The notes beneath the pieces are model-generated. The model saw nothing but the letters and a program-made list of their open reading frames with translations, did not search any database and was not told the DNA's origin. Both the position numbers and the translations under genes were made by a program. Source: an uncultured delta proteobacterium (GTDB taxonomy: Bacteria > Desulfobacterota > Desulfomonilia > UBA1062). From it: DNA of 64,000 bases. This document shows, piece by piece, positions 1 to 64,000 of the stretch. Positions within the stretch are counted from its first letter, which is position 1; each line of letters opens with the position of its first letter. The DNA lies in NCBI GenBank assembly GCA_963798485.1, contig CAWCTR010000007.1, forward strand, positions 544,001 through 608,000. Direction: 5' to 3'.

Positions 1-3000
1 GTTAGCTCATGCGGTACTGCAAGCCAGTCAGCCACGGTCATTGTGAGCCAGCCACCCATGGTGAATATGAGTGCAGTTCCGGGCACCATTGTTTCAGGAC
101 AGACATCGCAGTTGTCATGGACGTCCGCCAATGCAGCCACCCTCACCATAGACCAGGGCATCGGCTCTGTGATACCAAACGGCTCTCTTTCCGTATCACC
201 CGCAATCACCACGACCTATACCATAACTGCAACAGGACCTGGAGGCACAACGACCGCCACGGCCACGATCACCGTGTTCCAGCCTCCGCACGTGAGTATA
301 TCGGTTCAGCCCTTGACTATCATCGAAGGGGACAGTGCAACCCTCACATGGTCATCAGACCACGCAGACTCTGCATCTTTGGACAACGGTATAGGGTCTG
401 TCGATGTGAAGGGATCAATGCCGGTCTCGCCCACCGATACGGCCACTTACACTATAACGGTCCAGGGACCCGGCGGCACAGCCACGGCAAGCACCACCGT
501 CACCGTGCGCCATAAGCCCACCGTCACCATCACTGCATCTCCCAACCCTATCAATGCAGGCGATATAACTACCCTTACGTGGACCACTACCAATGCCGAT
601 TCCGCAACGATTGACTCAGGTATAGGGGATGTGGACGTCAATGGTTCCATGGATAGAGAAATCGACGACCCAGGGCCATTCACCTTTACCATTACCGTCA
701 CAGGTCCAGGCGGTACGGCAACAGCAAGCGTGACGGTAGAGGTGCTTGCACCTCCGGCGCAGAGGAACGCATATGCCTACTTTACGAACAGGAACAGCAA
801 TGATGTCTCGGTAGTGGATCTCACGATGAATGCGGTGATCTCACACATAGAAGTGGGATATGGCCCCTATGGTGTAGCCGTAAGCCCTGATGGTGATACG
901 GCCTATGTCACGAGCGCAGAGAAGGGGATATCCATTATCGATGCGGCTTCAAACACCATAACCAGGACGATACCAGTATTTGTGGACACCATCGCAGTAA
1001 GCCCTGACGGGAAAAGCCTTTATGGGGTGTCAATGAATGAAGGCATGCTCAAGGACATAGATATCGCCACAGGGGCGGTTGTGAAATCCATTGAAGCGGG
1101 CCCCACTCCTCATGGCATTACCGTAAACAACGAAGGTACGCGCATTTATGTGAGCTCACTCGATGACGGTAAGGTGAGGATCATCGATGCAACGACTTTG
1201 GGTGTGATCGCAGAGATAGTGGTAACAGAACCAGGCGATCCGATATGGGATGTTGAGGTGAGTCCATGCGGATCGAAAGTATATGCCGTTTCATCCAGAT
1301 TCTGCACGCTCTCCGTAATCGACGGTAAAACCAACTCAGTTATAGGAAGCCATCCCTATCATCCCTATTTAGGGGAAGGGGAATCGTTTATTTCCGAATG
1401 TCATATTGCAGTGAGCCCTTATGGGCAGATGATTGCGTTGAGCGATATCTCAATGTCAATAATGCCCAGGACAATATATCTCATCGACAGCCAGTCATTG
1501 GATGTTTTGAGTTGGTTCCCTGCCGTGGCTCCTTCTGATCTGACTTTCACTGCCGACGGATCGGTCATCTACTGCCCGGATAGCAGGATTAACGGGGTTT
1601 ATTTTGTAGACATGTGCGCCCAGTGGTTCGAAGGCACCATTGAAGGAGATTTCTCCGATCCAAGTACGTACGGGCATTTCATAGCAGAGCACAAGGAGAA
1701 GATATCAGGCAGGGTCGTATCGGATGGTTCGGGTGTTGAAGGAGTTGTTGTTTCTCTCTCGAATGATAATATAAATTTATGTGTTTCCTCAGACTCTCAG
1801 GGTCAGTACTTTTTCTATGCCACTCCGGGCCAGTATACCATTTCCTATTCCGGCAACGGATATGTCCTTTCCAATCAGAGTCAGGCGGTGGATGTTGAAG
1901 ACAAGGCGGTATCCATGCCGGATGTTGAGGTGCTGCTGGGTGTAAGGATGTGGGCCGAGCCTTATACGATCATCAACGGCGGGTCTACCGTGCTCCATTG
2001 GAACTCAGCCAAGGCTGCGGGCGTCACCATCGACCACGGCATCGGTGCTGTCGGTGCAAGCGGCTCTCTTGCCGTTTCGCCGGCTGGGACTTCGACATAC
2101 TCCATAACAGCGACCGATGCTCAGGGTATGACAGTAACGGACCATGTGACCATAACGGTGTATCAGCTTCCCACAGTGAGCATTACCGCCGATCCGCAGA
2201 CCATCATCCAGGGTCAGAGTGTAATCATATCATGGACAAGCGCTAATGCTGATACCGCATTCCTGGAGCGTATGGGAAGTAATGTTGGGGCATCGGGTTC
2301 CTTCATGGATGCCCCCTGGGAGACTACCACCTACACCATTACAGCTACCGGCCCTGGCGGAACTGCAACCGCATCCGTTACGGTAACCGTGTATGTTCCT
2401 CCAACGGTGACGATTACTGCAGATCCGTCCACCATCTACGCAGGTCAGTCCTCGACGTTGACCCGGACATCTACGGATGCGGATCAAGTGAGCATAGACA
2501 ACGGCATCGGCAACGTAGATCCGAATGGTTCCTTGGTGGTGAGCCCCACGCAGACAAGCACATACACAATAACCGCCACCGGACCGGGTGGTACTTCAAC
2601 CGCATCGGTGACAATAACCGTGAACAGTGTAATCAATATTACTATCGACTCGCCCACAAACGGTACAACCATCAACCGGCCCGATATCCTGGTGCGGGGT
2701 ACGGTGAGCAATGCGTACAATAACGAGACCGGCATCACCATCAATGGTACGCCTGCTGTCGTGTGCCAGGGCCGGTATTTTGTGAACCATGTGCCGCTTA
2801 CTGATGGGAGTAATACCATTACGGTGCATGCCATGGATACCCAGGGCAATTCACTCGATAAGACCATTGCGGTCACTGCAAACACCACACAGCCATACAT
2901 CACGCTCTCACCGGTCGATTCGTTTGGGATTGCGCCATTTGATACTAACCTTAATATCAATGCCGTCTTCACGCCGGACAGCTTGAGCTTCTCGGATACC

Positions 3001-3462
3001 AGCCAGGGGCAGATCCAGTATTTTGCCGGTACCGACCCAAATACGTGGACAGCCTCCATTCCCAGCTCTGGAGTCTATTATGTCACAGCCCAGGCGACTT
3101 ATAGCGGCTATACCTTTACCGATACCATCGGCGTGATTGCATACGACAAGGCATCACTGGATGCCATGCTCCGGCAGAAGTGGGAAGCTATGCGGACCGC
3201 TCTCTTGAATAACGACATCCAGGCTGCGGTGAAGGATATATCCAGCAGGACCCAGAGCAACTACCAGGATATCTTCAGCTCACTTACACCGGAGCATCGA
3301 GCCAGCCTCGTGGACGAGTTGGGGGATATCCAGCTCATTAATATGAGCGGCAACAAAGTTGAATACGATATTCAAACTATCCGGAATGGGACCCGCTATT
3401 CCTTCTACCTTCTCTTTGAGGTAGACGAAATGGATGGCAGGTGGAAGATCGCCAACTTCTAA
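1..3462 (+). CDS. Large secreted/surface multidomain protein (5'-partial): six ~80-aa Thr-rich Ig/PKD-like repeats, YVTN-type beta-propeller, carboxypeptidase-regulatory-like domain, glucodextranase-B-like Ig domain, alpha/beta C-terminal domain
   Basis: Frame +1 is open from base 1, so the true start lies upstream of the window. Repeated P.V.I.A.P..I..G...TL.W.S.NA....ID.GIG.V...GS..VSP..TTTYTITA.GPGGT modules; AYFTNRNSNDVSVVD and GPYGVAVSPDG propeller blades. Confidence 0.8.
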   Translation, partial: VSSCGTASQSATVIVSQPPMVNMSAVPGTIVSGQTSQLSWTSANAATLTIDQGIGSVIPNGSLSVSPAITTTYTITATGPGGTTTATATITVFQPPHVSISVQPLTIIEGDSATLTWSSDHADSASLDNGIGSVDVKGSMPVSPTDTATYTITVQGPGGTATASTTVTVRHKPTVTITASPNPINAGDITTLTWTTTNADSATIDSGIGDVDVNGSMDREIDDPGPFTFTITVTGPGGTATASVTVEVLAPPAQRNAYAYFTNRNSNDVSVVDLTMNAVISHIEVGYGPYGVAVSPDGDTAYVTSAEKGISIIDAASNTITRTIPVFVDTIAVSPDGKSLYGVSMNEGMLKDIDIATGAVVKSIEAGPTPHGITVNNEGTRIYVSSLDDGKVRIIDATTLGVIAEIVVTEPGDPIWDVEVSPCGSKVYAVSSRFCTLSVIDGKTNSVIGSHPYHPYLGEGESFISECHIAVSPYGQMIALSDISMSIMPRTIYLIDSQSLDVLSWFPAVAPSDLTFTADGSVIYCPDSRINGVYFVDMCAQWFEGTIEGDFSDPSTYGHFIAEHKEKISGRVVSDGSGVEGVVVSLSNDNINLCVSSDSQGQYFFYATPGQYTISYSGNGYVLSNQSQAVDVEDKAVSMPDVEVLLGVRMWAEPYTIINGGSTVLHWNSAKAAGVTIDHGIGAVGASGSLAVSPAGTSTYSITATDAQGMTVTDHVTITVYQLPTVSITADPQTIIQGQSVIISWTSANADTAFLERMGSNVGASGSFMDAPWETTTYTITATGPGGTATASVTVTVYVPPTVTITADPSTIYAGQSSTLTRTSTDADQVSIDNGIGNVDPNGSLVVSPTQTSTYTITATGPGGTSTASVTITVNSVINITIDSPTNGTTINRPDILVRGTVSNAYNNETGITINGTPAVVCQGRYFVNHVPLTDGSNTITVHAMDTQGNSLDKTIAVTANTTQPYITLSPVDSFGIAPFDTNLNINAVFTPDSLSFSDTSQGQIQYFAGTDPNTWTASIPSSGVYYVTAQATYSGYTFTDTIGVIAYDKASLDAMLRQKWEAMRTALLNNDIQAAVKDISSRTQSNYQDIFSSLTPEHRASLVDELGDIQLINMSGNKVEYDIQTIRNGTRYSFYLLFEVDEMDGRWKIANF

Positions 3463-3476
3463 AAAGGAAGGTGCAT

Positions 3477-4226
3477 ATGAAAACAGCAATCTGGGTTCAT
3501 ATATTGATAGTGTATTTGGTTCTTATCCCAGCTGTACTTTTTGGATTCGACATGCCTGGGCATGCGACCTTTCACGGCAAGGTGATCGACGCGGACACGC
3601 TTAAGCCTATAGAGGGCACGGTGGTGTATGCTCTATGGGAATCATGCCGCTCTGGGATAGGGAGCGGATCATGTCAGACAGGCATGGTAAAAGAAGTCCT
3701 CACTGATGCCAATGGAGAATGGCAGATAACAGGCCCGAAAGGGAATGATGATCCCGGGTTCCTTCGTTCGATACTTGGGTTCATCGTTCCCTGGAATGAG
3801 TCTCCTCGGATTGGATATTACAAGCCCGGGTACTTCCCCCGGTGGACGAAATTAGGCTGGTTCACATCATATGCATATGTGAATAAGACTGATAATTTGG
3901 AGGGAATCATATTATTCCGCATGGGAGATACAGAAGAAGAAAAGATTAGATTCATGAAACAATGGGGGGATTGTCATTGCTACCCTTTTATCCCAGTCAG
4001 AGATCCTGAACAGAGGCTACGTACCCTTGATTTTGATTTCCAGTATCCAGCAAATGTTAGACGCATACCCAGTGTTGATCTTAAAATGTTGTATGAAGTC
4101 ATAGGCCTCAAGCGGGCAGTAACACCTGAAGAGAAGAGGGATGCGAGAAGATTATTACCATCTACTGTTACAATCCAGTTGTGGAACCTGCCTTTGTTGA
4201 AGAAAGCACTTGATGATCATGATTGA
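3477..4226 (+). CDS. Secreted protein with N-terminal carboxypeptidase-regulatory-like (transthyretin-like) domain
   Basis: ATG at 3477 after aaggaagg; hydrophobic signal peptide; FHGKVIDADTLKPIEGTVVYALW...EVLTDANGEW...YYKPGY motif. Confidence 0.7.
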   Translation: MKTAIWVHILIVYLVLIPAVLFGFDMPGHATFHGKVIDADTLKPIEGTVVYALWESCRSGIGSGSCQTGMVKEVLTDANGEWQITGPKGNDDPGFLRSILGFIVPWNESPRIGYYKPGYFPRWTKLGWFTSYAYVNKTDNLEGIILFRMGDTEEEKIRFMKQWGDCHCYPFIPVRDPEQRLRTLDFDFQYPANVRRIPSVDLKMLYEVIGLKRAVTPEEKRDARRLLPSTVTIQLWNLPLLKKALDDHD

Positions 4227-4251
4227 TGCAATGGGAAGAGGAGGAAAGACC

Positions 4252-6489
4252 ATGTCTAGAAGGATTATATGTATAGTATTGGCGTCCATTATTCTCATAA
4301 CTTATGGAATAGAGTGTTGGGGTTATAATGGTGAAGAACATGCGGCAATAGACGATTGGATACTAGATAATTCAGTCGGGTTTGATATGGATGACTATGT
4401 ACGAAATAGCCTGGGGATAGATAGTGGGATGAGGGGAAAGAGCATACGATCTGTGAATATCCTCAATTGGTTGACCATTATCAACTATAATTCTCCCCAA
4501 GAACTGATTGCCCAGGGAGGTAAGGATGAGGATAGCCCTTTCTGGCGATGCAGGTATCACTTTCATGATCCTTTACAGCTTTGGGGCCAGGCTGGTTACC
4601 ATTACTCAGGTATTAGTGCTGACTCATCCATAATCTGGGCGCAGAAGAATAAAGGCGAACAGTCCTTCTGGAACGGTGGCAATTACAGCTGGTATGACGC
4701 ACGGGATTACTTTTACAAAGCCCTCACTGGAACCGATGCTGATCAGAGGAATAGCGATCTTTATTCCACTTTCCTTGCAGTTGGCCACCTCATGCACCTG
4801 ATCCAGGACAGCTCCTGCCCCGAGCATGTACGAAATGATTCACATGGAGTTAGTAAAAGTGTGTTTGAAAAATTGCTGACATACTATAATGATGGAAATA
4901 AAGTAATTGAGTATTCTAAGTTCCAGGGATGGCTCCAAAGCGGTCAGAACTATAACTACCCCTTCTTCAACGCACTCTTCCCTGCATCACTGCTTGGCCT
5001 CGACACCCTTCCTTCCAATGCACGGATTCCCATAGCCAGGATAGTTGATACGGACAGGTATACAGGCGACAATCCTAATGTCACCTTGGATCCATTGATC
5101 GGCCTGGCGGAATTCACCAATGCAAACTTCCTCAGCCAGGGTAGGATCTTCGAAGGGTATGACTATCCGAACAAAGACAGCAGCGTGACGAAAGAGGTCT
5201 ATGAAATAGCCGATCCAAGGAATAATGGATCAAATATAGAACGAGAATACCTGAAGAAAACCGGTAACGGCGCCACCGGATACAGGCTCAGCACGACATC
5301 CATTACCGGGGCATATCAAACTGATCTCCTCGACCCTATCAAAATCTATAGGGTGAGCGCCTTAGATAACAATGTACTGGAAGACTATGCTGCGCAATTG
5401 ATACCTCGTGCTGAAAACTATTCCGCTGCGCTGCTCAATTATTTCTTCCGGGGCACCATGGAGATCACACTGCCGCCAAACGGACTATATACCTCCAGGG
5501 ATACCGAGCCCGGTGACCCAACAACACAGGGTTTCAACAAGGTGAATCTGCTCGTTAGAAACACTACCAGCACCGGCGAGCAGATGCTGGGAGGTGAGAT
5601 CGATCTGGTCGTCCAGTACAGGTTTTTGACGGACAGTGAGAATGGCGGCGTCCCAAAGAATCCTTTTATAAGTGATACGTATGCCGGTCTTCCTGGCGAT
5701 ATGTCTCATTTCCATCCATCAAAACCCCAGTATATCGTGGTGAAAAATACTATCGATAAAGGTAAAATCGATTCAGTTACTCCGTACCCTCTGGAGTTTG
5801 ACCTCAGCGGCCAGGAAATTCCACTTTGGGCCGTGGATGTGAGGTTCTTTGTCGTATACAAGGGGGATCTGGGTAAAGATGGGGATGGAGAATATGTGGA
5901 AAAAGATGCCATTTGCGTGGGATTTAAAGACGTCTCAGAGCCTACGCCGATCGTTTTTGGCAACAGCGATGATATATTTTGCTATAATGGAACATGGGTT
6001 TATGACCTGAACATTCAACAAAATCTTGATAATTTTAAAGAAGCTAATAAAGACAATCCCTGTATTCAAGACATGACTTCAGATGCTATCCTGAATCTGA
6101 GCATCAGCTTCTCGCCAAATGGAATGACACCCGTTCACTATGGTACCGTTGATGAAATCGATCCAGGTCAATATCAAAGGATGTACGTGATCACCGATTA
6201 TGATGCCACACTCAATTATTATTCAAATTCTTTTTCCCAGCCAAGCAATACTGAAAATAAATTCGGGCTGAGAAACGGAATGGAGAACATAAATAATACA
6301 CTCACATGGATCTATCCAACATTCATTGATAAATATAGGGGCATAGAACAATGGAGTGGGAGTTTTTTTGTACAATGGTGCGCGAGTTGTCTCGATAGTA
6401 GTAACTGTGAGGGATGTGACGATAACGCCATAAATAAAGACCTTGTGCCTTGTCCTATTTGTATCTTGACCCCTACGACAACACCATAA
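4252..6489 (+). CDS. Secreted Zn-dependent phospholipase C / S1-P1 nuclease-like protein with long, Cys-rich C-terminal extension
   Basis: SD gaggagga before ATG 4252; signal peptide followed by WGYNGEEH; GGKDED, YHFHDP, GHLMHLIQD, PEHVRNDSH and FE motifs match the trinuclear-Zn ligand pattern. Confidence 0.65.
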   Translation: MSRRIICIVLASIILITYGIECWGYNGEEHAAIDDWILDNSVGFDMDDYVRNSLGIDSGMRGKSIRSVNILNWLTIINYNSPQELIAQGGKDEDSPFWRCRYHFHDPLQLWGQAGYHYSGISADSSIIWAQKNKGEQSFWNGGNYSWYDARDYFYKALTGTDADQRNSDLYSTFLAVGHLMHLIQDSSCPEHVRNDSHGVSKSVFEKLLTYYNDGNKVIEYSKFQGWLQSGQNYNYPFFNALFPASLLGLDTLPSNARIPIARIVDTDRYTGDNPNVTLDPLIGLAEFTNANFLSQGRIFEGYDYPNKDSSVTKEVYEIADPRNNGSNIEREYLKKTGNGATGYRLSTTSITGAYQTDLLDPIKIYRVSALDNNVLEDYAAQLIPRAENYSAALLNYFFRGTMEITLPPNGLYTSRDTEPGDPTTQGFNKVNLLVRNTTSTGEQMLGGEIDLVVQYRFLTDSENGGVPKNPFISDTYAGLPGDMSHFHPSKPQYIVVKNTIDKGKIDSVTPYPLEFDLSGQEIPLWAVDVRFFVVYKGDLGKDGDGEYVEKDAICVGFKDVSEPTPIVFGNSDDIFCYNGTWVYDLNIQQNLDNFKEANKDNPCIQDMTSDAILNLSISFSPNGMTPVHYGTVDEIDPGQYQRMYVITDYDATLNYYSNSFSQPSNTENKFGLRNGMENINNTLTWIYPTFIDKYRGIEQWSGSFFVQWCASCLDSSNCEGCDDNAINKDLVPCPICILTPTTTP

Positions 6490-6555
6490 GGGGCCGGAAT
6501 TCTTTTCAAAGGGAAAAGGGGACATATTTCTATTTAGTAATATCTCTCCTCACAC

Positions 6556-7566
6556 TCAATTCTTTTTCGCGAACTGTTCGTATTCCAGGACATCGTCCTT
6601 GGAACCGATGATGAGCGGCACCCGCTGGTGCAATGCCGTAGGCTTGATGCCCAGGATCGGCTCATAGCCTGTCGATGCATACCCCCCTGCCTGCTCGGCT
6701 ATGAATGCCAGCGGGTTGGCCTCGTAGAGGAGCCTGAGTTTGCCCGTGGGTTTCTTGGGGTCTTTGGTGTCTTCCGGGTAGAGGAAGATGCCGCCCTTGA
6801 GGAGATTCCTGTGGAAGTCCGCCACCAGCGAGCCGATATAGCGCGATGAATACGGCTTCTTCAGGGTGTTTTTCTCGGATTTCAGGTAGTCGATATATTC
6901 CTTGGTGCCGGGCTTCCAGTAGGGGCAGTTGCCCTCGTTTGTGCTGTAGATCTTTCCGCGCTTGGGCATGGTGATGTTGGGGTGCGACAGAATGAATTCG
7001 CCCACGCTCGGGTCCAGGCTGAAGCCGTTGACCCCGTTGCCTGTGGAATAGACAAGGATAGTGCTGGAGCTGTAGATGATGTACCCGGCGCCAAAAAGCT
7101 TGTGTCCGGGCTGGAGGCAGTCATTCAGGGTGCCGTTGCCGCTTTCGGTGACCCTCTTGTAGATGCCGAAGATGGTGCCGATGGACACATTCACATCGAT
7201 GTTGGTGGAACCGTCCAAGGGGTCGAACATCACCACGTAGTCGCCCTTGGGGTAATCATCGGGTATTCTGATCATGTCCGGTTCTTCTTCCGAGGCCATG
7301 ACGCAGACCTTACCGATATAGTTCAGGGCATTGATGAAGACCTTGTTGGCATACACATCAAGTTTCTGAACCTCTTCACCCTGGATGTTTGTCTTGCCGG
7401 TCCTCCCGAGGATATCCTCCACGAGGCCTGCATGGGCAACCTGTGCAGCTACGACCTTGGCGGCGAAGATGATCTGGCTTAAGATTGAGCTGAAGTCTCC
7501 CTTGCCCCCGTACCTGCGCTGTTCATCCATGATATGGCGGTCCAGGGAGATGATGTTGTCGTTCAT
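6556..7566 (-). CDS. fbp: Fructose-1,6-bisphosphatase class 1
   Basis: GEEVQKLDV, FDPLDGSTNIDVN, RYIGSLVADFHR and GKLRLLYEANP motifs; start MNDNII after aaggggg SD. Confidence 0.97.
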   Translation of the reverse strand: MNDNIISLDRHIMDEQRRYGGKGDFSSILSQIIFAAKVVAAQVAHAGLVEDILGRTGKTNIQGEEVQKLDVYANKVFINALNYIGKVCVMASEEEPDMIRIPDDYPKGDYVVMFDPLDGSTNIDVNVSIGTIFGIYKRVTESGNGTLNDCLQPGHKLFGAGYIIYSSSTILVYSTGNGVNGFSLDPSVGEFILSHPNITMPKRGKIYSTNEGNCPYWKPGTKEYIDYLKSEKNTLKKPYSSRYIGSLVADFHRNLLKGGIFLYPEDTKDPKKPTGKLRLLYEANPLAFIAEQAGGYASTGYEPILGIKPTALHQRVPLIIGSKDDVLEYEQFAKKN

Positions 7567-7621
7567 AGTGCCCCCTTGTGCGTAAAGATGATGGTAGTAA
7601 AAGATTTTGCGAACACCGATC

Positions 7622-7650
7622 ATGATATCTTTAAGCGCTCGAAAAATCAA
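7622..7650 (-). promoter_or_regulatory. Putative sigma70 promoter of fbp
   Basis: Minus strand TTGATT-N17-TATCAT. Confidence 0.45.
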
Positions 7651-7683
7651 GTCGGCACTTAATATTTTTCTCTAAAGAAATTA

Positions 7684-9148
7684 CTGGAGTTTCCTGAGTT
7701 TTCAAATTAACCCCACTCACTCCAGGAAGCTGAAGCACAGTTGGAACTCGGGATATTTTGGTTTTGCCGTCTTGTTGAATCCGGTTTTATCGGAGAAGAG
7801 GAGCTTATAGAGCCCATCAGCGATGGCATAATTGAAAAAGGTGGGGATGCCGAAGAACCTCTTGGATACGATATACACTCTCTCAACCAGCATTTTGAGT
7901 CTCAGGTTATCCCCTAAATATACTGCCGCGAAATAGCTGACGGCAAGGACAAGGACCACCATGTTCCGGATACTGGTGTAATGGCGCACCCGGATATCTT
8001 CAAGATTGTAGCACTGCTTGATGTACCTGAAGGATTCATCGCATTTCCAGCGGGTGAGGTATATCTCAATGATTCTCCAGATGGTCTCGCGGTCCTTCAG
8101 GTGAACCGGGCAGCTTGTCAAAAGCATCATCGGCTCCTTGCCGAACCCTTTCGCCACCACGAGAAACAACGGAGCATCATGGCCGGGTAGTTTCACCGCC
8201 ACGGCATTGTAGAAAACGCTTGCCTGGCGTTCTTTCCCTTCCTCATACTTGATCATGACCGCTTCATGCGGACAGGGCAAGGCCGTGGCAAGAAAGTGAC
8301 AATTCTTTTTGACGCCTTTATGGATGAGATCTCTGTTCTTCTTAAGACGGATCACAAACCGCTTCGCCTTCCCCTTTTCAAGAAATTTGTCATAGAGCTT
8401 ACCCCTGTCCCCTCCGCGGTCGATGGCATAGATACCTTTGCTCCCCACATGGGCGCTCACGGTGTCGATCACTTTGAAGAGCTGATCGTTCTCGCTCTTG
8501 AAATCCTCGGCTTCCTGCGAATATGCCTCCAGGTACAACGGTATCACCTTCTTATGCTCAATGTCCGCGGCCACCCCTTTGCAGAGCCAGTACCCCTCAC
8601 CAATCTCATGTTCACTTCCATCATGTACCTTGCAGAGACACTCCATCTTCGAGGCATACTTCTTACGGATATCTCCAGGATCTATGGCTATCACCATATC
8701 ATCAAGCACCTTCGTGCTCCCAAGGCGGCATATCTCATGGTTGATCGCATCCGTAAAATCCCGATCATCCAGATTCCTCGATAACCGGTCCTCCGTCTTG
8801 ATCAGGGGTATGGCCTCATTCAGGCTACGACTCACACTGGACAACTTGATATCCTTCCCGGCCTGTATCCCATACACCATCTCTCGAATGAGCTTCTGCT
8901 TCGACTTGGGTAATCCCTTGGAAATGATTCCTGAGAATCTCGTTATCTGCCCTTTTATATCCGCTGCTATCCTGGAGTTCCCGGCCATATCGTCTCCATC
9001 TCCTGTATGTGACGCTACTTTCTACCATATCAGCCGGTGAATCTCAGGAATCTTTTACGCTTAGACGTTGTTATCTTGATAAAATAAGCTTCTTACTTTA
9101 TTTCAATAGGTTATCTACTGTTCAGTGATAAAACTCAGGAAACTCCAG
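7684..9148 (-). mobile_element. Complete IS4-family insertion sequence (1465 bp)
   Basis: Perfect 19-bp TIRs ctggagtttcctgagtttt (7684-7702) and aaaactcaggaaactccag (9130-9148); 11-bp target duplication taaagaaatta at 7673-7683 and 9149-9159. Confidence 0.93.
7717..8988 (-). CDS. IS4-family DDE transposase
   Basis: IAID, IDRGGD and YLTRWKCDESFRYIKQ (Y-2-R-3-E-6-K-like) motifs; lies inside the TIRs. Confidence 0.92.
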   Translation of the reverse strand: MAGNSRIAADIKGQITRFSGIISKGLPKSKQKLIREMVYGIQAGKDIKLSSVSRSLNEAIPLIKTEDRLSRNLDDRDFTDAINHEICRLGSTKVLDDMVIAIDPGDIRKKYASKMECLCKVHDGSEHEIGEGYWLCKGVAADIEHKKVIPLYLEAYSQEAEDFKSENDQLFKVIDTVSAHVGSKGIYAIDRGGDRGKLYDKFLEKGKAKRFVIRLKKNRDLIHKGVKKNCHFLATALPCPHEAVMIKYEEGKERQASVFYNAVAVKLPGHDAPLFLVVAKGFGKEPMMLLTSCPVHLKDRETIWRIIEIYLTRWKCDESFRYIKQCYNLEDIRVRHYTSIRNMVVLVLAVSYFAAVYLGDNLRLKMLVERVYIVSKRFFGIPTFFNYAIADGLYKLLFSDKTGFNKTAKPKYPEFQLCFSFLE

Positions 9149-9162
9149 TAAAGAAATTAGGG

Positions 9163-9196
9163 TTGACAACCGATATGTTTCTATATATAGAAACAT
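9163..9196 (+). promoter_or_regulatory. trp operon sigma70 promoter with overlapping 22-bp palindrome (putative operator)
   Basis: TTGACA 9163-9168, 17-bp spacer, TATAGA 9186-9191; perfect palindrome atgtttctatatatagaaacat at 9175-9196. Confidence 0.7.
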
Positions 9197-9197
9197 C

Positions 9198-9281
9198 ATG
9201 ACGAGAAAGAATGCGACATCAAAGACAATCAGGTGGTGGTGGCGCACCATGAATAAAGGTATACGGGGAGGTTTGCCTTAG
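9198..9281 (+). CDS. trpL: trp attenuator leader peptide MTRKNATSKTIRWWWRTMNKGIRGGLP (27 aa)
   Basis: Three tandem TGG codons directly upstream of the antiterminator/terminator pair and trpE; below the ORF-track length cut-off. Confidence 0.9.
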   Translation: MTRKNATSKTIRWWWRTMNKGIRGGLP

Positions 9282-9341
9282 GGGTTTAAGTTTAGCCACA
9301 TGTCAGAGCGGTAAGCCTCCCAATGGCTTGCCGTTTTTTTT
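9266..9341 (+). terminator. trp attenuator: antiterminator plus intrinsic terminator
   Basis: Terminator stem cggtaagcc (9309-9317) / ggcttgccg (9325-9333) followed by T8. Antiterminator gggaggtttgcc (9266-9277) pairs with ggtaagcctccc (9310-9321) using two G-U pairs. Confidence 0.88.
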
Positions 9342-9358
9342 ATACTTTGGAGAAAACT

Positions 9359-10751
9359 ATGCCGGACCGATTGAACATTATCAGAGACGTTTCTGACCAG
9401 GGGGTTTTGGTTGTACAGAGCATGGCCTGCGATACGGTTACCCCGGTTGGCGCCTACAAGGCCCTCGTTGGAGAAACCCAGGGATTTCTGCTGGAATCCG
9501 TACCGGTTGCCTACAGCTTTGTCGGCCGTTTTGACCAGGGCGGGGTTGTAGCGGTAGAGGAGGGAGAAAAAGACCCATGGGCAAAAATCCCCAGGGTTGC
9601 AAACCCGCTTTGCTTTGCCCATAACGGCCTTCCCCCCTTCATTGGCGGGTATGTGGGCTACATAGGCTATGACATGATCAGGGGGGTTGAGGCCCTGCCA
9701 CGGCCCCAGCTGCCCTCCGGGTTTCCCGATGCACTGCTTGGCAGGGTAAGCACGCTTTTGGTCTTTGATCACCTGAAACAGGACCTCAAGCTCCTTCAGG
9801 TGATCCCGGAGCCTTCCGTCACCGATCAGGAGGCGATAGCCCTTGCAAGGGAAAGGTTTTCCGAAATCGAGGACGCACTCTATTCAAGCAGCATCAATAT
9901 CAGGCCGCAGATGCCCAGCATCCGCGGCAGTGCAGGAGGTCTCCCTTGATGATAGTGAGTTCACGGAGGCCGTTCTCAAGGCAAAGGATTATCTGCACAA
10001 GGGCGATATCATGCAGGTGGTGCTCTCACGGAGGGTGAGGCTCGACCTTGAAGGCGACCAGTTTGACATCTACCGAAGGCTCAGGCGCATCAACCCCTCG
10101 CCATATCTTTTTTTCATCAAGATTGCAGATGTAACCCTCCTCGGTTCATCCCCTGAAGAGATGGTGCGGCTCCAGGGCGAGACGATCACCACGGTCCCCA
10201 TTGCAGGGACCAGGCCAAGGGGTAAGAGCCCATCGGAAGACGATTATCTGGTTCAGGACCTGCTGGCCGATGAAAAGGAGCGCGCCGAGCACCTCATGCT
10301 GCTGGACCTGGCCCGGAACGACCTGGGCCGCGTCTGCATCCCAGGCACGGTCAAGGTGATGCAGCGGGAAAAGGTGAGGCTCTATTCGCACGTGATGCAC
10401 ATCGTCTCATGTGTCGAGGGCTTGCGTCGCAGTGGTGTGGATGCCACCGACGTCCTGAAGGCCTGCTTCCCTGCGGGCACTGTTTCAGGCGCCCCCAAGG
10501 TGAGGGCCATGGAGATCATCGACGAGCTGGAGGGGAGATGCCGGGGCCCCTATGCCGGTGCTGTGGGCTACCTTTCATACAACGGCAACATGGACACCGG
10601 TATCGTTATCCGGACTATATTTTCCCGGAATGACAAGACATACCTCCAGGCAGGCGCCGGAATCGTATGGGATTCGGTCCCTGAACGGGAGCTCAAGGAG
10701 ATAGACAACAAGCTGAAGGCACTTCAGACGGCATTGGGAGGGACGAAATGA
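9359..10751 (+). pseudogene. trpE: Anthranilate synthase component I, split by one frameshift near 9915 (possibly a sequencing indel)
   Basis: N-part has FLLES and FIGGYVGYIGYD; C-part has GDIMQVVLS, GSSPE, AEHLMLLDLARND and FPAGTVSGAPK. Removing one C from atgcccagca joins the two frames. Confidence 0.9.
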
Positions 10752-11329
10752 TACTCATGATCGACAACTTTGATTCGTTCACCTACAACCTGGTGCAGGC
10801 CATAGCGGCACGAGGCGAGGAGGTGGTGGTCAGACGGAACAACGCCATAGACTTAGGTGGGGTAAGGGCGCTTAACCCGTCGGCGATCATCATCTCTCCA
10901 GGCCCCGGAACCCCCAATGATGCCGGGGTCTCCCTGGACCTGATCAAGAACCTTGCCGGGACCATCCCCATCTTGGGTGTATGCCTCGGCCATCAGTGTA
11001 TTGCACAGGCCTTTGGCGGCAAGATAGTGTTGGCCAAGAAGGTCATGCACGGGAAGCTCTCCCGGATCGCCCATAACGGTTTGGGGCTGTTCGATGGGAT
11101 CCCTGACAATTTCTCGGCCGTCAGGTACCACTCGCTGGCCGTTGACGAGTCCAGCCTGCCGAAAGGCTTTTTTGTAAGCGCCAGGGCCTATGACGATGGT
11201 GAGATCATGGCCATCTGTCATGAAGATATGCCGATTTTCGGGGTCCAGTTCCACCCGGAATCCATTGCCACCGATTTTGGTGAGCAGATCCTGGAGAGAT
11301 TCATATCCTTGACAAGGAGGCCATCATGA
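10748..11329 (+). CDS. trpG: Anthranilate synthase component II (glutamine amidotransferase)
   Basis: IDNFDSFTYNL, SPGPG, GVCLGHQ and GVQFHPES motifs. Confidence 0.96.
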   Translation: MILMIDNFDSFTYNLVQAIAARGEEVVVRRNNAIDLGGVRALNPSAIIISPGPGTPNDAGVSLDLIKNLAGTIPILGVCLGHQCIAQAFGGKIVLAKKVMHGKLSRIAHNGLGLFDGIPDNFSAVRYHSLAVDESSLPKGFFVSARAYDDGEIMAICHEDMPIFGVQFHPESIATDFGEQILERFISLTRRPS

Positions 11330-12318
11330 AGGCGTCTTTTGAAAAATTGATTTCAGGACAACACTTGAATCCCCACGAGATGGAACGGGCGTTTGATCTG
11401 ATCATGTCCGGCCAGGTCAATGATGTGCAGATAGGTGGGTTTCTGACTGCGCTACGGATCAAGGGGGAGACCCCCGAGGAGATCGAGACTGCGGCCCGTG
11501 TCATGCGCAAGAAGGCATTGCCGGTCAAGACCGGGTGCGACATGGTTGTAGACACGTGCGGTACCGGCGGAGACGGCGCCTCTACCTTTAATATATCCAC
11601 TGCCGTTGCCTTTGTCATGGCCGGGGCCGGATACAAGGTGGCCAAGCACGGCAACCGGTCCGTGAGCTCTTCCTCGGGGAGTGCCGACTGCCTGGAGGCG
11701 TTAGGAGTGCCCATTGACCTTGGGCCGGATGATGCCGCAAGGGCGATAGCGGAAAAGGGTTTCTGCTTTCTGTTTGCGCCGGCCTATCACCCGAGCATGA
11801 AGTACGCCATGCCGGCCCGGAAGCAGCTCGGGATCCGCACCATCTTCAATACCCTGGGTCCGCTCGCAAACCCGGCCGGCGCGACCAATCAGGTCATAGG
11901 CGTTTATGCGGCATCCCTGGTGGACCCCATCATCGAGGCCCTGAAGAACATGGGGCTCAAGGGTGCCATGGTAGTACACAGCGGGCTCGATGAAGTATCC
12001 ATTGCCGGACCCACCAGATATGCAAGGCTCTCTGATGGCAGGATCACCAGGGGTGAGATCACACCAGAGCAAGCCGGGCTTGCACCCATGTCGATGGAAG
12101 ACCTCAAGGTATCGTCACCTATGGAATCCGCACAGAAGATCAAGGACCTTTTCGAATGTAAGCTTGAAGGTGCATGCCTGAACAGCCTTCTCCTGAACAC
12201 GGCTGCAGCCTTTATGGCCGTTGACGGCACTGTGGGGATCAAGGATGGAGTGGCTATGGCGAGAAAAGTGATCAAAAACGGGGAGGCCCTCAATGCCCTG
12301 AGGCGGGCCAGGGCATAA
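11326..12318 (+). CDS. trpD: Anthranilate phosphoribosyltransferase
   Basis: DTCGTGGDG, NISTA and KHGNRSVSS motifs. Confidence 0.97.
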   Translation: MKASFEKLISGQHLNPHEMERAFDLIMSGQVNDVQIGGFLTALRIKGETPEEIETAARVMRKKALPVKTGCDMVVDTCGTGGDGASTFNISTAVAFVMAGAGYKVAKHGNRSVSSSSGSADCLEALGVPIDLGPDDAARAIAEKGFCFLFAPAYHPSMKYAMPARKQLGIRTIFNTLGPLANPAGATNQVIGVYAASLVDPIIEALKNMGLKGAMVVHSGLDEVSIAGPTRYARLSDGRITRGEITPEQAGLAPMSMEDLKVSSPMESAQKIKDLFECKLEGACLNSLLLNTAAAFMAVDGTVGIKDGVAMARKVIKNGEALNALRRARA

Positions 12319-12320
12319 CC

Positions 12321-13079
12321 ATGGATTTTCTGGACAAGATGTACAGGCTCTCGCGAAGACGCGCAGCAGGGCTTTTGCCGCCCGCCGGCTATCCCTTTTC
12401 CGCCAGGCCCTTCAAGTCCGCCTTGAAGGATATGGCGCTCATTGCAGAGGTGAAGTACGCCACCCCCAAGGACGGCCTGCTGGGTATCACCGATGACCCG
12501 GCAACCATTGCATGTGAATACGAGCGGCTCGGCGCGAGCGCCATTTCGTGCCTCACCGAGCCGGAGTATTTTGCAGGTTGCCTCGAATACATAGGCATCA
12601 TCCGCGCACGCTGTTCTTTGCCGGTCATGATGAAGGATTTTATTGTGGATGAACGGCAGATCCAGGCAGGACGTGCATTGGGTGCCGATGCCTTCCTGCT
12701 TATCACCGAGATGTTGAGCAAAAAAGGGCTCAAGGCCTTGTATGCATGCGGCAAGGACCTGGGTATGGACTGCCTCGTGGAGGTCCACGGCCTCGAGGGT
12801 CTGGACAAGGCCGTGGCCGTGGGTGCAGAGATCATCGGCGTGAATTCCCGGGACCTCAAGACCCTGCAGGTTGACCCTCTAAGACATGAAAAGCTTGCAG
12901 GTCACATCCCCGCGCATGTGGTCAAGGTTGCCGAGAGCGGGATAACATCAGGGACAAGGCTTATGGAACTCAAGGCCTTTGGCTATGATGCAGCGCTTAT
13001 CGGCAGGGCCTTTGCGGATGGGGCGTTACGGGAGGAGATCTTCCATGTGGGTAAAGATCTGCGGCATCACCAGGCTTGA
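12321..13079 (+). CDS. trpC: Indole-3-glycerol phosphate synthase
   Basis: LIAEVKYATP, LTEPEYF, KDFIVD, GVNSRDL and VAESGI motifs. Confidence 0.95.
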   Translation: MDFLDKMYRLSRRRAAGLLPPAGYPFSARPFKSALKDMALIAEVKYATPKDGLLGITDDPATIACEYERLGASAISCLTEPEYFAGCLEYIGIIRARCSLPVMMKDFIVDERQIQAGRALGADAFLLITEMLSKKGLKALYACGKDLGMDCLVEVHGLEGLDKAVAVGAEIIGVNSRDLKTLQVDPLRHEKLAGHIPAHVVKVAESGITSGTRLMELKAFGYDAALIGRAFADGALREEIFHVGKDLRHHQA

Positions 13080-13611
13080 GGATGCCGAGTTGGCTGCTTC
13101 ATCGGGTGTGGCGCTGATGCCCTGGGCTTTGTCTTTACAAAGAGTCCGCGCAACGTCTCTCGTGAGATCATAGTGCCTTGGATTCAAAAGATAACAGGGG
13201 TGGAGAAGGTGGCGGTATTCATGGATGAAGGCGTGGATGAGATCCTTAAGACCTGTGCGGGTCTCGGGATTGACACTATTCAGCTCCATGCGGCGCCGTC
13301 ACCAGGAGCACGAGCGCCTGATCGAACGTTACGGCATCATCTATGCCGCACACGAGTACGCTCAAGGCATGCTCCCCGGCTACCCATGCCGTATCCTTAT
13401 CGACGCGAGCACGGGAAAGGGCATGAAAGGGATATGGAAAAAGCGCGACATACCTTTTATCCTGGCCGGCGGACTTACCCCGGATAATGTCCGGGAGGCC
13501 ATCAGGGCGGCCTTGCCTGAAGGAGTGGACGTGTCTTCGGGCGTAGAGATGTCGCCGGGCATCAAGGACCCGCTCAAGGTAGAAAGATTTATCAGGGAGG
13601 CCAAGTCATGA
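13045..13611 (+). pseudogene. trpF: Phosphoribosylanthranilate isomerase, split by two frameshifts (~13105 and ~13300)
   Basis: MWVKICGIT, GADALGFVF...IQLH and [12 protein letters not shown]...VDVSSGVE lie in three successive reading frames. Confidence 0.88.
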
Positions 13612-14762
13612 AGGGATACTTTGGAGAATTCGGAGGGCAGTACGTACCGGAGACATTACTGCCCGCACTTGAGGAACTCGATGCTGCCATGGAAAAGGCC
13701 TTTGACGAGACGGCCTTCTGGGATGAATTCAACTCCTACATGGTCCACTATGTGGGCAGGCCCACGCCGCTCACCCATGCGAAAAGGCTCTCGGCGCATC
13801 TCGGGCTCGATGTGTGGCTCAAGCGGGAAGACCTCAACCATACCGGCTCCCACAAGATCAACAACGCCATCGGCCAGATACTGCTGGCCAGGCGCATGGG
13901 AAAGAACCGCATCATCGCCGAGACCGGGGCCGGCCAGCACGGCGTGGCAACGGCAACGGTATGCGCCCTGTTCGGCATGGAATGCCATGTGTATATGGGA
14001 AGCACGGATATTGTCAGACAGCAGATAAATGTGGAGCGTATGAAGCTTTTAGGTACCGAGGTGATCCCGGTAGAGGGCGGCAGCGCTACCTTAAAAGATG
14101 CCACCAGCGAGGCCATCAGGGACTGGATAACCAATGTTGACACCACGTACTACCTCATCGGCTCAGCCATCGGTCCGCACCCCTACCCGAGCCTGGTGCG
14201 TGCTTTCCAGGAGATTATAGGCCGTGAGGCCAGGCAGCAGATCATTGCCTTATCCGGCTCGCTGCCTGATGCCGTGGTGGCATGCGTGGGAGGCGGCAGC
14301 AATGCCATCGGGATCTTCAGCGCCTTTCTTGATGAGGACAAGGTGGATCTGATCGGGGTGGAGGCCTATGGCCAGGGTAATGGCAGGCACGGCGCCAGCA
14401 TCAACTTCGGGACTCCGGGTGTGCTCCACGGATCGCGGTCCTTTCTGCTCCAGGACAAGGACGGTCAGGTCGTGGAGACCCATTCCATTGCAGCAGGGCT
14501 CGACTACCCTGGAGTGGGGCCGGAGCACAGCTTTCTTGCAGCTACGAAAAGGGCGCGTTACGCCCTGGTCAATGACGAGCAGACGCTTGCCGCCTTCAAG
14601 CTGTTGAACAGGCTGGAGGGGATCGCCCCTGCCCTGGAGAGCGCCCATGCCATCGGGTATCTCGCAGAGTACTGCAAGAACAACCAAGGCAAAAAGGTTG
14701 TGGTCAATCTTTCCGGCAGGGGGGACAAGGACATCCACACGGTGTTAGGGGGCGGGCAATGA
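13608..14762 (+). CDS. trpB: Tryptophan synthase beta chain
   Basis: [24 protein letters not shown] and [11 protein letters not shown] motifs. Confidence 0.98.
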
Positions 14763-15520
14763 TAGCAAAGGCGATAAGAGATCATAAAAAGGCAATTATC
14801 CCGTATGTCACGGCAGGCCTGCCGGACCTCGATACTACAGGCAAGATCCTCCTGGCGTTGAAGGATGCAGGCGCCGCAGCAATCGAAATAGGTATTCCCT
14901 TCTCGGACCCCATGGCGGACGGGCCGGTGCTGCAGAAGGCATCCTACCTGGCCCTGCAGAAAGGCTTTAAAATGGACGAACTTCAGGGTTGCCTGACGGG
15001 GTGGAGCACCATGCTTGACATACCGCTCGTTGTCATGTCCTATATCAACCCCCTCATGCGCCGCGGCCTTCGCCGGACCCTTGCAAGCCTTAAAGCCTGC
15101 GGGGTGAGAGGGACGATCATCCCGGACCTGCCCCGGGATGCGGATAAGATCTATGCCGACTGCCAAGAGATCGGCATCGACCTGATCAGGATGGTGGCCC
15201 CGACCACCGAGCCAGCCAGGATGAAAGAGGTCCTCTCCCAGTGCGGCGGATTCGTGTATGCGGTTTCCATCAAGGGGGTTACCGGCTCAAGGAGTGATCT
15301 GCCTCCGGAGGTACGGGCCCAGGTGGGCGCCATCAAGGAGATGACCGACCTGCCGGTGTGTGTGGGTTTCGGGGTGTCCAGCGCAGCCCAGGTGGATGAT
15401 CTTCTCACCTTTACCGACGGGGTCATCGTCGGCAGTTACCTGATGGGCAAGATCATGGACTCACCCGATCCGGCCAAGACCGCATACGAGACGTTGCATG
15501 GGCTGTTGAACGGTAGGTAG
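14759..15520 (+). CDS. trpA: Tryptophan synthase alpha chain
   Basis: [21 protein letters not shown] and VGFGV motifs. Confidence 0.97.
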
Positions 15521-15534
15521 CTGTTAAGCGATTT

Positions 15535-16347
15535 TCAGTCCCCTATTACTGCCGGCTCGAACTTCATGACACCGCTGTCCGTCTGGAGCATGATGTAAAA
15601 GTTCCCATCCCGGAACATGCATGATGAAACCGTTTCAAGCGCCTTGGTGTATGGGTCAAACAGAGAGTTTTCCAGACAGATCATGTGGGTATATGCAAGC
15701 TTGCGCATGACAAGCCAAGTGCCCGCCATCAGATATGTCCCCATACCCCGGTTGCAGTCCGCCCGTACGGTCACCGTTCCGTCCTGTGACAGGATGAGGA
15801 TATATTTTGAGGGGTCTTCAGGGACCATGGCCGTGTTGTTCGCATACTGGATCTGCACGAGCCGCCAGACTATTCCCGTGACTGCCGGATTCCGCTCCAG
15901 GCGCAGGCCGACATTACCCCACTTATCTTTGTCATACTGGAGGGCTGAAAGGCTATCGCCGTCTACCGTAAAATTGATAAGCTCTGGCTTCTCATATATC
16001 CGGCCTATCATGCCGGTCAGCTTCACCGTCACCGTTGAGGCATACCGGCATTCCCATTGCCCATTCTCAATCAGGGCCGGCTTGCCATCCAGGGAATCAG
16101 TGATCATCTCCGAGTGGTGGTCGGGAAATAGCTTCAAACGGATCATTCTCCCCGGGGTGTCGGCTGCAGTGAGCTTGGCGCCATAGAGACCCTCAATATG
16201 CTCGGGTGCGACCAGGCATGGCATTTCCTTTGCCGCCTTGCCTTTCCATAAGGAACACCCGCTCGTGATTAATAATAGGGAGAACACCAGGAATGATAGT
16301 AAACCGATTGGTTTCACCTGGATTCGGTTTTTTGTTTCCTTGTTCAT
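15535..16347 (-). CDS. Lipoprotein with C-terminal META (HslJ-like) domain and NlpE-like N-terminal domain
   Basis: Lipobox-like ITSGC; WRLVQI...ADCNRGMGTY...TH(M)IC is the META pattern. Confidence 0.7.
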   Translation of the reverse strand: MNKETKNRIQVKPIGLLSFLVFSLLLITSGCSLWKGKAAKEMPCLVAPEHIEGLYGAKLTAADTPGRMIRLKLFPDHHSEMITDSLDGKPALIENGQWECRYASTVTVKLTGMIGRIYEKPELINFTVDGDSLSALQYDKDKWGNVGLRLERNPAVTGIVWRLVQIQYANNTAMVPEDPSKYILILSQDGTVTVRADCNRGMGTYLMAGTWLVMRKLAYTHMICLENSLFDPYTKALETVSSCMFRDGNFYIMLQTDSGVMKFEPAVIGD

Positions 16348-16560
16348 AGATTCCCGGTCTCGTTTAACAGATTGAATGCAATACTTTAAAATTCCAGCCC
16401 ACTTTAAGTCACCCTCTTGGCGATTGCAAGTATCATGTCGCATAGGTACGCATAATTTATGCCCAATGCATCAGAGCACTTGACTCTTAGGTGCTAATTG
16501 TTGTTAGAATGTCGCGTTCGCGGGACGTGTTGAATGGATTTTTAAGAACGTGCCGCGGGT

Positions 16561-16653
16561 GGAGAGATGGCCGAGTGGACGAAGGCGTTCGCCTGCTAAG
16601 CGAATGTAGGGTCAAAAGCTCTACCGAGGGTTCGAATCCCTCTCTCTCCGCCA
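16561..16653 (+). tRNA. tRNA-Ser (anticodon GCT)
   Basis: ggagaga acceptor stem, ttcgc-CT-GCT-AA-gcgaa anticodon arm, long variable arm, gggttcgaatccc T arm, encoded CCA. Confidence 0.97.
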
Positions 16654-16664
16654 TAGTCCGCACT
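16593..16664 (+). repeat. attL (3' part of the tRNA plus 11 downstream bases)
   Basis: ctgctaagcg...ccgccatagtccgcact, identical to 24097-24168. Confidence 0.92.
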
Positions 16665-16691
16665 TTTTAGGGGGCCTTTGGCCCCTAAAAA
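16664..16691. terminator. Bidirectional-type hairpin terminator after the tRNA
   Basis: tttttagggggcc-ttt-ggcccctaaaaa. Confidence 0.6.
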
Positions 16692-16720
16692 CAATCAAAA
16701 ATAACCTTTGATAATCTCGT

Positions 16721-16743
16721 TGCTGCCACTTCTGCTGCCACTT
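16721..16743. repeat. Tandem 11-bp repeat, candidate integrase arm-type sites
   Basis: tgctgccactt-c-tgctgccactt, ~60 bp inside attL. Confidence 0.5.
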
Positions 16744-17123
16744 TTAATTTGGATGTGGTTTTTGACATAATAATGCCGCCCATGGTGGGCGGCAAAATAA
16801 CACTTGAGAATAGGACGTGAATAAGTGCTGGTTACTTATAGCTCTTCCATTACCCTTTGGGTTAGTAAAAAACATATTCAGAGTTTGCTGCAGCTCCGCC
16901 ATCGGAGCCATTTAAAATGCACATCGGATATATTATCCGGTATTGTTTTTTTAAATCTTTAGATGACTTTACATCCAGAGTACCAATCTCCTTTACTGCA
17001 CAATCACTGTCGAAGCTAGTGCTCTATTGACTTTGATTTCTTACCTAAAGGTCTCTAATTGATTCTCTCTGAGCTATGAGAAATATTTTCCTTGATCTTT
17101 CTGGGTGATCACAACTGGTGCCT

Positions 17124-20108
17124 TTATCTCGCCAATACTTCATAGATATTCATAGCGACCTTGAAATTGACGCCGAGGGCATCAAAGTGTGCCTTACCGC
17201 AGTCGATCTTCTGATTTTCAATATCGCGACGGTTGTCACGGTCATGGGTACTCTTGGATTCTCGGACCAAGTAGAGCTTTTCATCGTTCTCGGTCACCAC
17301 TGCCCAGTCGGGGTTGTAGTTGCCTAGGGGAGTGGGTACGACAAACCATCGGGGAAGCTTACAGTAGAACTTGACGTTTTCACTCGAATCCAGCTTCTCA
17401 GCAATCTCACGCTCTACTTCGGAATCGAAAGGAACGAAATCATATGGCGTCCTGTCATCCCTGCTCTGGATCTCATAGAGGCGGCTTAGGTACTCTTCAA
17501 TTTCACGTTCCTCAAAGAGCCTCATCTCATAGATCTGACCTTCAATATGTTCGTACTTGATGCCCTCAACTACCATCTCATGCAAGGCACGGTTGATCAG
17601 CTTGGCCGTCTCGGTCATAAATGTCTGGGGGTTGATGGCGAACTCTTTCAGACGACCGGATGCCTTTAGGATCTCTACAAGCGTACCCCTGGTTAATTCG
17701 GTTTCTCTTTGCAGATAGGCCAGAATATCAGGAAGGAACCTGGGGCCAGGCGCATATTCAATACGGCTCTCTCGAACCATACCGGCTTCAATCCCCGCTT
17801 CCGTGACATCCACCTCGGTCTTGTCGATGAGGATACTGACCGGCTGGATCTTTTCCATCTTCTCGATCTTCATCGCAGCTAGGGCAACAAGCTTACCTGT
17901 TTCAAACTCAACGGAATAGCGGGTCTTCTTGTTGATCTTCTGCCAGAGGGCCTTAAATTCTTCATTCAACTCGACACGCTTGTTATACTTCAGGGTACAG
18001 CGCTCCCGGGCATTCACGATACGATTCTTAAAGAGGTAGCGCTTTATTTCATCCGTAATAGCCGCCCGCATGGACTCCATCTCAAGCGGCAGTTCTAAGA
18101 CGAATCCTTCTTTTTCCGGGACGAATTTTTCAGTGATATCTCCTAGAAGGTCCAGGTAGCCTTTTTCGACCAGAGCCTGCCATATATTTGCAGAGGCCTC
18201 CTGACCGATGGGCTGATTCGACACCTCATCAATCAATCTTGCAAAGGCGAGCTTCTCCATTCGTCCGAACTTAAACCCGCCACCCACATCATTCTCAATA
18301 TCTTCTTGAAGCCCCTTGGCATAGTCCTTAAAAGACTCGCTGGCAATAACCGTAAGCCTGTTGATAGTTTCATCATAGATGCGCTCACCGTCCTGGTTCA
18401 CCGGAAGCCTCAAACCTCTGCCTAGGGTCTGTCGCCGTTCACGTTCGGTGCCCATCTCCCGCAAGGAGCATATCTGGAAGACATTCGGGTTATCCCATCC
18501 CTCTTTCAGCGCAGAATGACTGAATATGAACCGGAGCGGTTCATCAACGGAGAGTAAGCGTTCTTTGTCCCGCATGATCAGGTGGTAAACCTCATCATCA
18601 GCCTTGGTCGAACCGCTCGTGTCTTTCAAGGATACGATCGCGCCTTTCTTCCTGTCCGCAGAAAAATACCCGTCATGGAGCGCATCCACATTAAAGGATA
18701 GCAGACCTTTGTAGAGCGGTTTCCCGGAGACTTCGGCAAAGGCCTCTTCAAACCACTGGGCAAGTTTGCCTTTCCGGGGGTTTCCCTCATCATCGTACCA
18801 GCGGTAATTGGATACCTTATCAACAAAGAATAAACTGAGAACTTTGATTCCCTTGTCTTTGAACCTGCGTTCTTTTTTGAAATGCTCCTCCACTGCCTGC
18901 CGGATCTGGGCCTTGAGCACCTCATCGCCCATGCCGCCTTCTTCCTGGTTCAGCTCAAGCATTTTCCCATTGGCAAACTCAACATGTTCCAGACCGGCCT
19001 CTGCACAGATATTGGTGACAATGTAACCATCATAGCCCTGCCGGTTGGTCTGCTGGCTTATATCGGTCCCCTGCCTGAGGGTGATCTTTTCCTCCTTCGG
19101 CCCGGTCTTGGTGTCTTTATGGATCGTTGCCTTGGCATGGGGAACTTTCGCATCTTTTGCATAGCCGATGGAATCGATGCGGATAAACGTCTCGTTGAAG
19201 TTCTCTTCCGACCGGATGGAGGCTACTTCGATCTGCTTGACCAGCCGCATATCGTAGGCCTTGATGGGGTCAAGCCGGTAGAGCAGGTTGTAGGGGTTGA
19301 TGTGGGTGGCTGAATAACGAAGACACAAGAGAGAGTTCAAGGTCTTGATTGCCCTTTTTGCTTTGACTGTGTTGTCCACACTCTGGGGCTCATCGATAAT
19401 GACAATGGGGTTCGTGGCCTGGACATATTCGATAGGTCTGCGGCCCGACATTTTATCCTGTTCCTGGTGGATGACATTGAGCTTCTTGCGCTGGTCGTCG
19501 GTCAGTTTTGCATAGTCTTCGATATCTCCGGCATCCTTCTGGAAGGCCTGGATGTTGATGATCATAATCTGGATTTCATTGCTCACTGCAAATTGGCGCA
19601 CCTTGGACAGGTCAGCCGAGTTGTACACGAAATGGTCAAAAGGGATGTTATCATAGAGCCCTTTGAAATGCCCGCTCATGAGTTCGATGGATGAGAGAAC
19701 TCCTTCCCGGATAGCAACCGAGGGGACCACAATGATGAATTTCTTGAAGTCATACATGCGGTTCAGCTCAAAGATGGTGCGCAGGTAGACATAGGTTTTG
19801 CCGGTTCCTGTCTCCATTTCCACGGAAAAATTTGGGAAGGAATAGGGATCTCCCTTTTCGATCAGAGAAAGGGACTTGGGCATGATGCCACGCTCCTGCA
19901 CGGCATGGAGGTTTTTTAGCATCTGGTGAGGATTCATTACCAGTTGATTTGCCACTCCCAATTCGGTTTGTTCTGCCCCCATGAAGAAGTCTGTGCTCAG
20001 CCTTACCTCGAAGGCACTTTGTTTCGACGGCAGGCCTTCAAAGAGGTCTGTTACCGATCTGATGGCCTCCATCTGGTATTCAAGGCTCGAATCAAATTTC
20101 AGCTTCAC
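17124..20108 (-). CDS. res: Type III restriction endonuclease subunit Res
   Basis: METGTGKT, IIDEPQ, EGWDNPNVFQ, QTLGRGLRL and C-terminal YNPDW...ESK nuclease motif; probable GTG start (MKLKFD) after ggaggg. Confidence 0.95.
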   Translation of the reverse strand: MKLKFDSSLEYQMEAIRSVTDLFEGLPSKQSAFEVRLSTDFFMGAEQTELGVANQLVMNPHQMLKNLHAVQERGIMPKSLSLIEKGDPYSFPNFSVEMETGTGKTYVYLRTIFELNRMYDFKKFIIVVPSVAIREGVLSSIELMSGHFKGLYDNIPFDHFVYNSADLSKVRQFAVSNEIQIMIINIQAFQKDAGDIEDYAKLTDDQRKKLNVIHQEQDKMSGRRPIEYVQATNPIVIIDEPQSVDNTVKAKRAIKTLNSLLCLRYSATHINPYNLLYRLDPIKAYDMRLVKQIEVASIRSEENFNETFIRIDSIGYAKDAKVPHAKATIHKDTKTGPKEEKITLRQGTDISQQTNRQGYDGYIVTNICAEAGLEHVEFANGKMLELNQEEGGMGDEVLKAQIRQAVEEHFKKERRFKDKGIKVLSLFFVDKVSNYRWYDDEGNPRKGKLAQWFEEAFAEVSGKPLYKGLLSFNVDALHDGYFSADRKKGAIVSLKDTSGSTKADDEVYHLIMRDKERLLSVDEPLRFIFSHSALKEGWDNPNVFQICSLREMGTERERRQTLGRGLRLPVNQDGERIYDETINRLTVIASESFKDYAKGLQEDIENDVGGGFKFGRMEKLAFARLIDEVSNQPIGQEASANIWQALVEKGYLDLLGDITEKFVPEKEGFVLELPLEMESMRAAITDEIKRYLFKNRIVNARERCTLKYNKRVELNEEFKALWQKINKKTRYSVEFETGKLVALAAMKIEKMEKIQPVSILIDKTEVDVTEAGIEAGMVRESRIEYAPGPRFLPDILAYLQRETELTRGTLVEILKASGRLKEFAINPQTFMTETAKLINRALHEMVVEGIKYEHIEGQIYEMRLFEEREIEEYLSRLYEIQSRDDRTPYDFVPFDSEVEREIAEKLDSSENVKFYCKLPRWFVVPTPLGNYNPDWAVVTENDEKLYLVRESKSTHDRDNRRDIENQKIDCGKAHFDALGVNFKVAMNIYEVLAR

Positions 20109-20200
20109 CGTGGAAAACCCCTCCGGTTGTGGGTTATCCAAAGAGAAGTTGCGGATGTTTGCGGATTATTCATGGTAGTCATACTTATCTGCAACTCCTC

Positions 20201-22183
20201 TTACACTGTTCTGAACACGATCTGTTCAGCCTTATCTCTGCCCTGGTTGCGTGCATTAAAGGTCTGCACTGCATTGGCCTTGAGCTGGTCATTGCCCTGG
20301 AAGCCTTTGTCCAGGCAGATGAACTGCATAGGCTCTGCTGCTGCAACGGCATCAATCAGCTCACGGGTGATCTTATCCTCAAGACAGATGAGCAAGGCCC
20401 CTTCGGCTACGGAGAAAACCGTCATCCCTGCCATTTCAAGTTTCTGAACCTTCTCAGTCGGCATGAAGCCTGCCTTTAAAAGCAGCTCATAGAGAATATC
20501 TTCCTGTGATGCATGAGGATTGATATGATCGATGTGCAATGTAAGCTGCCTGATCATCTCTTCTTCGGATGCACCCGGCCTGGAGCCGTCCCAGATCTTG
20601 AAGGTGGACCTGTCGAGCTTGAAGACCTTGAAGCCAAGATCAATCACGGGTAGGTTCTCAGCCATGCCTGGTAAAGCACCGATGGCTTCTTTAACCTTTA
20701 CTGCCCGTTCCTCCTCGATCTTCTTAATCACTCGACGAATACGTTCCTTGCCGATATCAGCGATTGTATTATATCCGGCCTTGAAGGCTTCCGAATCTTC
20801 CTCGCAGGGCTCCGGGAGTTGGACCATGATGAACTTCCTGTTACCACCATCCTCCTTATTCAGGTCGAGAACTGCGTGTGCGGTAGCAGAAGAGCCAGCG
20901 AAGAAGTCTAGGACTAAATCATCCCTTGAAACAGATATCTCTAACATCCTCTTTAAAAGACGGACTGGTTTTGGAGTACTGAATATTTTTTTACCTAAAA
21001 GCTGTCCTGTTTCTTTTTGCCCCTCATCATTGTGTCCAACCTCCTCAAAGGTCCACCATGTAGAGGGTACTATTCCTTCTTGAATTTCAGTAAGAAAGCG
21101 TTTCAGTCTTGGTTTCTTATACGATAGATCTGGACCCCAATATAGCCTACTTTCTGCCTCCATCTGTTGATGCTTTTCTTTGGTGTAACGCCACACAGCA
21201 TTTTCATCAGGCCATATTTCTTCACCAGTTTTAGGGTGGATAATTGAATACCAGAGTGTTGGTCGTTCAGATTTTGATTTGCTACTTACATATTCTCCAG
21301 ATGTCCAATCACCGCGAGGATCATTGTCTGGATTACTGTACCGCTGTAATTGCTTCTCCGTTCTGGGTAGAAGTTTTCGCTGGAATGATTCGGATTTTCT
21401 ATATGACAAAATATGATCGTGCATAGGGGCAATACTTGGATCATCATTTGAAACAGAATATTTCTTCTGCCAAACTACATTTGCCACAAAATTATCTTCT
21501 CCAAAAATCTCATCACAAAGCTTCCTCAGGTTGCTCACCTCATTGTCATCGATAGAGATAAAGATCACTCCGTCTTCCCGCAGGAGATTCCGTGCCAGGT
21601 AGAGCCGGGGATATATCATGTTGAGCCACCTGGTGTGAAAACGACCTTCATTGGGGGAATTGGTCGAGAATTTCTTCCCTTCGTCATCCACAAGCCCGGC
21701 ATAGGCAAGATAGGTCTCTAAGGTTTCAGCATATTTGTCAGGATAAATAAACTCCTTGCCGGTGTTGTAGGGCGGATCGATGTAGATCATCTTGACCTTG
21801 CCGTAGTATGACTTCTGCAGGAGCTTGAGCACCTCCAGATTGTCACCCTCAATGAAGAGGTTTTCTGTGGCATCGAAGTTGATCGACTCCTCACGGCAAG
21901 GTTTCAGCGTGGCAACCGAAGGCTGCTGGATGAGCTTTAAACAATCCTTTTTACCAGGCCAGTCCATGCCATAACGCTCACGCCTGGATTCGAAAATATC
22001 ACTAAACGCCCCCAAATCTGCCTTGAGCTTTTCAAAGTCAATTGTTTCGACCAGCTCACCTTTCTCATTTCGCGATTCGGTAAAGACCGATGGGAAGAGG
22101 GCCTTCAGCTTGGCCCTGTTTCCTGTGCTTATATCCATGGACCGCAGGTCCATTTGCCCTGGTATTCCATTCGGTTCCTTCAT
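20201..22183 (-). CDS. mod: Type III R-M adenine methyltransferase Mod
   Basis: IEGDNLEVLK, IYIDPPYNTG, TPKPVRLL and LDFFAGS motifs. Confidence 0.95.
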   Translation of the reverse strand: MKEPNGIPGQMDLRSMDISTGNRAKLKALFPSVFTESRNEKGELVETIDFEKLKADLGAFSDIFESRRERYGMDWPGKKDCLKLIQQPSVATLKPCREESINFDATENLFIEGDNLEVLKLLQKSYYGKVKMIYIDPPYNTGKEFIYPDKYAETLETYLAYAGLVDDEGKKFSTNSPNEGRFHTRWLNMIYPRLYLARNLLREDGVIFISIDDNEVSNLRKLCDEIFGEDNFVANVVWQKKYSVSNDDPSIAPMHDHILSYRKSESFQRKLLPRTEKQLQRYSNPDNDPRGDWTSGEYVSSKSKSERPTLWYSIIHPKTGEEIWPDENAVWRYTKEKHQQMEAESRLYWGPDLSYKKPRLKRFLTEIQEGIVPSTWWTFEEVGHNDEGQKETGQLLGKKIFSTPKPVRLLKRMLEISVSRDDLVLDFFAGSSATAHAVLDLNKEDGGNRKFIMVQLPEPCEEDSEAFKAGYNTIADIGKERIRRVIKKIEEERAVKVKEAIGALPGMAENLPVIDLGFKVFKLDRSTFKIWDGSRPGASEEEMIRQLTLHIDHINPHASQEDILYELLLKAGFMPTEKVQKLEMAGMTVFSVAEGALLICLEDKITRELIDAVAAAEPMQFICLDKGFQGNDQLKANAVQTFNARNQGRDKAEQIVFRTV

Positions 22184-23586
22184 GGCATCTGCTCCCGTTG
22201 CTTCAAGATCTGTTTCCCCTTTCCCGTGAGGCGGTATTGCTGTTTACTGCTCCGGGGTTTTTCAGGGATGGTCATCTCAATGCAGCCTGCTTTCAGGGCG
22301 GGCTTGATGTAATCATATAAAAAAGTAGGACGATGCACAAGTTTAAGCCGGACCATCAATGTTTTCATGTCAACAGGTTCATCACCAAGGACTGCCATAA
22401 GGCGGCCTACTTGTTCGGTGACTTGTTCGGTGACTTGTTCGGTCCCCTTGCTTAATTCCCGCGCCGCCTCGGTGCTCTTGCCGGGACGTTGGAAGATGAC
22501 CGTTACCCAGCTCTGATTGCATTCCAACACCGGCTCTTCTATTTCATACTCACGGCACAGGTCTCTGATTCGTTTGATACCGGAACCGATATGTTCCACC
22601 AGGTTCATGCGGTACATAGCCCCGAAGAGAAGCGGGTTACGCGGCACGCTCTTTTTCCCGAGGTCTTCTTCCCGCATTCCTGCAGGAAGCCCGCCCGGAC
22701 TGACTATCTCTATCCTGTCGGAAAAAAGGTAGATCTGAATATTTGCAGTGGCCCGATAATCCCTATGGGCGACGGCATTGATGAGGGCTTCTCGAATGGC
22801 TGCTTCAGGCAGCTCAAGTCGTTCGGTCCGCCGTGCTCCTGCTATGATGAACTCGGTATTGAGCTTTGATAATATGTACTCTATGGCAGACTCACAATTC
22901 GTATGAATGTCTGAGGAGAAATCCTTGCGGTCAAGGATACGGGTTTTTGTGTTTCCCATGAAAAGGGCACAGGAGATGGTAGCGCTGATGTTGTATGTGG
23001 TAACGTCTTCAGCCAATAACCATGACCCGGCATTCGTCATCTTTCCATTTCGGATGAGATGCAGATTTTCCAGGGCATGAAACGGGTCAAGGGTTGACGG
23101 TATATGGGCGATACCGGCGAAGCGCCTATATCCTTCCATCTGCAGATCCCTTGAGAGGTTAAAAGTTTCACACGGCATTTCATCAAACCTGATAAGGCCT
23201 TCTTTGAAGAAGAATTCCCGAATCTCTTCCCGCCCCATCTGCTGAGAATTAGCTCCTTCCCTGATAAAGAACTTCCCGGCAAAGGAGTACGGTTTACTGT
23301 GTTGTTCGGGCACGGTAATGCATAAGATGTCTTCTATACTTTCAATATCAACAGCCAGCGGGGGTTCCATGGATCGTGCAATTGTTTGGATCTCCGACTT
23401 TATCTTGTTGTGGTTCTTTATACCCATGATCGTCCCGTCGTCGGACACACCGATAAGCATTACGCCACCAGTGGCGTTCCCGAACGCACAAAGGTCCCGG
23501 CCTATAGTGCCTGAGACAGACCGTTTAAATTCGAGGGTAAACCCTTCTCCGAGACCTATAAGTTGTTCTAACTGAGAACTATTCAT
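22180..23586 (-). CDS. AlbA_2 (Schlafen-like) DNA-binding / HATPase_c_4 / winged-helix protein
   Basis: GEGFTLEFK...AFGNATGG.MLIGVSDDG, REALINAVAHRDY, SPGGLP, RNPLL, EHIGSGI; C-terminal IPEKPRSSKQQYRLT. Confidence 0.85.
   Translation of the reverse strand: MNSSQLEQLIGLGEGFTLEFKRSVSGTIGRDLCAFGNATGGVMLIGVSDDGTIMGIKNHNKIKSEIQTIARSMEPPLAVDIESIEDILCITVPEQHSKPYSFAGKFFIREGANSQQMGREEIREFFFKEGLIRFDEMPCETFNLSRDLQMEGYRRFAGIAHIPSTLDPFHALENLHLIRNGKMTNAGSWLLAEDVTTYNISATISCALFMGNTKTRILDRKDFSSDIHTNCESAIEYILSKLNTEFIIAGARRTERLELPEAAIREALINAVAHRDYRATANIQIYLFSDRIEIVSPGGLPAGMREEDLGKKSVPRNPLLFGAMYRMNLVEHIGSGIKRIRDLCREYEIEEPVLECNQSWVTVIFQRPGKSTEAARELSKGTEQVTEQVTEQVGRLMAVLGDEPVDMKTLMVRLKLVHRPTFLYDYIKPALKAGCIEMTIPEKPRSSKQQYRLTGKGKQILKQREQMP
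22409..22443 (-). repeat. Coding 12-bp tandem repeat x3 (TEQV)3
   Basis: acttgttcggt(g) three times; translates as TEQVTEQVTEQV. Confidence 0.85.
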
Positions 23587-23937
23587 TCAAGCCTCCACTG
23601 TACCGTGAAAAGGGTCTCTTCTTCAACCTCCTGATGCAGGCGGGCCTCAACCCGGTCTATCAGGGAGTCTTTTTGTTGCTCGATGTCTCGGGCCGCCTCG
23701 TCGTACTGTCGCCATGCCTCATCCCGCTTCAATGGTTTTGCCGAGCCCCACTTCATCCGCGAGTACGGCCCCTTTCGAGAGAGGTGATTGAAATGCAAAC
23801 AATGCCGCATCCATCTGGTGAGTGTTCAGATCGACCCGGGAGTCCATTAAAGCGGCTGTGAAACGTTCCACACTATCAGACGGGCAGCGCCTCAACAGCT
23901 CATTGGCGAAAAGCTTGGCGTGATAATCCGTGATCAT
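23583..23937 (-). pseudogene. SNF2-family helicase remnant: N-terminal 72 aa joined out of frame to the C-terminal ~48 aa
   Basis: MITDYHAK...LADEVGLGKTIEAG* (Walker A) joins (K)RDEAWRQYDEAARDIEQQKDSLIDRVEARL...LFTVQWRLE*. Confidence 0.8.
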
Positions 23938-24096
23938 CTACAAGATAACAACTCCATATTTTATTAAATGTTTACAAATAATTAAGCAAAGTATTATCTT
24001 ATCAGTTCAGAATGTCAAGTAAAGCAGGACATTTAATACAACATCTTTAATGCTATATTGCCAGTTGAGTATAACACCGAATTTCGGAAGGACTGA

Positions 24097-24168
24097 CTGC
24101 TAAGCGAATGTAGGGTCAAAAGCTCTACCGAGGGTTCGAATCCCTCTCTCTCCGCCATAGTCCGCACT
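24097..24168 (+). repeat. attR (duplicated 3' half of tRNA-Ser)
   Basis: Identical to 16593-16664; the 5' half of the tRNA is absent here. Confidence 0.92.
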
Positions 24169-24310
24169 GTCTGAGTGTTCTTCCCTTTATCTTTAGCTCA
24201 CCGAATATACCACTTCTCGTAGGATAAATCAGTTCTCCAGAAATGTTCAGATTCTGCCGATATATATAATTATACCTTCATGGAGGATGAAAAGGAGTTC
24301 AGGGATGACT

Positions 24311-24415
24311 ATGAAAGAAGTCATTAAAAGCCTCATCTTGAGCCCATGCTATCTGAAGATAAAGCTCAAGGATCGGGCAAAGCTGGTCCGCAGACTTTCC
24401 TACAGGAAACCCTAA
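24311..24415 (+). CDS. Putative small basic protein MKEVIKSLILSPCYLKIKLKDRAKLVRRLSYRKP (34 aa)
   Basis: Fills the gap between attR and the priA stop; purine-rich leader (aaggag...aggga); tataat upstream. Confidence 0.45.
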   Translation: MKEVIKSLILSPCYLKIKLKDRAKLVRRLSYRKP

Positions 24416-24429
24416 AGACCTTATTGGCC

Positions 24430-26589
24430 TTACATCATGGAATAAGGGTCCACATCGATCCTGAGGTCTGCCTCCTGCGGACATCGGACCTGTTCAATGA
24501 TGTCAAGGGCCTTGTGAAGTGAACCTCTGTTCTTGGACCTCAAAATGATATGCCATCTGTTGCGGTTTCTTAAAAGCGAAATGGGGGCCGGGGCAGGACC
24601 GAGGACCTCGACGCCTTGTATCTTAACAACCGATGCAATCTGAGTGCAGAACTCTTGAGCCGTCTTGTCTTTGGCCGAGCTGATCACACATCGGGCCATG
24701 TGGGAGAATGGCGGGAAGCCGGTTGCCTTTCTGATGTCCTGTTCCATTTCTATCATAGAGAGATAATCATAGCGTGAAATCGAGTGGATAAGCGGGTGGT
24801 CAGGGATAAGGGTCTGGATGATCACCTTGGTGTCGGACTTCCGCCTGCCTGCACGTCCGGCTACCTGTACTATCTGCTGGAAGGTCCTCTCCAGGCTCCT
24901 GAAGTCGGGCATATGCAGAAGCTGCTCGGTATAAATCACCCCCACCAGGGTAAGATTGGGGAAGTCATGTCCCTTGGCGATCATCTGGGTGCCCACAATG
25001 ATGTCCACATCGCCGGCCCTGATGGCATCGAGGGCGGTTGTCAATTTTATCGCAGTCGTTATCTCGTCCGAGTCCATACGCAACAGACGCTTATCCGCAC
25101 AGGCCTTTTCCACTGAGGCTATGACCTGTTCCGTACCCATTCCAATGGGTTTCATATCGAGACATCCGCAGGAGGGGCAGATCTCCGGCAATTTCATGGT
25201 AAAGCCGCACCAGTGGCATAGGCCTAAACCCTTGGCCTTGTGGTAGGTGAGGCTCCTGTCGCAGCGTTTGCACTTAAGGACCTTGCCGCATCCCGGGCAT
25301 ACCATGGCGGCCGAGAACCCCCTCCGGTTGATAAAGAGCAGCACCTGCTCGCCCCTATTGACGGTATGGTTCATCTCCGTGATGAGTCTTTCCGACAGCG
25401 GTCCTTCCACCCCCCTCATATCCACGATCTCTACTGCCGGCAATGCTGCGGGGCCGATACGGTTCGGCATGGCGATGAGGCTTGAATGCGATAACCGTGA
25501 GCGTTGATAAGTCTCCATGCTCGGTGTGGCGGAGCCCAGGATCACCACGGCCTGGTTGTTCCTTGCCCGCAGGATGCTCAGGTCCCTTGCGTTATAGGGT
25601 ATGCCGTCATCCTGCTTGTAGCTGTGGTCATGTTCTTCGTCCACTATGATGAGGCCGATGTCCTTCAAAGGCGAGAAGACCGCTGAACGGGTACCGAGAA
25701 TGAAATTGACACCCCCTAGGGCCACCTTCATGAATTCCCTTGCCCGGTCCTTTGGGGAAAGGCCAGAATGGAACACCGCCACCTCTACAGGTATCCTGCC
25801 CTTAACCATGTCGATGGTCTGGGGTGTCAGGGCGATCTCAGGGACCAGATAGAGAACCGACTTGCCTTGCCTGAGGGCCTCCAGTGCAGTTGCCAGGTAT
25901 ACCTCGGTCTTGCCCGATCCTGTGATCCCATGGAGTACATAGGTGTGAAATCTTAGGGCCTTGATGGCCTTGGTTATCTCTTGAACAGCCATCTGCTGGT
26001 CCGGGGTGTACTCCGGTGTCGGGGAGCAGGAAGGGACGAAGCTGCTAGGCCCTTCTTTGAGCTCTATGAGGCCGCGTTTGAGGAGGCCCTTTATCTTCCC
26101 GGCCATGCCCGGTAAACAGCGTTTGAGGTCACTCAAGCGGATGCCTGTATGGGGAATGGAATCAAGGACGGCTTTCTGTTGAGGTCCGGTCCTGGTGTGT
26201 ATGCGATTGGTCCTGAATACGACCGGGTCCTTATCAATTGGTATAGTGCGCCCCCCCCTGAGGTATGGGGGAAAGGCAAGCGCCATGCAGGGGCCTATGC
26301 CTGCATGGTAATATCTCGAGGTCCAGGTTATGAGCTCGATCAGCTCTGATGTTATGACGGGACTCTCATCAAGTGCGCATATGAGGTCCTTTAACCCTTC
26401 ATTTGTCTGGGTTCCCTCATGGATGCCGATGATGACCCCGATCCTTGCCGCCTTCCTGACCGGTGCTGCGACCCTGCAGCCTACCTTCGGGGATACCCCT
26501 TCAGGGATCGAATAAGAGAGAACTTTGGGTATGTTTGTAAGAATGACAACATCGGCTATGAGGGCTCCCATAAAGGACTGCTCTACCAT
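24430..26589 (-). CDS. priA: Primosomal protein N' (replication-restart helicase); start may be 26571
   Basis: GITGSGKTEVY, VPEIALTPQ, DEEHD, SATPS, four CxxC pairs, GTQMIAKGHDFP and QVAGRAGR motifs. Confidence 0.97.
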   Translation of the reverse strand: MVEQSFMGALIADVVILTNIPKVLSYSIPEGVSPKVGCRVAAPVRKAARIGVIIGIHEGTQTNEGLKDLICALDESPVITSELIELITWTSRYYHAGIGPCMALAFPPYLRGGRTIPIDKDPVVFRTNRIHTRTGPQQKAVLDSIPHTGIRLSDLKRCLPGMAGKIKGLLKRGLIELKEGPSSFVPSCSPTPEYTPDQQMAVQEITKAIKALRFHTYVLHGITGSGKTEVYLATALEALRQGKSVLYLVPEIALTPQTIDMVKGRIPVEVAVFHSGLSPKDRAREFMKVALGGVNFILGTRSAVFSPLKDIGLIIVDEEHDHSYKQDDGIPYNARDLSILRARNNQAVVILGSATPSMETYQRSRLSHSSLIAMPNRIGPAALPAVEIVDMRGVEGPLSERLITEMNHTVNRGEQVLLFINRRGFSAAMVCPGCGKVLKCKRCDRSLTYHKAKGLGLCHWCGFTMKLPEICPSCGCLDMKPIGMGTEQVIASVEKACADKRLLRMDSDEITTAIKLTTALDAIRAGDVDIIVGTQMIAKGHDFPNLTLVGVIYTEQLLHMPDFRSLERTFQQIVQVAGRAGRRKSDTKVIIQTLIPDHPLIHSISRYDYLSMIEMEQDIRKATGFPPFSHMARCVISSAKDKTAQEFCTQIASVVKIQGVEVLGPAPAPISLLRNRNRWHIILRSKNRGSLHKALDIIEQVRCPQEADLRIDVDPYSMM

Positions 26590-26626
26590 GGAGTCATGAG
26601 CAGATAAAATCTTTTCTTTGATATGC

Positions 26627-26656
26627 TTGACTGATTGTATCCTTCCCCTTTATATT
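26627..26656 (+). promoter_or_regulatory. Putative sigma70 promoter of the HEAT-ParA-coiled-coil operon
   Basis: TTGACT-N18-TATATT. Confidence 0.45.
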
Positions 26657-26682
26657 CATACAGACAAAAGGGGGAGGGTTCG

Positions 26683-27339
26683 TTGAAGGGCATAGGCTTG
26701 AACCAGATTCTTAAGGACCTGCACGATGCAGACCCTGAAATCAAGAAGATGGCTGCAAGGGCCATACTCAAAGAAATCCCGGACCCCGCACTGGTTTTAT
26801 CCGAGGCGCTGAAGGAGGCCGATAAGCCTACAGCTACTGCCATCTATGACATCCTCTTTGATGCCCAGGCCGATTTCTCAAATATCTTCCATGCAGCCAC
26901 CCAGGATGAAGACCCCCGGGTGAGGGCGCGGGCCATACGGTATCTTTTCCGGAGAGGCGCATTCCACCCTGAAGATGGAATCAAATGGCTTGAAGACTCA
27001 GACCCCTATGTCCGCAGGAGGGTTATCAGCTATATCTTCTGGTTGAATGACAAGAGCTCTCTTGGCGCAGTGGCAAGGCTCTGCATAGAGGACCCGGATG
27101 AATCCGTCAGAAAGGACTGTCTGAGACTGATCGCCATATGGGGTTCGATAGAAAATGTGGAGAAGGTGATCCAGGCCCTGGAGGACCCGTCACATGAGGT
27201 GAGAATGCAGGCTGTGCAGACCCTCAAAAGGCTCACGGGTGAGGATTTCGGAGAGCCGCTTGGTGCTTCACCAGAGGAATTCGAGTGGATTATTGCAAGG
27301 TGGCAGGGCTGGTGGGAGATCATGAGGGAGCGTCCATAG
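26683..27339 (+). CDS. HEAT-repeat protein (PomY-like by context)
   Basis: Repeated D.DP.VR..A motifs; C-terminal LKRLTGEDFG...WQGWW; TTG start after ggggagg. Confidence 0.8.
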   Translation: MKGIGLNQILKDLHDADPEIKKMAARAILKEIPDPALVLSEALKEADKPTATAIYDILFDAQADFSNIFHAATQDEDPRVRARAIRYLFRRGAFHPEDGIKWLEDSDPYVRRRVISYIFWLNDKSSLGAVARLCIEDPDESVRKDCLRLIAIWGSIENVEKVIQALEDPSHEVRMQAVQTLKRLTGEDFGEPLGASPEEFEWIIARWQGWWEIMRERP

Positions 27340-28299
27340 ATGGAACAACCCGTATATACGGCCAAGGAATTTGCAACATTGCTCGGGATTTCAAAGCCGG
27401 CCCTCTTGAAAATGGAGATGAACGGAACACTCCCTCATCCCCAGCTTGTTGAGGGCGCTCGTGTCTATTATCCGCATGACATCCCCTTTTATCTTAAGAG
27501 CCTCGGAAAACCTCTATTGGTAACATCAAAAAGGAGGCAGATATTCCTCAACTTTAAAGGGGGAACGGGAAAGACGAGCAGCTCGGCCTTCTATGCCTTC
27601 AGGCTCGCTCAGCTCGGTATGCAGGTGCTGCTCATGGACCTTGACCCCCAGGGCCATCTCACTCAATGTCTTGGGATCGACCACGATTCCATTGAAAACA
27701 CCTTATATAATGTCCTTATCGAGAAGACGGACATTCGCGACATTATCATAAACACGAAGATGAAAAATCTTAAGCTCATCCCTGCGAACCTCGACCTCTC
27801 TCCGGTGGAACTGGCTCTCACCTCCATGAATGCCCGCGAGCAGCGCCTGAGAAAGAGTATAACCGCGATTCAGGATGACTTTGATGTGATCATCATGGAT
27901 GCCTCGCCATCCATCGGCTTATTGAACCTGAACGGTATCCTTGCCTGCAACGATCTCTTTGTCCCGGTTTTGGCGGATTTTCTGTCTTACCATGGGCTTA
28001 AGATCCTCTTCGAGACGTTATCGACTATTGAGGAGGACTTTGAATTCATCTTTGAGAATATCTATATCTTTCTGAATAACTATAATGCATCCCACAATAT
28101 CTGCCAGCGGGCGAAAGAGGCCTTGGAGACGCACTATAACGGCTATCTTATGAAGACGCTGATACGCCAGGACATAAAGATTGCTGAGGCGGCGAGCGTA
28201 GGGATACCTATTACGCAGTATGCGCCGAAGAACAGAGGCTCGGTAGATCTGAATGATTTTATTCGGGAGGTTTTTCCTAATCTCCCGATTGTCTTTTAA
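27340..28299 (+). CDS. pomZ: ParA/MinD-family ATPase with N-terminal HTH, PomZ-like
   Basis: RRQIFLNFKGGTGKTS (deviant Walker A), DLDPQGH, NDLFVPVLADFLSYHGLKILFET and IRQDIK closely match the M. xanthus PomZ sequence as recalled. Confidence 0.8.
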   Translation: MEQPVYTAKEFATLLGISKPALLKMEMNGTLPHPQLVEGARVYYPHDIPFYLKSLGKPLLVTSKRRQIFLNFKGGTGKTSSSAFYAFRLAQLGMQVLLMDLDPQGHLTQCLGIDHDSIENTLYNVLIEKTDIRDIIINTKMKNLKLIPANLDLSPVELALTSMNAREQRLRKSITAIQDDFDVIIMDASPSIGLLNLNGILACNDLFVPVLADFLSYHGLKILFETLSTIEEDFEFIFENIYIFLNNYNASHNICQRAKEALETHYNGYLMKTLIRQDIKIAEAASVGIPITQYAPKNRGSVDLNDFIREVFPNLPIVF

Positions 28300-28391
28300 T
28301 CGGTTTTATGGTTAACGTAGTATTCGGATTCAACCTGAAGGGCATTGGATTTTTTATGATGCCAATAGATTGAAATGAGGAGTTATTATAT

Positions 28392-29159
28392 ATGAAAGAC
28401 GGTTTTGATACAAGCGTAGCTGAACGGATGCCCAAGATGCAGAAGCGCCGTCCCAACAGGCCCTGGAATGTAGACCCTGTACTGATAAAGCCGCAGGAAG
28501 AGATCAAAGAGCAGGCCGCGCCCGCTCCGGAGGCAATCAGAGAACCGGTTATATCCCCCATCATATCCAAGGATATCGCCCATTCCTCCATTGCCAAGGC
28601 TGTGGAAACCATTGAGGACCTGAATACCGAGTTCTCGCAGATCCTCTTTGAGAAGAAGGACGTCGCCCGTAGACTCAAGGATCATGATCGCGTCATCGAA
28701 GAGATCGGGCGGGAAAATTCAAGCCTCAAGGTGAATCTTGCCGAACTGGAAATGGCGGCACAGGAGCACAAGCTCCTGGATCGGGAGATCCTGTTCCTGA
28801 ACGAACAGCTCGAAGATGCAGACCATTATATCCAGCATGTGGTGGGTATGCTCGAGGAAAGGACAATAGGCTTCGATGCCGAGGTGACAAAAAGCAAGGC
28901 CTTCGAGGACAGGCTCGTGCGCTTCTCAAAAGACATCCAGGACAAGGCAAGGCTCGACGTCAAGGTATCCATCCTCGAGAAGGACCTCGGTATAAGCACT
29001 GCAAGAATTCAAGAACTGGAAACCAAGCTCGAGGAAGAATACCATAAGAGAAAACCGCTGGAAGATGAGATAGCAGAGCTCAAGATTGCACTGGACAGGG
29101 TATACTCGTCCCTGTCGCATATCAGGCTCAAGGCTAAGCGTGAGGTGTATGGATCCTGA
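28392..29159 (+). CDS. Coiled-coil protein with basic N-terminal peptide and Pro-rich linker (PomX-like)
   Basis: N-terminus MKDGFDTSVAERMPKMQKRRP, Pro-rich segment, then ~190 aa of heptad-rich sequence; SD gaggag. Confidence 0.65.
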   Translation: MKDGFDTSVAERMPKMQKRRPNRPWNVDPVLIKPQEEIKEQAAPAPEAIREPVISPIISKDIAHSSIAKAVETIEDLNTEFSQILFEKKDVARRLKDHDRVIEEIGRENSSLKVNLAELEMAAQEHKLLDREILFLNEQLEDADHYIQHVVGMLEERTIGFDAEVTKSKAFEDRLVRFSKDIQDKARLDVKVSILEKDLGISTARIQELETKLEEEYHKRKPLEDEIAELKIALDRVYSSLSHIRLKAKREVYGS

Positions 29160-29382
29160 TACCTCGAAGAAGGTCAACGACCTGCTGGGGCTGATGGAAG
29201 GCATCTCTTCCGACATTGATATAAAGGCGGAGCTCGATAAGATTATCTCCCGGATCCATGAACTTGAGGAGAAGGTAGAAAACCTTGCTCAGAGATTCGA
29301 AAAGATCGAGAAGACGAACCGGGAGAAGCAGGATGTCTTGAAGACCATCAGGAAAGAGCTCAAAAACCTCTTTCCCGGTTAA
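29149..29382 (+). CDS. Small coiled-coil protein (77 aa)
   Basis: ATG 29149 after gaggtg, overlapping the previous stop; heptads LDKIISRIHELEEKVENLAQRFEKIE. Confidence 0.7.
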   Translation: MDPDTSKKVNDLLGLMEGISSDIDIKAELDKIISRIHELEEKVENLAQRFEKIEKTNREKQDVLKTIRKELKNLFPG

Positions 29383-29404
29383 TGTGCAATGGTGTTGATC
29401 TTTC

Positions 29405-30763
29405 TTATTTTGGGATGGTAATGCCGTGTTTTTTAATGAGGTCATGAAGGGTCGGCCTGCTTACATCGAGATCCTGAGCAGCCTTTGATATATTGCCGCT
29501 GTTGCATGCCAGGGCGTGTCTTATGGCTGTGATCTCGGCCGAATCGCGTATTTCCTTCAACGTCTGAGATATTCCTTCATCAGTGGTATCATTGAGGTCG
29601 ATGTCCTGGGGTTGAATGTAATCCCCCTCGGCCATCACGACTGCACGCTTGATCCTGTTCTGCATCTCACGGATGTTGCCTTTCCAGTTGTGTTTCATCA
29701 TGGAATCTATTGCAGCGGAACTGAATCCCTTAAACCTCGGACCGATCTCCCTGCTGAAGGAATCCAGGAAATATCTCGCCAATAGCGGAATGTCATCTGG
29801 TCGGTCCTTAAGTGCGGGCATGGAGAGCGGGACCACATTGAGCCGATAGTAAAGGTCTTCCCTGAAACGGCCCTCATCCACCGCCTTCTTGAGGTCTACG
29901 TTGGTAGAGGCGATCATTCGGGCATCGATGGAGAGAGGTTCTTTGCCGCCAATCCGCTCAATGGTGCCCTCCTGGATAAACCTGAGGAGTTTTACTTGAA
30001 GTTGGAGAGGGAGCTCGCTTATCTCATCGAGAACGACAGTCCCCCCTTGGGCCCTCTCAACCTTACCGATTTGGCGGGCATGAGCACCGGTGAATGATCC
30101 CTTCTCATGGCCGAAGAGTTCGCTCTCCAGGAGATTCTCCGGTATGGACCCGCAGTCGATAATGACTAAAGGTTTATCGGAACGGTCGCTCATGGCATGG
30201 ATCGCTTGTGCAAGACACTCTTTGCCGGTGCCGCTCTCTCCCTGAATCAGAATGGGGTAGTCGGTGCGGGCAACCTTTTTGGCTCGCTCGAACAGGTCCA
30301 TCATGGGTTGGGATGTAGCTACCATGCCATGGAATTGCAATTCGCCCGAGACCATAAACTGGAGTTCTGACACCTGATGCTCCAGCCGGGACAAATGGAC
30401 CGCCCTCTTGATGACGATCCTGAGTTCTTCAAGATCTACTGGTTTGGTATGATAATCGTATGCGCCGAGCGAGACAGCCCTTACCGCATTCATTTTATCA
30501 GTGTTTCCGGTAATCACGATGACCTTTGTTTGATCCTTTTTGCTGATAATTTCTTCAAGGACCCTTAATCCTTCTTCCGCGCTGTCAGGATAGGGTGGAA
30601 GTCCAAGGTCCAGCAGCACGACCAAAGGGCTCTCCTTATCGAGAATACTCACTGCATCAGCGGCATTTGTCGCCGTAAAGATATTATAGGTGTCGCGCAA
30701 GCCCCACTTGAGTTGTTTGGCCATGCTTGATTCATCCTCAATGATCAGTATCTGGTCCTTCAT
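29405..30763 (-). CDS. prsR: PEP-CTERM-box sigma54-dependent response regulator
   Basis: Receiver LDLGLPP..D..EEG, GESGTGKE, GSFTGA and Fis-type HTH; adjacent to prsK. Confidence 0.9.
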   Translation of the reverse strand: MKDQILIIEDESSMAKQLKWGLRDTYNIFTATNAADAVSILDKESPLVVLLDLGLPPYPDSAEEGLRVLEEIISKKDQTKVIVITGNTDKMNAVRAVSLGAYDYHTKPVDLEELRIVIKRAVHLSRLEHQVSELQFMVSGELQFHGMVATSQPMMDLFERAKKVARTDYPILIQGESGTGKECLAQAIHAMSDRSDKPLVIIDCGSIPENLLESELFGHEKGSFTGAHARQIGKVERAQGGTVVLDEISELPLQLQVKLLRFIQEGTIERIGGKEPLSIDARMIASTNVDLKKAVDEGRFREDLYYRLNVVPLSMPALKDRPDDIPLLARYFLDSFSREIGPRFKGFSSAAIDSMMKHNWKGNIREMQNRIKRAVVMAEGDYIQPQDIDLNDTTDEGISQTLKEIRDSAEITAIRHALACNSGNISKAAQDLDVSRPTLHDLIKKHGITIPK

Positions 30764-32835
30764 GTTGTAGTTCTCCCGGATTGATTCTGAGGGAACCATA
30801 CTGAAACAGTGATTCCCCGATCCTGATTCGGCTTCACGTCAATTATTGCCCTGAGCTGGTCAGCCATGTTCTTTACCTGCCAAAGCCCGAGGCCTGTGCC
30901 TTTGTTCTTGGTGGTCTGGAAAGGTTTGAAAAGCTTTTCCCGGATATATTCATCCGTCATGCCTATACCGTTATCGGTGATGGTGAAAACCGGTGAATCT
31001 CCCTTTATGCAGGCGGCGATTGTTATTATCCCATCATCCCCGACTGCCTCAGTGGCGTTCACAATGATATTTTCCAGGATTTTGTCTAAGATATCAGGGT
31101 CAGTGGTAAGCTCGAATGAGCTGTTAAAATCATGTATGACCTGGATATTTTCCAGCCTGGGCCTGAGCCCGGCAACGAGCTCTTCAAGAAAGGGTTTGAT
31201 TCTGAAGGTCTTCGTATGGATTTCCACATGCTCCGGTATTGTCTTAAATTTGCTCATGACCTTATCTATCCGGGCAAGGGCCTCAGAGATGGTGTCAAGC
31301 ATGTCTGTGCGGAATTCTGCCTGATTCATATGTTTAGGGGCATTCTGGAGGATAAGGGAAAGGTGTCCTGCCGCGTTTTTAAGGTCATGAAGCACGGTTG
31401 CAGACATATGATTGTACGTATCGAGTTCCTTGTTCTCGGCGAGCTTCTTGGCATAACGTGCACTCATAAGGGCGGCGCTTGCCTGGGATGCAACGGCGCT
31501 CAGAAGGTCAATATCGTCCTGGCCGTAAGGCGTGCCGGGATTCTCCTGACCGACAGCTATGAATCCTATCATAGAACCTGCCGTCATTCCCACGGCGAGT
31601 TCGACCTTGTTCCGGTTAAGGAAGTCGCGGTGATTTTTTACAATATCCTCCCATAGGGAGTCATTTGTCTTACAAGGTGTTCTCCTCATAAAATATGGGT
31701 TGCTGCCAAGATATTTAACCAGGAGGTGGTTATCACTCATGATTGTCTCCCCGGAGGTGTCGGGGAAGGAAAACGAGCGTTTGTATGATGCCCCTTCGAG
31801 CATCCAGATGGAAAGTTCCCTGATGTACATGCTGTCAAGGATAACTTGGGAGGTAACATGGATGATCTGGTTCTCATTGAAGGCAATTGAGAGGTATCCG
31901 CTCAGCTCTCCCCACTCCTTGCGATAATCATATTTATTTGAGAAAAAGTGGGTATTGATGAAGAACCTTATACGGGCCCTCGCTTCAGGTGATAGAAGGA
32001 AGATGGAAAGTAAAATGAGTGCGAGAAAGACTATGAACCCCATGATTACCAGTGACAGCCTCACACCAAGTTGGTTAATCCATAAGAGAATTAGTCCTGT
32101 AAAGAGGAGGTATGTACCGATGCTGATAAAGGTGATGGAGTGATAGACCACGTAACGCGAAACGAAGATATCCATCTCAAACAGCTTGAACCGGATGGAA
32201 AAGAAGATCAGGAATGCAACACCCACCAGGGTAATCAGCGAGCACAGAATGAGAATGTCGTGAGATATGCTGTTGGTGCTGAGCCTATAGATGGAGGCCA
32301 TGCACAAGGATGCCCCCACAGAGATAGAGCCTAGCGTAGGGTATTTAAGTACTCTTCTGCCGACTCCTTCTGATGATCTGAGGATGTTCTCCATAATCCA
32401 GATAAATGCAATTGCTCCGGCCATGATCAGTAAGGATTGGATACGTCCGAGCCGGTCGATGATCACTTCATCATTGAGGTTTATATGTGCATAGGCTTCC
32501 GGGTAGATTAAAAGCGTAAGTCCATAGAGGGTGCAGGTAAGGATCAGGCCCCGGCGTGTCCAGCGAACGAGCTTAATCTTTCTCGAAATGTTCCTCTCCA
32601 TGGAAAGAACCGAGATGATAAAAAAGCTGATGGAGGCCAACTCGAAGAACGAGGCTGCCTGTAGAGCCAATAGGGTCTCTCTGAGATAATAAATGAGATA
32701 ACTGATCTCGGTGGCTGCAACGGCAAGCAGCCCGCATGCGATAGCCCTCCCATGCGAGGCCCCGCTGCGGGACAGGATGATCATCCCCCCCAACAGGCTT
32801 ACTAATGCGGTTATTCCATAGAAAACTAGAATCAT
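30760..32835 (-). CDS. prsK: PEP-CTERM system histidine kinase
   Basis: Multi-TM N-terminus, HFFSNKYDYRKEW, VLHDLKN, DNGIGM and FKPFQTTKNKGTGLGL motifs. Confidence 0.9.
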   Translation of the reverse strand: MILVFYGITALVSLLGGMIILSRSGASHGRAIACGLLAVAATEISYLIYYLRETLLALQAASFFELASISFFIISVLSMERNISRKIKLVRWTRRGLILTCTLYGLTLLIYPEAYAHINLNDEVIIDRLGRIQSLLIMAGAIAFIWIMENILRSSEGVGRRVLKYPTLGSISVGASLCMASIYRLSTNSISHDILILCSLITLVGVAFLIFFSIRFKLFEMDIFVSRYVVYHSITFISIGTYLLFTGLILLWINQLGVRLSLVIMGFIVFLALILLSIFLLSPEARARIRFFINTHFFSNKYDYRKEWGELSGYLSIAFNENQIIHVTSQVILDSMYIRELSIWMLEGASYKRSFSFPDTSGETIMSDNHLLVKYLGSNPYFMRRTPCKTNDSLWEDIVKNHRDFLNRNKVELAVGMTAGSMIGFIAVGQENPGTPYGQDDIDLLSAVASQASAALMSARYAKKLAENKELDTYNHMSATVLHDLKNAAGHLSLILQNAPKHMNQAEFRTDMLDTISEALARIDKVMSKFKTIPEHVEIHTKTFRIKPFLEELVAGLRPRLENIQVIHDFNSSFELTTDPDILDKILENIIVNATEAVGDDGIITIAACIKGDSPVFTITDNGIGMTDEYIREKLFKPFQTTKNKGTGLGLWQVKNMADQLRAIIDVKPNQDRGITVSVWFPQNQSGRTTT

Positions 32836-32879
32836 AATTTACCGTTGTCATCGTCAATTCGAACAGAGATCTAAAGCAC

Positions 32880-33244
32880 TGTCGAAAAATTTAACAGGCT
32901 TGAGTCCTTGTTGCAAGTCCTATGTGGTTAGATATAAAACGAGCTTAAAATCAATAGGATATAAGTAATACATGTTCAATTTATCCTGAAAATGCGTACC
33001 GCCCTCTTAATAGGTGCTTCGGAGTCATGCCGAATTGTGTCGGAAAATTTTACACAAACGATAAGCCATGCACGGGTAGATTTAATAATAGATTGATTGA
33101 CAAACTAATTAAGAGCGGCGCTCAAATTGCCCTTTAGATTAGCTATAATAAGAAAATGATTGCCCAACTTTGGAGTATTCAAATGAAAGATTCTCATACG
33201 TCAGGTAGCAATCATTCAAATATATTGTGTCGATAAACTTTACA
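32880..33244. promoter_or_regulatory. Three TGT-N11-ACA enhancer sites (putative PrsR / PEP-CTERM boxes)
   Basis: tgtcgaaaaatttaaca (32880-32896), tgtcggaaaattttaca (33038-33054), tgtcgataaactttaca (33228-33244). Confidence 0.75.
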
Positions 33245-33307
33245 GTCTATCAATAACATTTCAAGTGAAACCACTATATTATATGTATAATTAGTATGTT
33301 ATGATAG

Positions 33308-33323
33308 TGGCATATGATTTGCT
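33308..33323 (+). promoter_or_regulatory. Sigma54 -24/-12 promoter of the PEP-CTERM gene
   Basis: TGGCAT-atgat-TTGCT with GG-N10-GC spacing, 40 bp upstream of the ATG. Confidence 0.85.
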
Positions 33324-33362
33324 AATATATCTTCACTAAACTATTCATCTACGAGGTAAGAT

Positions 33363-33953
33363 ATGAGAAAAATATCGGTTTCTTTATTGGCCATCTTGTT
33401 TGTTTTTGGAATGATCGGAACGAGTAATGCTATACCTATAACATTTTCAGTAGATGCGGCAGACTCTTCAGTTCAGTTAACCAACATATCCGGATTTGGA
33501 GCGACAATTACTTCTGCCATGGCAGCCGCGCCTGGTGATTTTACACTGGCTGATGGAGCCTCAAGTACATTTAATTTCTTTTCCCTTACGGTATCTCCTA
33601 CCTTCTTCATCGGTGGAGGAACGGCTGATATTACTGCAACATTAGCCTTCTATTCACCTGAAGCTGTCAGCGTTACTGCTCAAGGGGACATAATGTATGC
33701 GCAGATTTCAGGTATATTGACAACATCTGGAATAACATGGGCTAATATGCCACAGACTGAGTTTCTCTCAAACGGGGATTCTTTTGATGTCAGTTTTCTT
33801 GGCGGTTCATATGGAGGGAGTGATAATACAAGGATGATCACTGCCACAGTTACTGCTCATGCAGCACCGGCACCAGTCCCGGAGCCCATGACCCTGCTTC
33901 TCCTCGGCACCGGCCTGCTTGGCCTTGCAGGGTTCCGCAGGAAGAGTAAATAA
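33363..33953 (+). CDS. PEP-CTERM sorting-domain protein
   Basis: Signal peptide; C-terminal VPEPMTLLLLGTGLLGLAGFRRKSK. Confidence 0.95.
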   Translation: MRKISVSLLAILFVFGMIGTSNAIPITFSVDAADSSVQLTNISGFGATITSAMAAAPGDFTLADGASSTFNFFSLTVSPTFFIGGGTADITATLAFYSPEAVSVTAQGDIMYAQISGILTTSGITWANMPQTEFLSNGDSFDVSFLGGSYGGSDNTRMITATVTAHAAPAPVPEPMTLLLLGTGLLGLAGFRRKSK

Positions 33954-33982
33954 GCACATTCTATTCTAACCATAAAGATGTT

Positions 33983-34019
33983 AAAAGATCCGGCAGCTTT
34001 GTAAGCTGCAGGATCTTTT
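33983..34019. terminator. Bidirectional intrinsic terminator between convergent genes
   Basis: aaaagatccggcagctt-tgt-aagctgcaggatctttt. Confidence 0.75.
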
Positions 34020-34044
34020 GTATTTTATATTGATGAAGATCATA

Positions 34045-34494
34045 TCACGGGGTCGGATTATGGATCTTAGAAGGGTTTTCAAGGATTGATTCGGCCCTGA
34101 TGTATACCGTCCCCTGGAAGAGAGCCAGGATCTCACCCGAAGCGTCTGTTACCTGCACCGAATAGGTGGCGAGTTTCCTGTTTCTGGACACCTCCCTGGC
34201 CTCGGCATAGAGGGTGTCGGTCTTGCCGGCCTTAATAAAGGATATAGTGGTGTTTATCGCTACAGCGGACTTCCCCCTGGTATGCGCAGCGGCTGCAAAG
34301 GCCATATCCGCCAGGGTGAATACGATGCCTCCATGGGCTATACCCAGGCTGTTTAGGTGCTGTTTGTCGACTGCCAGTCTTGTCCTGGCAAAACCTGGAC
34401 CGGCTTCTACTATCTCTATTCCGCACAGCTCGGCAAAGGCGTCTTTTGTGAAGTATTTTTTAAGCTGTTCAAGGTCAACATGGGTTTCGTTCAT
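34045..34494 (-). CDS. PaaI-family hotdog thioesterase
   Basis: HLNSLGIAHGGIVFTLAD motif. Confidence 0.9.
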   Translation of the reverse strand: MNETHVDLEQLKKYFTKDAFAELCGIEIVEAGPGFARTRLAVDKQHLNSLGIAHGGIVFTLADMAFAAAAHTRGKSAVAINTTISFIKAGKTDTLYAEAREVSRNRKLATYSVQVTDASGEILALFQGTVYIRAESILENPSKIHNPTP

Positions 34495-34507
34495 AGGTCC
34501 GATCCTT

Positions 34508-35275
34508 TCATGTGCTTCTCACTCTGACCACGAGTTCATACAGTGCAATGGTCGCTGCCTGGGATACGTTCAGGGAGTTAAAGTCACCCCTCATGGAGAT
34601 TTTCACGGCAAGATCCAGTTCCGAGGTCATAACAGGTCTTATACCGCTGTCTTCCCCTCCGAGGACAAGTCCCAGTTTATCAAACACAGGCGTGTGACTG
34701 ATATCTTCGGGTGCGTCGGCCTCCAGCCCGACGAGCCAGAACCCGTTCTTTTTCAGATCCTGGGCCGCAGTCCTGAGGTTCTTAACGCGGGCGATCTTAA
34801 CATGCTCCGTCGCACCCGATGAAGCCTTCACAACAGCCGGGGTGATCGGTGCAGATCTATGTTCAGGGATGATGACCCCGGCATCTGCCAGCGCATGTGC
34901 GGTGCGGATGATAGAACCGAGATTCTGGGGGTCTTCCACGCTGTCCAGGAGTATGACGCATTTTAAGGGGTAGAGGTCTTTCAGGTCGGCATATCGGTAT
35001 GCCGAGACCTTGGCTGCGATACCCTGGTGATGATTCGTGGCAGTGATCTTATCCAGGTCATGTTTCTGGAGAACCCTTACAGGCACACCCCTGGATGCCT
35101 CCAGTAAATCATCATAATGCTGCTGCAGCACGAGGATCTCGTGAAACGTCCTTGTCCCCTTGTGAAGGGATTCCAGGACAGCATTTCTACCATAGATGAC
35201 CTCTGTGCTGTTGTAACTTTTCGGTGCAACACGTGTAACTTGTCCATGTTTAAGGAAAGGGGTCTTATTCTTCAT
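34508..35275 (-). CDS. rlmB: 23S rRNA (Gm2251) methyltransferase, SpoU/TrmH family
   Basis: IYGRNAVLE, HQGI, DPQNLGSIIR, GGEDSG and SLNVS motifs. Confidence 0.92.
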   Translation of the reverse strand: MKNKTPFLKHGQVTRVAPKSYNSTEVIYGRNAVLESLHKGTRTFHEILVLQQHYDDLLEASRGVPVRVLQKHDLDKITATNHHQGIAAKVSAYRYADLKDLYPLKCVILLDSVEDPQNLGSIIRTAHALADAGVIIPEHRSAPITPAVVKASSGATEHVKIARVKNLRTAAQDLKKNGFWLVGLEADAPEDISHTPVFDKLGLVLGGEDSGIRPVMTSELDLAVKISMRGDFNSLNVSQAATIALYELVVRVRST

Positions 35276-36120
35276 AGGACCCAGCTTACCACATATTCGG
35301 TCGAAGAGGGCAGGGGAGAGATCCCTGGGTCCTGAATATGCCATGAGCCCTTAAGACCCAGTTCAAGGGCGGTGCGTTCGAAATGGAACATGGCGATACC
35401 CATGTCGATCCGCTGGAGGTCTACCTCCCTGAACAGGACCCCGTATCCGAAGGTCCTTGCAAGGTATAAGTGGAAACCCTTCTCATTCATCACGATCCGC
35501 CATGGTTGCCGGTTTGAGGCAGAGGGGGCGAGACGGACCATCTCTAACGGTAGAGCAAAGGGCCCGGATGTTTCTTCACCGAGGGGTGAAGAGAATGAAT
35601 CCTTGAAGAAGAGGGAAGCCCACGGTTTCCGGGCCCGCGACCCGGCGGTGAGCACGAACATGGTATCTATAAGGCTGCGATTTTCTGCAATGATACCCAC
35701 AGGACTTATGGTCGGGATTATCTCTGCCTTTTGGGGTTGGGCAATATCAGAGAATAATGTCCTGTTAAAGGTCCCCCCCATCCAGCAGGTGCCAAGCCCT
35801 AAGGATGTAATGTAGAGGATTGCTGCCTCATAGAGGTAGCCATAATCCTCGAACCCCATGCTGGAACGATTCAAGACACCCACAAGGAAGCTTGATGCCC
35901 CTGTAACAACCCCGTAGGTGCCCTTGACCCTCCCGAAGCCTTGCCTGGGTGCATCGGCAAGGATGAATCTCACCTGTGAGCCGAATGGGGGTTTTTCGAT
36001 CCCGGAAATGAAGGCGCGGATATAATCCTTATCATCTTTTTTGACAGGCTCTTCCCGGTAGCTCCTCCATGAGCGCCTGATCCTGATGAGGTCGGTAACG
36101 GGTTTATTATATGAGATCAT
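35272..36120 (-). CDS. Nitroreductase-family protein
   Basis: RRSWRSY, GLGTCWMGG, RLAPSASNRQPW and IDMGIAMFHF motifs; SD aggagg. Confidence 0.88.
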   Translation of the reverse strand: MISYNKPVTDLIRIRRSWRSYREEPVKKDDKDYIRAFISGIEKPPFGSQVRFILADAPRQGFGRVKGTYGVVTGASSFLVGVLNRSSMGFEDYGYLYEAAILYITSLGLGTCWMGGTFNRTLFSDIAQPQKAEIIPTISPVGIIAENRSLIDTMFVLTAGSRARKPWASLFFKDSFSSPLGEETSGPFALPLEMVRLAPSASNRQPWRIVMNEKGFHLYLARTFGYGVLFREVDLQRIDMGIAMFHFERTALELGLKGSWHIQDPGISPLPSSTEYVVSWVL

Positions 36121-36150
36121 GACTCCTCCTTGAACATGCATTATGCCATA

Positions 36151-37245
36151 TTAATGAAGAAATGGATAATCCGAATACCCCTTTGGCCCGGGGGTGTAAA
36201 ATGTTTGCAGATCAGGCTCCGCCAAGGGTGCTCCACGGCGGATACGTTCCACCAGGTCAGGATTTGATATGAAGTATTTGCCGAAAGACACGGCATCTGC
36301 CAGGCCTTCTTCAATAACCCGGCTGCCGTTCTCCGGGTTGAAACCGCAATTGATGATGAGGGTCCCCTTGTAGCGCGGCCGGAAATGTCTTGCGATCTCT
36401 TTCACCGCATAGGGCACGTTATCCACAGGCATCATAGGTTCTACAAGATGGGCATAGGCGAGGCCAGGGTAGTCATTCAGCCGCTCGATGATATACTCAA
36501 AGGTAGGGATGGTGTCTTTATCGATGGTAATGCCGAAAAAGCCATGTGCTGAAGGGTTCAGCCTGATGCCTGTCTTATCAAAGCCGATGGCCTTCCCAAC
36601 GGCATCAAGGGTCTCGAAGAAAAAGCGTGCCTTGTTCTCATGGTTGCCGCCGTATTCGTCGGTGCGGACATTTGAGCAGTTGGTGAAAAACTGGTGGAAG
36701 AGATACCCATTGGCAGAGTGGATCTCAACGCCGTCAAAACCGGCGGCAATGGCATTCTGGGCAGCATTCTTGAAGTCCCTGGTGATGGCATGGATCTCCT
36801 GAATTGTTAGTGCATGGGGCGACACGGTTTCTTTGAAGCCCTGGGGTGTATATGACTTGTCATTGGGGTTTATGGCGGACGGCGCTACGGGCAGCTCGCC
36901 GCCGTGGAAATCCGGGTGTGACATGCGGCCCACGTGCCAGAGCTGGATGAAGATATGTCCGTCTTTGTCATGCACTGCCTTGGTGACGAGCCTCCATCCT
37001 TCAATCTGGGCCTTGCTGTAAATGCCAGGGGTATTGATATAACCCATAGCCTGCCTGGACACCTGAGACCCTTCGGTAATCAGGAGACCTGCCGAGGCAC
37101 GTTGTTGGTAGTATTGCGCATGGAGCGCTGTCGGGGTGTTCTCCGGGTTGTCCGCGCGGCTGCGTGTCATGGGGGCCATGAATATGCGGTTCGCCAGTTC
37201 ATACGGACCGATTTTAATTGGTTTTAAAAGGGCGTTATCTGACAT
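36151..37245 (-). CDS. Old yellow enzyme / alkene reductase (NemA-like)
   Basis: MAPMTRSRA, QLWHVGR, EIHSANGYL and RTDEYGG motifs. Confidence 0.93.
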   Translation of the reverse strand: MSDNALLKPIKIGPYELANRIFMAPMTRSRADNPENTPTALHAQYYQQRASAGLLITEGSQVSRQAMGYINTPGIYSKAQIEGWRLVTKAVHDKDGHIFIQLWHVGRMSHPDFHGGELPVAPSAINPNDKSYTPQGFKETVSPHALTIQEIHAITRDFKNAAQNAIAAGFDGVEIHSANGYLFHQFFTNCSNVRTDEYGGNHENKARFFFETLDAVGKAIGFDKTGIRLNPSAHGFFGITIDKDTIPTFEYIIERLNDYPGLAYAHLVEPMMPVDNVPYAVKEIARHFRPRYKGTLIINCGFNPENGSRVIEEGLADAVSFGKYFISNPDLVERIRRGAPLAEPDLQTFYTPGPKGYSDYPFLH

Positions 37246-37514
37246 TCCTTCCTCCTTTAATTTTAATACACCTCATTACAATAGGTCTAAGAAATTATAT
37301 TTCAAGCTGTTATGCGCATGAGATATTTCCTTAAAAGACGATTAGGTGAGCTTATGCTCAGTTTAATCCAGGCAATCTCCACCAATGACATTTGAAAGTT
37401 GAGAACACCCGTATTATGGAATATTATAGCCATAAGTAAGAATGATTCAAAAACGTATGAGTTAAACGCACAGGGCTTAAGAGGGATAATGAATATCAAT
37501 AAAGGAGGCCATCC

Positions 37515-38789
37515 ATGTATGATTTTTTACTTACACCGGAAGAAAGGGAACTGAGGGACCAGGTCCGCCGGTTTGTTCGGGAAGAGGTGGAGAGCGAGTT
37601 CCTGCGGAAGATGGACAGGGATGAGATCGATTACCCCCGTGAGTTCGTGGAAAGACTTGCCCGGCACAACCTCAGGGGGATAAGGTTCCCTAAGAGGTAT
37701 GGCGGTCGCGAGATGAGCTGGGTTGCCGATGTAGCGGCTGCGGAGGAGATCGGTTGTCTTGGCATGGCCCTGGGCTGCGCCTTTGTCATGCCCTCCATTG
37801 TGGGAGAGGCCCTCAACAGGTTCGGCACGGAGGATCTCAAAGAACGCTACCTAAAGCCCTACCTCCAGGGCAAGCTCGTGGCCGCCGAGGCCCTGACCGA
37901 GCCCAGGGGCGGGTCCGACTTCTTCGGCGCCACCACCAAGGCCGTGCTCCAGGGCGACCACTTTATCGTAAACGGCCAGAAGCGGTTCGTGGTAGGGGCT
38001 GAAGGGTCTGACTTCTTCCTGGTCTATTGCCGCACCAACTTCGAGCCCGATGCCCATAAGTACCAGCGCATAAGCCTGCTCATTATCGATAAAGGACCGG
38101 GCGTCGAGACCGAATACCATTACGGCCTCATGGGCTGCAGGGGCGGAGGCACAGGCAGGCTTGTCTTCCGTGACGTATCGGTGCCCAGGGGAAATCTCGT
38201 GGGAGAACTGCATGGCGGCGCCTTGTGCTTTAGCCAGATGATGATCCCCGAGCGTATGACCTCCGCTTCCGGATGCCTCGGTGTCTGGGGCGCCCTTGAT
38301 TTGGCGGTGCGCTACTCCAATAAGCGCGCTGCCTTCGGTAAGCTTATCAAGAAATATCAGGCAGTGAATTTCTTGGTTGCAGACTCGATAACCCAGCTCG
38401 ATGCCGCCAGGGCCATAACATTCATGGCTGCAAAGGCGGTGGACAGCGGTTACCCCAATATGCGCCGTTTAGTGAGCGAGGCCAAGAGATTCTCAACTGA
38501 GGCGGCGTGGAACGTTGTAAATAATGCCATGCAGATCATGGGCGGCATTGGTTACACAGACGTTTATCCCCTGGAAAGGGCGCTCCGCGATATCCGCTTG
38601 GCCTTGATCTGGACCGGAACAAGTCAGATCATGAACCTCATGATCCAGCACGAGTACTATGATGAAATCCTTAATCAGCCCTATGACCGGCGTCACATGG
38701 AAAAGGACGCCATGCACCCGGACGACAGTGAGCGCTGCTTCACGGACGATGACATGTGGGCCGTGCACAACCGTAAGGTGACGAGCTGA
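37515..38789 (+). CDS. Acyl-CoA dehydrogenase
   Basis: LTEPRGGSD, NGQKRF and QIMGGIGY motifs. Confidence 0.92.
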   Translation: MYDFLLTPEERELRDQVRRFVREEVESEFLRKMDRDEIDYPREFVERLARHNLRGIRFPKRYGGREMSWVADVAAAEEIGCLGMALGCAFVMPSIVGEALNRFGTEDLKERYLKPYLQGKLVAAEALTEPRGGSDFFGATTKAVLQGDHFIVNGQKRFVVGAEGSDFFLVYCRTNFEPDAHKYQRISLLIIDKGPGVETEYHYGLMGCRGGGTGRLVFRDVSVPRGNLVGELHGGALCFSQMMIPERMTSASGCLGVWGALDLAVRYSNKRAAFGKLIKKYQAVNFLVADSITQLDAARAITFMAAKAVDSGYPNMRRLVSEAKRFSTEAAWNVVNNAMQIMGGIGYTDVYPLERALRDIRLALIWTGTSQIMNLMIQHEYYDEILNQPYDRRHMEKDAMHPDDSERCFTDDDMWAVHNRKVTS

Positions 38790-38824
38790 ACCCTATGTCT
38801 TTCTGATACGTCTTACCCGATTTG

Positions 38825-38868
38825 CCTTGAAAATCATAGCTTGACATCGCGATTTTCAAGGATATAAT
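38825..38868 (+). promoter_or_regulatory. Consensus sigma70 promoter with inverted-repeat operator
   Basis: TTGACA 38841-38846, N16, TATAAT 38863-38868; IR ccttgaaaatc (38825-38835) / gattttcaagg (38851-38861). Confidence 0.75.
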
Positions 38869-38875
38869 CTTATTT

Positions 38876-40024
38876 ATGATCCAGCGCTTGGCAGCCCTTA
38901 CGCGCATAAGCGATGTCTTTAGGGTCCACCCGATTGCCGCCCTTCTGGGACCGCGCCAGTGCGGCAAGACCACACTTGCCCGGATGATGGCCGAACAGGA
39001 GCCGTGCACCTATTTCGACTTGGAGGACCCTGTCGATGTCCGCCGGTTATCTGCACCCATGACAGCATTGGAGGGTCTTACCGGCCTGGTGGTCATTGAT
39101 GAAATTCAGCGCAGGCCCGAGCTGTTCGAGTTACTGAGGGTCCTGGCGGACAGGCCCGGGAACACTGCCCGCTTCCTGATTTTGGGCTCTGCCTCTCCGT
39201 ATCTGATCAAAGGGGTTTCGGAATCGCTGGCCGGGCGTTTGGGATTCATTGATCTCTCCGGGTTTGATCTCCAAGAGGTGGGAAAGGAGCATCGAGAACA
39301 CTTATGGCTGCGCGGCGGTTTTCCCAGGTCTTTTTTGGCCGATGATGACTCAACGAGCATGCTCTGGCGGGGGAGCTTCATTCGTACGTTCCTCGAGCGG
39401 GACATCCCCCAGTTCGGCATAAGCATCCCTGCAGAGACCCTACGACGATTCTGGACCATGGTCGCTCACTATCACGGCCAGGTCTGGAATGCGGCCCAGT
39501 TCGCCAGGTCGCTCGGCACCTCGGAAAACACTGCCCGGAGATATCTCGACATCCTTTCCGGGTCTTACATGGTAAGGATACTGCCTCCCTGGTTCGAGAA
39601 CACCCGGAAGCGGCAAGTCAAGGCCCCAAAGGTCTACATCCGCGACAGCGGGATCCTGCACGCCTTGCTTCAGATGAGCACCCTGGACGATCTGCATGCG
39701 CACCCTAAGCTCGGTGCATCGTGGGAGGGGTTTGCCCTGGAACAGGTCATCACGGCGCTCGACACCCGTGATACATACTTCTGGGCCACCCATGCCGGCG
39801 CCGAACTGGATCTGTTGGTCATGGTCTCAGGCAAACATTATGGGATTGAGTTCAAATATGCCGACGCCCCCGGGGTGACCCGATCCATGCATGTCGCCGT
39901 TGAAGATCTGGCCTTGGAGCGCCTATGGGTGATATATCCGGGCCGCCGGGAATACCCCTTGAGCGACAAGATCTCGGTCATCTCCATAGAATCCGTGCCG
40001 GATATGGCGAAAGAACTGCAGTGA
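38876..40024 (+). CDS. AAA_14 ATPase with DUF4143 (PD-(D/E)xK-like) C-terminus
   Basis: GPRQCGKTT, IDEIQ, ESLAGR, RGGFP, KAPKVYIRDSG and ELDLL...IEFK motifs. Confidence 0.9.
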   Translation: MIQRLAALTRISDVFRVHPIAALLGPRQCGKTTLARMMAEQEPCTYFDLEDPVDVRRLSAPMTALEGLTGLVVIDEIQRRPELFELLRVLADRPGNTARFLILGSASPYLIKGVSESLAGRLGFIDLSGFDLQEVGKEHREHLWLRGGFPRSFLADDDSTSMLWRGSFIRTFLERDIPQFGISIPAETLRRFWTMVAHYHGQVWNAAQFARSLGTSENTARRYLDILSGSYMVRILPPWFENTRKRQVKAPKVYIRDSGILHALLQMSTLDDLHAHPKLGASWEGFALEQVITALDTRDTYFWATHAGAELDLLVMVSGKHYGIEFKYADAPGVTRSMHVAVEDLALERLWVIYPGRREYPLSDKISVISIESVPDMAKELQ

Positions 40025-40107
40025 ACCGAATGCGTATCGCTTCTTGAAAACCAGCCTCAATAGTGCAATACTTCATTGCCGATGCTATAAAAACGAGAGG
40101 AATTGCC

Positions 40108-41767
40108 ATGCGAAGCGACCAGACCAAGAAATCCATTGAAAAGGCGCCCCACAGATCATTGCTCAAGGCATGCGGCCTGACGGATGAAGAGATAGCCCGC
40201 CCTATTGTAGGAATAGTGAACTCTGCAAACGAGATCATCCCCGGCCACATCCATCTGCGCCAGGTCGCAGACGCCGTAAAGGCGGGGGTTCGGATGGCAG
40301 GCGGAACGCCCATGGAGTTTTCGGTCATCGGTATCTGTGACGGCATTGCCATGAACCATGCAGGCATGAAGTACTCTCTACCTTCCCGTGAGATCATCGC
40401 CGACTCCATCGAGCTTGTGGTCATGGCCCATGCCTTTGACGCGTTAGTGTTCATCCCCAACTGCGATAAGGTGGTGCCCGGCATGCTCATGGCGGCCTTA
40501 AGGCTTAATGTCCCGTGCGTAGTGGTTTCAGGTGGTCCAATGTTGGCCGGGATGCATCGCGGCAAGAGCGTTGACCTCATCAGCGTGTTCGAGGGTGTGG
40601 GAAAGGTCAAGGCAGGCTCAATGAGCCCCTCCGAGCTCATCGAGCTCGAAGGGTGCGCCTGTCCGGGCGCCGGGTCATGCGCGGGCATGTTCACGGCCAA
40701 TTCCATGAACTGCCTCACCGAGGCCCTGGGACTGGGCCTGCCCGGCAATGGCACCATCCCTGCGGTGTTCTCCGAACGTATCAGGCTGGCCAAGCATGCA
40801 GGCATGAAGGTTATGGAGCTGCTGGAAAAGGAGATAAACCCGAGGGATATCGCAACACCTCCTGCCTTCAGGAACGCCATTGCCGTGGACATGGCGCTCG
40901 GGTGCTCCACCAACACCGTGCTCCACGTGCCTGCGGTTGCCTATGAGGCGGGCATCGAGCTGAACCTGGATGATTTCAACGTCAATGAGCTCCAAGGTGC
41001 CCCACCTGTGCTCGCTCTCTCCTGCAGGGCCCCACCATATTGAGGACCTGTACCGGGCAGGCGGTATCCAGGCCGTCATGAGGCGTCTTACCGAGATAAA
41101 GGCGTTGAACACCAAGGTGATGACCGTAACAGGCAAGACCCTTGTCAATAATCTTAAGGCAGCGCAGATCCTGGACGATGATGTCATCCGTCCCATTGCA
41201 AAGGCCTACCATAAAGAGGGCGGCATCGCCATCATGCGGGGGACCCTGGCCCCTGACGGCGCAGTGGTGAAGCAGTCCGGCGTACTGCCCGAGATGATGA
41301 AGCGTAAAGGCAAGGCCCGGGTGTTCGACTCGGAAGAAAAGGCCACCAAGGTGATCCTTTCAGGCGGCATTAAAAAGGGTGATATCGTTATCATCAGGTA
41401 TGAAGGCCCCAAGGGCGGCCCGGGCATGCGGGAGATGCTCACCCCCACCTCGGCCATCGCCGGCATGGGGCTCGATAAGGACGTGGCCCTCATCACCGAC
41501 GGCAGGTTCTCGGGCGGCACCAGGGGGGCGGCCATCGGCCACTGTTCGCCTGAGGCGGCAGAAGGCGGGCCCATAGCATTGGTAAAAGAGGGTGATAGTA
41601 TCCATATTGATATACCGGGGCGCAGGCTTGACCTGATGGTTGATGAGGCCGAACTCGCGCAGAGGAAGAAGGCATGGAAACCGCCCAAGCAGCAGCTCAC
41701 CGGAGTGCTCAAGCGCTATGCCCGCATGAGCCTGTCCGCTGACAAGGGCGCACGGTACGAGGACTGA
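40108..41767 (+). pseudogene. ilvD: Dihydroxy-acid dehydratase, split by one frameshift at ~40984 (possibly a sequencing indel)
   Basis: [12 protein letters not shown] and [10 protein letters not shown] in the first frame; [13 protein letters not shown] and TDGRFSG in the second. Deleting one A from gtcaatgagc restores DDFNVMSSKVP. Confidence 0.92.
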
Positions 41768-42780
41768 TGAAGCAGGCCCGTTTCTGGGTAAAGGCGGATG
41801 AGGACAAGGTGCGATGTTTTCTGTGCGCACACCGGTGCCTTATAGCCAATGGAAAGACGGGTGTCTGCGGGGTCAGGAAAAACGAGGCAGGGGTGCTTTA
41901 CAGCCTTGTGTGGGGAAAGAGCATCTCGGCCAATGTTGACCCCATTGAAAAGAAGCCCCTGTTCCACTTTCTGCCCGGCTCAAAGTCCTTTTCCATTGCA
42001 ACCGTAGGGTGCAACTTCACATGCGCCTTCTGCCAGAACAGCGACATCTCCCAGTTACCGCATGAAACGCGCCGCATTACCGGTGAAGACTTTCCGCCTG
42101 AGGCTGTGGTTGCATCGGCCGTGAGAAATGGCTGCAGGAGCATCTCGTATACCTATACCGAGCCGACGATTTACCTGGAGTATGTACTCGATACGGCTGT
42201 ACTGGCCAAGGAGCAGGGCCTGTTCAATGTTTTGGTCACCAATGGTTATACGGCAACCGAGGTAATTGATAAGGATCTGAAGGACACCATCCATGCCGCC
42301 AACATCGATCTCAAGGCCTTCACCGAGGGGTTCTACAAGAGGCTGTGCTCGGCAAGACTGGCCCCGGTGCTTGATGCCATCCAGGCCTATCATGATGCGG
42401 GCATCTGGATCGAGATCACCACGCTTACCATCCCGGGAGAAAACGATTCTGATGAAGAGCTCCATGACATCGCCTCTTTCATCAACTCCATAAGCCCTTC
42501 AATCCCTTGGCACATCAGCAGATATTATCCCCGTTACAAATATGATTCCGCACCACCCACACCGGTTACGACTATCGAGCGGGCGCGGGAAATCGGATTG
42601 AGTGAAGGGCTGCATTTCGTGTATAGTGGAAATGTTACGGGCCATGTTGGAGAAAATACCTACTGCCCGAACTGCAAGAAGCTGATCATTGCACGCAAGG
42701 GTTACTTCATCGAACGTATCGATATGAAGGGTCAGGCGTGCGGATACTGCAATCATACCATACCGGGGAGATTCCATTAA
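41767..42780 (+). CDS. amrS: AmmeMemoRadiSam system radical SAM enzyme
   Basis: N-terminal CxxCxHxC...GxCGVR, DPIEKKPLFHF, GCNFTCAFCQN and TYTEP motifs. Confidence 0.92.
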   Translation: MKQARFWVKADEDKVRCFLCAHRCLIANGKTGVCGVRKNEAGVLYSLVWGKSISANVDPIEKKPLFHFLPGSKSFSIATVGCNFTCAFCQNSDISQLPHETRRITGEDFPPEAVVASAVRNGCRSISYTYTEPTIYLEYVLDTAVLAKEQGLFNVLVTNGYTATEVIDKDLKDTIHAANIDLKAFTEGFYKRLCSARLAPVLDAIQAYHDAGIWIEITTLTIPGENDSDEELHDIASFINSISPSIPWHISRYYPRYKYDSAPPTPVTTIERAREIGLSEGLHFVYSGNVTGHVGENTYCPNCKKLIIARKGYFIERIDMKGQACGYCNHTIPGRFH

Positions 42781-42795
42781 GACCACGGTAAATAC

Positions 42796-44178
42796 ATGCA
42801 ACAGGCAAGGAAGAAGATGTCAAGAAAAAATCAAACAGAGAAGAATATACTGTCCAACAAACTCAGATCCGGATGGGAGATCCTCCAGGGAAAAGAGGCA
42901 AGGGTAGAGGCCTACTGCCGCGAGTATCTCTCGTTCCTTTCCCGGGTGAAAACCGAACGGGAGGCTGTCGGCTACATTAAGGACAAGGCATCAAGGGATA
43001 AGGGACTCGTCGTCTTTGAGAACCGCGGAAAGGCCCTTGCCCTTTGCCGGACCGGCACGAGGCCGTTGGCAGAAGGGGTAAGGATCGTGGTGGCGCATCT
43101 CGACAGCTCCCGGATCGATCTGAAGGCCAACCCGCTCTACGAGGACACCGAACTGGCCATGCTCAAGACACACTACTACGGCGGTATCAAGAAATACCAG
43201 TGGCTCGCCAGGCCCCTGGCCCTGCACGGCGTGGTGGTCAAGGAGGACGGAAAGCTGGTGAATATCGTCATCGGCGAGGACGAGAAAGAGCCGTGTTTCA
43301 CCATCGAGGATCTCCTGCCCCACCTCGCCGGCAAGGCCCAGTACGGCAAGAAACTGGAAGACGCCTTTGTGGGAGAGAAGCTCAACCTCATCTGTGGCTC
43401 CAGGCCCGACCTTAAGGCCAAGGAAGAGAAGGTCAAAATGCAGATCCTTACGTTGCTGCATAGGAAATATGGGATCGTGGAGCAGGACTTTGTCTCTGCC
43501 GACCTTGAGATTGTCCCTGCAGGACCTGCCCGGGAGGTGGGCCTTGACGCCTCAATGATCGGGGCGTATGGCCAGGATGACCGTGTCTGTTCCTGGGCAG
43601 CCTTTGCAGCGGTACTCGATGCCGGGAAGGTGCCTGTTACCACCATCGTGCTGCTGGTGGACAAGGAAGAGATCGGCAGCGACGGTAATACGGGCGCCAA
43701 GAGCATGTTCATCGAGGAGGCCTTGTGGGCGCTCGGTGACAAGCTCAAACAGGACATCAATCCTGCACGGGTCCTGTTCAGGAGCAAGGCGATCTCGGGC
43801 GATGCCAACGGCGCTTTTGACCCGGATTATCCCGAGGTGCATGAGAAGTCCAATGCAGCGCGTATGGGCTATGGCATATGCGTGACCAAGTTCACCGGGG
43901 CCCGGGGGAAGGTGGGTTCCAGCGAGGCTCACGCGGAGTACATCGGCTGGCTCAGGTCAGTCCTGAACCGCAAAGGCGTCCCCTGGCAGACCGGCGAGCT
44001 TGGTAAGGTGGATGAGGGCGGCGGGGGGACAGTGGCAAAATTCTTTGCAGAGTATGGTATGGACATCGTTGATGCAGGGCCGCCGCTGCTTTCCATGCAT
44101 GCGCCCTTCGAGCTCGCTTCCAAGGTGGATTGTTACTCCACCTACCTGGCCTACCGGGCATTTATGGAGGAGTCATGA
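42796..44178 (+). CDS. M18-family aminopeptidase (start may be 42817)
   Basis: KTERE, AHLDS, THYYGGIKKYQW, GQDDR, DKEEIGS and SMHAP motifs. Confidence 0.92.
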   Translation: MQQARKKMSRKNQTEKNILSNKLRSGWEILQGKEARVEAYCREYLSFLSRVKTEREAVGYIKDKASRDKGLVVFENRGKALALCRTGTRPLAEGVRIVVAHLDSSRIDLKANPLYEDTELAMLKTHYYGGIKKYQWLARPLALHGVVVKEDGKLVNIVIGEDEKEPCFTIEDLLPHLAGKAQYGKKLEDAFVGEKLNLICGSRPDLKAKEEKVKMQILTLLHRKYGIVEQDFVSADLEIVPAGPAREVGLDASMIGAYGQDDRVCSWAAFAAVLDAGKVPVTTIVLLVDKEEIGSDGNTGAKSMFIEEALWALGDKLKQDINPARVLFRSKAISGDANGAFDPDYPEVHEKSNAARMGYGICVTKFTGARGKVGSSEAHAEYIGWLRSVLNRKGVPWQTGELGKVDEGGGGTVAKFFAEYGMDIVDAGPPLLSMHAPFELASKVDCYSTYLAYRAFMEES

Positions 44179-44819
44179 AGGAAAAGAATCTTGCCCATAT
44201 GGGATCGTTGCTGGGCGGGGTCGTCCATAACCTCAATACGCCCCTGATGTGGGTCATGGGCAGGGCGCAGCTCCTCCAGTCAAGAAATGAACACTTCGAT
44301 ACATTCAAGGACCTTTCGGAAGAGGAACTTGCCAAGACCAAGCAGAAGAACGACAAGGACATTACCTCCATCCTTGAAGGCGCCGATAAGATCGACTCCA
44401 TCCTCAAAGGTCTTGGTTATAAGATCCAGATGGTCAATGAGGGATACACCTCTGTGGAGCTCCGGGAATACCTGGAGATGGAAGTGAACTTCCTCATGGC
44501 CGATATGCGGTTCAAGCACGATACCAAGCGTGATATTCAGTATGGTCCGCGCTCCTATTATGCCAAGGTGGATTACAATGCCCTTTCCGGCGCCGTGTCG
44601 GGCACCATCAACGCCATGATGGATCACACGGAAAAAGGCCGTTCCATCAAGATATCTCTCGACGGCGGGATCATACATATCAGCTGTGCCGAGCTGAAGC
44701 CGGATGATAAGGTGCGTCAAGAGATCGATGAGGCCTGCAGTGACCTTTCGCCTGTGGCGGATGTCCTTATGGATGATACGAACGGCCTGAAGGTTACCAT
44801 TGCCCTGAAGGACCTTTAA
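44175..44819 (+). CDS. HisKA (DHp)-like protein with degenerate ATPase domain
   Basis: H-box [11 protein letters not shown]; weak N-box TINAMMD; no DxGxG, F or GxGL boxes; SD ggagga. Confidence 0.6.
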
Positions 44820-45286
44820 TGTCTTCTTCTAAGGACATCACTTGTCCGAACTGCGGTCATGCCGTACAGACCTTCCGAAACCCTGTCCCTACCGTGGATG
44901 TGGTTATTGAGTACGAAGGCGGTGTCGTGCTTATCCTCCGGAAGAATCCACCCCCCGGCTGGGCCTTGCCTGGCGGGTTTGTGGACTACGGTGAGACCAT
45001 CGAGGCAGCTGCAATGAGAGAGGCCAAGGAAGAAACAAACCTTGAACTTAAAGGGCTCACAATGTTTTCCGTATACTCCGACCCCGCACGGGACCCAAGG
45101 CAGCATACCATTACTACGGTGTTTATTGCACAGGGCCATGGCCGGTTGAAAGGCGGGGATGACGCATCGAAAGCCCAGGTGTTTGCTCTGGATCACCTTC
45201 CCGAGCTCGCCTTTGACCATAATAAAATCCTAAAGGATTATCAGGCATGGAAGCATGGAAAGGAGATAGGTCTTATTAGGAAATAG
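44819..45286 (+). CDS. NUDIX hydrolase (ADP-ribose pyrophosphatase-like)
   Basis: CPNCG; [23 protein letters not shown] Nudix box; LAFDH. Confidence 0.93.
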
Positions 45287-45320
45287 CATTCTGCTGCCTG
45301 AAGTATTGTTACGCTTTAAG

Positions 45321-45536
45321 TTCCCTCCCTTTCAAGGGGAGGGATAGGGAGGGGATGGTGTTTTACCATGCTTGGTCAGACAAATAAAAAGACAAATGAG
45401 ATGCTTTGTGGATATTGAGGCAGTAAAAGAGAAGATCTGGATAGTTGTGCAGGAACGGCTGCTTCTGAAGCAACCTAAACAGAAAAACGGGAACAGACCC
45501 ATCCCCACCCCAACCCTCCCCTTGAAGGGGAGGGAA
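45321..45536. repeat. Inverted pair of 38-bp palindromic elements flanking a short gene remnant
   Basis: ttccctccctttcaaggggagggatagggaggggatgg (45321-45358) versus the reverse complement of 45499-45536: 34/38 identical. Confidence 0.8.
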
Positions 45537-45555
45537 TGTATCGAGGTCAACTTGA

Positions 45556-48123
45556 ATGACAGGTAGGAAAGAAGTCTTTCTCATCGACGGCAGCTCGTAC
45601 ATCTATCGAGCGTTTTACGCCATGAAGAGCCTCTCCACATCCAAGGGTATGCCCACCAATGCCATCTACATCTTTTCAAGGATGCTCTTGAAGCTCATCA
45701 AGGACAAAAAACCCGAGTTCATGTGCTTCGTGCGCGACGCAAAAGGCCCCACGGAGCGGCACCGCATGTATGAAGCATACAAGGCCACACGGCAGAGGAT
45801 GCCTGAGGCCCTCCAGGTCCAGATCCCCTATATCCTCCGGATCGTCGAGGCCCTTGGCATCCCTATCCTGGTCAAAGAGGGGCAGGAGGCGGACGACATC
45901 ATTGCCCAGGCGGCGCGGAGGTTCAAGGGAGATGCGCGAATCACCATCATATCCGGCGACAAAGACCTCATGCAGCTCGTTGATGAAGCAGTAACGGTGT
46001 GGGACACCCTCAAGGAAAAGGTCTATGACTCTGAATCGGTGAAAGAAAAATACGGGGTCTATCCGGAATATATCGCTGACCTGCTGGCCATCATGGGCGA
46101 CAGCTCGGACAACATCCCCGGCGTGCCCGGCATCGGCGAAAAGGGCGCCCTGGATCTCATCAGCAAATACGGGCATGTATCCGATATCATCGAGCGCGCA
46201 CAGTCAATCGAGAGCAAAAAGGCCAGGGAGGCAATCTTGAACCATACCGATAAGGCACTTTTAAGCCTTGAACTCGCGCGGCTTGACAGGGAAGTGGCCA
46301 TGGACTTCGATTTAAGCAACATGCGCATGAAGGAAATGGACGTGGAAACGCTCTCCAAACTTTTCATCGAGCTCGAGTTTAGGGCGCTGCAGGCCGGGCT
46401 TGCCGGTGATACGCCAAAGGCCAATGCGGTCTTTGAGGGCACAATCGAACATGCCTGCAACCCTTCAGTCTCTGGAGAAGCAGGGATGTACGTGATGCAA
46501 GGGGCTTGTTCGGCAATCTCCCATGGGGATATAACCTATGTCTGCAAGGAAAAGGATACCTGCCTCGATCCTTTGAGGCGGCACCATATCAGGCTCGTCA
46601 TGCACAATGCAAAGGAGGCCCTGGTTCAGGCCAAGCTCCGGGGCATTGATGCCGACCCTGAGATCTTCGATACCATGCTTGCCGCCTACTGCTGTGATGC
46701 TGCAACCGGTGAGACCACCGTAGAGGACCTTGCCAAGTCCTACCTCGACAGGGAAATTCCCCGAACCAAGGAGCTGCTGGGTTCAGGCAGGAATACCAGG
46801 GTGCTCGGTGATCTGGGGCAAGATGAGCTTGACCACTACCTTGCAACTCATGCCCACTATCTTATGCCGCTCAAAGAGGTCCTTTCAGGGCGCATGGCAG
46901 ACCTCGGGGTGGACAGGCTCTTCTACGAGGTAGAAACGCCTTTGCTCCACGTGCTCTCAACCATGGAGGCCATTGGTGTGCTTGTGGACCCGGATGTCCT
47001 CCTTGCCATTTCAAAGGAAATCGATGTCCAGATGAAGGGCATGGAGGAACGGATCTATGCCCATGCGGGCAGGTCGTTTAACATAAACTCCCCCAAACAG
47101 TTAGGTGAAATCCTTTTCGTGGACCTCAAACTGCCCATGGTGAAGAAGACCAAGACCGGCTTTTCCACGGACAGCGCCGTGCTGGAGGCCCTTGCGCCCA
47201 GGCACGAGCTGCCGGCGATAATCCTTGACTGGCGCATGCTCACCAAGCTCAAGAACACCTATGTGGACACCCTGCCTGCCATGATCGACCCCAAGACCGG
47301 TCGCGTCCATACACGGTTCAACCAGGCCGTCACGGCCACGGGCAGGATATCGTCTTCCGAACCCAATCTCCAGAACATCCCCATACGCTCGGACATGGGC
47401 AGGCGCATCCGGTCCGCCTTCACGGCCCCCAAGGGTTTTTCCATCCTGAGCGCGGACTATTCCCAGATCGAGCTGAGGATACTCGCCCATATAACCAAGG
47501 ACGCCACCCTCATGGAGTCCTTCGAAAAGGACATAGACATTCATACCCGCACCGCCTCCGAGGTCTTCGGCCTGCCGCTGGCCGAGGTCACGGAGAACCT
47601 TCGCAGGCAGGCCAAGACCATCAACTTCGGCATCATCTACGGCATGGGCCCGCACAAGCTCGCCTTAGAGCTCGGCATCAAGCGCGATGTGGCGAAGCGA
47701 TACATCGACAATTACCTTGCCAAGTACCCCGGCGTGAAGGGGTATATGGAGGGCATCGCGCGCTCTGCCGAACAGGACGGCTTTGTAACGACCATCATGG
47801 GCAGGCGCAGGAGCATCCCCGAGATCGCCTCGAACAATTTTAACGAGCGCGAGGCAGCCAGGAGGATCGCCATCAACACCCCGATCCAGGGGAGCGCGGC
47901 GGATATCATTAAGATGGCCATGGTGAAGATCCATGAACACATGAAGAAAATGGAGAGCAGGATGATCCTCCAGGTGCACGACGAGCTGGTGTTCGAGGTC
48001 AAGGACGATGAGATCGAGACAGTCCGGGAGATGGTAAAATCCGAGATGGAAAACGCCTACCCTTTACTGGTGCCGGTGAGGGTCGATATCGGGGTGGGGG
48101 AGAACTGGGCTAAGGCCCACTAG
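45556..48123 (+). CDS. polA: DNA polymerase I
   Basis: LIDGSS, GDSSDNIPGVPGIG, TGRISSSEPNLQNIP, DYSQIELR and QVHDEL motifs. Confidence 0.98.
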   Translation: MTGRKEVFLIDGSSYIYRAFYAMKSLSTSKGMPTNAIYIFSRMLLKLIKDKKPEFMCFVRDAKGPTERHRMYEAYKATRQRMPEALQVQIPYILRIVEALGIPILVKEGQEADDIIAQAARRFKGDARITIISGDKDLMQLVDEAVTVWDTLKEKVYDSESVKEKYGVYPEYIADLLAIMGDSSDNIPGVPGIGEKGALDLISKYGHVSDIIERAQSIESKKAREAILNHTDKALLSLELARLDREVAMDFDLSNMRMKEMDVETLSKLFIELEFRALQAGLAGDTPKANAVFEGTIEHACNPSVSGEAGMYVMQGACSAISHGDITYVCKEKDTCLDPLRRHHIRLVMHNAKEALVQAKLRGIDADPEIFDTMLAAYCCDAATGETTVEDLAKSYLDREIPRTKELLGSGRNTRVLGDLGQDELDHYLATHAHYLMPLKEVLSGRMADLGVDRLFYEVETPLLHVLSTMEAIGVLVDPDVLLAISKEIDVQMKGMEERIYAHAGRSFNINSPKQLGEILFVDLKLPMVKKTKTGFSTDSAVLEALAPRHELPAIILDWRMLTKLKNTYVDTLPAMIDPKTGRVHTRFNQAVTATGRISSSEPNLQNIPIRSDMGRRIRSAFTAPKGFSILSADYSQIELRILAHITKDATLMESFEKDIDIHTRTASEVFGLPLAEVTENLRRQAKTINFGIIYGMGPHKLALELGIKRDVAKRYIDNYLAKYPGVKGYMEGIARSAEQDGFVTTIMGRRRSIPEIASNNFNEREAARRIAINTPIQGSAADIIKMAMVKIHEHMKKMESRMILQVHDELVFEVKDDEIETVREMVKSEMENAYPLLVPVRVDIGVGENWAKAH

Positions 48124-48140
48124 GGGTGGTTAAAAAGACT

Positions 48141-48166
48141 GTAGGGGCGGGCCTTGTGCCCGCCCC
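48141..48166 (+). repeat. GTAG-type REP hairpin between convergent genes
   Basis: GTAG-gggcgggc-cttgt-gcccgccc. Confidence 0.65.
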
Positions 48167-48181
48167 ATGTCTTTGTTGATG

Positions 48182-49330
48182 CTATCTCTTGCCCAGGATG
48201 TTCCTGGCAACGACCACCCTCATGATCTCGTTGGTGCCTTCATAGATCTGGGTGATCTTGGCGTCGCGCATGAGGCGTTCCATGGGGTATTCGGACACAT
48301 AGCCATAGCCGCCCAGGATTTGAACGCCCTCGACCGTTGCCCACATGGCCACGTCGGACGCATACATCTTTGCCATTGCAGCCTCTTTTTCAAAGTGCAT
48401 ATGGTTGCTTTCGAGGTATGCAGCCCGCAGGATCAGCAGCTCAGCCGCATCGATGCGTGTAGCCATGTCGGCCATCTTGAACTGGATGGCCTGGAACTCA
48501 CTGATGGGTTTGCCGAACTGCACGCGTTCCTTGGAGTATTTGATCGATTCTTCAAGGCAGCTCTTGGCGATGCCCAATGCCTGCGATGCGATACCGATGC
48601 GGCCTGAATCCAGCGTGGTGAGCATCTGCCTGAACCCTGATCCGGGGTCGCCCAGGATGGCATCCTTGGGGATGCGGGCGTCCTGGAACACAAGCTCGGA
48701 TGTCCCTGAGCCCCTGATGCCCAGCTTGTCTTCCACCTTGCCCACCGAGAAGCCCTCGGTCTGCTCGAGGTCCAAAACGAACTGGGTGATGCCCTTGTAT
48801 CCCTTGGTTTTGTCGGTGATGGCGGCGATGACTGCATACTTGGCTATGTTGCCGTTGGTGATGAATTTCTTCTCGCCGTTGATGATCCAGTGGTTGCCGT
48901 CAAGCACGGCGCTTGTCTTCATGCCTGCCGGGTCCGAGCCCGCATTGGCCTCGGTGAGACCATAGCACCCATGGGCAACCCCTGAGGCCACGGGGGTGTT
49001 GAACTTCTTGCGCTGCTCCTCGGAGCCGAAGGTATAGACCGGGAAGCCATAGAGCGAGTTGTTCACTGACATGATCACGCCGGTGCTGGCGCAGCCCCGG
49101 GATATCTCGGTGAGGATGAGGGCATAGGCCATATAATCCATGCCCGCTCCGCCATATTCGCTCGGGATGGCGACGCCCATGAAACCGTTTTCCGCCATCT
49201 TCTTAAGCACGGCGTCATTATGCTTGTGGGTCTGGTCGATCTGGGCGGCTATGGGCTTAAGCTCCTGATCTGAGAATCTCCTGGCCATGTCCTGTACCAT
49301 CTTTTGCTCTTCGCTCAGTGAAAAATCCAT
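48182..49330 (-). CDS. Short-chain acyl-CoA (butyryl-CoA-type) dehydrogenase
   Basis: GLTEANAGSD, KLGIRGS, RVQFGKPI, GGYGY and IYEGTNEI motifs; start MDFSLS after aggagg. Confidence 0.93.
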   Translation of the reverse strand: MDFSLSEEQKMVQDMARRFSDQELKPIAAQIDQTHKHNDAVLKKMAENGFMGVAIPSEYGGAGMDYMAYALILTEISRGCASTGVIMSVNNSLYGFPVYTFGSEEQRKKFNTPVASGVAHGCYGLTEANAGSDPAGMKTSAVLDGNHWIINGEKKFITNGNIAKYAVIAAITDKTKGYKGITQFVLDLEQTEGFSVGKVEDKLGIRGSGTSELVFQDARIPKDAILGDPGSGFRQMLTTLDSGRIGIASQALGIAKSCLEESIKYSKERVQFGKPISEFQAIQFKMADMATRIDAAELLILRAAYLESNHMHFEKEAAMAKMYASDVAMWATVEGVQILGGYGYVSEYPMERLMRDAKITQIYEGTNEIMRVVVARNILGKR

Positions 49331-49413
49331 GTGGCTCCTCCTAGTGTGGGTGTCTCGCTCTTGAGCATCCTTTATGTTCCTGTCAATATTCATGATGGCG
49401 ATTTTCTATAAAG

Positions 49414-49459
49414 ATGAATGAGCATTCATTTATATACCCCTGATAGAATTTTCTGTCAA
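49414..49459 (-). promoter_or_regulatory. Sigma70 promoter plus palindromic operator of the acyl-CoA dehydrogenase gene
   Basis: Minus strand TTGACA (49459-49454), N17, TATATA (49436-49431); palindrome atgaatg-ag-cattcat at 49414-49429 immediately downstream. Confidence 0.7.
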
Positions 49460-49574
49460 TGAGCGCCCGGGATGATCCAACCTGTTTTTTCAGGAGAACA
49501 ATAGCCTTTACTGAGGGTGTCATTCACTGATATATAGATTCTCCTATCAAACACGGTAAGGAGGATTTTCTGGT

Positions 49575-50657
49575 ATGAGAAATGTATTCATATTTAACCC
49601 AGGACCTTCGGTCCTGCCTGAACCCGTACTCGAGAGTACGAGCAAGGCAGTCTTGAATTTTGCCGGAACCGGCATGTCAATAATGGAAGTCTCTCACCGA
49701 TCGAAGCAGTTTGATGCACTGCTCATCGAGACAGTGGGTCTTCTTAAGAAGGTTATGCAGATCCCGGACAACTACAAGATCCTTTTCCTTCAGGGCGGCG
49801 CGAGCATGCAGTTTGCCATGATCCCCATCAATCTGCTCACCCCGGGCAAGGTTGCCGATTACATAGATACAGGTTATTTCGCCACCCGGGCCATCAAGGA
49901 GGCCAAGCTGATCGGGAAGGTGAACATCGCGGCATCCACCAAGGACCTCAACTACACGAGGCTGCCTGCACCGGACGAGATCAAGCTCACCAAGGATGCC
50001 GCCTACTGCCACGTTACGTCCAATAACACCATCTATGGCAGCCAGTATCAGACATTCCCGGAAACCGGAGATGTGCCCCTTGCGGCAGACATGTCTTCAG
50101 ACATCCTTTCCAGGAAGGTCGATGTGTCGAAGTTCGGGCTTATCTATGCAGGCGCACAGAAGAACATGGGGCCTGCCGGGGTCACATGCGTCATTATCCG
50201 GGATGACCTTGTCGGTAAGGCACCCGAGAATACCCCTTCCATGCTGAACTACAAGCCGCATGTGGAGAACAATTCCTGTTATAATACCTGTCCCGTTACC
50301 GCCATCTTCGTGGTGCACGAGGTGCTGAAGTGGCTTGACGGCATGGGCGGAGTAGCAGAGATTGAAAAGATCAACAACAAGAAGGCAGCGCTTATCTATG
50401 ATATCCTTGATAAGAGCACCTTCTACAAGGGCAGCGTCGAGAAGGGGTCGCGCTCAAAGATGAACATCCCCTTCAAGCTTCCCACCGAAGAGCTTGATAA
50501 TGAATTCCTCGCCCAGGCTTCGAAAAAGGCCTTTATCGGTCTGAAGGGCCACCGGGCCGTGGGAGGCATCAGGGTGTCCATGTACAATGCCATGCCGCTC
50601 GACGGCGTGCAGAAACTCGCGGACTTCATGAAGGAGTTCGAAAAGGGCAAGGCGTAA
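49575..50657 (+). CDS. serC: Phosphoserine aminotransferase
   Basis: FNPGPS, EVSHRS, DMSSD, AGAQKNMGPAG and GHRAVGG motifs. Confidence 0.97.
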   Translation: MRNVFIFNPGPSVLPEPVLESTSKAVLNFAGTGMSIMEVSHRSKQFDALLIETVGLLKKVMQIPDNYKILFLQGGASMQFAMIPINLLTPGKVADYIDTGYFATRAIKEAKLIGKVNIAASTKDLNYTRLPAPDEIKLTKDAAYCHVTSNNTIYGSQYQTFPETGDVPLAADMSSDILSRKVDVSKFGLIYAGAQKNMGPAGVTCVIIRDDLVGKAPENTPSMLNYKPHVENNSCYNTCPVTAIFVVHEVLKWLDGMGGVAEIEKINNKKAALIYDILDKSTFYKGSVEKGSRSKMNIPFKLPTEELDNEFLAQASKKAFIGLKGHRAVGGIRVSMYNAMPLDGVQKLADFMKEFEKGKA

Positions 50658-50667
50658 GTCTTATCCG

Positions 50668-50701
50668 AGGGCAGGTCACGGTTGTGTCCTGCCCTTTCCT
50701 T
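50668..50701 (+). terminator. Probable intrinsic terminator after serC
   Basis: agggcagg-tcacggttgtgt-cctgccct followed by ttcctt. Confidence 0.55.
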
Positions 50702-50751
50702 ATTTAATATACATACGCATAGGTATTTGATTTGATGGAAGGGGGGATTCT

Positions 50752-51630
50752 ATGGCGTGGCGTTTTTTGCATACACAAAAGCTGCTCGGCATCCTTGTTT
50801 TGATTATGTTACTTTGCGGTTGTAACCCGAAGGCAATCATGCTGAAAACCATGGACCCTATCATGGATGACATGAATATCGCGGTTAACCGGAACACCGA
50901 TGTGGACATGCTCCATGACGCCATGCCGGCCTTTCTTGTCCAGATGGACGGGTTCCTTATTTCAGCCCCCAATGACAAGCGGCTCCTGCAGACGGCTGAA
51001 GCCTACTTCGGGTATGCGAACTGCTATGTGGAAGATACGGACAAACAGCGTGCAAGCATGCTCTACCTCAAGGCCAGAGGTTATGCGATCAGGGCTCTTC
51101 TTGGGAATGCGGACCATAAAAAATTTTTCGACAAAGACCTCGTTGAATTTAAGGAATTGCTGCAGGGCTATGGCGCCGGCGATGTGCCGGCGCTCTTCTG
51201 GACCGCCAACTCCTGGATCGCCTGGGTAGCGCTGAACCTCGATAAGCCTGCGGCCATCATGGATGTACCCAAGGCCCAGGCCATGCTGGAGCGAGTCGTC
51301 GAGCTCGATGAGACTTTCTACTATGGCAGCGCCCATACAGCCCTGGGTGCCCTCTATGCATCCCAGCCCAGGATTATGGGCGACACCTCGGCCAAGGCAA
51401 AGCAGCACTTTGACAAGGCCTTCGAGATATCGGGCAGGAAGCTTCTTTTTGTCCACCTGTATTATGCGAAGTTTTATGCATACCAGATCCAGGACCGGGA
51501 CCTGTTCATCAAGACCCTCGAAGAGGTCCTTGATGCGCCGAGCGATATCTTCCCGGACAGGGCCTTTGCCAATGAGGTGGCAAAGCGCAAGGCCAAGATC
51601 CTTTTAGACAATGTTGATATGTATTTCTAG
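50752..51630 (+). CDS. TRAP-associated T-component (TatT) lipoprotein
   Basis: Lipobox LLCGC; ALFWTA, ELDETFYYG, AKQHFDKA and ANEVAKRKA motifs; upstream of dctPQM. Confidence 0.85.
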   Translation: MAWRFLHTQKLLGILVLIMLLCGCNPKAIMLKTMDPIMDDMNIAVNRNTDVDMLHDAMPAFLVQMDGFLISAPNDKRLLQTAEAYFGYANCYVEDTDKQRASMLYLKARGYAIRALLGNADHKKFFDKDLVEFKELLQGYGAGDVPALFWTANSWIAWVALNLDKPAAIMDVPKAQAMLERVVELDETFYYGSAHTALGALYASQPRIMGDTSAKAKQHFDKAFEISGRKLLFVHLYYAKFYAYQIQDRDLFIKTLEEVLDAPSDIFPDRAFANEVAKRKAKILLDNVDMYF

Positions 51631-51655
51631 CACAACTCACCATAAAGGGGGCTCC

Positions 51656-52708
51656 ATGATGAGATTTACCGCGCTTATGAGTACCATTGTGATTCTCTTT
51701 GTCTTGCCGCTAGGCTGCCTTGCGTCGGGTCCTGAACCGAAGGTGCTCATCAAGATGGCATCCATAGCACCTAAGGGGTCGAGTATGGCGAATGCCTTTG
51801 ACGACATGGCGAAGCAGGTCAAGGACAGGACGAATAATGAAGTGGCATTCAAGATATACTGGGGCGGTGTCCAGGGCGATGAGAAGGACGTCATCAGGAA
51901 GATCAAGCTCGGCCAGCTCCAGGGCGGGGGCTTCATGGGGCCGGGGCTCGGCCTCATCGTACCGGAAGTGAGGGTTACGGAAGTCCCCTATATGTTCCGG
52001 AACTATGAAGAGGTTGCCTATGTCCGTGAACAACTCCAGCCCATCATGAACAAGCACTTCGAGGACAAGGGCTTCAAGGTGATCGGGTGGATGAACCTCG
52101 GGTTTGTATACACCTTCTCCAAAGAGCCCCTGCTTTCACTGGATATTGCAAGGCGGCAGAAGTGGTGGAACCTCGAAGGGGAACCCATCGGGAAGGCCAT
52201 GTTCGAGGCCCTGGGCATCTCGCCCATCTCCCTTTCGTTCTCCGATGTGGCCACGGCGCTTTCTACGAACATGATCAACTGTGCGCCTTCAACCCCGTTC
52301 GGCGCCGTTGCATTCCAGTGGTATACCAAGTTCAAGTATATGTCGAGCCACCCAACCAGCAATATTTTAGGCGCCACCATCATTACCAGGGATGTTTGGG
52401 ACAAGATTTCCCCCTCAGGCCAGAAGATCTTAATGGATGTCTCGGCCAGGTCGCATGAAAGGATCATGAAGGTCACCAGAGATGAAGACACAAAATCTGT
52501 AGAACTCCTGAAAAAAGCGGGGGTCACCATCGTCCCAACCAACTTTAAGAACAAGGACCAGCAATTTGTCTTTGAAGTCGGCAGGAAGGTGCGGGAAAAC
52601 CTTGTGGGCAAGCTCTATCCAAAGGACCTCCTTGACAAGACCATGGCCCTCACCGAGGAATACCGGCGAAAGCACCCAAATGACACCACGGTAATCCGCC
52701 TTGAATAG
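51656..52708 (+). CDS. TRAP substrate-binding protein DctP (TatP type)
   Basis: IKMASIAPKGS and YWGGVQGDE...KIKLGQLQGG motifs. Confidence 0.9.
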   Translation: MMRFTALMSTIVILFVLPLGCLASGPEPKVLIKMASIAPKGSSMANAFDDMAKQVKDRTNNEVAFKIYWGGVQGDEKDVIRKIKLGQLQGGGFMGPGLGLIVPEVRVTEVPYMFRNYEEVAYVREQLQPIMNKHFEDKGFKVIGWMNLGFVYTFSKEPLLSLDIARRQKWWNLEGEPIGKAMFEALGISPISLSFSDVATALSTNMINCAPSTPFGAVAFQWYTKFKYMSSHPTSNILGATIITRDVWDKISPSGQKILMDVSARSHERIMKVTRDEDTKSVELLKKAGVTIVPTNFKNKDQQFVFEVGRKVRENLVGKLYPKDLLDKTMALTEEYRRKHPNDTTVIRLE

Positions 52709-52727
52709 GTTCTGAGGTAAAAGACGT

Positions 52728-53291
52728 ATGCGTTGTCCTTTGTGCGGATCCACCCAACTAGACAGTAGGATCGCTGTATGCACTGAATGCGGGGGCGTTC
52801 TAGGACGGCGGGCCCGTTTCTTCAGGGTCATTGCCTGGATTGAGGATACGCTCATCGCTGTCATGCTCTGCAGCATGATACTGCTTGTGCTTGTCCAGAT
52901 AGGGCTTCGGAACTTCTATGCCACAGGCATCACCGGGGGCGGTGAGATGGTGCGCCATTTGGTGCTGTGGGTGGCCTTCCTCGGGGCCGGGATTGCGGCC
53001 CGTGAAGGCAAGAATATCAGGATCGATATAGCCCAACGGATCTTCCCTGCGGGGGGCAGGGATTTCACAGAGGTCATTACCAGCCTGTTCACCACTGCGG
53101 TCTGCGCCATATTGTTCTATGCATCCATCCAGTTCGTGCGGGCCGATTACAGCCTGGGAACGAGGATCGCCTTCTTCGATCTGCCGGTGTGGATCTTCGA
53201 GGTCATCATCCCTGTCGGTTACTGCGCGGTCACGCTGAGGTATGCGGCCGCATGCAAGCTCTCACTCTTCAGGCTGGTCAGGGGGAGCTAA
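52728..53291 (+). CDS. TRAP small permease DctQ with N-terminal zinc-ribbon motif
   Basis: Four TM segments; QIGLRN, LVLWVAFLGA and NIRID motifs; N-terminal CPLCG...CTECG. Confidence 0.85.
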   Translation: MRCPLCGSTQLDSRIAVCTECGGVLGRRARFFRVIAWIEDTLIAVMLCSMILLVLVQIGLRNFYATGITGGGEMVRHLVLWVAFLGAGIAAREGKNIRIDIAQRIFPAGGRDFTEVITSLFTTAVCAILFYASIQFVRADYSLGTRIAFFDLPVWIFEVIIPVGYCAVTLRYAAACKLSLFRLVRGS

Positions 53292-53295
53292 GGCG

Positions 53296-54573
53296 ATGGT
53301 TGCTGCGCTTGTAATCCTCTTTCTCATCATGGCATTCCTGGGCGCCCCCATGTTCGCAGTCCTGGCCGCCTTTGCGCTCCTGGGGTTTTACATTTCAGAC
53401 ATCCAGTTCGCCGCCTTGATCGTAGATATCTATAGCCAGTTCTCCAATCAGCCTGTGCTCTATACTATCCCTATCTTTACCTTTGGCGGGTTTATTCTGG
53501 CTGAGAGCAAGGCATCCATACGGGTCGTGAACTTTTCACAGTCCATCCTCGGGTGGCTCCCCGGCGGGCTCGCCATTGTCTCGCTCGTGGCCTGCGCCTT
53601 CTTCACCACCTTCACCGGCGCATCAGGGGTCACTATCATTGCGCTGGGCGGCCTGCTCTACCCGGCACTCATGAAGGAGAAATATTCCGACAACTTCAGC
53701 CTGGGCCTCCTGACAACCTCAGGCAGCCTCGGCCTGCTCTTCTTCCCGAGCCTGCCCATTATCATCTATGGGGTAGTGGCCGAAGCGAGCATTCCCCAGC
53801 TCTTTGCCGCAGGCCTCATTCCCGGCATCTTCCTCATCATCGTGCTATCCCTCTACAGTATCTTTGTGGCCAAGCGCTCCGGGGCAGCCAGGACAAAAAC
53901 CTCGCTCAAAAAAATTATGCATGCAACGAACGAGGCCAAGTGGGAGCTGTTCATCCCGGTCATTCTTATGGTAGGTATCTTTGGCGGTATTGTGACGCTC
54001 GGCGAGGTGGCCTCCATCATGGTGGCATATGCCTTCATCGTGGAGGTTTTCATCCACAAGGACATCCGCATCAGAGCGTTCCCGGCCATCATCAGGGAGA
54101 GCATGATCCTGGTGGGCGCCATCTTCATTATCTTCGGCTCTGCGCTGGCGCTCACCACCTATATGATCGACGCCGAGATCCCCAGGCACATCCTGGAGTT
54201 CATACAGGCGCATATTGCCTCCAAGGTGGTCTTTCTCATAGCCTTGAATATCTTCCTGTTGTTTGCAGGCAGTCTCATGGAGATCTACGGGGCGCTTCTG
54301 GTGGTGGTTCCGCTCATTGTGCCGATTGCCAAGGAGTATGGCATCAACCCCGTACACCTGGGCATCATTTTTCTGACAAACCTGGAAATCGGCTACTCCA
54401 TGCCGCCTGTGGGCCTGAACCTGATCATCTCCTGCATCAGGTTCGAAAAGCCGGTGACAAAGCTCTACCAGGCGTGTTTTCCCTTTATCATCATGATGAT
54501 TATTGCCCTGATGGTGATAACCTACTGCCCATGGATGAGCCTGGCGCTCATCGAGCGCTTCGGCATCCGCTAA
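53296..54573 (+). CDS. TRAP large permease DctM
   Basis: IPIFTF, PGGLA, TGASG and PPVGLNL motifs. Confidence 0.93.
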   Translation: MVAALVILFLIMAFLGAPMFAVLAAFALLGFYISDIQFAALIVDIYSQFSNQPVLYTIPIFTFGGFILAESKASIRVVNFSQSILGWLPGGLAIVSLVACAFFTTFTGASGVTIIALGGLLYPALMKEKYSDNFSLGLLTTSGSLGLLFFPSLPIIIYGVVAEASIPQLFAAGLIPGIFLIIVLSLYSIFVAKRSGAARTKTSLKKIMHATNEAKWELFIPVILMVGIFGGIVTLGEVASIMVAYAFIVEVFIHKDIRIRAFPAIIRESMILVGAIFIIFGSALALTTYMIDAEIPRHILEFIQAHIASKVVFLIALNIFLLFAGSLMEIYGALLVVVPLIVPIAKEYGINPVHLGIIFLTNLEIGYSMPPVGLNLIISCIRFEKPVTKLYQACFPFIIMMIIALMVITYCPWMSLALIERFGIR

Positions 54574-54585
54574 AGTTGACTAACC

Positions 54586-55023
54586 CTAGTTGATATCCAG
54601 GACCTCGATATCAAAGGTCAGATCCTTGCCTGCAAGGGGGTGGTTGGCATCCAGGGTGACTGTTTCTTCTTTCACCTCGACAACAATTACAGGGATCTCG
54701 TCTCCGTTTTCATCAACCAGCTTGAGCGTCATTCCCGCCTCCGGGACAATGTCTTCGGGAAAAGAATCAAAAGGCATGTCCACAACGAGCTCGTCCTTGT
54801 ATGGGCCGTAGCCCTGCTCAGGTGCTATGGTGAAGGTCTTGAGCTCGCCCACGGCCATTCCTGTGGCAGCCTCTTCGAACCCCTGGATTACCTCGCCTGA
54901 ACCGATCATAAACACAAGAGGCTCCCCCCCGACGGAGGTATCAAACTCAAACCCGTCTTCAAGTCTCCCCCGGTAATGGACCTTGACCGTGTCGCCCTGC
55001 TGGGCGGTTTTATTGATTAACAT
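54586..55023 (-). CDS. FKBP-type peptidyl-prolyl isomerase (SlyD/SlpA-like, no His-rich tail)
   Basis: VKVHYRGRLEDG.EFD and DANHPLAGKDLTFDIE motifs. Confidence 0.92.
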   Translation of the reverse strand: MLINKTAQQGDTVKVHYRGRLEDGFEFDTSVGGEPLVFMIGSGEVIQGFEEAATGMAVGELKTFTIAPEQGYGPYKDELVVDMPFDSFPEDIVPEAGMTLKLVDENGDEIPVIVVEVKEETVTLDANHPLAGKDLTFDIEVLDIN

Positions 55024-55316
55024 TGCGAAGACCCCTTTCGTTTTCAATACAGATCAGGCCAAGCTATCAGATTCCATCTTGTGGAGCAAAATAAATTGTA
55101 ACTATTCAGCCCTATTCCGCGCCACAGGGAAAAATAGCACGGAACAGGTTAAGCATCAGTCATGAAAAAAGAAGAATAGAGGCGGGCAGCGGAACTTCAT
55201 ATTGAAATTACCGACCCCTGTATTATACAAACCTACGATAGGGGATGCGGGTGTAGGACTCGAATAAAGTACAACTGCAAGACAAAGCATGGCATACAGA
55301 GAGGAAGGTAACTACT

Positions 55317-56204
55317 ATGATTGAAAGACAGGATATTCAATTCCCATCGAAAGGGCTGAATTGCGCCGGCTGGTTTTACCGGGCCGGGGTCAAAGACATC
55401 GCCCCCTGTATTGTCCTGGCTCACGGCTTTGGAGGTGTCAAGGAAATGCGCCTTGACGCCTATGCCGAGAAATTCGCCGAGGCCGGATACCACGCCCTGG
55501 TATTCGATTACCGGCATTTTGGCGGAAGCGAGGGCGAGCCCAGACAGATCCTGGACATAAAGAAGCAGCAACAGGATTGGCATGCGGCCATCAGGTTCGC
55601 CAGGGGGCTCTCCGGGGTGGACCCCCAAAGGATAATCCTCTGGGGCACATCATTCAGCGGCGGGCATGTCGTCGCCGTAGCAGTTCAGGAAAAGGACATT
55701 GCCGCGGTCATATCCCAGGTACCGCATATGGACGGAATTGCGACGGCAGCGGCGGCCGGCCTGGTTCAGAACATCCGGCTTGGGATTGCCGCCTGGCGTG
55801 ATATGGCGAACAAGCTCCTGCGCCGCCGCCCTTTTTATGTACCTGCCGTCGGAGAGCCCGGCGAATTGGCAGCCATGACGGCACCCGGGGTGGTTGAAGG
55901 GGTGAAAAGGCTCTATCCGGAAGGGTTTATACCCAATGAGAATATTGCTGCGCGGATTTTTCTCTTCGTGGGGCTTTTTTCACCGGGACGGCTGGCCCCG
56001 AAGCTTGGTATCCCCTGGCTGGTGCAGGTCGCTGCCAATGACCTGACCACCCCCGTGAAACCGGCCATCAAGGCTGCCATGAAGGCGCCGAAAAGCCAGC
56101 TCATCGTCTACAAGTGCGGCCACTTCGATGTATATGTCGAGCCGCGTTTTGAACAGACGGTTCGCGATCAGATAACATTCCTCAACAGCTTGAAGTTATG
56201 CTGA
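55317..56204 (+). CDS. Alpha/beta hydrolase
   Basis: HGFGG, FDYRHFGGSEGEPR, GTSFSGG nucleophile and GHFD motifs. Confidence 0.9.
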   Translation: MIERQDIQFPSKGLNCAGWFYRAGVKDIAPCIVLAHGFGGVKEMRLDAYAEKFAEAGYHALVFDYRHFGGSEGEPRQILDIKKQQQDWHAAIRFARGLSGVDPQRIILWGTSFSGGHVVAVAVQEKDIAAVISQVPHMDGIATAAAAGLVQNIRLGIAAWRDMANKLLRRRPFYVPAVGEPGELAAMTAPGVVEGVKRLYPEGFIPNENIAARIFLFVGLFSPGRLAPKLGIPWLVQVAANDLTTPVKPAIKAAMKAPKSQLIVYKCGHFDVYVEPRFEQTVRDQITFLNSLKLC

Positions 56205-56300
56205 ACGGTTCTTGGTCACAGTATGAAGTCCGTTGAAAGAAATCGAGATCTCCGTTCCGTGACAATGGACTTAATGATCCGTCTGTCATTGTCTCCATCC

Positions 56301-57365
56301 CTAGACCGCTGCACGGTTGTATTGAACAGGCCAGCTGATCTGCTCCTTCAGCTCGGCCGCAGCGTGCAACGGCCAGTAGGGATCTCGCAGGAATTGCCTG
56401 GCTATCACCACTACGTCGGCCTGGCCGGTTCTGATGATGGTCTCTGCCTGCTGGGGCGAGACGATTAAACCCAATGCGCCGGTCATGATCCCGGCTTCCT
56501 TACGGATACGCTCGGCAAACCCCACCTGGAAGCCCGGGCCTGCGGGTATCCGGGCATATGGCACGATATTACCCGATGAACAGTCGATAAGATCGACACC
56601 CTCGGGTTTAAGGATACGTGAGAGCTCTACTGACTGATCGAGATCCCAGCCTTCAGGTTCGAGCCAGTCAGTGGCGGAGATCCGCACAAATACCGGGAGC
56701 CCTTCCGGCCATACCCTGCGCACTGCCCTCACGACCTCCAATAACATGCGGACTCGATTTTTAAATGTTCCGCCGTAATCATCCGTACGCTTGTTGGAAA
56801 TTGGTGAAAGGAATTCATTGATAAGATATCCATGGGCTGCGTGCACCTCGACCACCTTGAATCCGGCCTGGAACGCCCGCTGAGCGGCCATGGCAAAAGA
56901 GTGTACCGCCTCGGCGATTTCTTGGGCCGTTAATTCCTCGGGAACTGCATGGTTCGGTGAAAAGGCTATGGCGCTGGGCGCGACCACCGGCTTCCATCCG
57001 CCATGGGCTTCATCGACAAAGGAGTCCCCTTCCCAGGGTCTGTAAGTCGATCCCTTACGCCCGGCATGGGCCAGCTGCATTCCGGCAATCCCGCCTTGGG
57101 CCTCGATGAATGCGGTTATGCGCTGAAGCTGCGGGATATGCTCGTCTTTCCAGATACCCAGGTCCTGAGGGCTGATACGGCCCCTCGCCTCCACGGCCGT
57201 GGCTTCGGTGATGACGAGTCCGGCCCCGCCGACTGCCCTGCTGCCCAGGTGCACCAGATGCCAGTCACCGGCAAAACCGTCTTTGCTGGAATATTGGCAC
57301 ATAGGCGAAACGACGATCCGGTTCCGCAGGGTTATGCCGCGGATCTTCAATGAATCGAATAGCAT
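56301..57365 (-). CDS. NADH:flavin oxidoreductase (YqjM/NamA-type old yellow enzyme)
   Basis: SPMCQYS, QLAHAGRK, HAAHGYL and FLSPISNKRTDDYGG motifs. Confidence 0.93.
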   Translation of the reverse strand: MLFDSLKIRGITLRNRIVVSPMCQYSSKDGFAGDWHLVHLGSRAVGGAGLVITEATAVEARGRISPQDLGIWKDEHIPQLQRITAFIEAQGGIAGMQLAHAGRKGSTYRPWEGDSFVDEAHGGWKPVVAPSAIAFSPNHAVPEELTAQEIAEAVHSFAMAAQRAFQAGFKVVEVHAAHGYLINEFLSPISNKRTDDYGGTFKNRVRMLLEVVRAVRRVWPEGLPVFVRISATDWLEPEGWDLDQSVELSRILKPEGVDLIDCSSGNIVPYARIPAGPGFQVGFAERIRKEAGIMTGALGLIVSPQQAETIIRTGQADVVVIARQFLRDPYWPLHAAAELKEQISWPVQYNRAAV

Positions 57366-57625
57366 GGAATACCTCCGTGAAGATTTATCACCCGGCTGCT
57401 GTTAAAATAAACGTGATATTCAGAGAGTTTAATAATTGTATTCATAGAGTTGTCAAGGAGAGAGTCCCCCAATCAATGGCTATGCCTTGTCTGTGCGTTT
57501 TCCGGCAATGCAGTGTATGGACCAAAAATAAAGGGGTCTTGTTATTTGCTTTTCATAATCCGGTAAGCAAAAGGCAAGACCTGACCCTATCAGCTCCCAG
57601 GGTATTTTTCTCGAATATGGCGGGT

Positions 57626-57946
57626 TCAGGTCTTCAAGTCTGTCTTGAGATTCTCATACTGCTCTTTTGTAATCTCGCCTCTTGCATAGCGTTTTTTTAC
57701 GATATCCAGCGGGGTGTCCTGGTCTGCGTGGGCCTCGCGGTGGTACCGGGCATTTCGTGCAATAAGGTAAACCAGGGCGATAAGGAGTATGAAGAGGGGT
57801 ATCATCATGAAGTGGCCCGGGTGCCACATATATCCTCCCGGGCCGCTGCCGCCGAAATAACCATATCCAGGGCATTGTCCGTAAAGGCCGTAAAGGGATG
57901 TTCCGTACTGTACTATCCGGGTGTATGCATTTATTATGCTGTCCAT
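57626..57946 (-). CDS. Small membrane protein with C-terminal SHOCT domain
   Basis: Gly-rich segment, one TM helix, PLDIVKKRYARGEITKEQYE. Confidence 0.85.
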   Translation of the reverse strand: MDSIINAYTRIVQYGTSLYGLYGQCPGYGYFGGSGPGGYMWHPGHFMMIPLFILLIALVYLIARNARYHREAHADQDTPLDIVKKRYARGEITKEQYENLKTDLKT

Positions 57947-58127
57947 AGTGTATCACCTCTTTCTTAGGAGTTGTGCCTTTCATATGGTCTGCATTGCATA
58001 AAGTCCAGGGGGTGGTATGCCGATGAATTCAGTACAGAAAGAATGCAGGCTGTCTTCACAAGCGACTTATCATGATGTATGGTGGCCGCGATTGATCTCT
58101 TTATGGTTAAAAAAGGGGATATGCTTC

Positions 58128-58568
58128 ATGAAAGCAGTTACTTCATCGGATTTATTGCAGGCAGAGAAACAGGTTATGGCCGGGGTCTACGGCAGGCTGA
58201 ACAACCGTTACAGAAGGCGTTTCCCGGGCGATACCGTATCGGCCCTCGCACGCGCCGTTACGTGGGTCCTCTTCAATATTGAACCTGAAGATGAGGCTGC
58301 CCTTCAATTCACATCGGTTTATCAAGATATTATCGATACCGAGATGAAAAATCTCAGGGAAGATGAGGAAATCAGGAGGGTTGTGACCGACACAATCGTG
58401 CTCAAGGCCGTGTTCCTCCACCGGCAACTGGGCTGTAAAGACGATTCCTACATGAAGACAATCGAGCACCTGAAGCTCTCCGGCATCTTCCTGGAGGGAG
58501 AGAAACCGCCTACGCCCAAGGGCTATATCGAGATGGCCAAGGAGTTCTATTCAACAACACCGTGGTAA
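58128..58568 (+). CDS. Hypothetical protein
   Basis: Intergenic ORF with aagggg SD; no recognised motif. Confidence 0.6.
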   Translation: MKAVTSSDLLQAEKQVMAGVYGRLNNRYRRRFPGDTVSALARAVTWVLFNIEPEDEAALQFTSVYQDIIDTEMKNLREDEEIRRVVTDTIVLKAVFLHRQLGCKDDSYMKTIEHLKLSGIFLEGEKPPTPKGYIEMAKEFYSTTPW

Positions 58569-58694
58569 TGAAGGTGCGGCAAAAGGATCGAACGTTCTTT
58601 AGTTTGTCTTTCATCAAATAGCTTATGAGATTGATTAAAAGGTCCGGTTTCTATATAGTCTGCGGTTACACCGACAAATAGGGGGAGTTACTCC

Positions 58695-60485
58695 ATGAGT
58701 ACAGGCATCAAACACGAACGGCTGGGCAAGTGGGTTTCCGAGGTGGCTGATATGTGCAGGCCCGAATCGGTCATCTGGTGCGACGGCAGCAAAGAGGAAT
58801 ACGGCCGCCTCATGGCGGGCATGGTTGCAAGCGGCATGGCAACCCAGCTTAAGAAGCGGCTGGGCAGCTTCCTTTTCCGCTCGGACCCGAGCGATGTCGC
58901 CAGGGTGGAAGATCGCACGTACATCAGCACGCCTGATAAGAATGAAGCAGGCCCCACCAACAACTGGGTCGATCCGGCAGGGCTTAAACAGACCATGAAG
59001 GCGCTTTACAAGGGGTGCATGAAGGGTAGGGCCATGTATGTGATCCCGTTTTCCATGGGTCCCATCGGGTCGCCTATCAGCAAGATCGGCATTGAGATCA
59101 CGGACAGCCCGTATGTCGTGTGCAACATGCACATCATGACCCGTGTGGGCACAAAGGTAATAGAGGCCCTGGGCAGCCACGGCGAGTTCATCCCCTGCGT
59201 CCATTCCGTGGGTGCACCGCTGGAGCCGGGTCAGAAAGACGAAGTGTGGCCCTGTGCACCTATCGAGAAGAAGTACATCAGCCATTTCCCGGATGAAAAC
59301 CTCATTTGGTCCTACGGTTCCGGCTACGGCGGCAACGCCCTATTAGGCAAGAAGTGTCTGGCGCTGCGCATCGCATCCGCCATGGCACGAAGGGAAGGGT
59401 GGATGGCCGAGCATATGCTCATCTTACGCCTGACAAACCCCGAGGGCGCGCAATACCATATCGCCGCTGCCTTCCCGTCCGCCTGCGGCAAGACGAACCT
59501 GGCCATGCTCCAGCCCACCATTAAAGGCTGGAAGTGTGAGACCATCGGCGACGATATCTCCTGGATGAAGACCGGCCCTGACGGCAGGCTCTATGCCATC
59601 AACCCAGAGGCAGGGTTCTTCGGCGTGGCGCCGGGCACCTCCTATACTTCAAACCCCATGGCCATGGATACCCTGCACGAAAACTGCATCTACACCAACT
59701 GCGCACTCACCGACGATGGCGACATCTGGTGGGAGGGGATGGACGGCGAGCCCCCAGCGCACGCCATTGACTGGAAGGGTCGCGACTGGACGCCTGATAA
59801 GAAAGAGGTGGCGGCCCATGCCAATGCCCGCTTCACCGCGCCTGCCAAACAATGCCCGTGTATCTGCGCCGACTGGGAAAAGCCCGAGGGCGTACCCATC
59901 GATATCTTCGTCTTCGGCGGCAGGAGGGCAGGGGTAGTGCCGCTTGTGAATGAGGCATATGGCTGGGACCACGGCGTATTCCTGGGCGCGACGGCCTCTT
60001 CGGAGACGACAGCGGCCAATATCGGAGACATCGGGGCCCTCAGGCGCGACCCGTTTGCCATGAAGCCATTCTGCGGCTATAACATGGGCGACTACTTCCA
60101 GCACTGGCTGAATATGGGCGACGCTCTGGGCAAGAACGCCCCGCGTATCTTCTATGTCAACTGGTTCCGCAAAAGCTCTTCAGGAAAGTTCCTCTGGCCG
60201 GGCTTCGGCGAGAACAGCAGGGTATTGAAATGGATGTGCGACCGCATCGACGGCAAGGCCGGCGCCCGTGAGACGGCAATCGGCCTGCTGCCAAATGAAG
60301 GCGACCTCGACCTGAAGGGTCTGAACATCGCACAGGAAAACCTGCACGAACTCCTGAAGGTTGACAAGGATGTGTGGAAGGCCGAGATACCAAGCCTGGA
60401 GGAGCACTTTGCCCAGTTCAAGGACAGGCTGCCCCAGCGCATTATGCAGCAGCTCGATGCCCTGAAAGGACGGCTGAACAAGTAG
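58695..60485 (+). CDS. pckG: Phosphoenolpyruvate carboxykinase (GTP)
   Basis: [28 protein letters not shown] and GDDI motifs. Confidence 0.97.
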
Positions 60486-60544
60486 AGACAAACACAAGAA
60501 AAGACCACCGGCAGGGGTCGTGCATCATTTTCATGCGAACACCA

Positions 60545-60649
60545 GTAGGTTGGGTTGAACTTGTGAAACCCAACAACAAGACTTAAAATAGCATCCATTC
60601 AAATATTCAGATCTTGATGTGTTGGGTTTCGTTCCTCAACCCAACCTAC
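60545..60649. repeat. REPIN-like inverted doublet of GTAG REPs
   Basis: gtaggttgggttgaacttgtgaaacccaaca (60545-60575) and inverted tgttgggtttcgttcctcaacccaacctac (60620-60649). Confidence 0.8.
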
Positions 60650-60663
60650 TGACTTACTAATCG

Positions 60664-60780
60664 GTCATTGCGAGGAGCCGAAGGCGACGTGGCAATCTCG
60701 ATAAAACCAGAGAAGTGCCAAGATGCAGGGATTGTTTCGCTGCGCTCGCAATTACTGACATAGGGTTATGCAAAGGTCTC
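60664..60780. repeat. GTCATTGCGAG-type palindromic repeat doublet ending in an IS/MITE-like terminus
   Basis: gtcattgcgaggagccgaaggcgacgtggcaatctc (60664-60699) with inverted partner gggattgtttcgctgcgctcgcaattac (60728-60755), then gttatgcaaaggtctc. Confidence 0.7.
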
Positions 60781-60892
60781 AGGTGTCAAGCGCGGTCCCT
60801 GCCGTTTCTTTCTCTGGCTACCTGACTTTTACGAGCCTTATTGACTCCATATGCCATAGGATTGTATGACAATAAGGCGAATGAGGAGGCTT

Positions 60893-62008
60893 ATGAATCC
60901 GCATCCTGAAATAATGCCTTTTGTGGAATCAGTGAAGTTCAAAGGTTCTCGTCTCAAAGATGCAGCCTCTCAGGGAAGGAAGGTCATCGGCTACTTCTGC
61001 ACCTACACCCCCATCGAGATCATCCATGCGAGCGGGTTTTTGCCGGTGCGTATCTGGGGCGGGACCGGCCGGATTGAGAAGGCCTATTCGCTGGTGCCGA
61101 ACTTTATCTGTCCGTATATGAGGCTTTCCCTGGAAGGGGCCTTGAACAATGAGTTCTCGTTTCTGTCCGGGATCGTGCAGGGATATACCTGTGATGTGGC
61201 CTGTGGGGTTGTAAATATCTGGAAGGATAACTTCAGTATGGAACTCTGCCACAGCCTGCCTTTACCCTATAACGACAACCGGGATGCACGCGCATTCCTG
61301 CAGGCCGGCATTGAGGAACTCGCTGTAAAGCTGACGCGGATAGGGGGCAGCCTCACGGATGAATCCCTCACAGACTCGCTTGAGCTTTATGAAGAGATAA
61401 GGACGATCCTTGCATGGATATTCAAAAGACGCGCCAAGGGCAACCTGCCGCTTACCGCCAATGATGTCCTGAGCGTTGTGCAGGCATACTTTGTCACGCC
61501 GCCCCAAGAGTACCTGGGAATGCTCAAAGGTTTGATGGCGTACCTGAAGGACGCCCCTGTAGCAATAACCAAAGGAACAGCGGTCCTCGTATCGGGTAGC
61601 GTCATCGAGGATGTACAAGCCTTTGCGATCATCGAGCGCCTTGGCTTCAAGGTTGTTGCCGATGATCTCTGTACGGGCCGGCGTGGCTTCATGCCCATTG
61701 CCGGGCAAGGGGAGACACCCATGGAGCGGCTAATAGACAGGATCATGAACAGGTTTCCCTGCCCCTCGCGATCGCACGCAAAAGTCAGGGTGCCGCTCCT
61801 CATGGAACTCATCAGGGCATCTCAAGCAAAGGGGGTCATCTTCGTATTTCAGAAGTTCTGCACGCCGCACCTGGCAGATCACCCCATGGTTGCACAAGGA
61901 TTAAAAGATGCAGGTATCCCCAGCATAGCAATCGAGATGGATGAGTCCGGGCTCATGGAGGCACAGGCGGCGACAAGGCTGGAGACCTTTTGGGGCATGC
62001 TGGGGTAA
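60893..62008 (+). CDS. 2-hydroxyacyl-CoA dehydratase / benzoyl-CoA reductase family subunit (HgdB/BcrC-like)
   Basis: GYFCTYTPIEIIHA, ICPY, TCD, DDLCTG and KFCTPH motifs. Confidence 0.88.
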   Translation: MNPHPEIMPFVESVKFKGSRLKDAASQGRKVIGYFCTYTPIEIIHASGFLPVRIWGGTGRIEKAYSLVPNFICPYMRLSLEGALNNEFSFLSGIVQGYTCDVACGVVNIWKDNFSMELCHSLPLPYNDNRDARAFLQAGIEELAVKLTRIGGSLTDESLTDSLELYEEIRTILAWIFKRRAKGNLPLTANDVLSVVQAYFVTPPQEYLGMLKGLMAYLKDAPVAITKGTAVLVSGSVIEDVQAFAIIERLGFKVVADDLCTGRRGFMPIAGQGETPMERLIDRIMNRFPCPSRSHAKVRVPLLMELIRASQAKGVIFVFQKFCTPHLADHPMVAQGLKDAGIPSIAIEMDESGLMEAQAATRLETFWGMLG

Positions 62009-62024
62009 TAAATGGGGCAATAAG

Positions 62025-63272
62025 ATGGAAACGAACCGGAAGTCCACGAAACGCTTAAACACGGCCAAAGACCTCGCAAAAGTGGTGGCGGAATATTACC
62101 TCGAGTGCCACCAGGCCAAGGCCTCGGGTAAGCCCGTCGGCTGGATGCCCCCCATGAACGGGGCCATAGAGGTATTTTATGCCATGGACCTGCAACCGGT
62201 CTTCCCGGAGAACTGGTCGCCCGTGTGCGCGGCCTTCGGGCTGACGCCCGCCAACTTCGAGGTCTCCGAGCGCCTGGGCTATTCGGGCGATCTGTGCGGA
62301 TATCTGCGCAATATCGTAGGCTATGTGCATGGCGACATGAACGGCCCTGCTGTCCCGCTTGGCGGCCTGCCCGAGCCGGACATGGTCCTGTCCTTCGGCG
62401 GCGGGTGCATACCGGCCATGAAGATCTTCCAGATCATGGAAGAACGTTTTCCCAAGGCAAAGGTCTTTAGGGCGGACGGTCCCCAGGTGGCGGTGGAGGA
62501 CATCCGTGACCACCATGTGGCCTATGCGGTGAGCGAGATACACCGGCTCATAGATTTCCTCGAAGAGACAACCGGCAGAAGGCTCGACATGGCAAGGCTT
62601 GCCGACGTGGTAGAGCTCTCGGACAGGGCATGCCTGCTCTGGGACGAGATCATGTCTTACCGGCGGTTCATACCCACCCCTATCTCGGCAGCCGAGATCG
62701 GCATCATGTTCGTCATGGTCACCAGGCAGGGCACGCAAATCGCCGTGGACTTCCTCAAAGGGGTGCGTGACGAGGTCAAACAAAGGGCAGAGGCGGGAAT
62801 CGGCGTCATCGAGAACGAGAAGATCAGGCTCTTCTGGGATAATATCCCGCTGTGGTACAACATGGGCCTGTTCAACTACTTCGAGAAGATGGGCGGCGTG
62901 ATGGTTGCCGAGACCTATTCTGCAGCCTGGTCGCTCAGGCTTGACACGAAAGACCCCATCGAGGCCCTTGCAAGGAAGGGCCTCATGTCGTATTCGCTGG
63001 TCTCGTGTTTATCCGTGGATCGCCGCAAGGAGATGGTGCTTAAGGCCTGCCGCGACTACAAGATCGACGGCGCCGTGTTCCACCAGAACAAGTCGTGCGC
63101 ACCCATCACGTTGGGCCAGGCGGATATCCGTAAGGCCTTATCCCATGAACTCGGCATCCCTTCCATCACCATCGATGCAGACCATATGGACAGCCGTAAC
63201 TTCTCCTTTGCCCAGTTCCAGACCAGGGCCGACGCGTTCATGGAGATGCTGCTCCAGAAGAAGCAAGGCTGA
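62025..63272 (+). CDS. 2-hydroxyacyl-CoA dehydratase / benzoyl-CoA reductase family subunit (HgdA/BcrB-like)
   Basis: FPEN, DLCGY, GLPEPD, NKSC and IDADHMDSR...QTRADAF motifs. Confidence 0.88.
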   Translation: METNRKSTKRLNTAKDLAKVVAEYYLECHQAKASGKPVGWMPPMNGAIEVFYAMDLQPVFPENWSPVCAAFGLTPANFEVSERLGYSGDLCGYLRNIVGYVHGDMNGPAVPLGGLPEPDMVLSFGGGCIPAMKIFQIMEERFPKAKVFRADGPQVAVEDIRDHHVAYAVSEIHRLIDFLEETTGRRLDMARLADVVELSDRACLLWDEIMSYRRFIPTPISAAEIGIMFVMVTRQGTQIAVDFLKGVRDEVKQRAEAGIGVIENEKIRLFWDNIPLWYNMGLFNYFEKMGGVMVAETYSAAWSLRLDTKDPIEALARKGLMSYSLVSCLSVDRRKEMVLKACRDYKIDGAVFHQNKSCAPITLGQADIRKALSHELGIPSITIDADHMDSRNFSFAQFQTRADAFMEMLLQKKQG

Positions 63273-63385
63273 AAACCACTCTTTATTATAAAATAATTCA
63301 TCTTTATTATAGTGAATAGTGAGAGTATTAATTAATTTACCATTAAGTATTGAAACAGTCCTATATTTCTTAAGGGGAGGTTTCT

Positions 63386-64000
63386 ATGGCAGAGTCTAAG
63401 AAAAAGAAACTCGGGGTCAATCAGGTTCTTGCAGTCCAGGTAGTGGTGAGCTTCGTCGTCATCGCCGTTTTGATCGTGGTAGGGGGATTACTTGTCTTCC
63501 GTGTCATGGGGACCGAATACACCCAGTTCACCGTGGCAGGGTTCATTGCGACGGTATACATGGCATTCATTACGTTCCAGCCCGCAGGCACCCTGTTTGC
63601 GGCACGCAAGGAGCTCATCGAGGGAAAGGTGGAGCTTCCAACAGGGGGAGATGCAGGGGCGGATAGGCCTGTGGGGAACCCCTGGCTCATGACTCTTCCT
63701 GTATCGTTTCCCATCGCCTTGTTCTGCACGGCGATCATCGTGGGTATCATCTATGGAACCGGGTGGACGCCGCGCCCACGCATAACCTTAGCGCTCTCGT
63801 TGCTCTATGTCATACCGCACTACCTCATTACCAGCCGATTCATCGGCCATGACCTTACTATCTTCGCAGCCAAAGGACTAGGTGCCTATGCCGGGGTCAT
63901 ATCGAAGAAGGAGTATTTCTGGAAAACATACATGCTGCCCAATGTCATATTTCAACTCATCATAAACTGTCCGATCGCAAACAGAGGGTTCCATCAGGAA
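63386..64000 (+). CDS. Hypothetical integral membrane protein (3'-partial)
   Basis: ATG after aaggggagg; MAESKKKKLGVNQVLAVQVVVSFVVIAVLIVVGGLLVF...; open to the window end with several hydrophobic segments. Confidence 0.75.
   Translation, partial: MAESKKKKLGVNQVLAVQVVVSFVVIAVLIVVGGLLVFRVMGTEYTQFTVAGFIATVYMAFITFQPAGTLFAARKELIEGKVELPTGGDAGADRPVGNPWLMTLPVSFPIALFCTAIIVGIIYGTGWTPRPRITLALSLLYVIPHYLITSRFIGHDLTIFAAKGLGAYAGVISKKEYFWKTYMLPNVIFQLIINCPIANRGFHQE

Follow-up and report, generated by a model that had tools for sequence, protein, structure and literature searches.

Gene organisation of the locus

The window, that is, the whole stretch of 64,000 nucleotides that was analysed, carries four co-oriented genes on the + strand between positions 26683 and 29382. 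They encode a HEAT protein, a ParA ATPase, a long coiled-coil protein and a short coiled-coil protein, and the four-gene operon claimed by the original prediction was confirmed in both strand and coordinates. The first gene (26683 to 27339, + strand) encodes a 218-aa HEAT-repeat protein in the position of pomY. Its longest frame begins at 26635 and would give 234 aa; translation probably starts at the TTG codon at 26683, which follows a G-rich ribosome-binding stretch (GGGGGAGGG) at a distance of six bases, and the 218 aa counted from there match the length of the relatives. The stop codon of this gene abuts the start of the ATPase gene (27340 to 28299, + strand, 319 aa), and a gap of 92 nt lies between the latter and the gene of the 255-aa long coiled-coil protein (28392 to 29159, + strand). 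The fourth gene (29149 to 29382, + strand, 77 aa) overlaps the preceding one by 11 nt and has an ATG start that is conserved in relatives. Upstream of the operon, at 26627 to 26656 on the + strand, lies a promoter-like site (TTGACT, an 18 nt spacer and TATATT) that agrees with the consensus at 10 of 12 positions. Because nine sites of this kind occur in the region, where shuffles would lead one to expect 3.9, this site is regarded as no more than a consensus match.

The operon lies between priA and prsR/prsK, which are encoded on the opposite strand. Neither ParB nor parS was found among the genes of the operon or these neighbours, in agreement with the prediction that the locus has no ParB, and the stretch examined showed no genes for carboxysomes or microcompartments next to the operon. 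The locus is chromosomal, lying beside priA on a contig that is at least 608 kb long, and its occurrence follows host families, not mobile elements. The host genome is non-myxobacterial, as had been proposed, and is that of a relative of the sulfate reducers, within Desulfomonilia: MAGs labelled Desulfomonilia encode near-identical proteins, and the sample of genomes from its own phylum contains the same locus family.

The ATPase very probably belongs to the PomZ family

The product of the second gene matched the Pfam family AAA_31 (1.2e-45) and was 44% identical to a Myxococcus-type PomZ (L112) by BLASTP (2e-98). When the window ATPase was searched against a Myxococcus-type genome (G119), the pomZ locus was the best match at 5.5e-83, with a runner-up at 6.4e-37; the search of PomZ against the window's own genome (G000) returned the window gene at 3.4e-83, with a runner-up at 1.0e-36. 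By sequence search, the two are thus reciprocal best hits, which bears out the expected reciprocal relationship for the ATPase. The predicted clade with PomZ was likewise recovered. In a quickly built 54-row tree, a single clade with an SH-aLRT support of 100 united 12 sequences from Desulfobacterota with 14 from Myxococcota. A careful tree of 42 rows separated the family from 14 canonical ParAs with a support of 100/97 and contained a 23-row clade with both Desulfobacterota and Myxococcota members at 93/89. MipZ, MinD, McdA, ParC and PpfA, whose sequences were left out of the trees, are distant from the ATPase by score to solved structures. The ATPase scored 33.9 bits against the minD_bact family, under its cut-off of 212.9, and 62.3 bits against the SopA family, under its cut-off of 725.

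The residue-level comparison used the PomZ residues that are named by letter and number in excerpts of a recent study (10.1101/2025.12.01.691545); 25 of 25 of these sit at the stated positions in the L112 PomZ. The sequence strings that the original prediction had called PomZ-specific were all found in this protein when aligned. Residues G74, K78, D102 and K280 of the window ATPase correspond to G62, K66, D90 and K268 in M. xanthus numbering, and these four residues, which belong to the deviant Walker A motif or are the catalytic Asp and the DNA-binding Lys, are invariant among 10 Desulfobacterota and 11 Myxococcota sequences. The alpha5 pocket, the binding site for alpha5 of PomY, is identical to that of M. 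xanthus-type PomZ at 6 of 8 positions, with conservative changes at the remaining two. The NPEP pocket, the binding site for the NPEP of PomX, is identical at 6 of 13 positions; four further positions carry variants that also occur in Myxococcota and three positions differ, with Glu256, Gln271 and Glu275 of PomZ replaced. Other myxobacterial PomZ proteins have 7-8 of 8 alpha5-pocket and 7-11 of 13 NPEP-pocket residues in common with M. xanthus-type PomZ, and nine canonical ParAs have 0-3 of 8 and 2-5 of 13, respectively. Judged by these residues, the ATPase appears to keep the PomZ-type partner pockets, alpha5 and NPEP, which canonical ParAs seem to lack. Collectively, these results place the ATPase very probably within the PomZ family.

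The first 55 residues of the ATPase (27340 to 27504, + strand) form a predicted winged helix-turn-helix that aligns with the N-terminus of PomZ. The AlphaFold model of this part shows a helix-turn-helix, a beta hairpin and a further helix at a pLDDT of 90-96, with helices at residues 8-15, 19-27 and 45-54 and strands at 35-37 and 40-43, and a weak match to HTH_17 (0.0034) covers residues 5-46. The full winged helix-turn-helix of the window ATPase contrasts with M. xanthus-type PomZ, in which the wing segment has been lost. Three long representatives of the ATPase family (P0125, P0127 and P0129; 414-584 aa) were considered as 'Rosetta stone' fusions of a HEAT protein with the ATPase and were rejected, their N-terminal regions being without a Pfam domain.

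The downstream coiled-coil protein has the architecture of PomX

By pairwise BLASTP, the two partner proteins matched PomX and PomY weakly (0.073 and 0.004). Since pairwise searches gave poor matches or none, these comparisons required profiles. The structural model of the 255-aa protein is disordered over residues 1-61 and forms a single helix of ~190 residues over 62-253, with a pLDDT above 90. When the coiled-coil proteins were aligned with myxobacterial PomX by hhalign, columns 77-253 matched columns 247-427 with 92.6% probability, an E value of 4.4e-7 and a score of 56.9; reversed controls scored 30-33 and 20 shuffles 16-23, all under 56.9. Together with the PomX domain layout given in excerpts of PMC7993993, these data show that the protein encoded 3' of the ATPase, with its basic N-terminal peptide, disordered linker and long helix, has the PomX architecture and a matching coiled coil. 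It is shorter than PomX (255 aa compared with 404 aa) and its linker is short. No DNA-binding domain was found in it by Pfam or in the model.

Its first 30 residues (28392 to 28481, + strand) are a candidate ATPase-activating peptide with seven Lys/Arg residues and a pI of 10.3. This peptide is invariant to nearly invariant among 11 Desulfobacterota homologues and, by eye, has Met1, Lys2, Phe5, an acidic residue at 6, Val9, Pro14 and a basic residue at 15 in common with PomX; Lys13 of PomX, which is essential there, is Met in the window protein. An HMM of nine myxobacterial PomX N-termini gave the window protein 1.9 bits and the Desulfobacterota proteins at most 3.2 bits, and among 37,927 genome frames the window protein scored no higher than noise. 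Because this HMM missed the window protein, homology of the peptide with that of PomX is suggested by inspection alone. The PomX-like partner of the original prediction stands in its architecture, coiled-coil profile and position, but its activating peptide was not recovered at the HMM level. A predicted complex of the ATPase-core dimer with ATP, Mg and residues 1-45 of the coiled-coil protein gave 0.00 against a mark of 0.32, which is taken as 'no answer' and speaks neither for binding nor against it. A peptide motif drawn up post hoc had three matches in the six-frame genome, one of them after a start codon and belonging to the window gene; this search is circular and was discounted.

The HEAT protein resembles PomY only in its HEAT core and gene position

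The HEAT protein matched the Pfam family HEAT_2 (1.8e-27) in four stretches between residues 116 and 198 of the longest frame (234 aa). In the PomY HEAT-profile search of its own genome it was second best (1.5e-14). The reverse relation to PomY was also second-best in genome G119, where PomY scored 4.0e-5 compared with 5.1e-8 for the top match, and PomY was not the top match in G094 or G131. By the numbering of the paper, PomY is 682 aa long and carries an N-terminal coiled coil, disordered regions, alpha5 and a globular domain, whereas the window protein has 218 aa and lacks all of these: no coiled-coil family of Pfam matched it, and it stops ~20 residues past the last repeat, leaving out the C-terminal disordered region, alpha5 and globular domain of the PomY type. 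The Arg-Arg-Gly terminus of myxobacterial PomY is also missing. The window protein is acidic (pI 5.1), while PomY is given as basic with a pI of 9.3 in excerpts of PMC10307791.

The absent parts have assigned roles in Myxococcus. According to excerpts of two studies (10.1101/2025.12.01.691545, PMC10307791), alpha5 and the globular domain of PomY carry its activating activity, and its coiled coil is needed for condensates and linked to FtsZ recruitment. The likeness of the HEAT protein to PomY is limited to its HEAT core and to where its gene lies; in these two respects the predicted PomY-like protein was upheld, but it is not a reciprocal best hit and has neither the coiled coil and disordered region nor alpha5 and the globular domain.

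The three-gene core is conserved across families

The order HEAT protein, ATPase, coiled-coil protein was found in 24 of the 24 listed Desulfobacterota-type genome loci that have flanking sequence. Among metagenome loci whose upstream flank measures 750 nt or more, the HEAT gene lay directly upstream of the ATPase gene in 8/8 and 44/44, and among those with at least 1000 nt of flank a homologue of the coiled-coil protein lay downstream in 9/9 and 36/36. This synteny spans four Desulfobacterota families, is kept between lineages whose ATPases are just 58-60% identical, and follows the same order as pomY-pomZ-pomX in Myxococcota. A synteny survey had been suggested as a check of the original prediction, and every listed genome locus with flank and every sufficiently flanked metagenome locus keeps the order and matches Myxococcota. 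The genes around the operon vary between families. The distribution of the ATPase is patchy, with 14 of 301 sampled Desulfobacterota genomes (~5%) carrying it.

The fourth gene was found only in the bacterial family of the window, where it is kept in 9/9 loci with downstream sequence, the window included. The 77-aa protein had no match in an NCBIfam search and no detectable counterpart in Myxococcus. The possibility that it is the split-off coiled coil of PomY was rejected on sequence (hhalign probability 4.6%; reversed control 1.1%). Of the four genes originally proposed as a Pom-type system, the fourth is specific to one family. In a second family, the additions are an RHH gene and a 110-aa protein that carries the peptide a second time.

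FtsZ is present and Min proteins were not found in the host genome

The window's own genome, which is 97.5% complete, gave no match to MinC, no match to MinE and one match to FtsZ. Its best score against MinD was 124 bits, under the cut-off of 212.9, in line with the predicted absence of minCDE. Two canonical ParA genes lie elsewhere in this genome. Among the sampled Desulfobacterota genomes, MinC is present in 26 of 301, and these fall as 0 of 14 carriers of the operon and 26 of 287 others; the zero among carriers has little weight because only ~1.3 would be expected. Absence of MinC is the norm in Desulfobacterota and is therefore no pointer to a need for a Pom system.

A proposed reduced Pom-type system and the alternatives

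The likeness to Myxococcus PomXYZ covers an ATPase of the same family with 44-47% identity and with the N-terminal domain, the DNA-binding residues and part of the pocket residues, the gene order, the PomX layout and coiled-coil profile of the 3' protein, and a genome with FtsZ and no Min system found. The locus differs in its host, the known hosts being Myxococcota and the present one belonging to Desulfobacterota, and in the additional 77-aa coiled-coil gene of the window's family. With moderate confidence, we read the operon as a reduced Pom-type self-positioning system. By analogy with Myxococcus PomXYZ, it quite likely encodes a nucleoid-riding positioning machine in which the coiled-coil protein would be both activator and scaffold. 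Dimers of the ATP-bound ATPase would coat the nucleoid, and the coiled-coil protein would polymerise into a scaffold cluster, with its N-terminal peptide triggering ATP hydrolysis. An uneven flux of ATPase from the two sides would then drive the cluster to mid-nucleoid. The HEAT protein would be carried on the scaffold, as the HEAT part of PomY binds PomX. Such a machine would work with one activating protein instead of the two of Myxococcus, and would be without a condensate-forming coiled coil. Whether its cargo is the divisome we judge, again by analogy, to be an even call; the cluster would most likely mark the site of FtsZ-ring assembly, with FtsZ present and MinC, MinE and true MinD not found.

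It is rather unlikely that the same machine carries a different cargo and keeps some other protein assembly or storage body single or centred. The parts of PomY that are linked to FtsZ recruitment and condensates are missing and the HEAT protein is no reciprocal best hit of PomY, but no candidate cargo genes are conserved beside the operon, where the neighbours vary by family. ParA/MinD ATPases place many kinds of cargo, as described in excerpts of PMC11407121; against this, the only characterised members of the present ATPase clade place the division site. The rarity of MinC in the phylum means that its absence gives no sign of a need for Pom, whereas the window's own genome has FtsZ and yielded no further system known to place the division site. 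The McdA/McdB system, which positions carboxysomes, also pairs an orphan ParA-type ATPase with a small partner, part disordered and part coiled coil, that activates the ATPase and marks the cargo, and the partner here may by analogy serve likewise. McdA is a distant relative, however (47.8 bits), and no carboxysome genes were seen beside the window operon in the stretch examined.

A role in DNA partition is improbable. On this reading, the ATPase would be a type Ia-like ParA whose coiled-coil partner replaces ParB and which segregates the chromosome or an integrated element. The winged helix-turn-helix ahead of the ATPase resembles that of type Ia ParAs (P1 ParA, SopA, RepA), and P1 ParA and Vibrio ParA2 align over ~360 columns at a TM of 0.71-0.74; the coiled-coil partner, however, has no DNA-binding domain, and the locus has no ParB-type partner. 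The top NCBIfam match of the ATPase is plasmid RepA, with the N-terminal part covered, but its 110.3 bits are far under the cut-off of 348.45, and type Ia family cut-offs in general are far from reached. The chromosomal position beside priA and the link to host families rather than to mobile elements also argue against this role, as do the two canonical ParA genes elsewhere in the genome. The chromosomal type Ib ParA(Soj)/ParB systems share the ATPase fold and provide the best solved relatives (8ray, 125.8 bits; Soj, TM 0.64-0.73). A non-specific DNA-binding dimer activated by the basic N-terminal peptide of its partner would, by analogy, be a further likeness. In contrast to the window ATPase, the type Ib proteins have no N-terminal domain; their identity to it is at most ~36% and they form a separate clade (100/97). 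The window locus also differs from type Ib partition in having neither ParB nor parS.

That the genes are chance neighbours without shared function and only coincidentally like pomXYZ is very improbable, since the weak BLASTP matches of the partners to PomX and PomY stand against abutting or overlapping genes, an order kept in all sufficiently flanked loci and in Myxococcota between ATPases 58-60% identical, and a coiled-coil profile match above every control.

Possible evolution and significance of the proposed reduced system

The proposed reduced Pom-type system bears on the origin of PomXYZ. Orthologues of PomXYZ were sought in 'fully sequenced genomes of myxobacteria' (excerpts of PMC7993993, 10.1101/2025.12.01.691545 and PMC10307791), and in these excerpts the system is described and surveyed in myxobacteria only. 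Because a clear relative occurs in Desulfobacterota, the PomXYZ family is wider than the myxobacteria. This suggests that the Pom machine predates its myxobacterial form and began as something simpler. Tentatively, the three-gene core could be the ancestral, single-activator form of Pom, placing the division site in several Min-less lineages outside Myxococcota; we regard this as possible, on balance doubtful. These lineages would be the four Desulfobacterota families and perhaps Riflebacteria, and the second activating module and the condensate coiled coil of PomY would be later myxobacterial gains. The conserved alpha5 pocket would then take a different helix, which might be supplied by the C-terminus of the HEAT protein, which is rich in Trp, or by the additional small coiled-coil proteins.

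Division-site placement has been raised as a question for Desulfovibrio (excerpts of PMC4672049). The operon, carried by ~5% of the sampled genomes (14/301), is a candidate for this function in Desulfobacterota, which are mostly without MinC. It would also represent a natural minimal version of the machine, with one candidate activator, short proteins and no condensate-forming coiled coil. Such a version could separate the essentials of positioning from the later additions of the Myxococcus machine, and may be simpler to reconstitute in vitro.

Organisation of the operon and its host genome

The operon consists of four genes arranged head to tail on the plus strand (26683-29382), as described in the original prediction, whose coordinates were correct. 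It is bounded on one side by priA (24430-26589, minus strand), which scores 560.7 bits for TIGR00595 (cut-off 230.35), and on the other by prsR/prsK, a pair of PEP-CTERM regulators on the minus strand (29405-32835) that both exceed their cut-offs. A promoter-like site lies ahead of the operon at 26627-26656. The first gene encodes a HEAT protein (Pfam HEAT_2, 1.8e-27). Its longest frame starts at 26635; the TTG at 26683 is preceded by a G-rich ribosome-binding stretch and yields a product of 218 aa, the length found in relatives. The stop of this gene is directly abutted by the start of the ParA/MinD ATPase gene (27340-28299, 319 aa; AAA_31, 1.2e-45), which is followed by the genes for a 255-aa long coiled-coil protein (28392-29159) and a 77-aa short coiled-coil protein (29149-29382), the latter two overlapping by 11 nt. 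Two overlapping terminator-like hairpins (28263-28303) lie where the ATPase gene ends, just ahead of the 92 nt that separate it from the coiled-coil gene; they may be due to chance, as the region has four such sites against 3.1 expected.

The window lies at C7:544001-608000 of assembly G000, which comprises 4.3 Mb in 32 contigs, with a completeness of 97.5% and a contamination of 7.0%. ATPases 91-96% identical to that of the window came from MAGs labelled Desulfomonilia, Deltaproteobacteria or Thermodesulfobacteriota, and a few labels, such as Bacteriovoracaceae, are evidently loose. These labels bear out a non-myxobacterial host. Directly 3' of the operon (29405-33953), PrsR (567.3 bits against 502.6) and PrsK (324 against 300) are encoded on the opposite strand, followed by a PEP-CTERM protein on the plus strand (TIGR02595, 27 bits against 16); only the closest relatives keep these genes beside it. 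Elsewhere in the window, the G+C content drops from 0.57-0.58 at 10-16 kb to 0.47-0.50 at 16-24 kb. The low-G+C stretch contains, at 20201-23937 on the minus strand, a 72-aa frame resembling the N-terminus of DISARM/Dpd-type SNF2 helicases (1.3e-11), which looks like a truncated remnant. Beside it are a gene of 660 aa resembling adenine methyltransferases and one of 468 aa that matches no NCBIfam family.

The ATPase is a member of the PomZ family

The ATPase fell below all NCBIfam cut-offs, the top match being RepA (110 bits against 348). In the predicted structure, residues 1-55 form a helix-turn-helix, a beta hairpin and a helix, that is, a winged HTH, at pLDDT 90-96. We used the ATPase as a query on 151 genomes from the phylum to which a Myxococcota MAG belongs, and 43 of them gave a full-length match at 43-49% identity (E 1.9e-88 to 1.0e-67). 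The next class, from 6.4e-44 and at ~33% identity, aligned only from residue 69 and represents ordinary ParAs. One full-length match, at ~763 kb of the 9.0-Mb Myxococcota genome G119, is the middle one of three consecutive genes (locus L112). The first is an 821-aa frame in which a coiled coil and HEAT repeats are combined with a Pro/Ala-rich region, the second encodes an ATPase of 319 aa, and the third a protein of 429 aa. This ATPase has at their stated positions all 25 of the 25 PomZ residues named by letter and number in the passages seen of a preprint (10.1101/2025.12.01.691545), including G62, K66, D90, K268 and two sets of contact residues, and the downstream protein has V9, K13, R15 and L16, as PomX is described in the same passages. 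We therefore regard L112 as a Myxococcus-type pomY-pomZ-pomX locus. The window ATPase aligned with the L112 PomZ by BLASTP over 317 residues at 44% identity (2e-98), with the N-terminal domain covered. Every one of the PomZ-specific strings named in the original prediction was present in this alignment, and the two proteins were mutual best hits. In the ATPase alignment (columns 50-70, window residues ~26-40), 14-19 residues of the wing are missing from M. xanthus-type PomZ (L112 and L145) and the L146-L150 group, and are kept in the Desulfobacterota and several other Myxococcota lineages.

According to passages of the same preprint (10.1101/2025.12.01.691545), the residues of PomZ that touch PomY alpha5 and those that touch the PomX peptide are conserved among its orthologues and not in ParA or MinD. 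Scored as residues identical to M. xanthus-type PomZ, the window protein has 6/8 in the alpha5 pocket and 6/13 in the NPEP pocket, compared to 7-8 and 7-11 in other Myxococcota PomZ and 0-3 and 2-5 in nine canonical ParAs. The remaining two alpha5 positions are Phe to Ile and Leu to Ile. In the NPEP pocket, four further residues are variants that occur in Myxococcota too, and the clear departures are at Glu256, Gln271 and Glu275 of PomZ.

In a quick tree of 54 ATPase cores, 12 Desulfobacterota and 14 Myxococcota sequences formed a single clade (SH-aLRT 100) whose stem measured 1.4 substitutions per site. Sampling was widened by a search of 1.84 billion proteins, which gave 602 matches at 1e-30 or better, with ~15 full-length clusters between 200 and 280 bits. 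A careful tree of 42 rows separated 28 PomZ-like rows from 14 canonical ParAs (100/97). Within the former, a 23-row clade (93/89) comprised Myxococcota PomZ (100/99), the Desulfobacterota group (94/91) and five further lineages, and with this sampling a sister relation of the two groups was not resolved. P0124, a PomZ-like ATPase of 361 aa whose MAG is labelled Candidatus Riflebacteria, was sister to myxobacterial PomZ (96/96). The rows included no named MipZ, MinD, McdA, ParC or PpfA, whose solved structures scored far under Soj-type ParAs. Among the search representatives, P0131 is a 713-aa protein with two tandem ParA-type ATPase domains (two AAA_31 stretches). By sequence, then, the window ATPase is a PomZ-family member.

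The downstream coiled-coil protein resembles PomX

The model of the long coiled-coil protein has low confidence for residues 1-61 and a single helix at pLDDT >90 for residues 62-253, an architecture that agrees with the description of PomX in the passages seen of PMC7993993. Pairwise BLASTP against PomX was not significant (0.073). Profile-profile comparison of 11 Desulfobacterota proteins with nine myxobacterial PomX gave a probability of 92.6% (E 4.4e-7, score 56.9), with columns 77-253 of the former collinear with columns 247-427 of the latter, corresponding to the C-terminal coiled-coil domains. Reversed profiles scored 30.2 and 32.8, and 20 heptad-block shuffles scored 16-23, with 0/20 reaching 56.9.

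Inspection of the N-termini by eye revealed Met1, a basic residue at 2, Gly/Ala at 4, Phe5, Asp/Glu at 6, Asn/Ser at 8, Val/Ile/Leu at 9, Pro14 and a basic residue at 15 in both groups, with a Val-Asp-Pro-like stretch ~10 residues further on. Gly4, Phe5, Ala10, Met13 and Pro14 are invariant in the Desulfobacterota. When the nine myxobacterial N-termini alone were made into an HMM, the Desulfobacterota proteins scored no more than 3.2 bits, and other frames in the window's genome outranked the long coiled-coil protein. An ATPase-activating role of this peptide is likely but unproven. In loci of the Desulfobacterota family f13 (L133-L141), an extra 109-110-aa protein is encoded between the ATPase and long coiled-coil genes (e.g. 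L136:6727-7056, minus strand). In this extra protein the N-terminal peptide occurs a second time, together with a Pro-Trp-Asp-Val stretch; in the window's family, the long protein contains both.

The HEAT protein shares only its core and gene position with PomY

Like PomY, the window HEAT protein has HEAT repeats and is encoded in the pomY position. BLASTP against the L112 PomY aligned the HEAT repeats only (0.004). In G119, the PomY locus was its second-best match (4.0e-5, against 5.1e-8 for another HEAT protein), and in two further Myxococcota genomes, G094 and G131, it was not the top match. Conversely, with a profile of 13 myxobacterial PomY HEAT regions, the window's genome gave another HEAT protein first (6.2e-26) and the window HEAT protein next (1.5e-14). 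Unlike PomY, the protein has no N-terminal coiled coil. It also has no counterpart of the C-terminal region that in PomY spans residues 496-682, includes alpha5 and a globular domain, and carries the activating activity according to passages of 10.1101/2025.12.01.691545. It also lacks the part required for PomY condensates in Myxococcus, linked to FtsZ recruitment in passages of PMC10307791, and has a pI of 5.1, compared to 9.3 for PomY (also from passages of PMC10307791). The predicted likeness to PomY therefore held for the HEAT core and gene position, but not for the coiled coil, the C-terminal activating region or reciprocal best hits. The fourth gene was present in 9/9 loci of the window's family with downstream sequence, the window included, and its product did not resemble the coiled coil of PomY.

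Gene order is conserved in Desulfobacterota carriers and metagenome loci

At a cut-off of E 1e-55 or better, the ATPase was found in 14 of the 301 genomes sampled from the window's phylum. By family, these were the window's own (f1; 3/3, plus the window's genome), f5 (1/1), f9 (1/1) and f13 (8/9); in the other family of the window's class it was found in 0/6. The order HEAT protein, ATPase, coiled-coil protein was found in all loci with enough flank. In a set of 80 metagenome loci (at least 750 nt required upstream and at least 1000 nt downstream), the HEAT gene was upstream in 8/8 and the coiled-coil gene downstream in 9/9 loci with an ATPase at least 70% identical to that of the window, and in 44/44 and 36/36 at 55-70% identity. 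The synteny expected of a Pom-type locus was thus seen in genomes and metagenomes alike. Genes beyond the three-gene core vary from family to family (in f13, at least one locus, L133, has an RHH gene upstream), so the core looks like a self-contained module.

Division genes and a possible mechanism

A single FtsZ is encoded in the window's genome (421.8 bits, cut-off 295.2), and searches for Min proteins gave no MinC, no MinE and no MinD above the cut-off. FtsZ without Min is compatible with a Pom-type placement system, though it argues for one only weakly: MinC is present in just 26/301 genomes sampled from the phylum, and the 0/14 among ATPase carriers compares with ~1.3 expected. Two MinD-like matches on different contigs (G000:C2:6529-7278 and G000:C3:10822-11571) have identical scores and frame lengths (66.8 bits, 306 aa), which suggests a duplicated stretch in the assembly (contamination 7.0%).

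The sequences establish the family to which the ATPase belongs, its conserved residues, the architecture and the synteny, whereas every dynamic step and the cargo are inferred. By analogy with Myxococcus, ATP-bound ATPase dimers would sit on the nucleoid via a conserved Lys280 patch. The coiled-coil protein would build a cluster, to which the HEAT protein may attach as to a scaffold, and its N-terminal peptide would trigger ATP hydrolysis. Flux differences could then bring the cluster to the centre.

In passages of PMC7993993, 10.1101/2025.12.01.691545 and PMC10307791, the Pom system is presented as a conserved feature of myxobacteria or of the Cystobacterineae, and orthologues were looked for only in myxobacterial genomes. 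Among the matches listed for PomZ and deltaproteobacteria (titles and abstract openings, and passages of PMC4672049) there was no report of a homologue, and among those listed for PomXYZ (titles and abstract openings) no title indicated one; we found no report joining PomZ and Desulfobacterota in a search that lay outside the 2013 and 2017 primary papers and supplements. Collectively, these results confirm the operon and support its Pom-type interpretation, with PomY-likeness confined to the HEAT core and gene position. Of relevance to bacterial cell biology, the operon represents a variant form of an established type of system.
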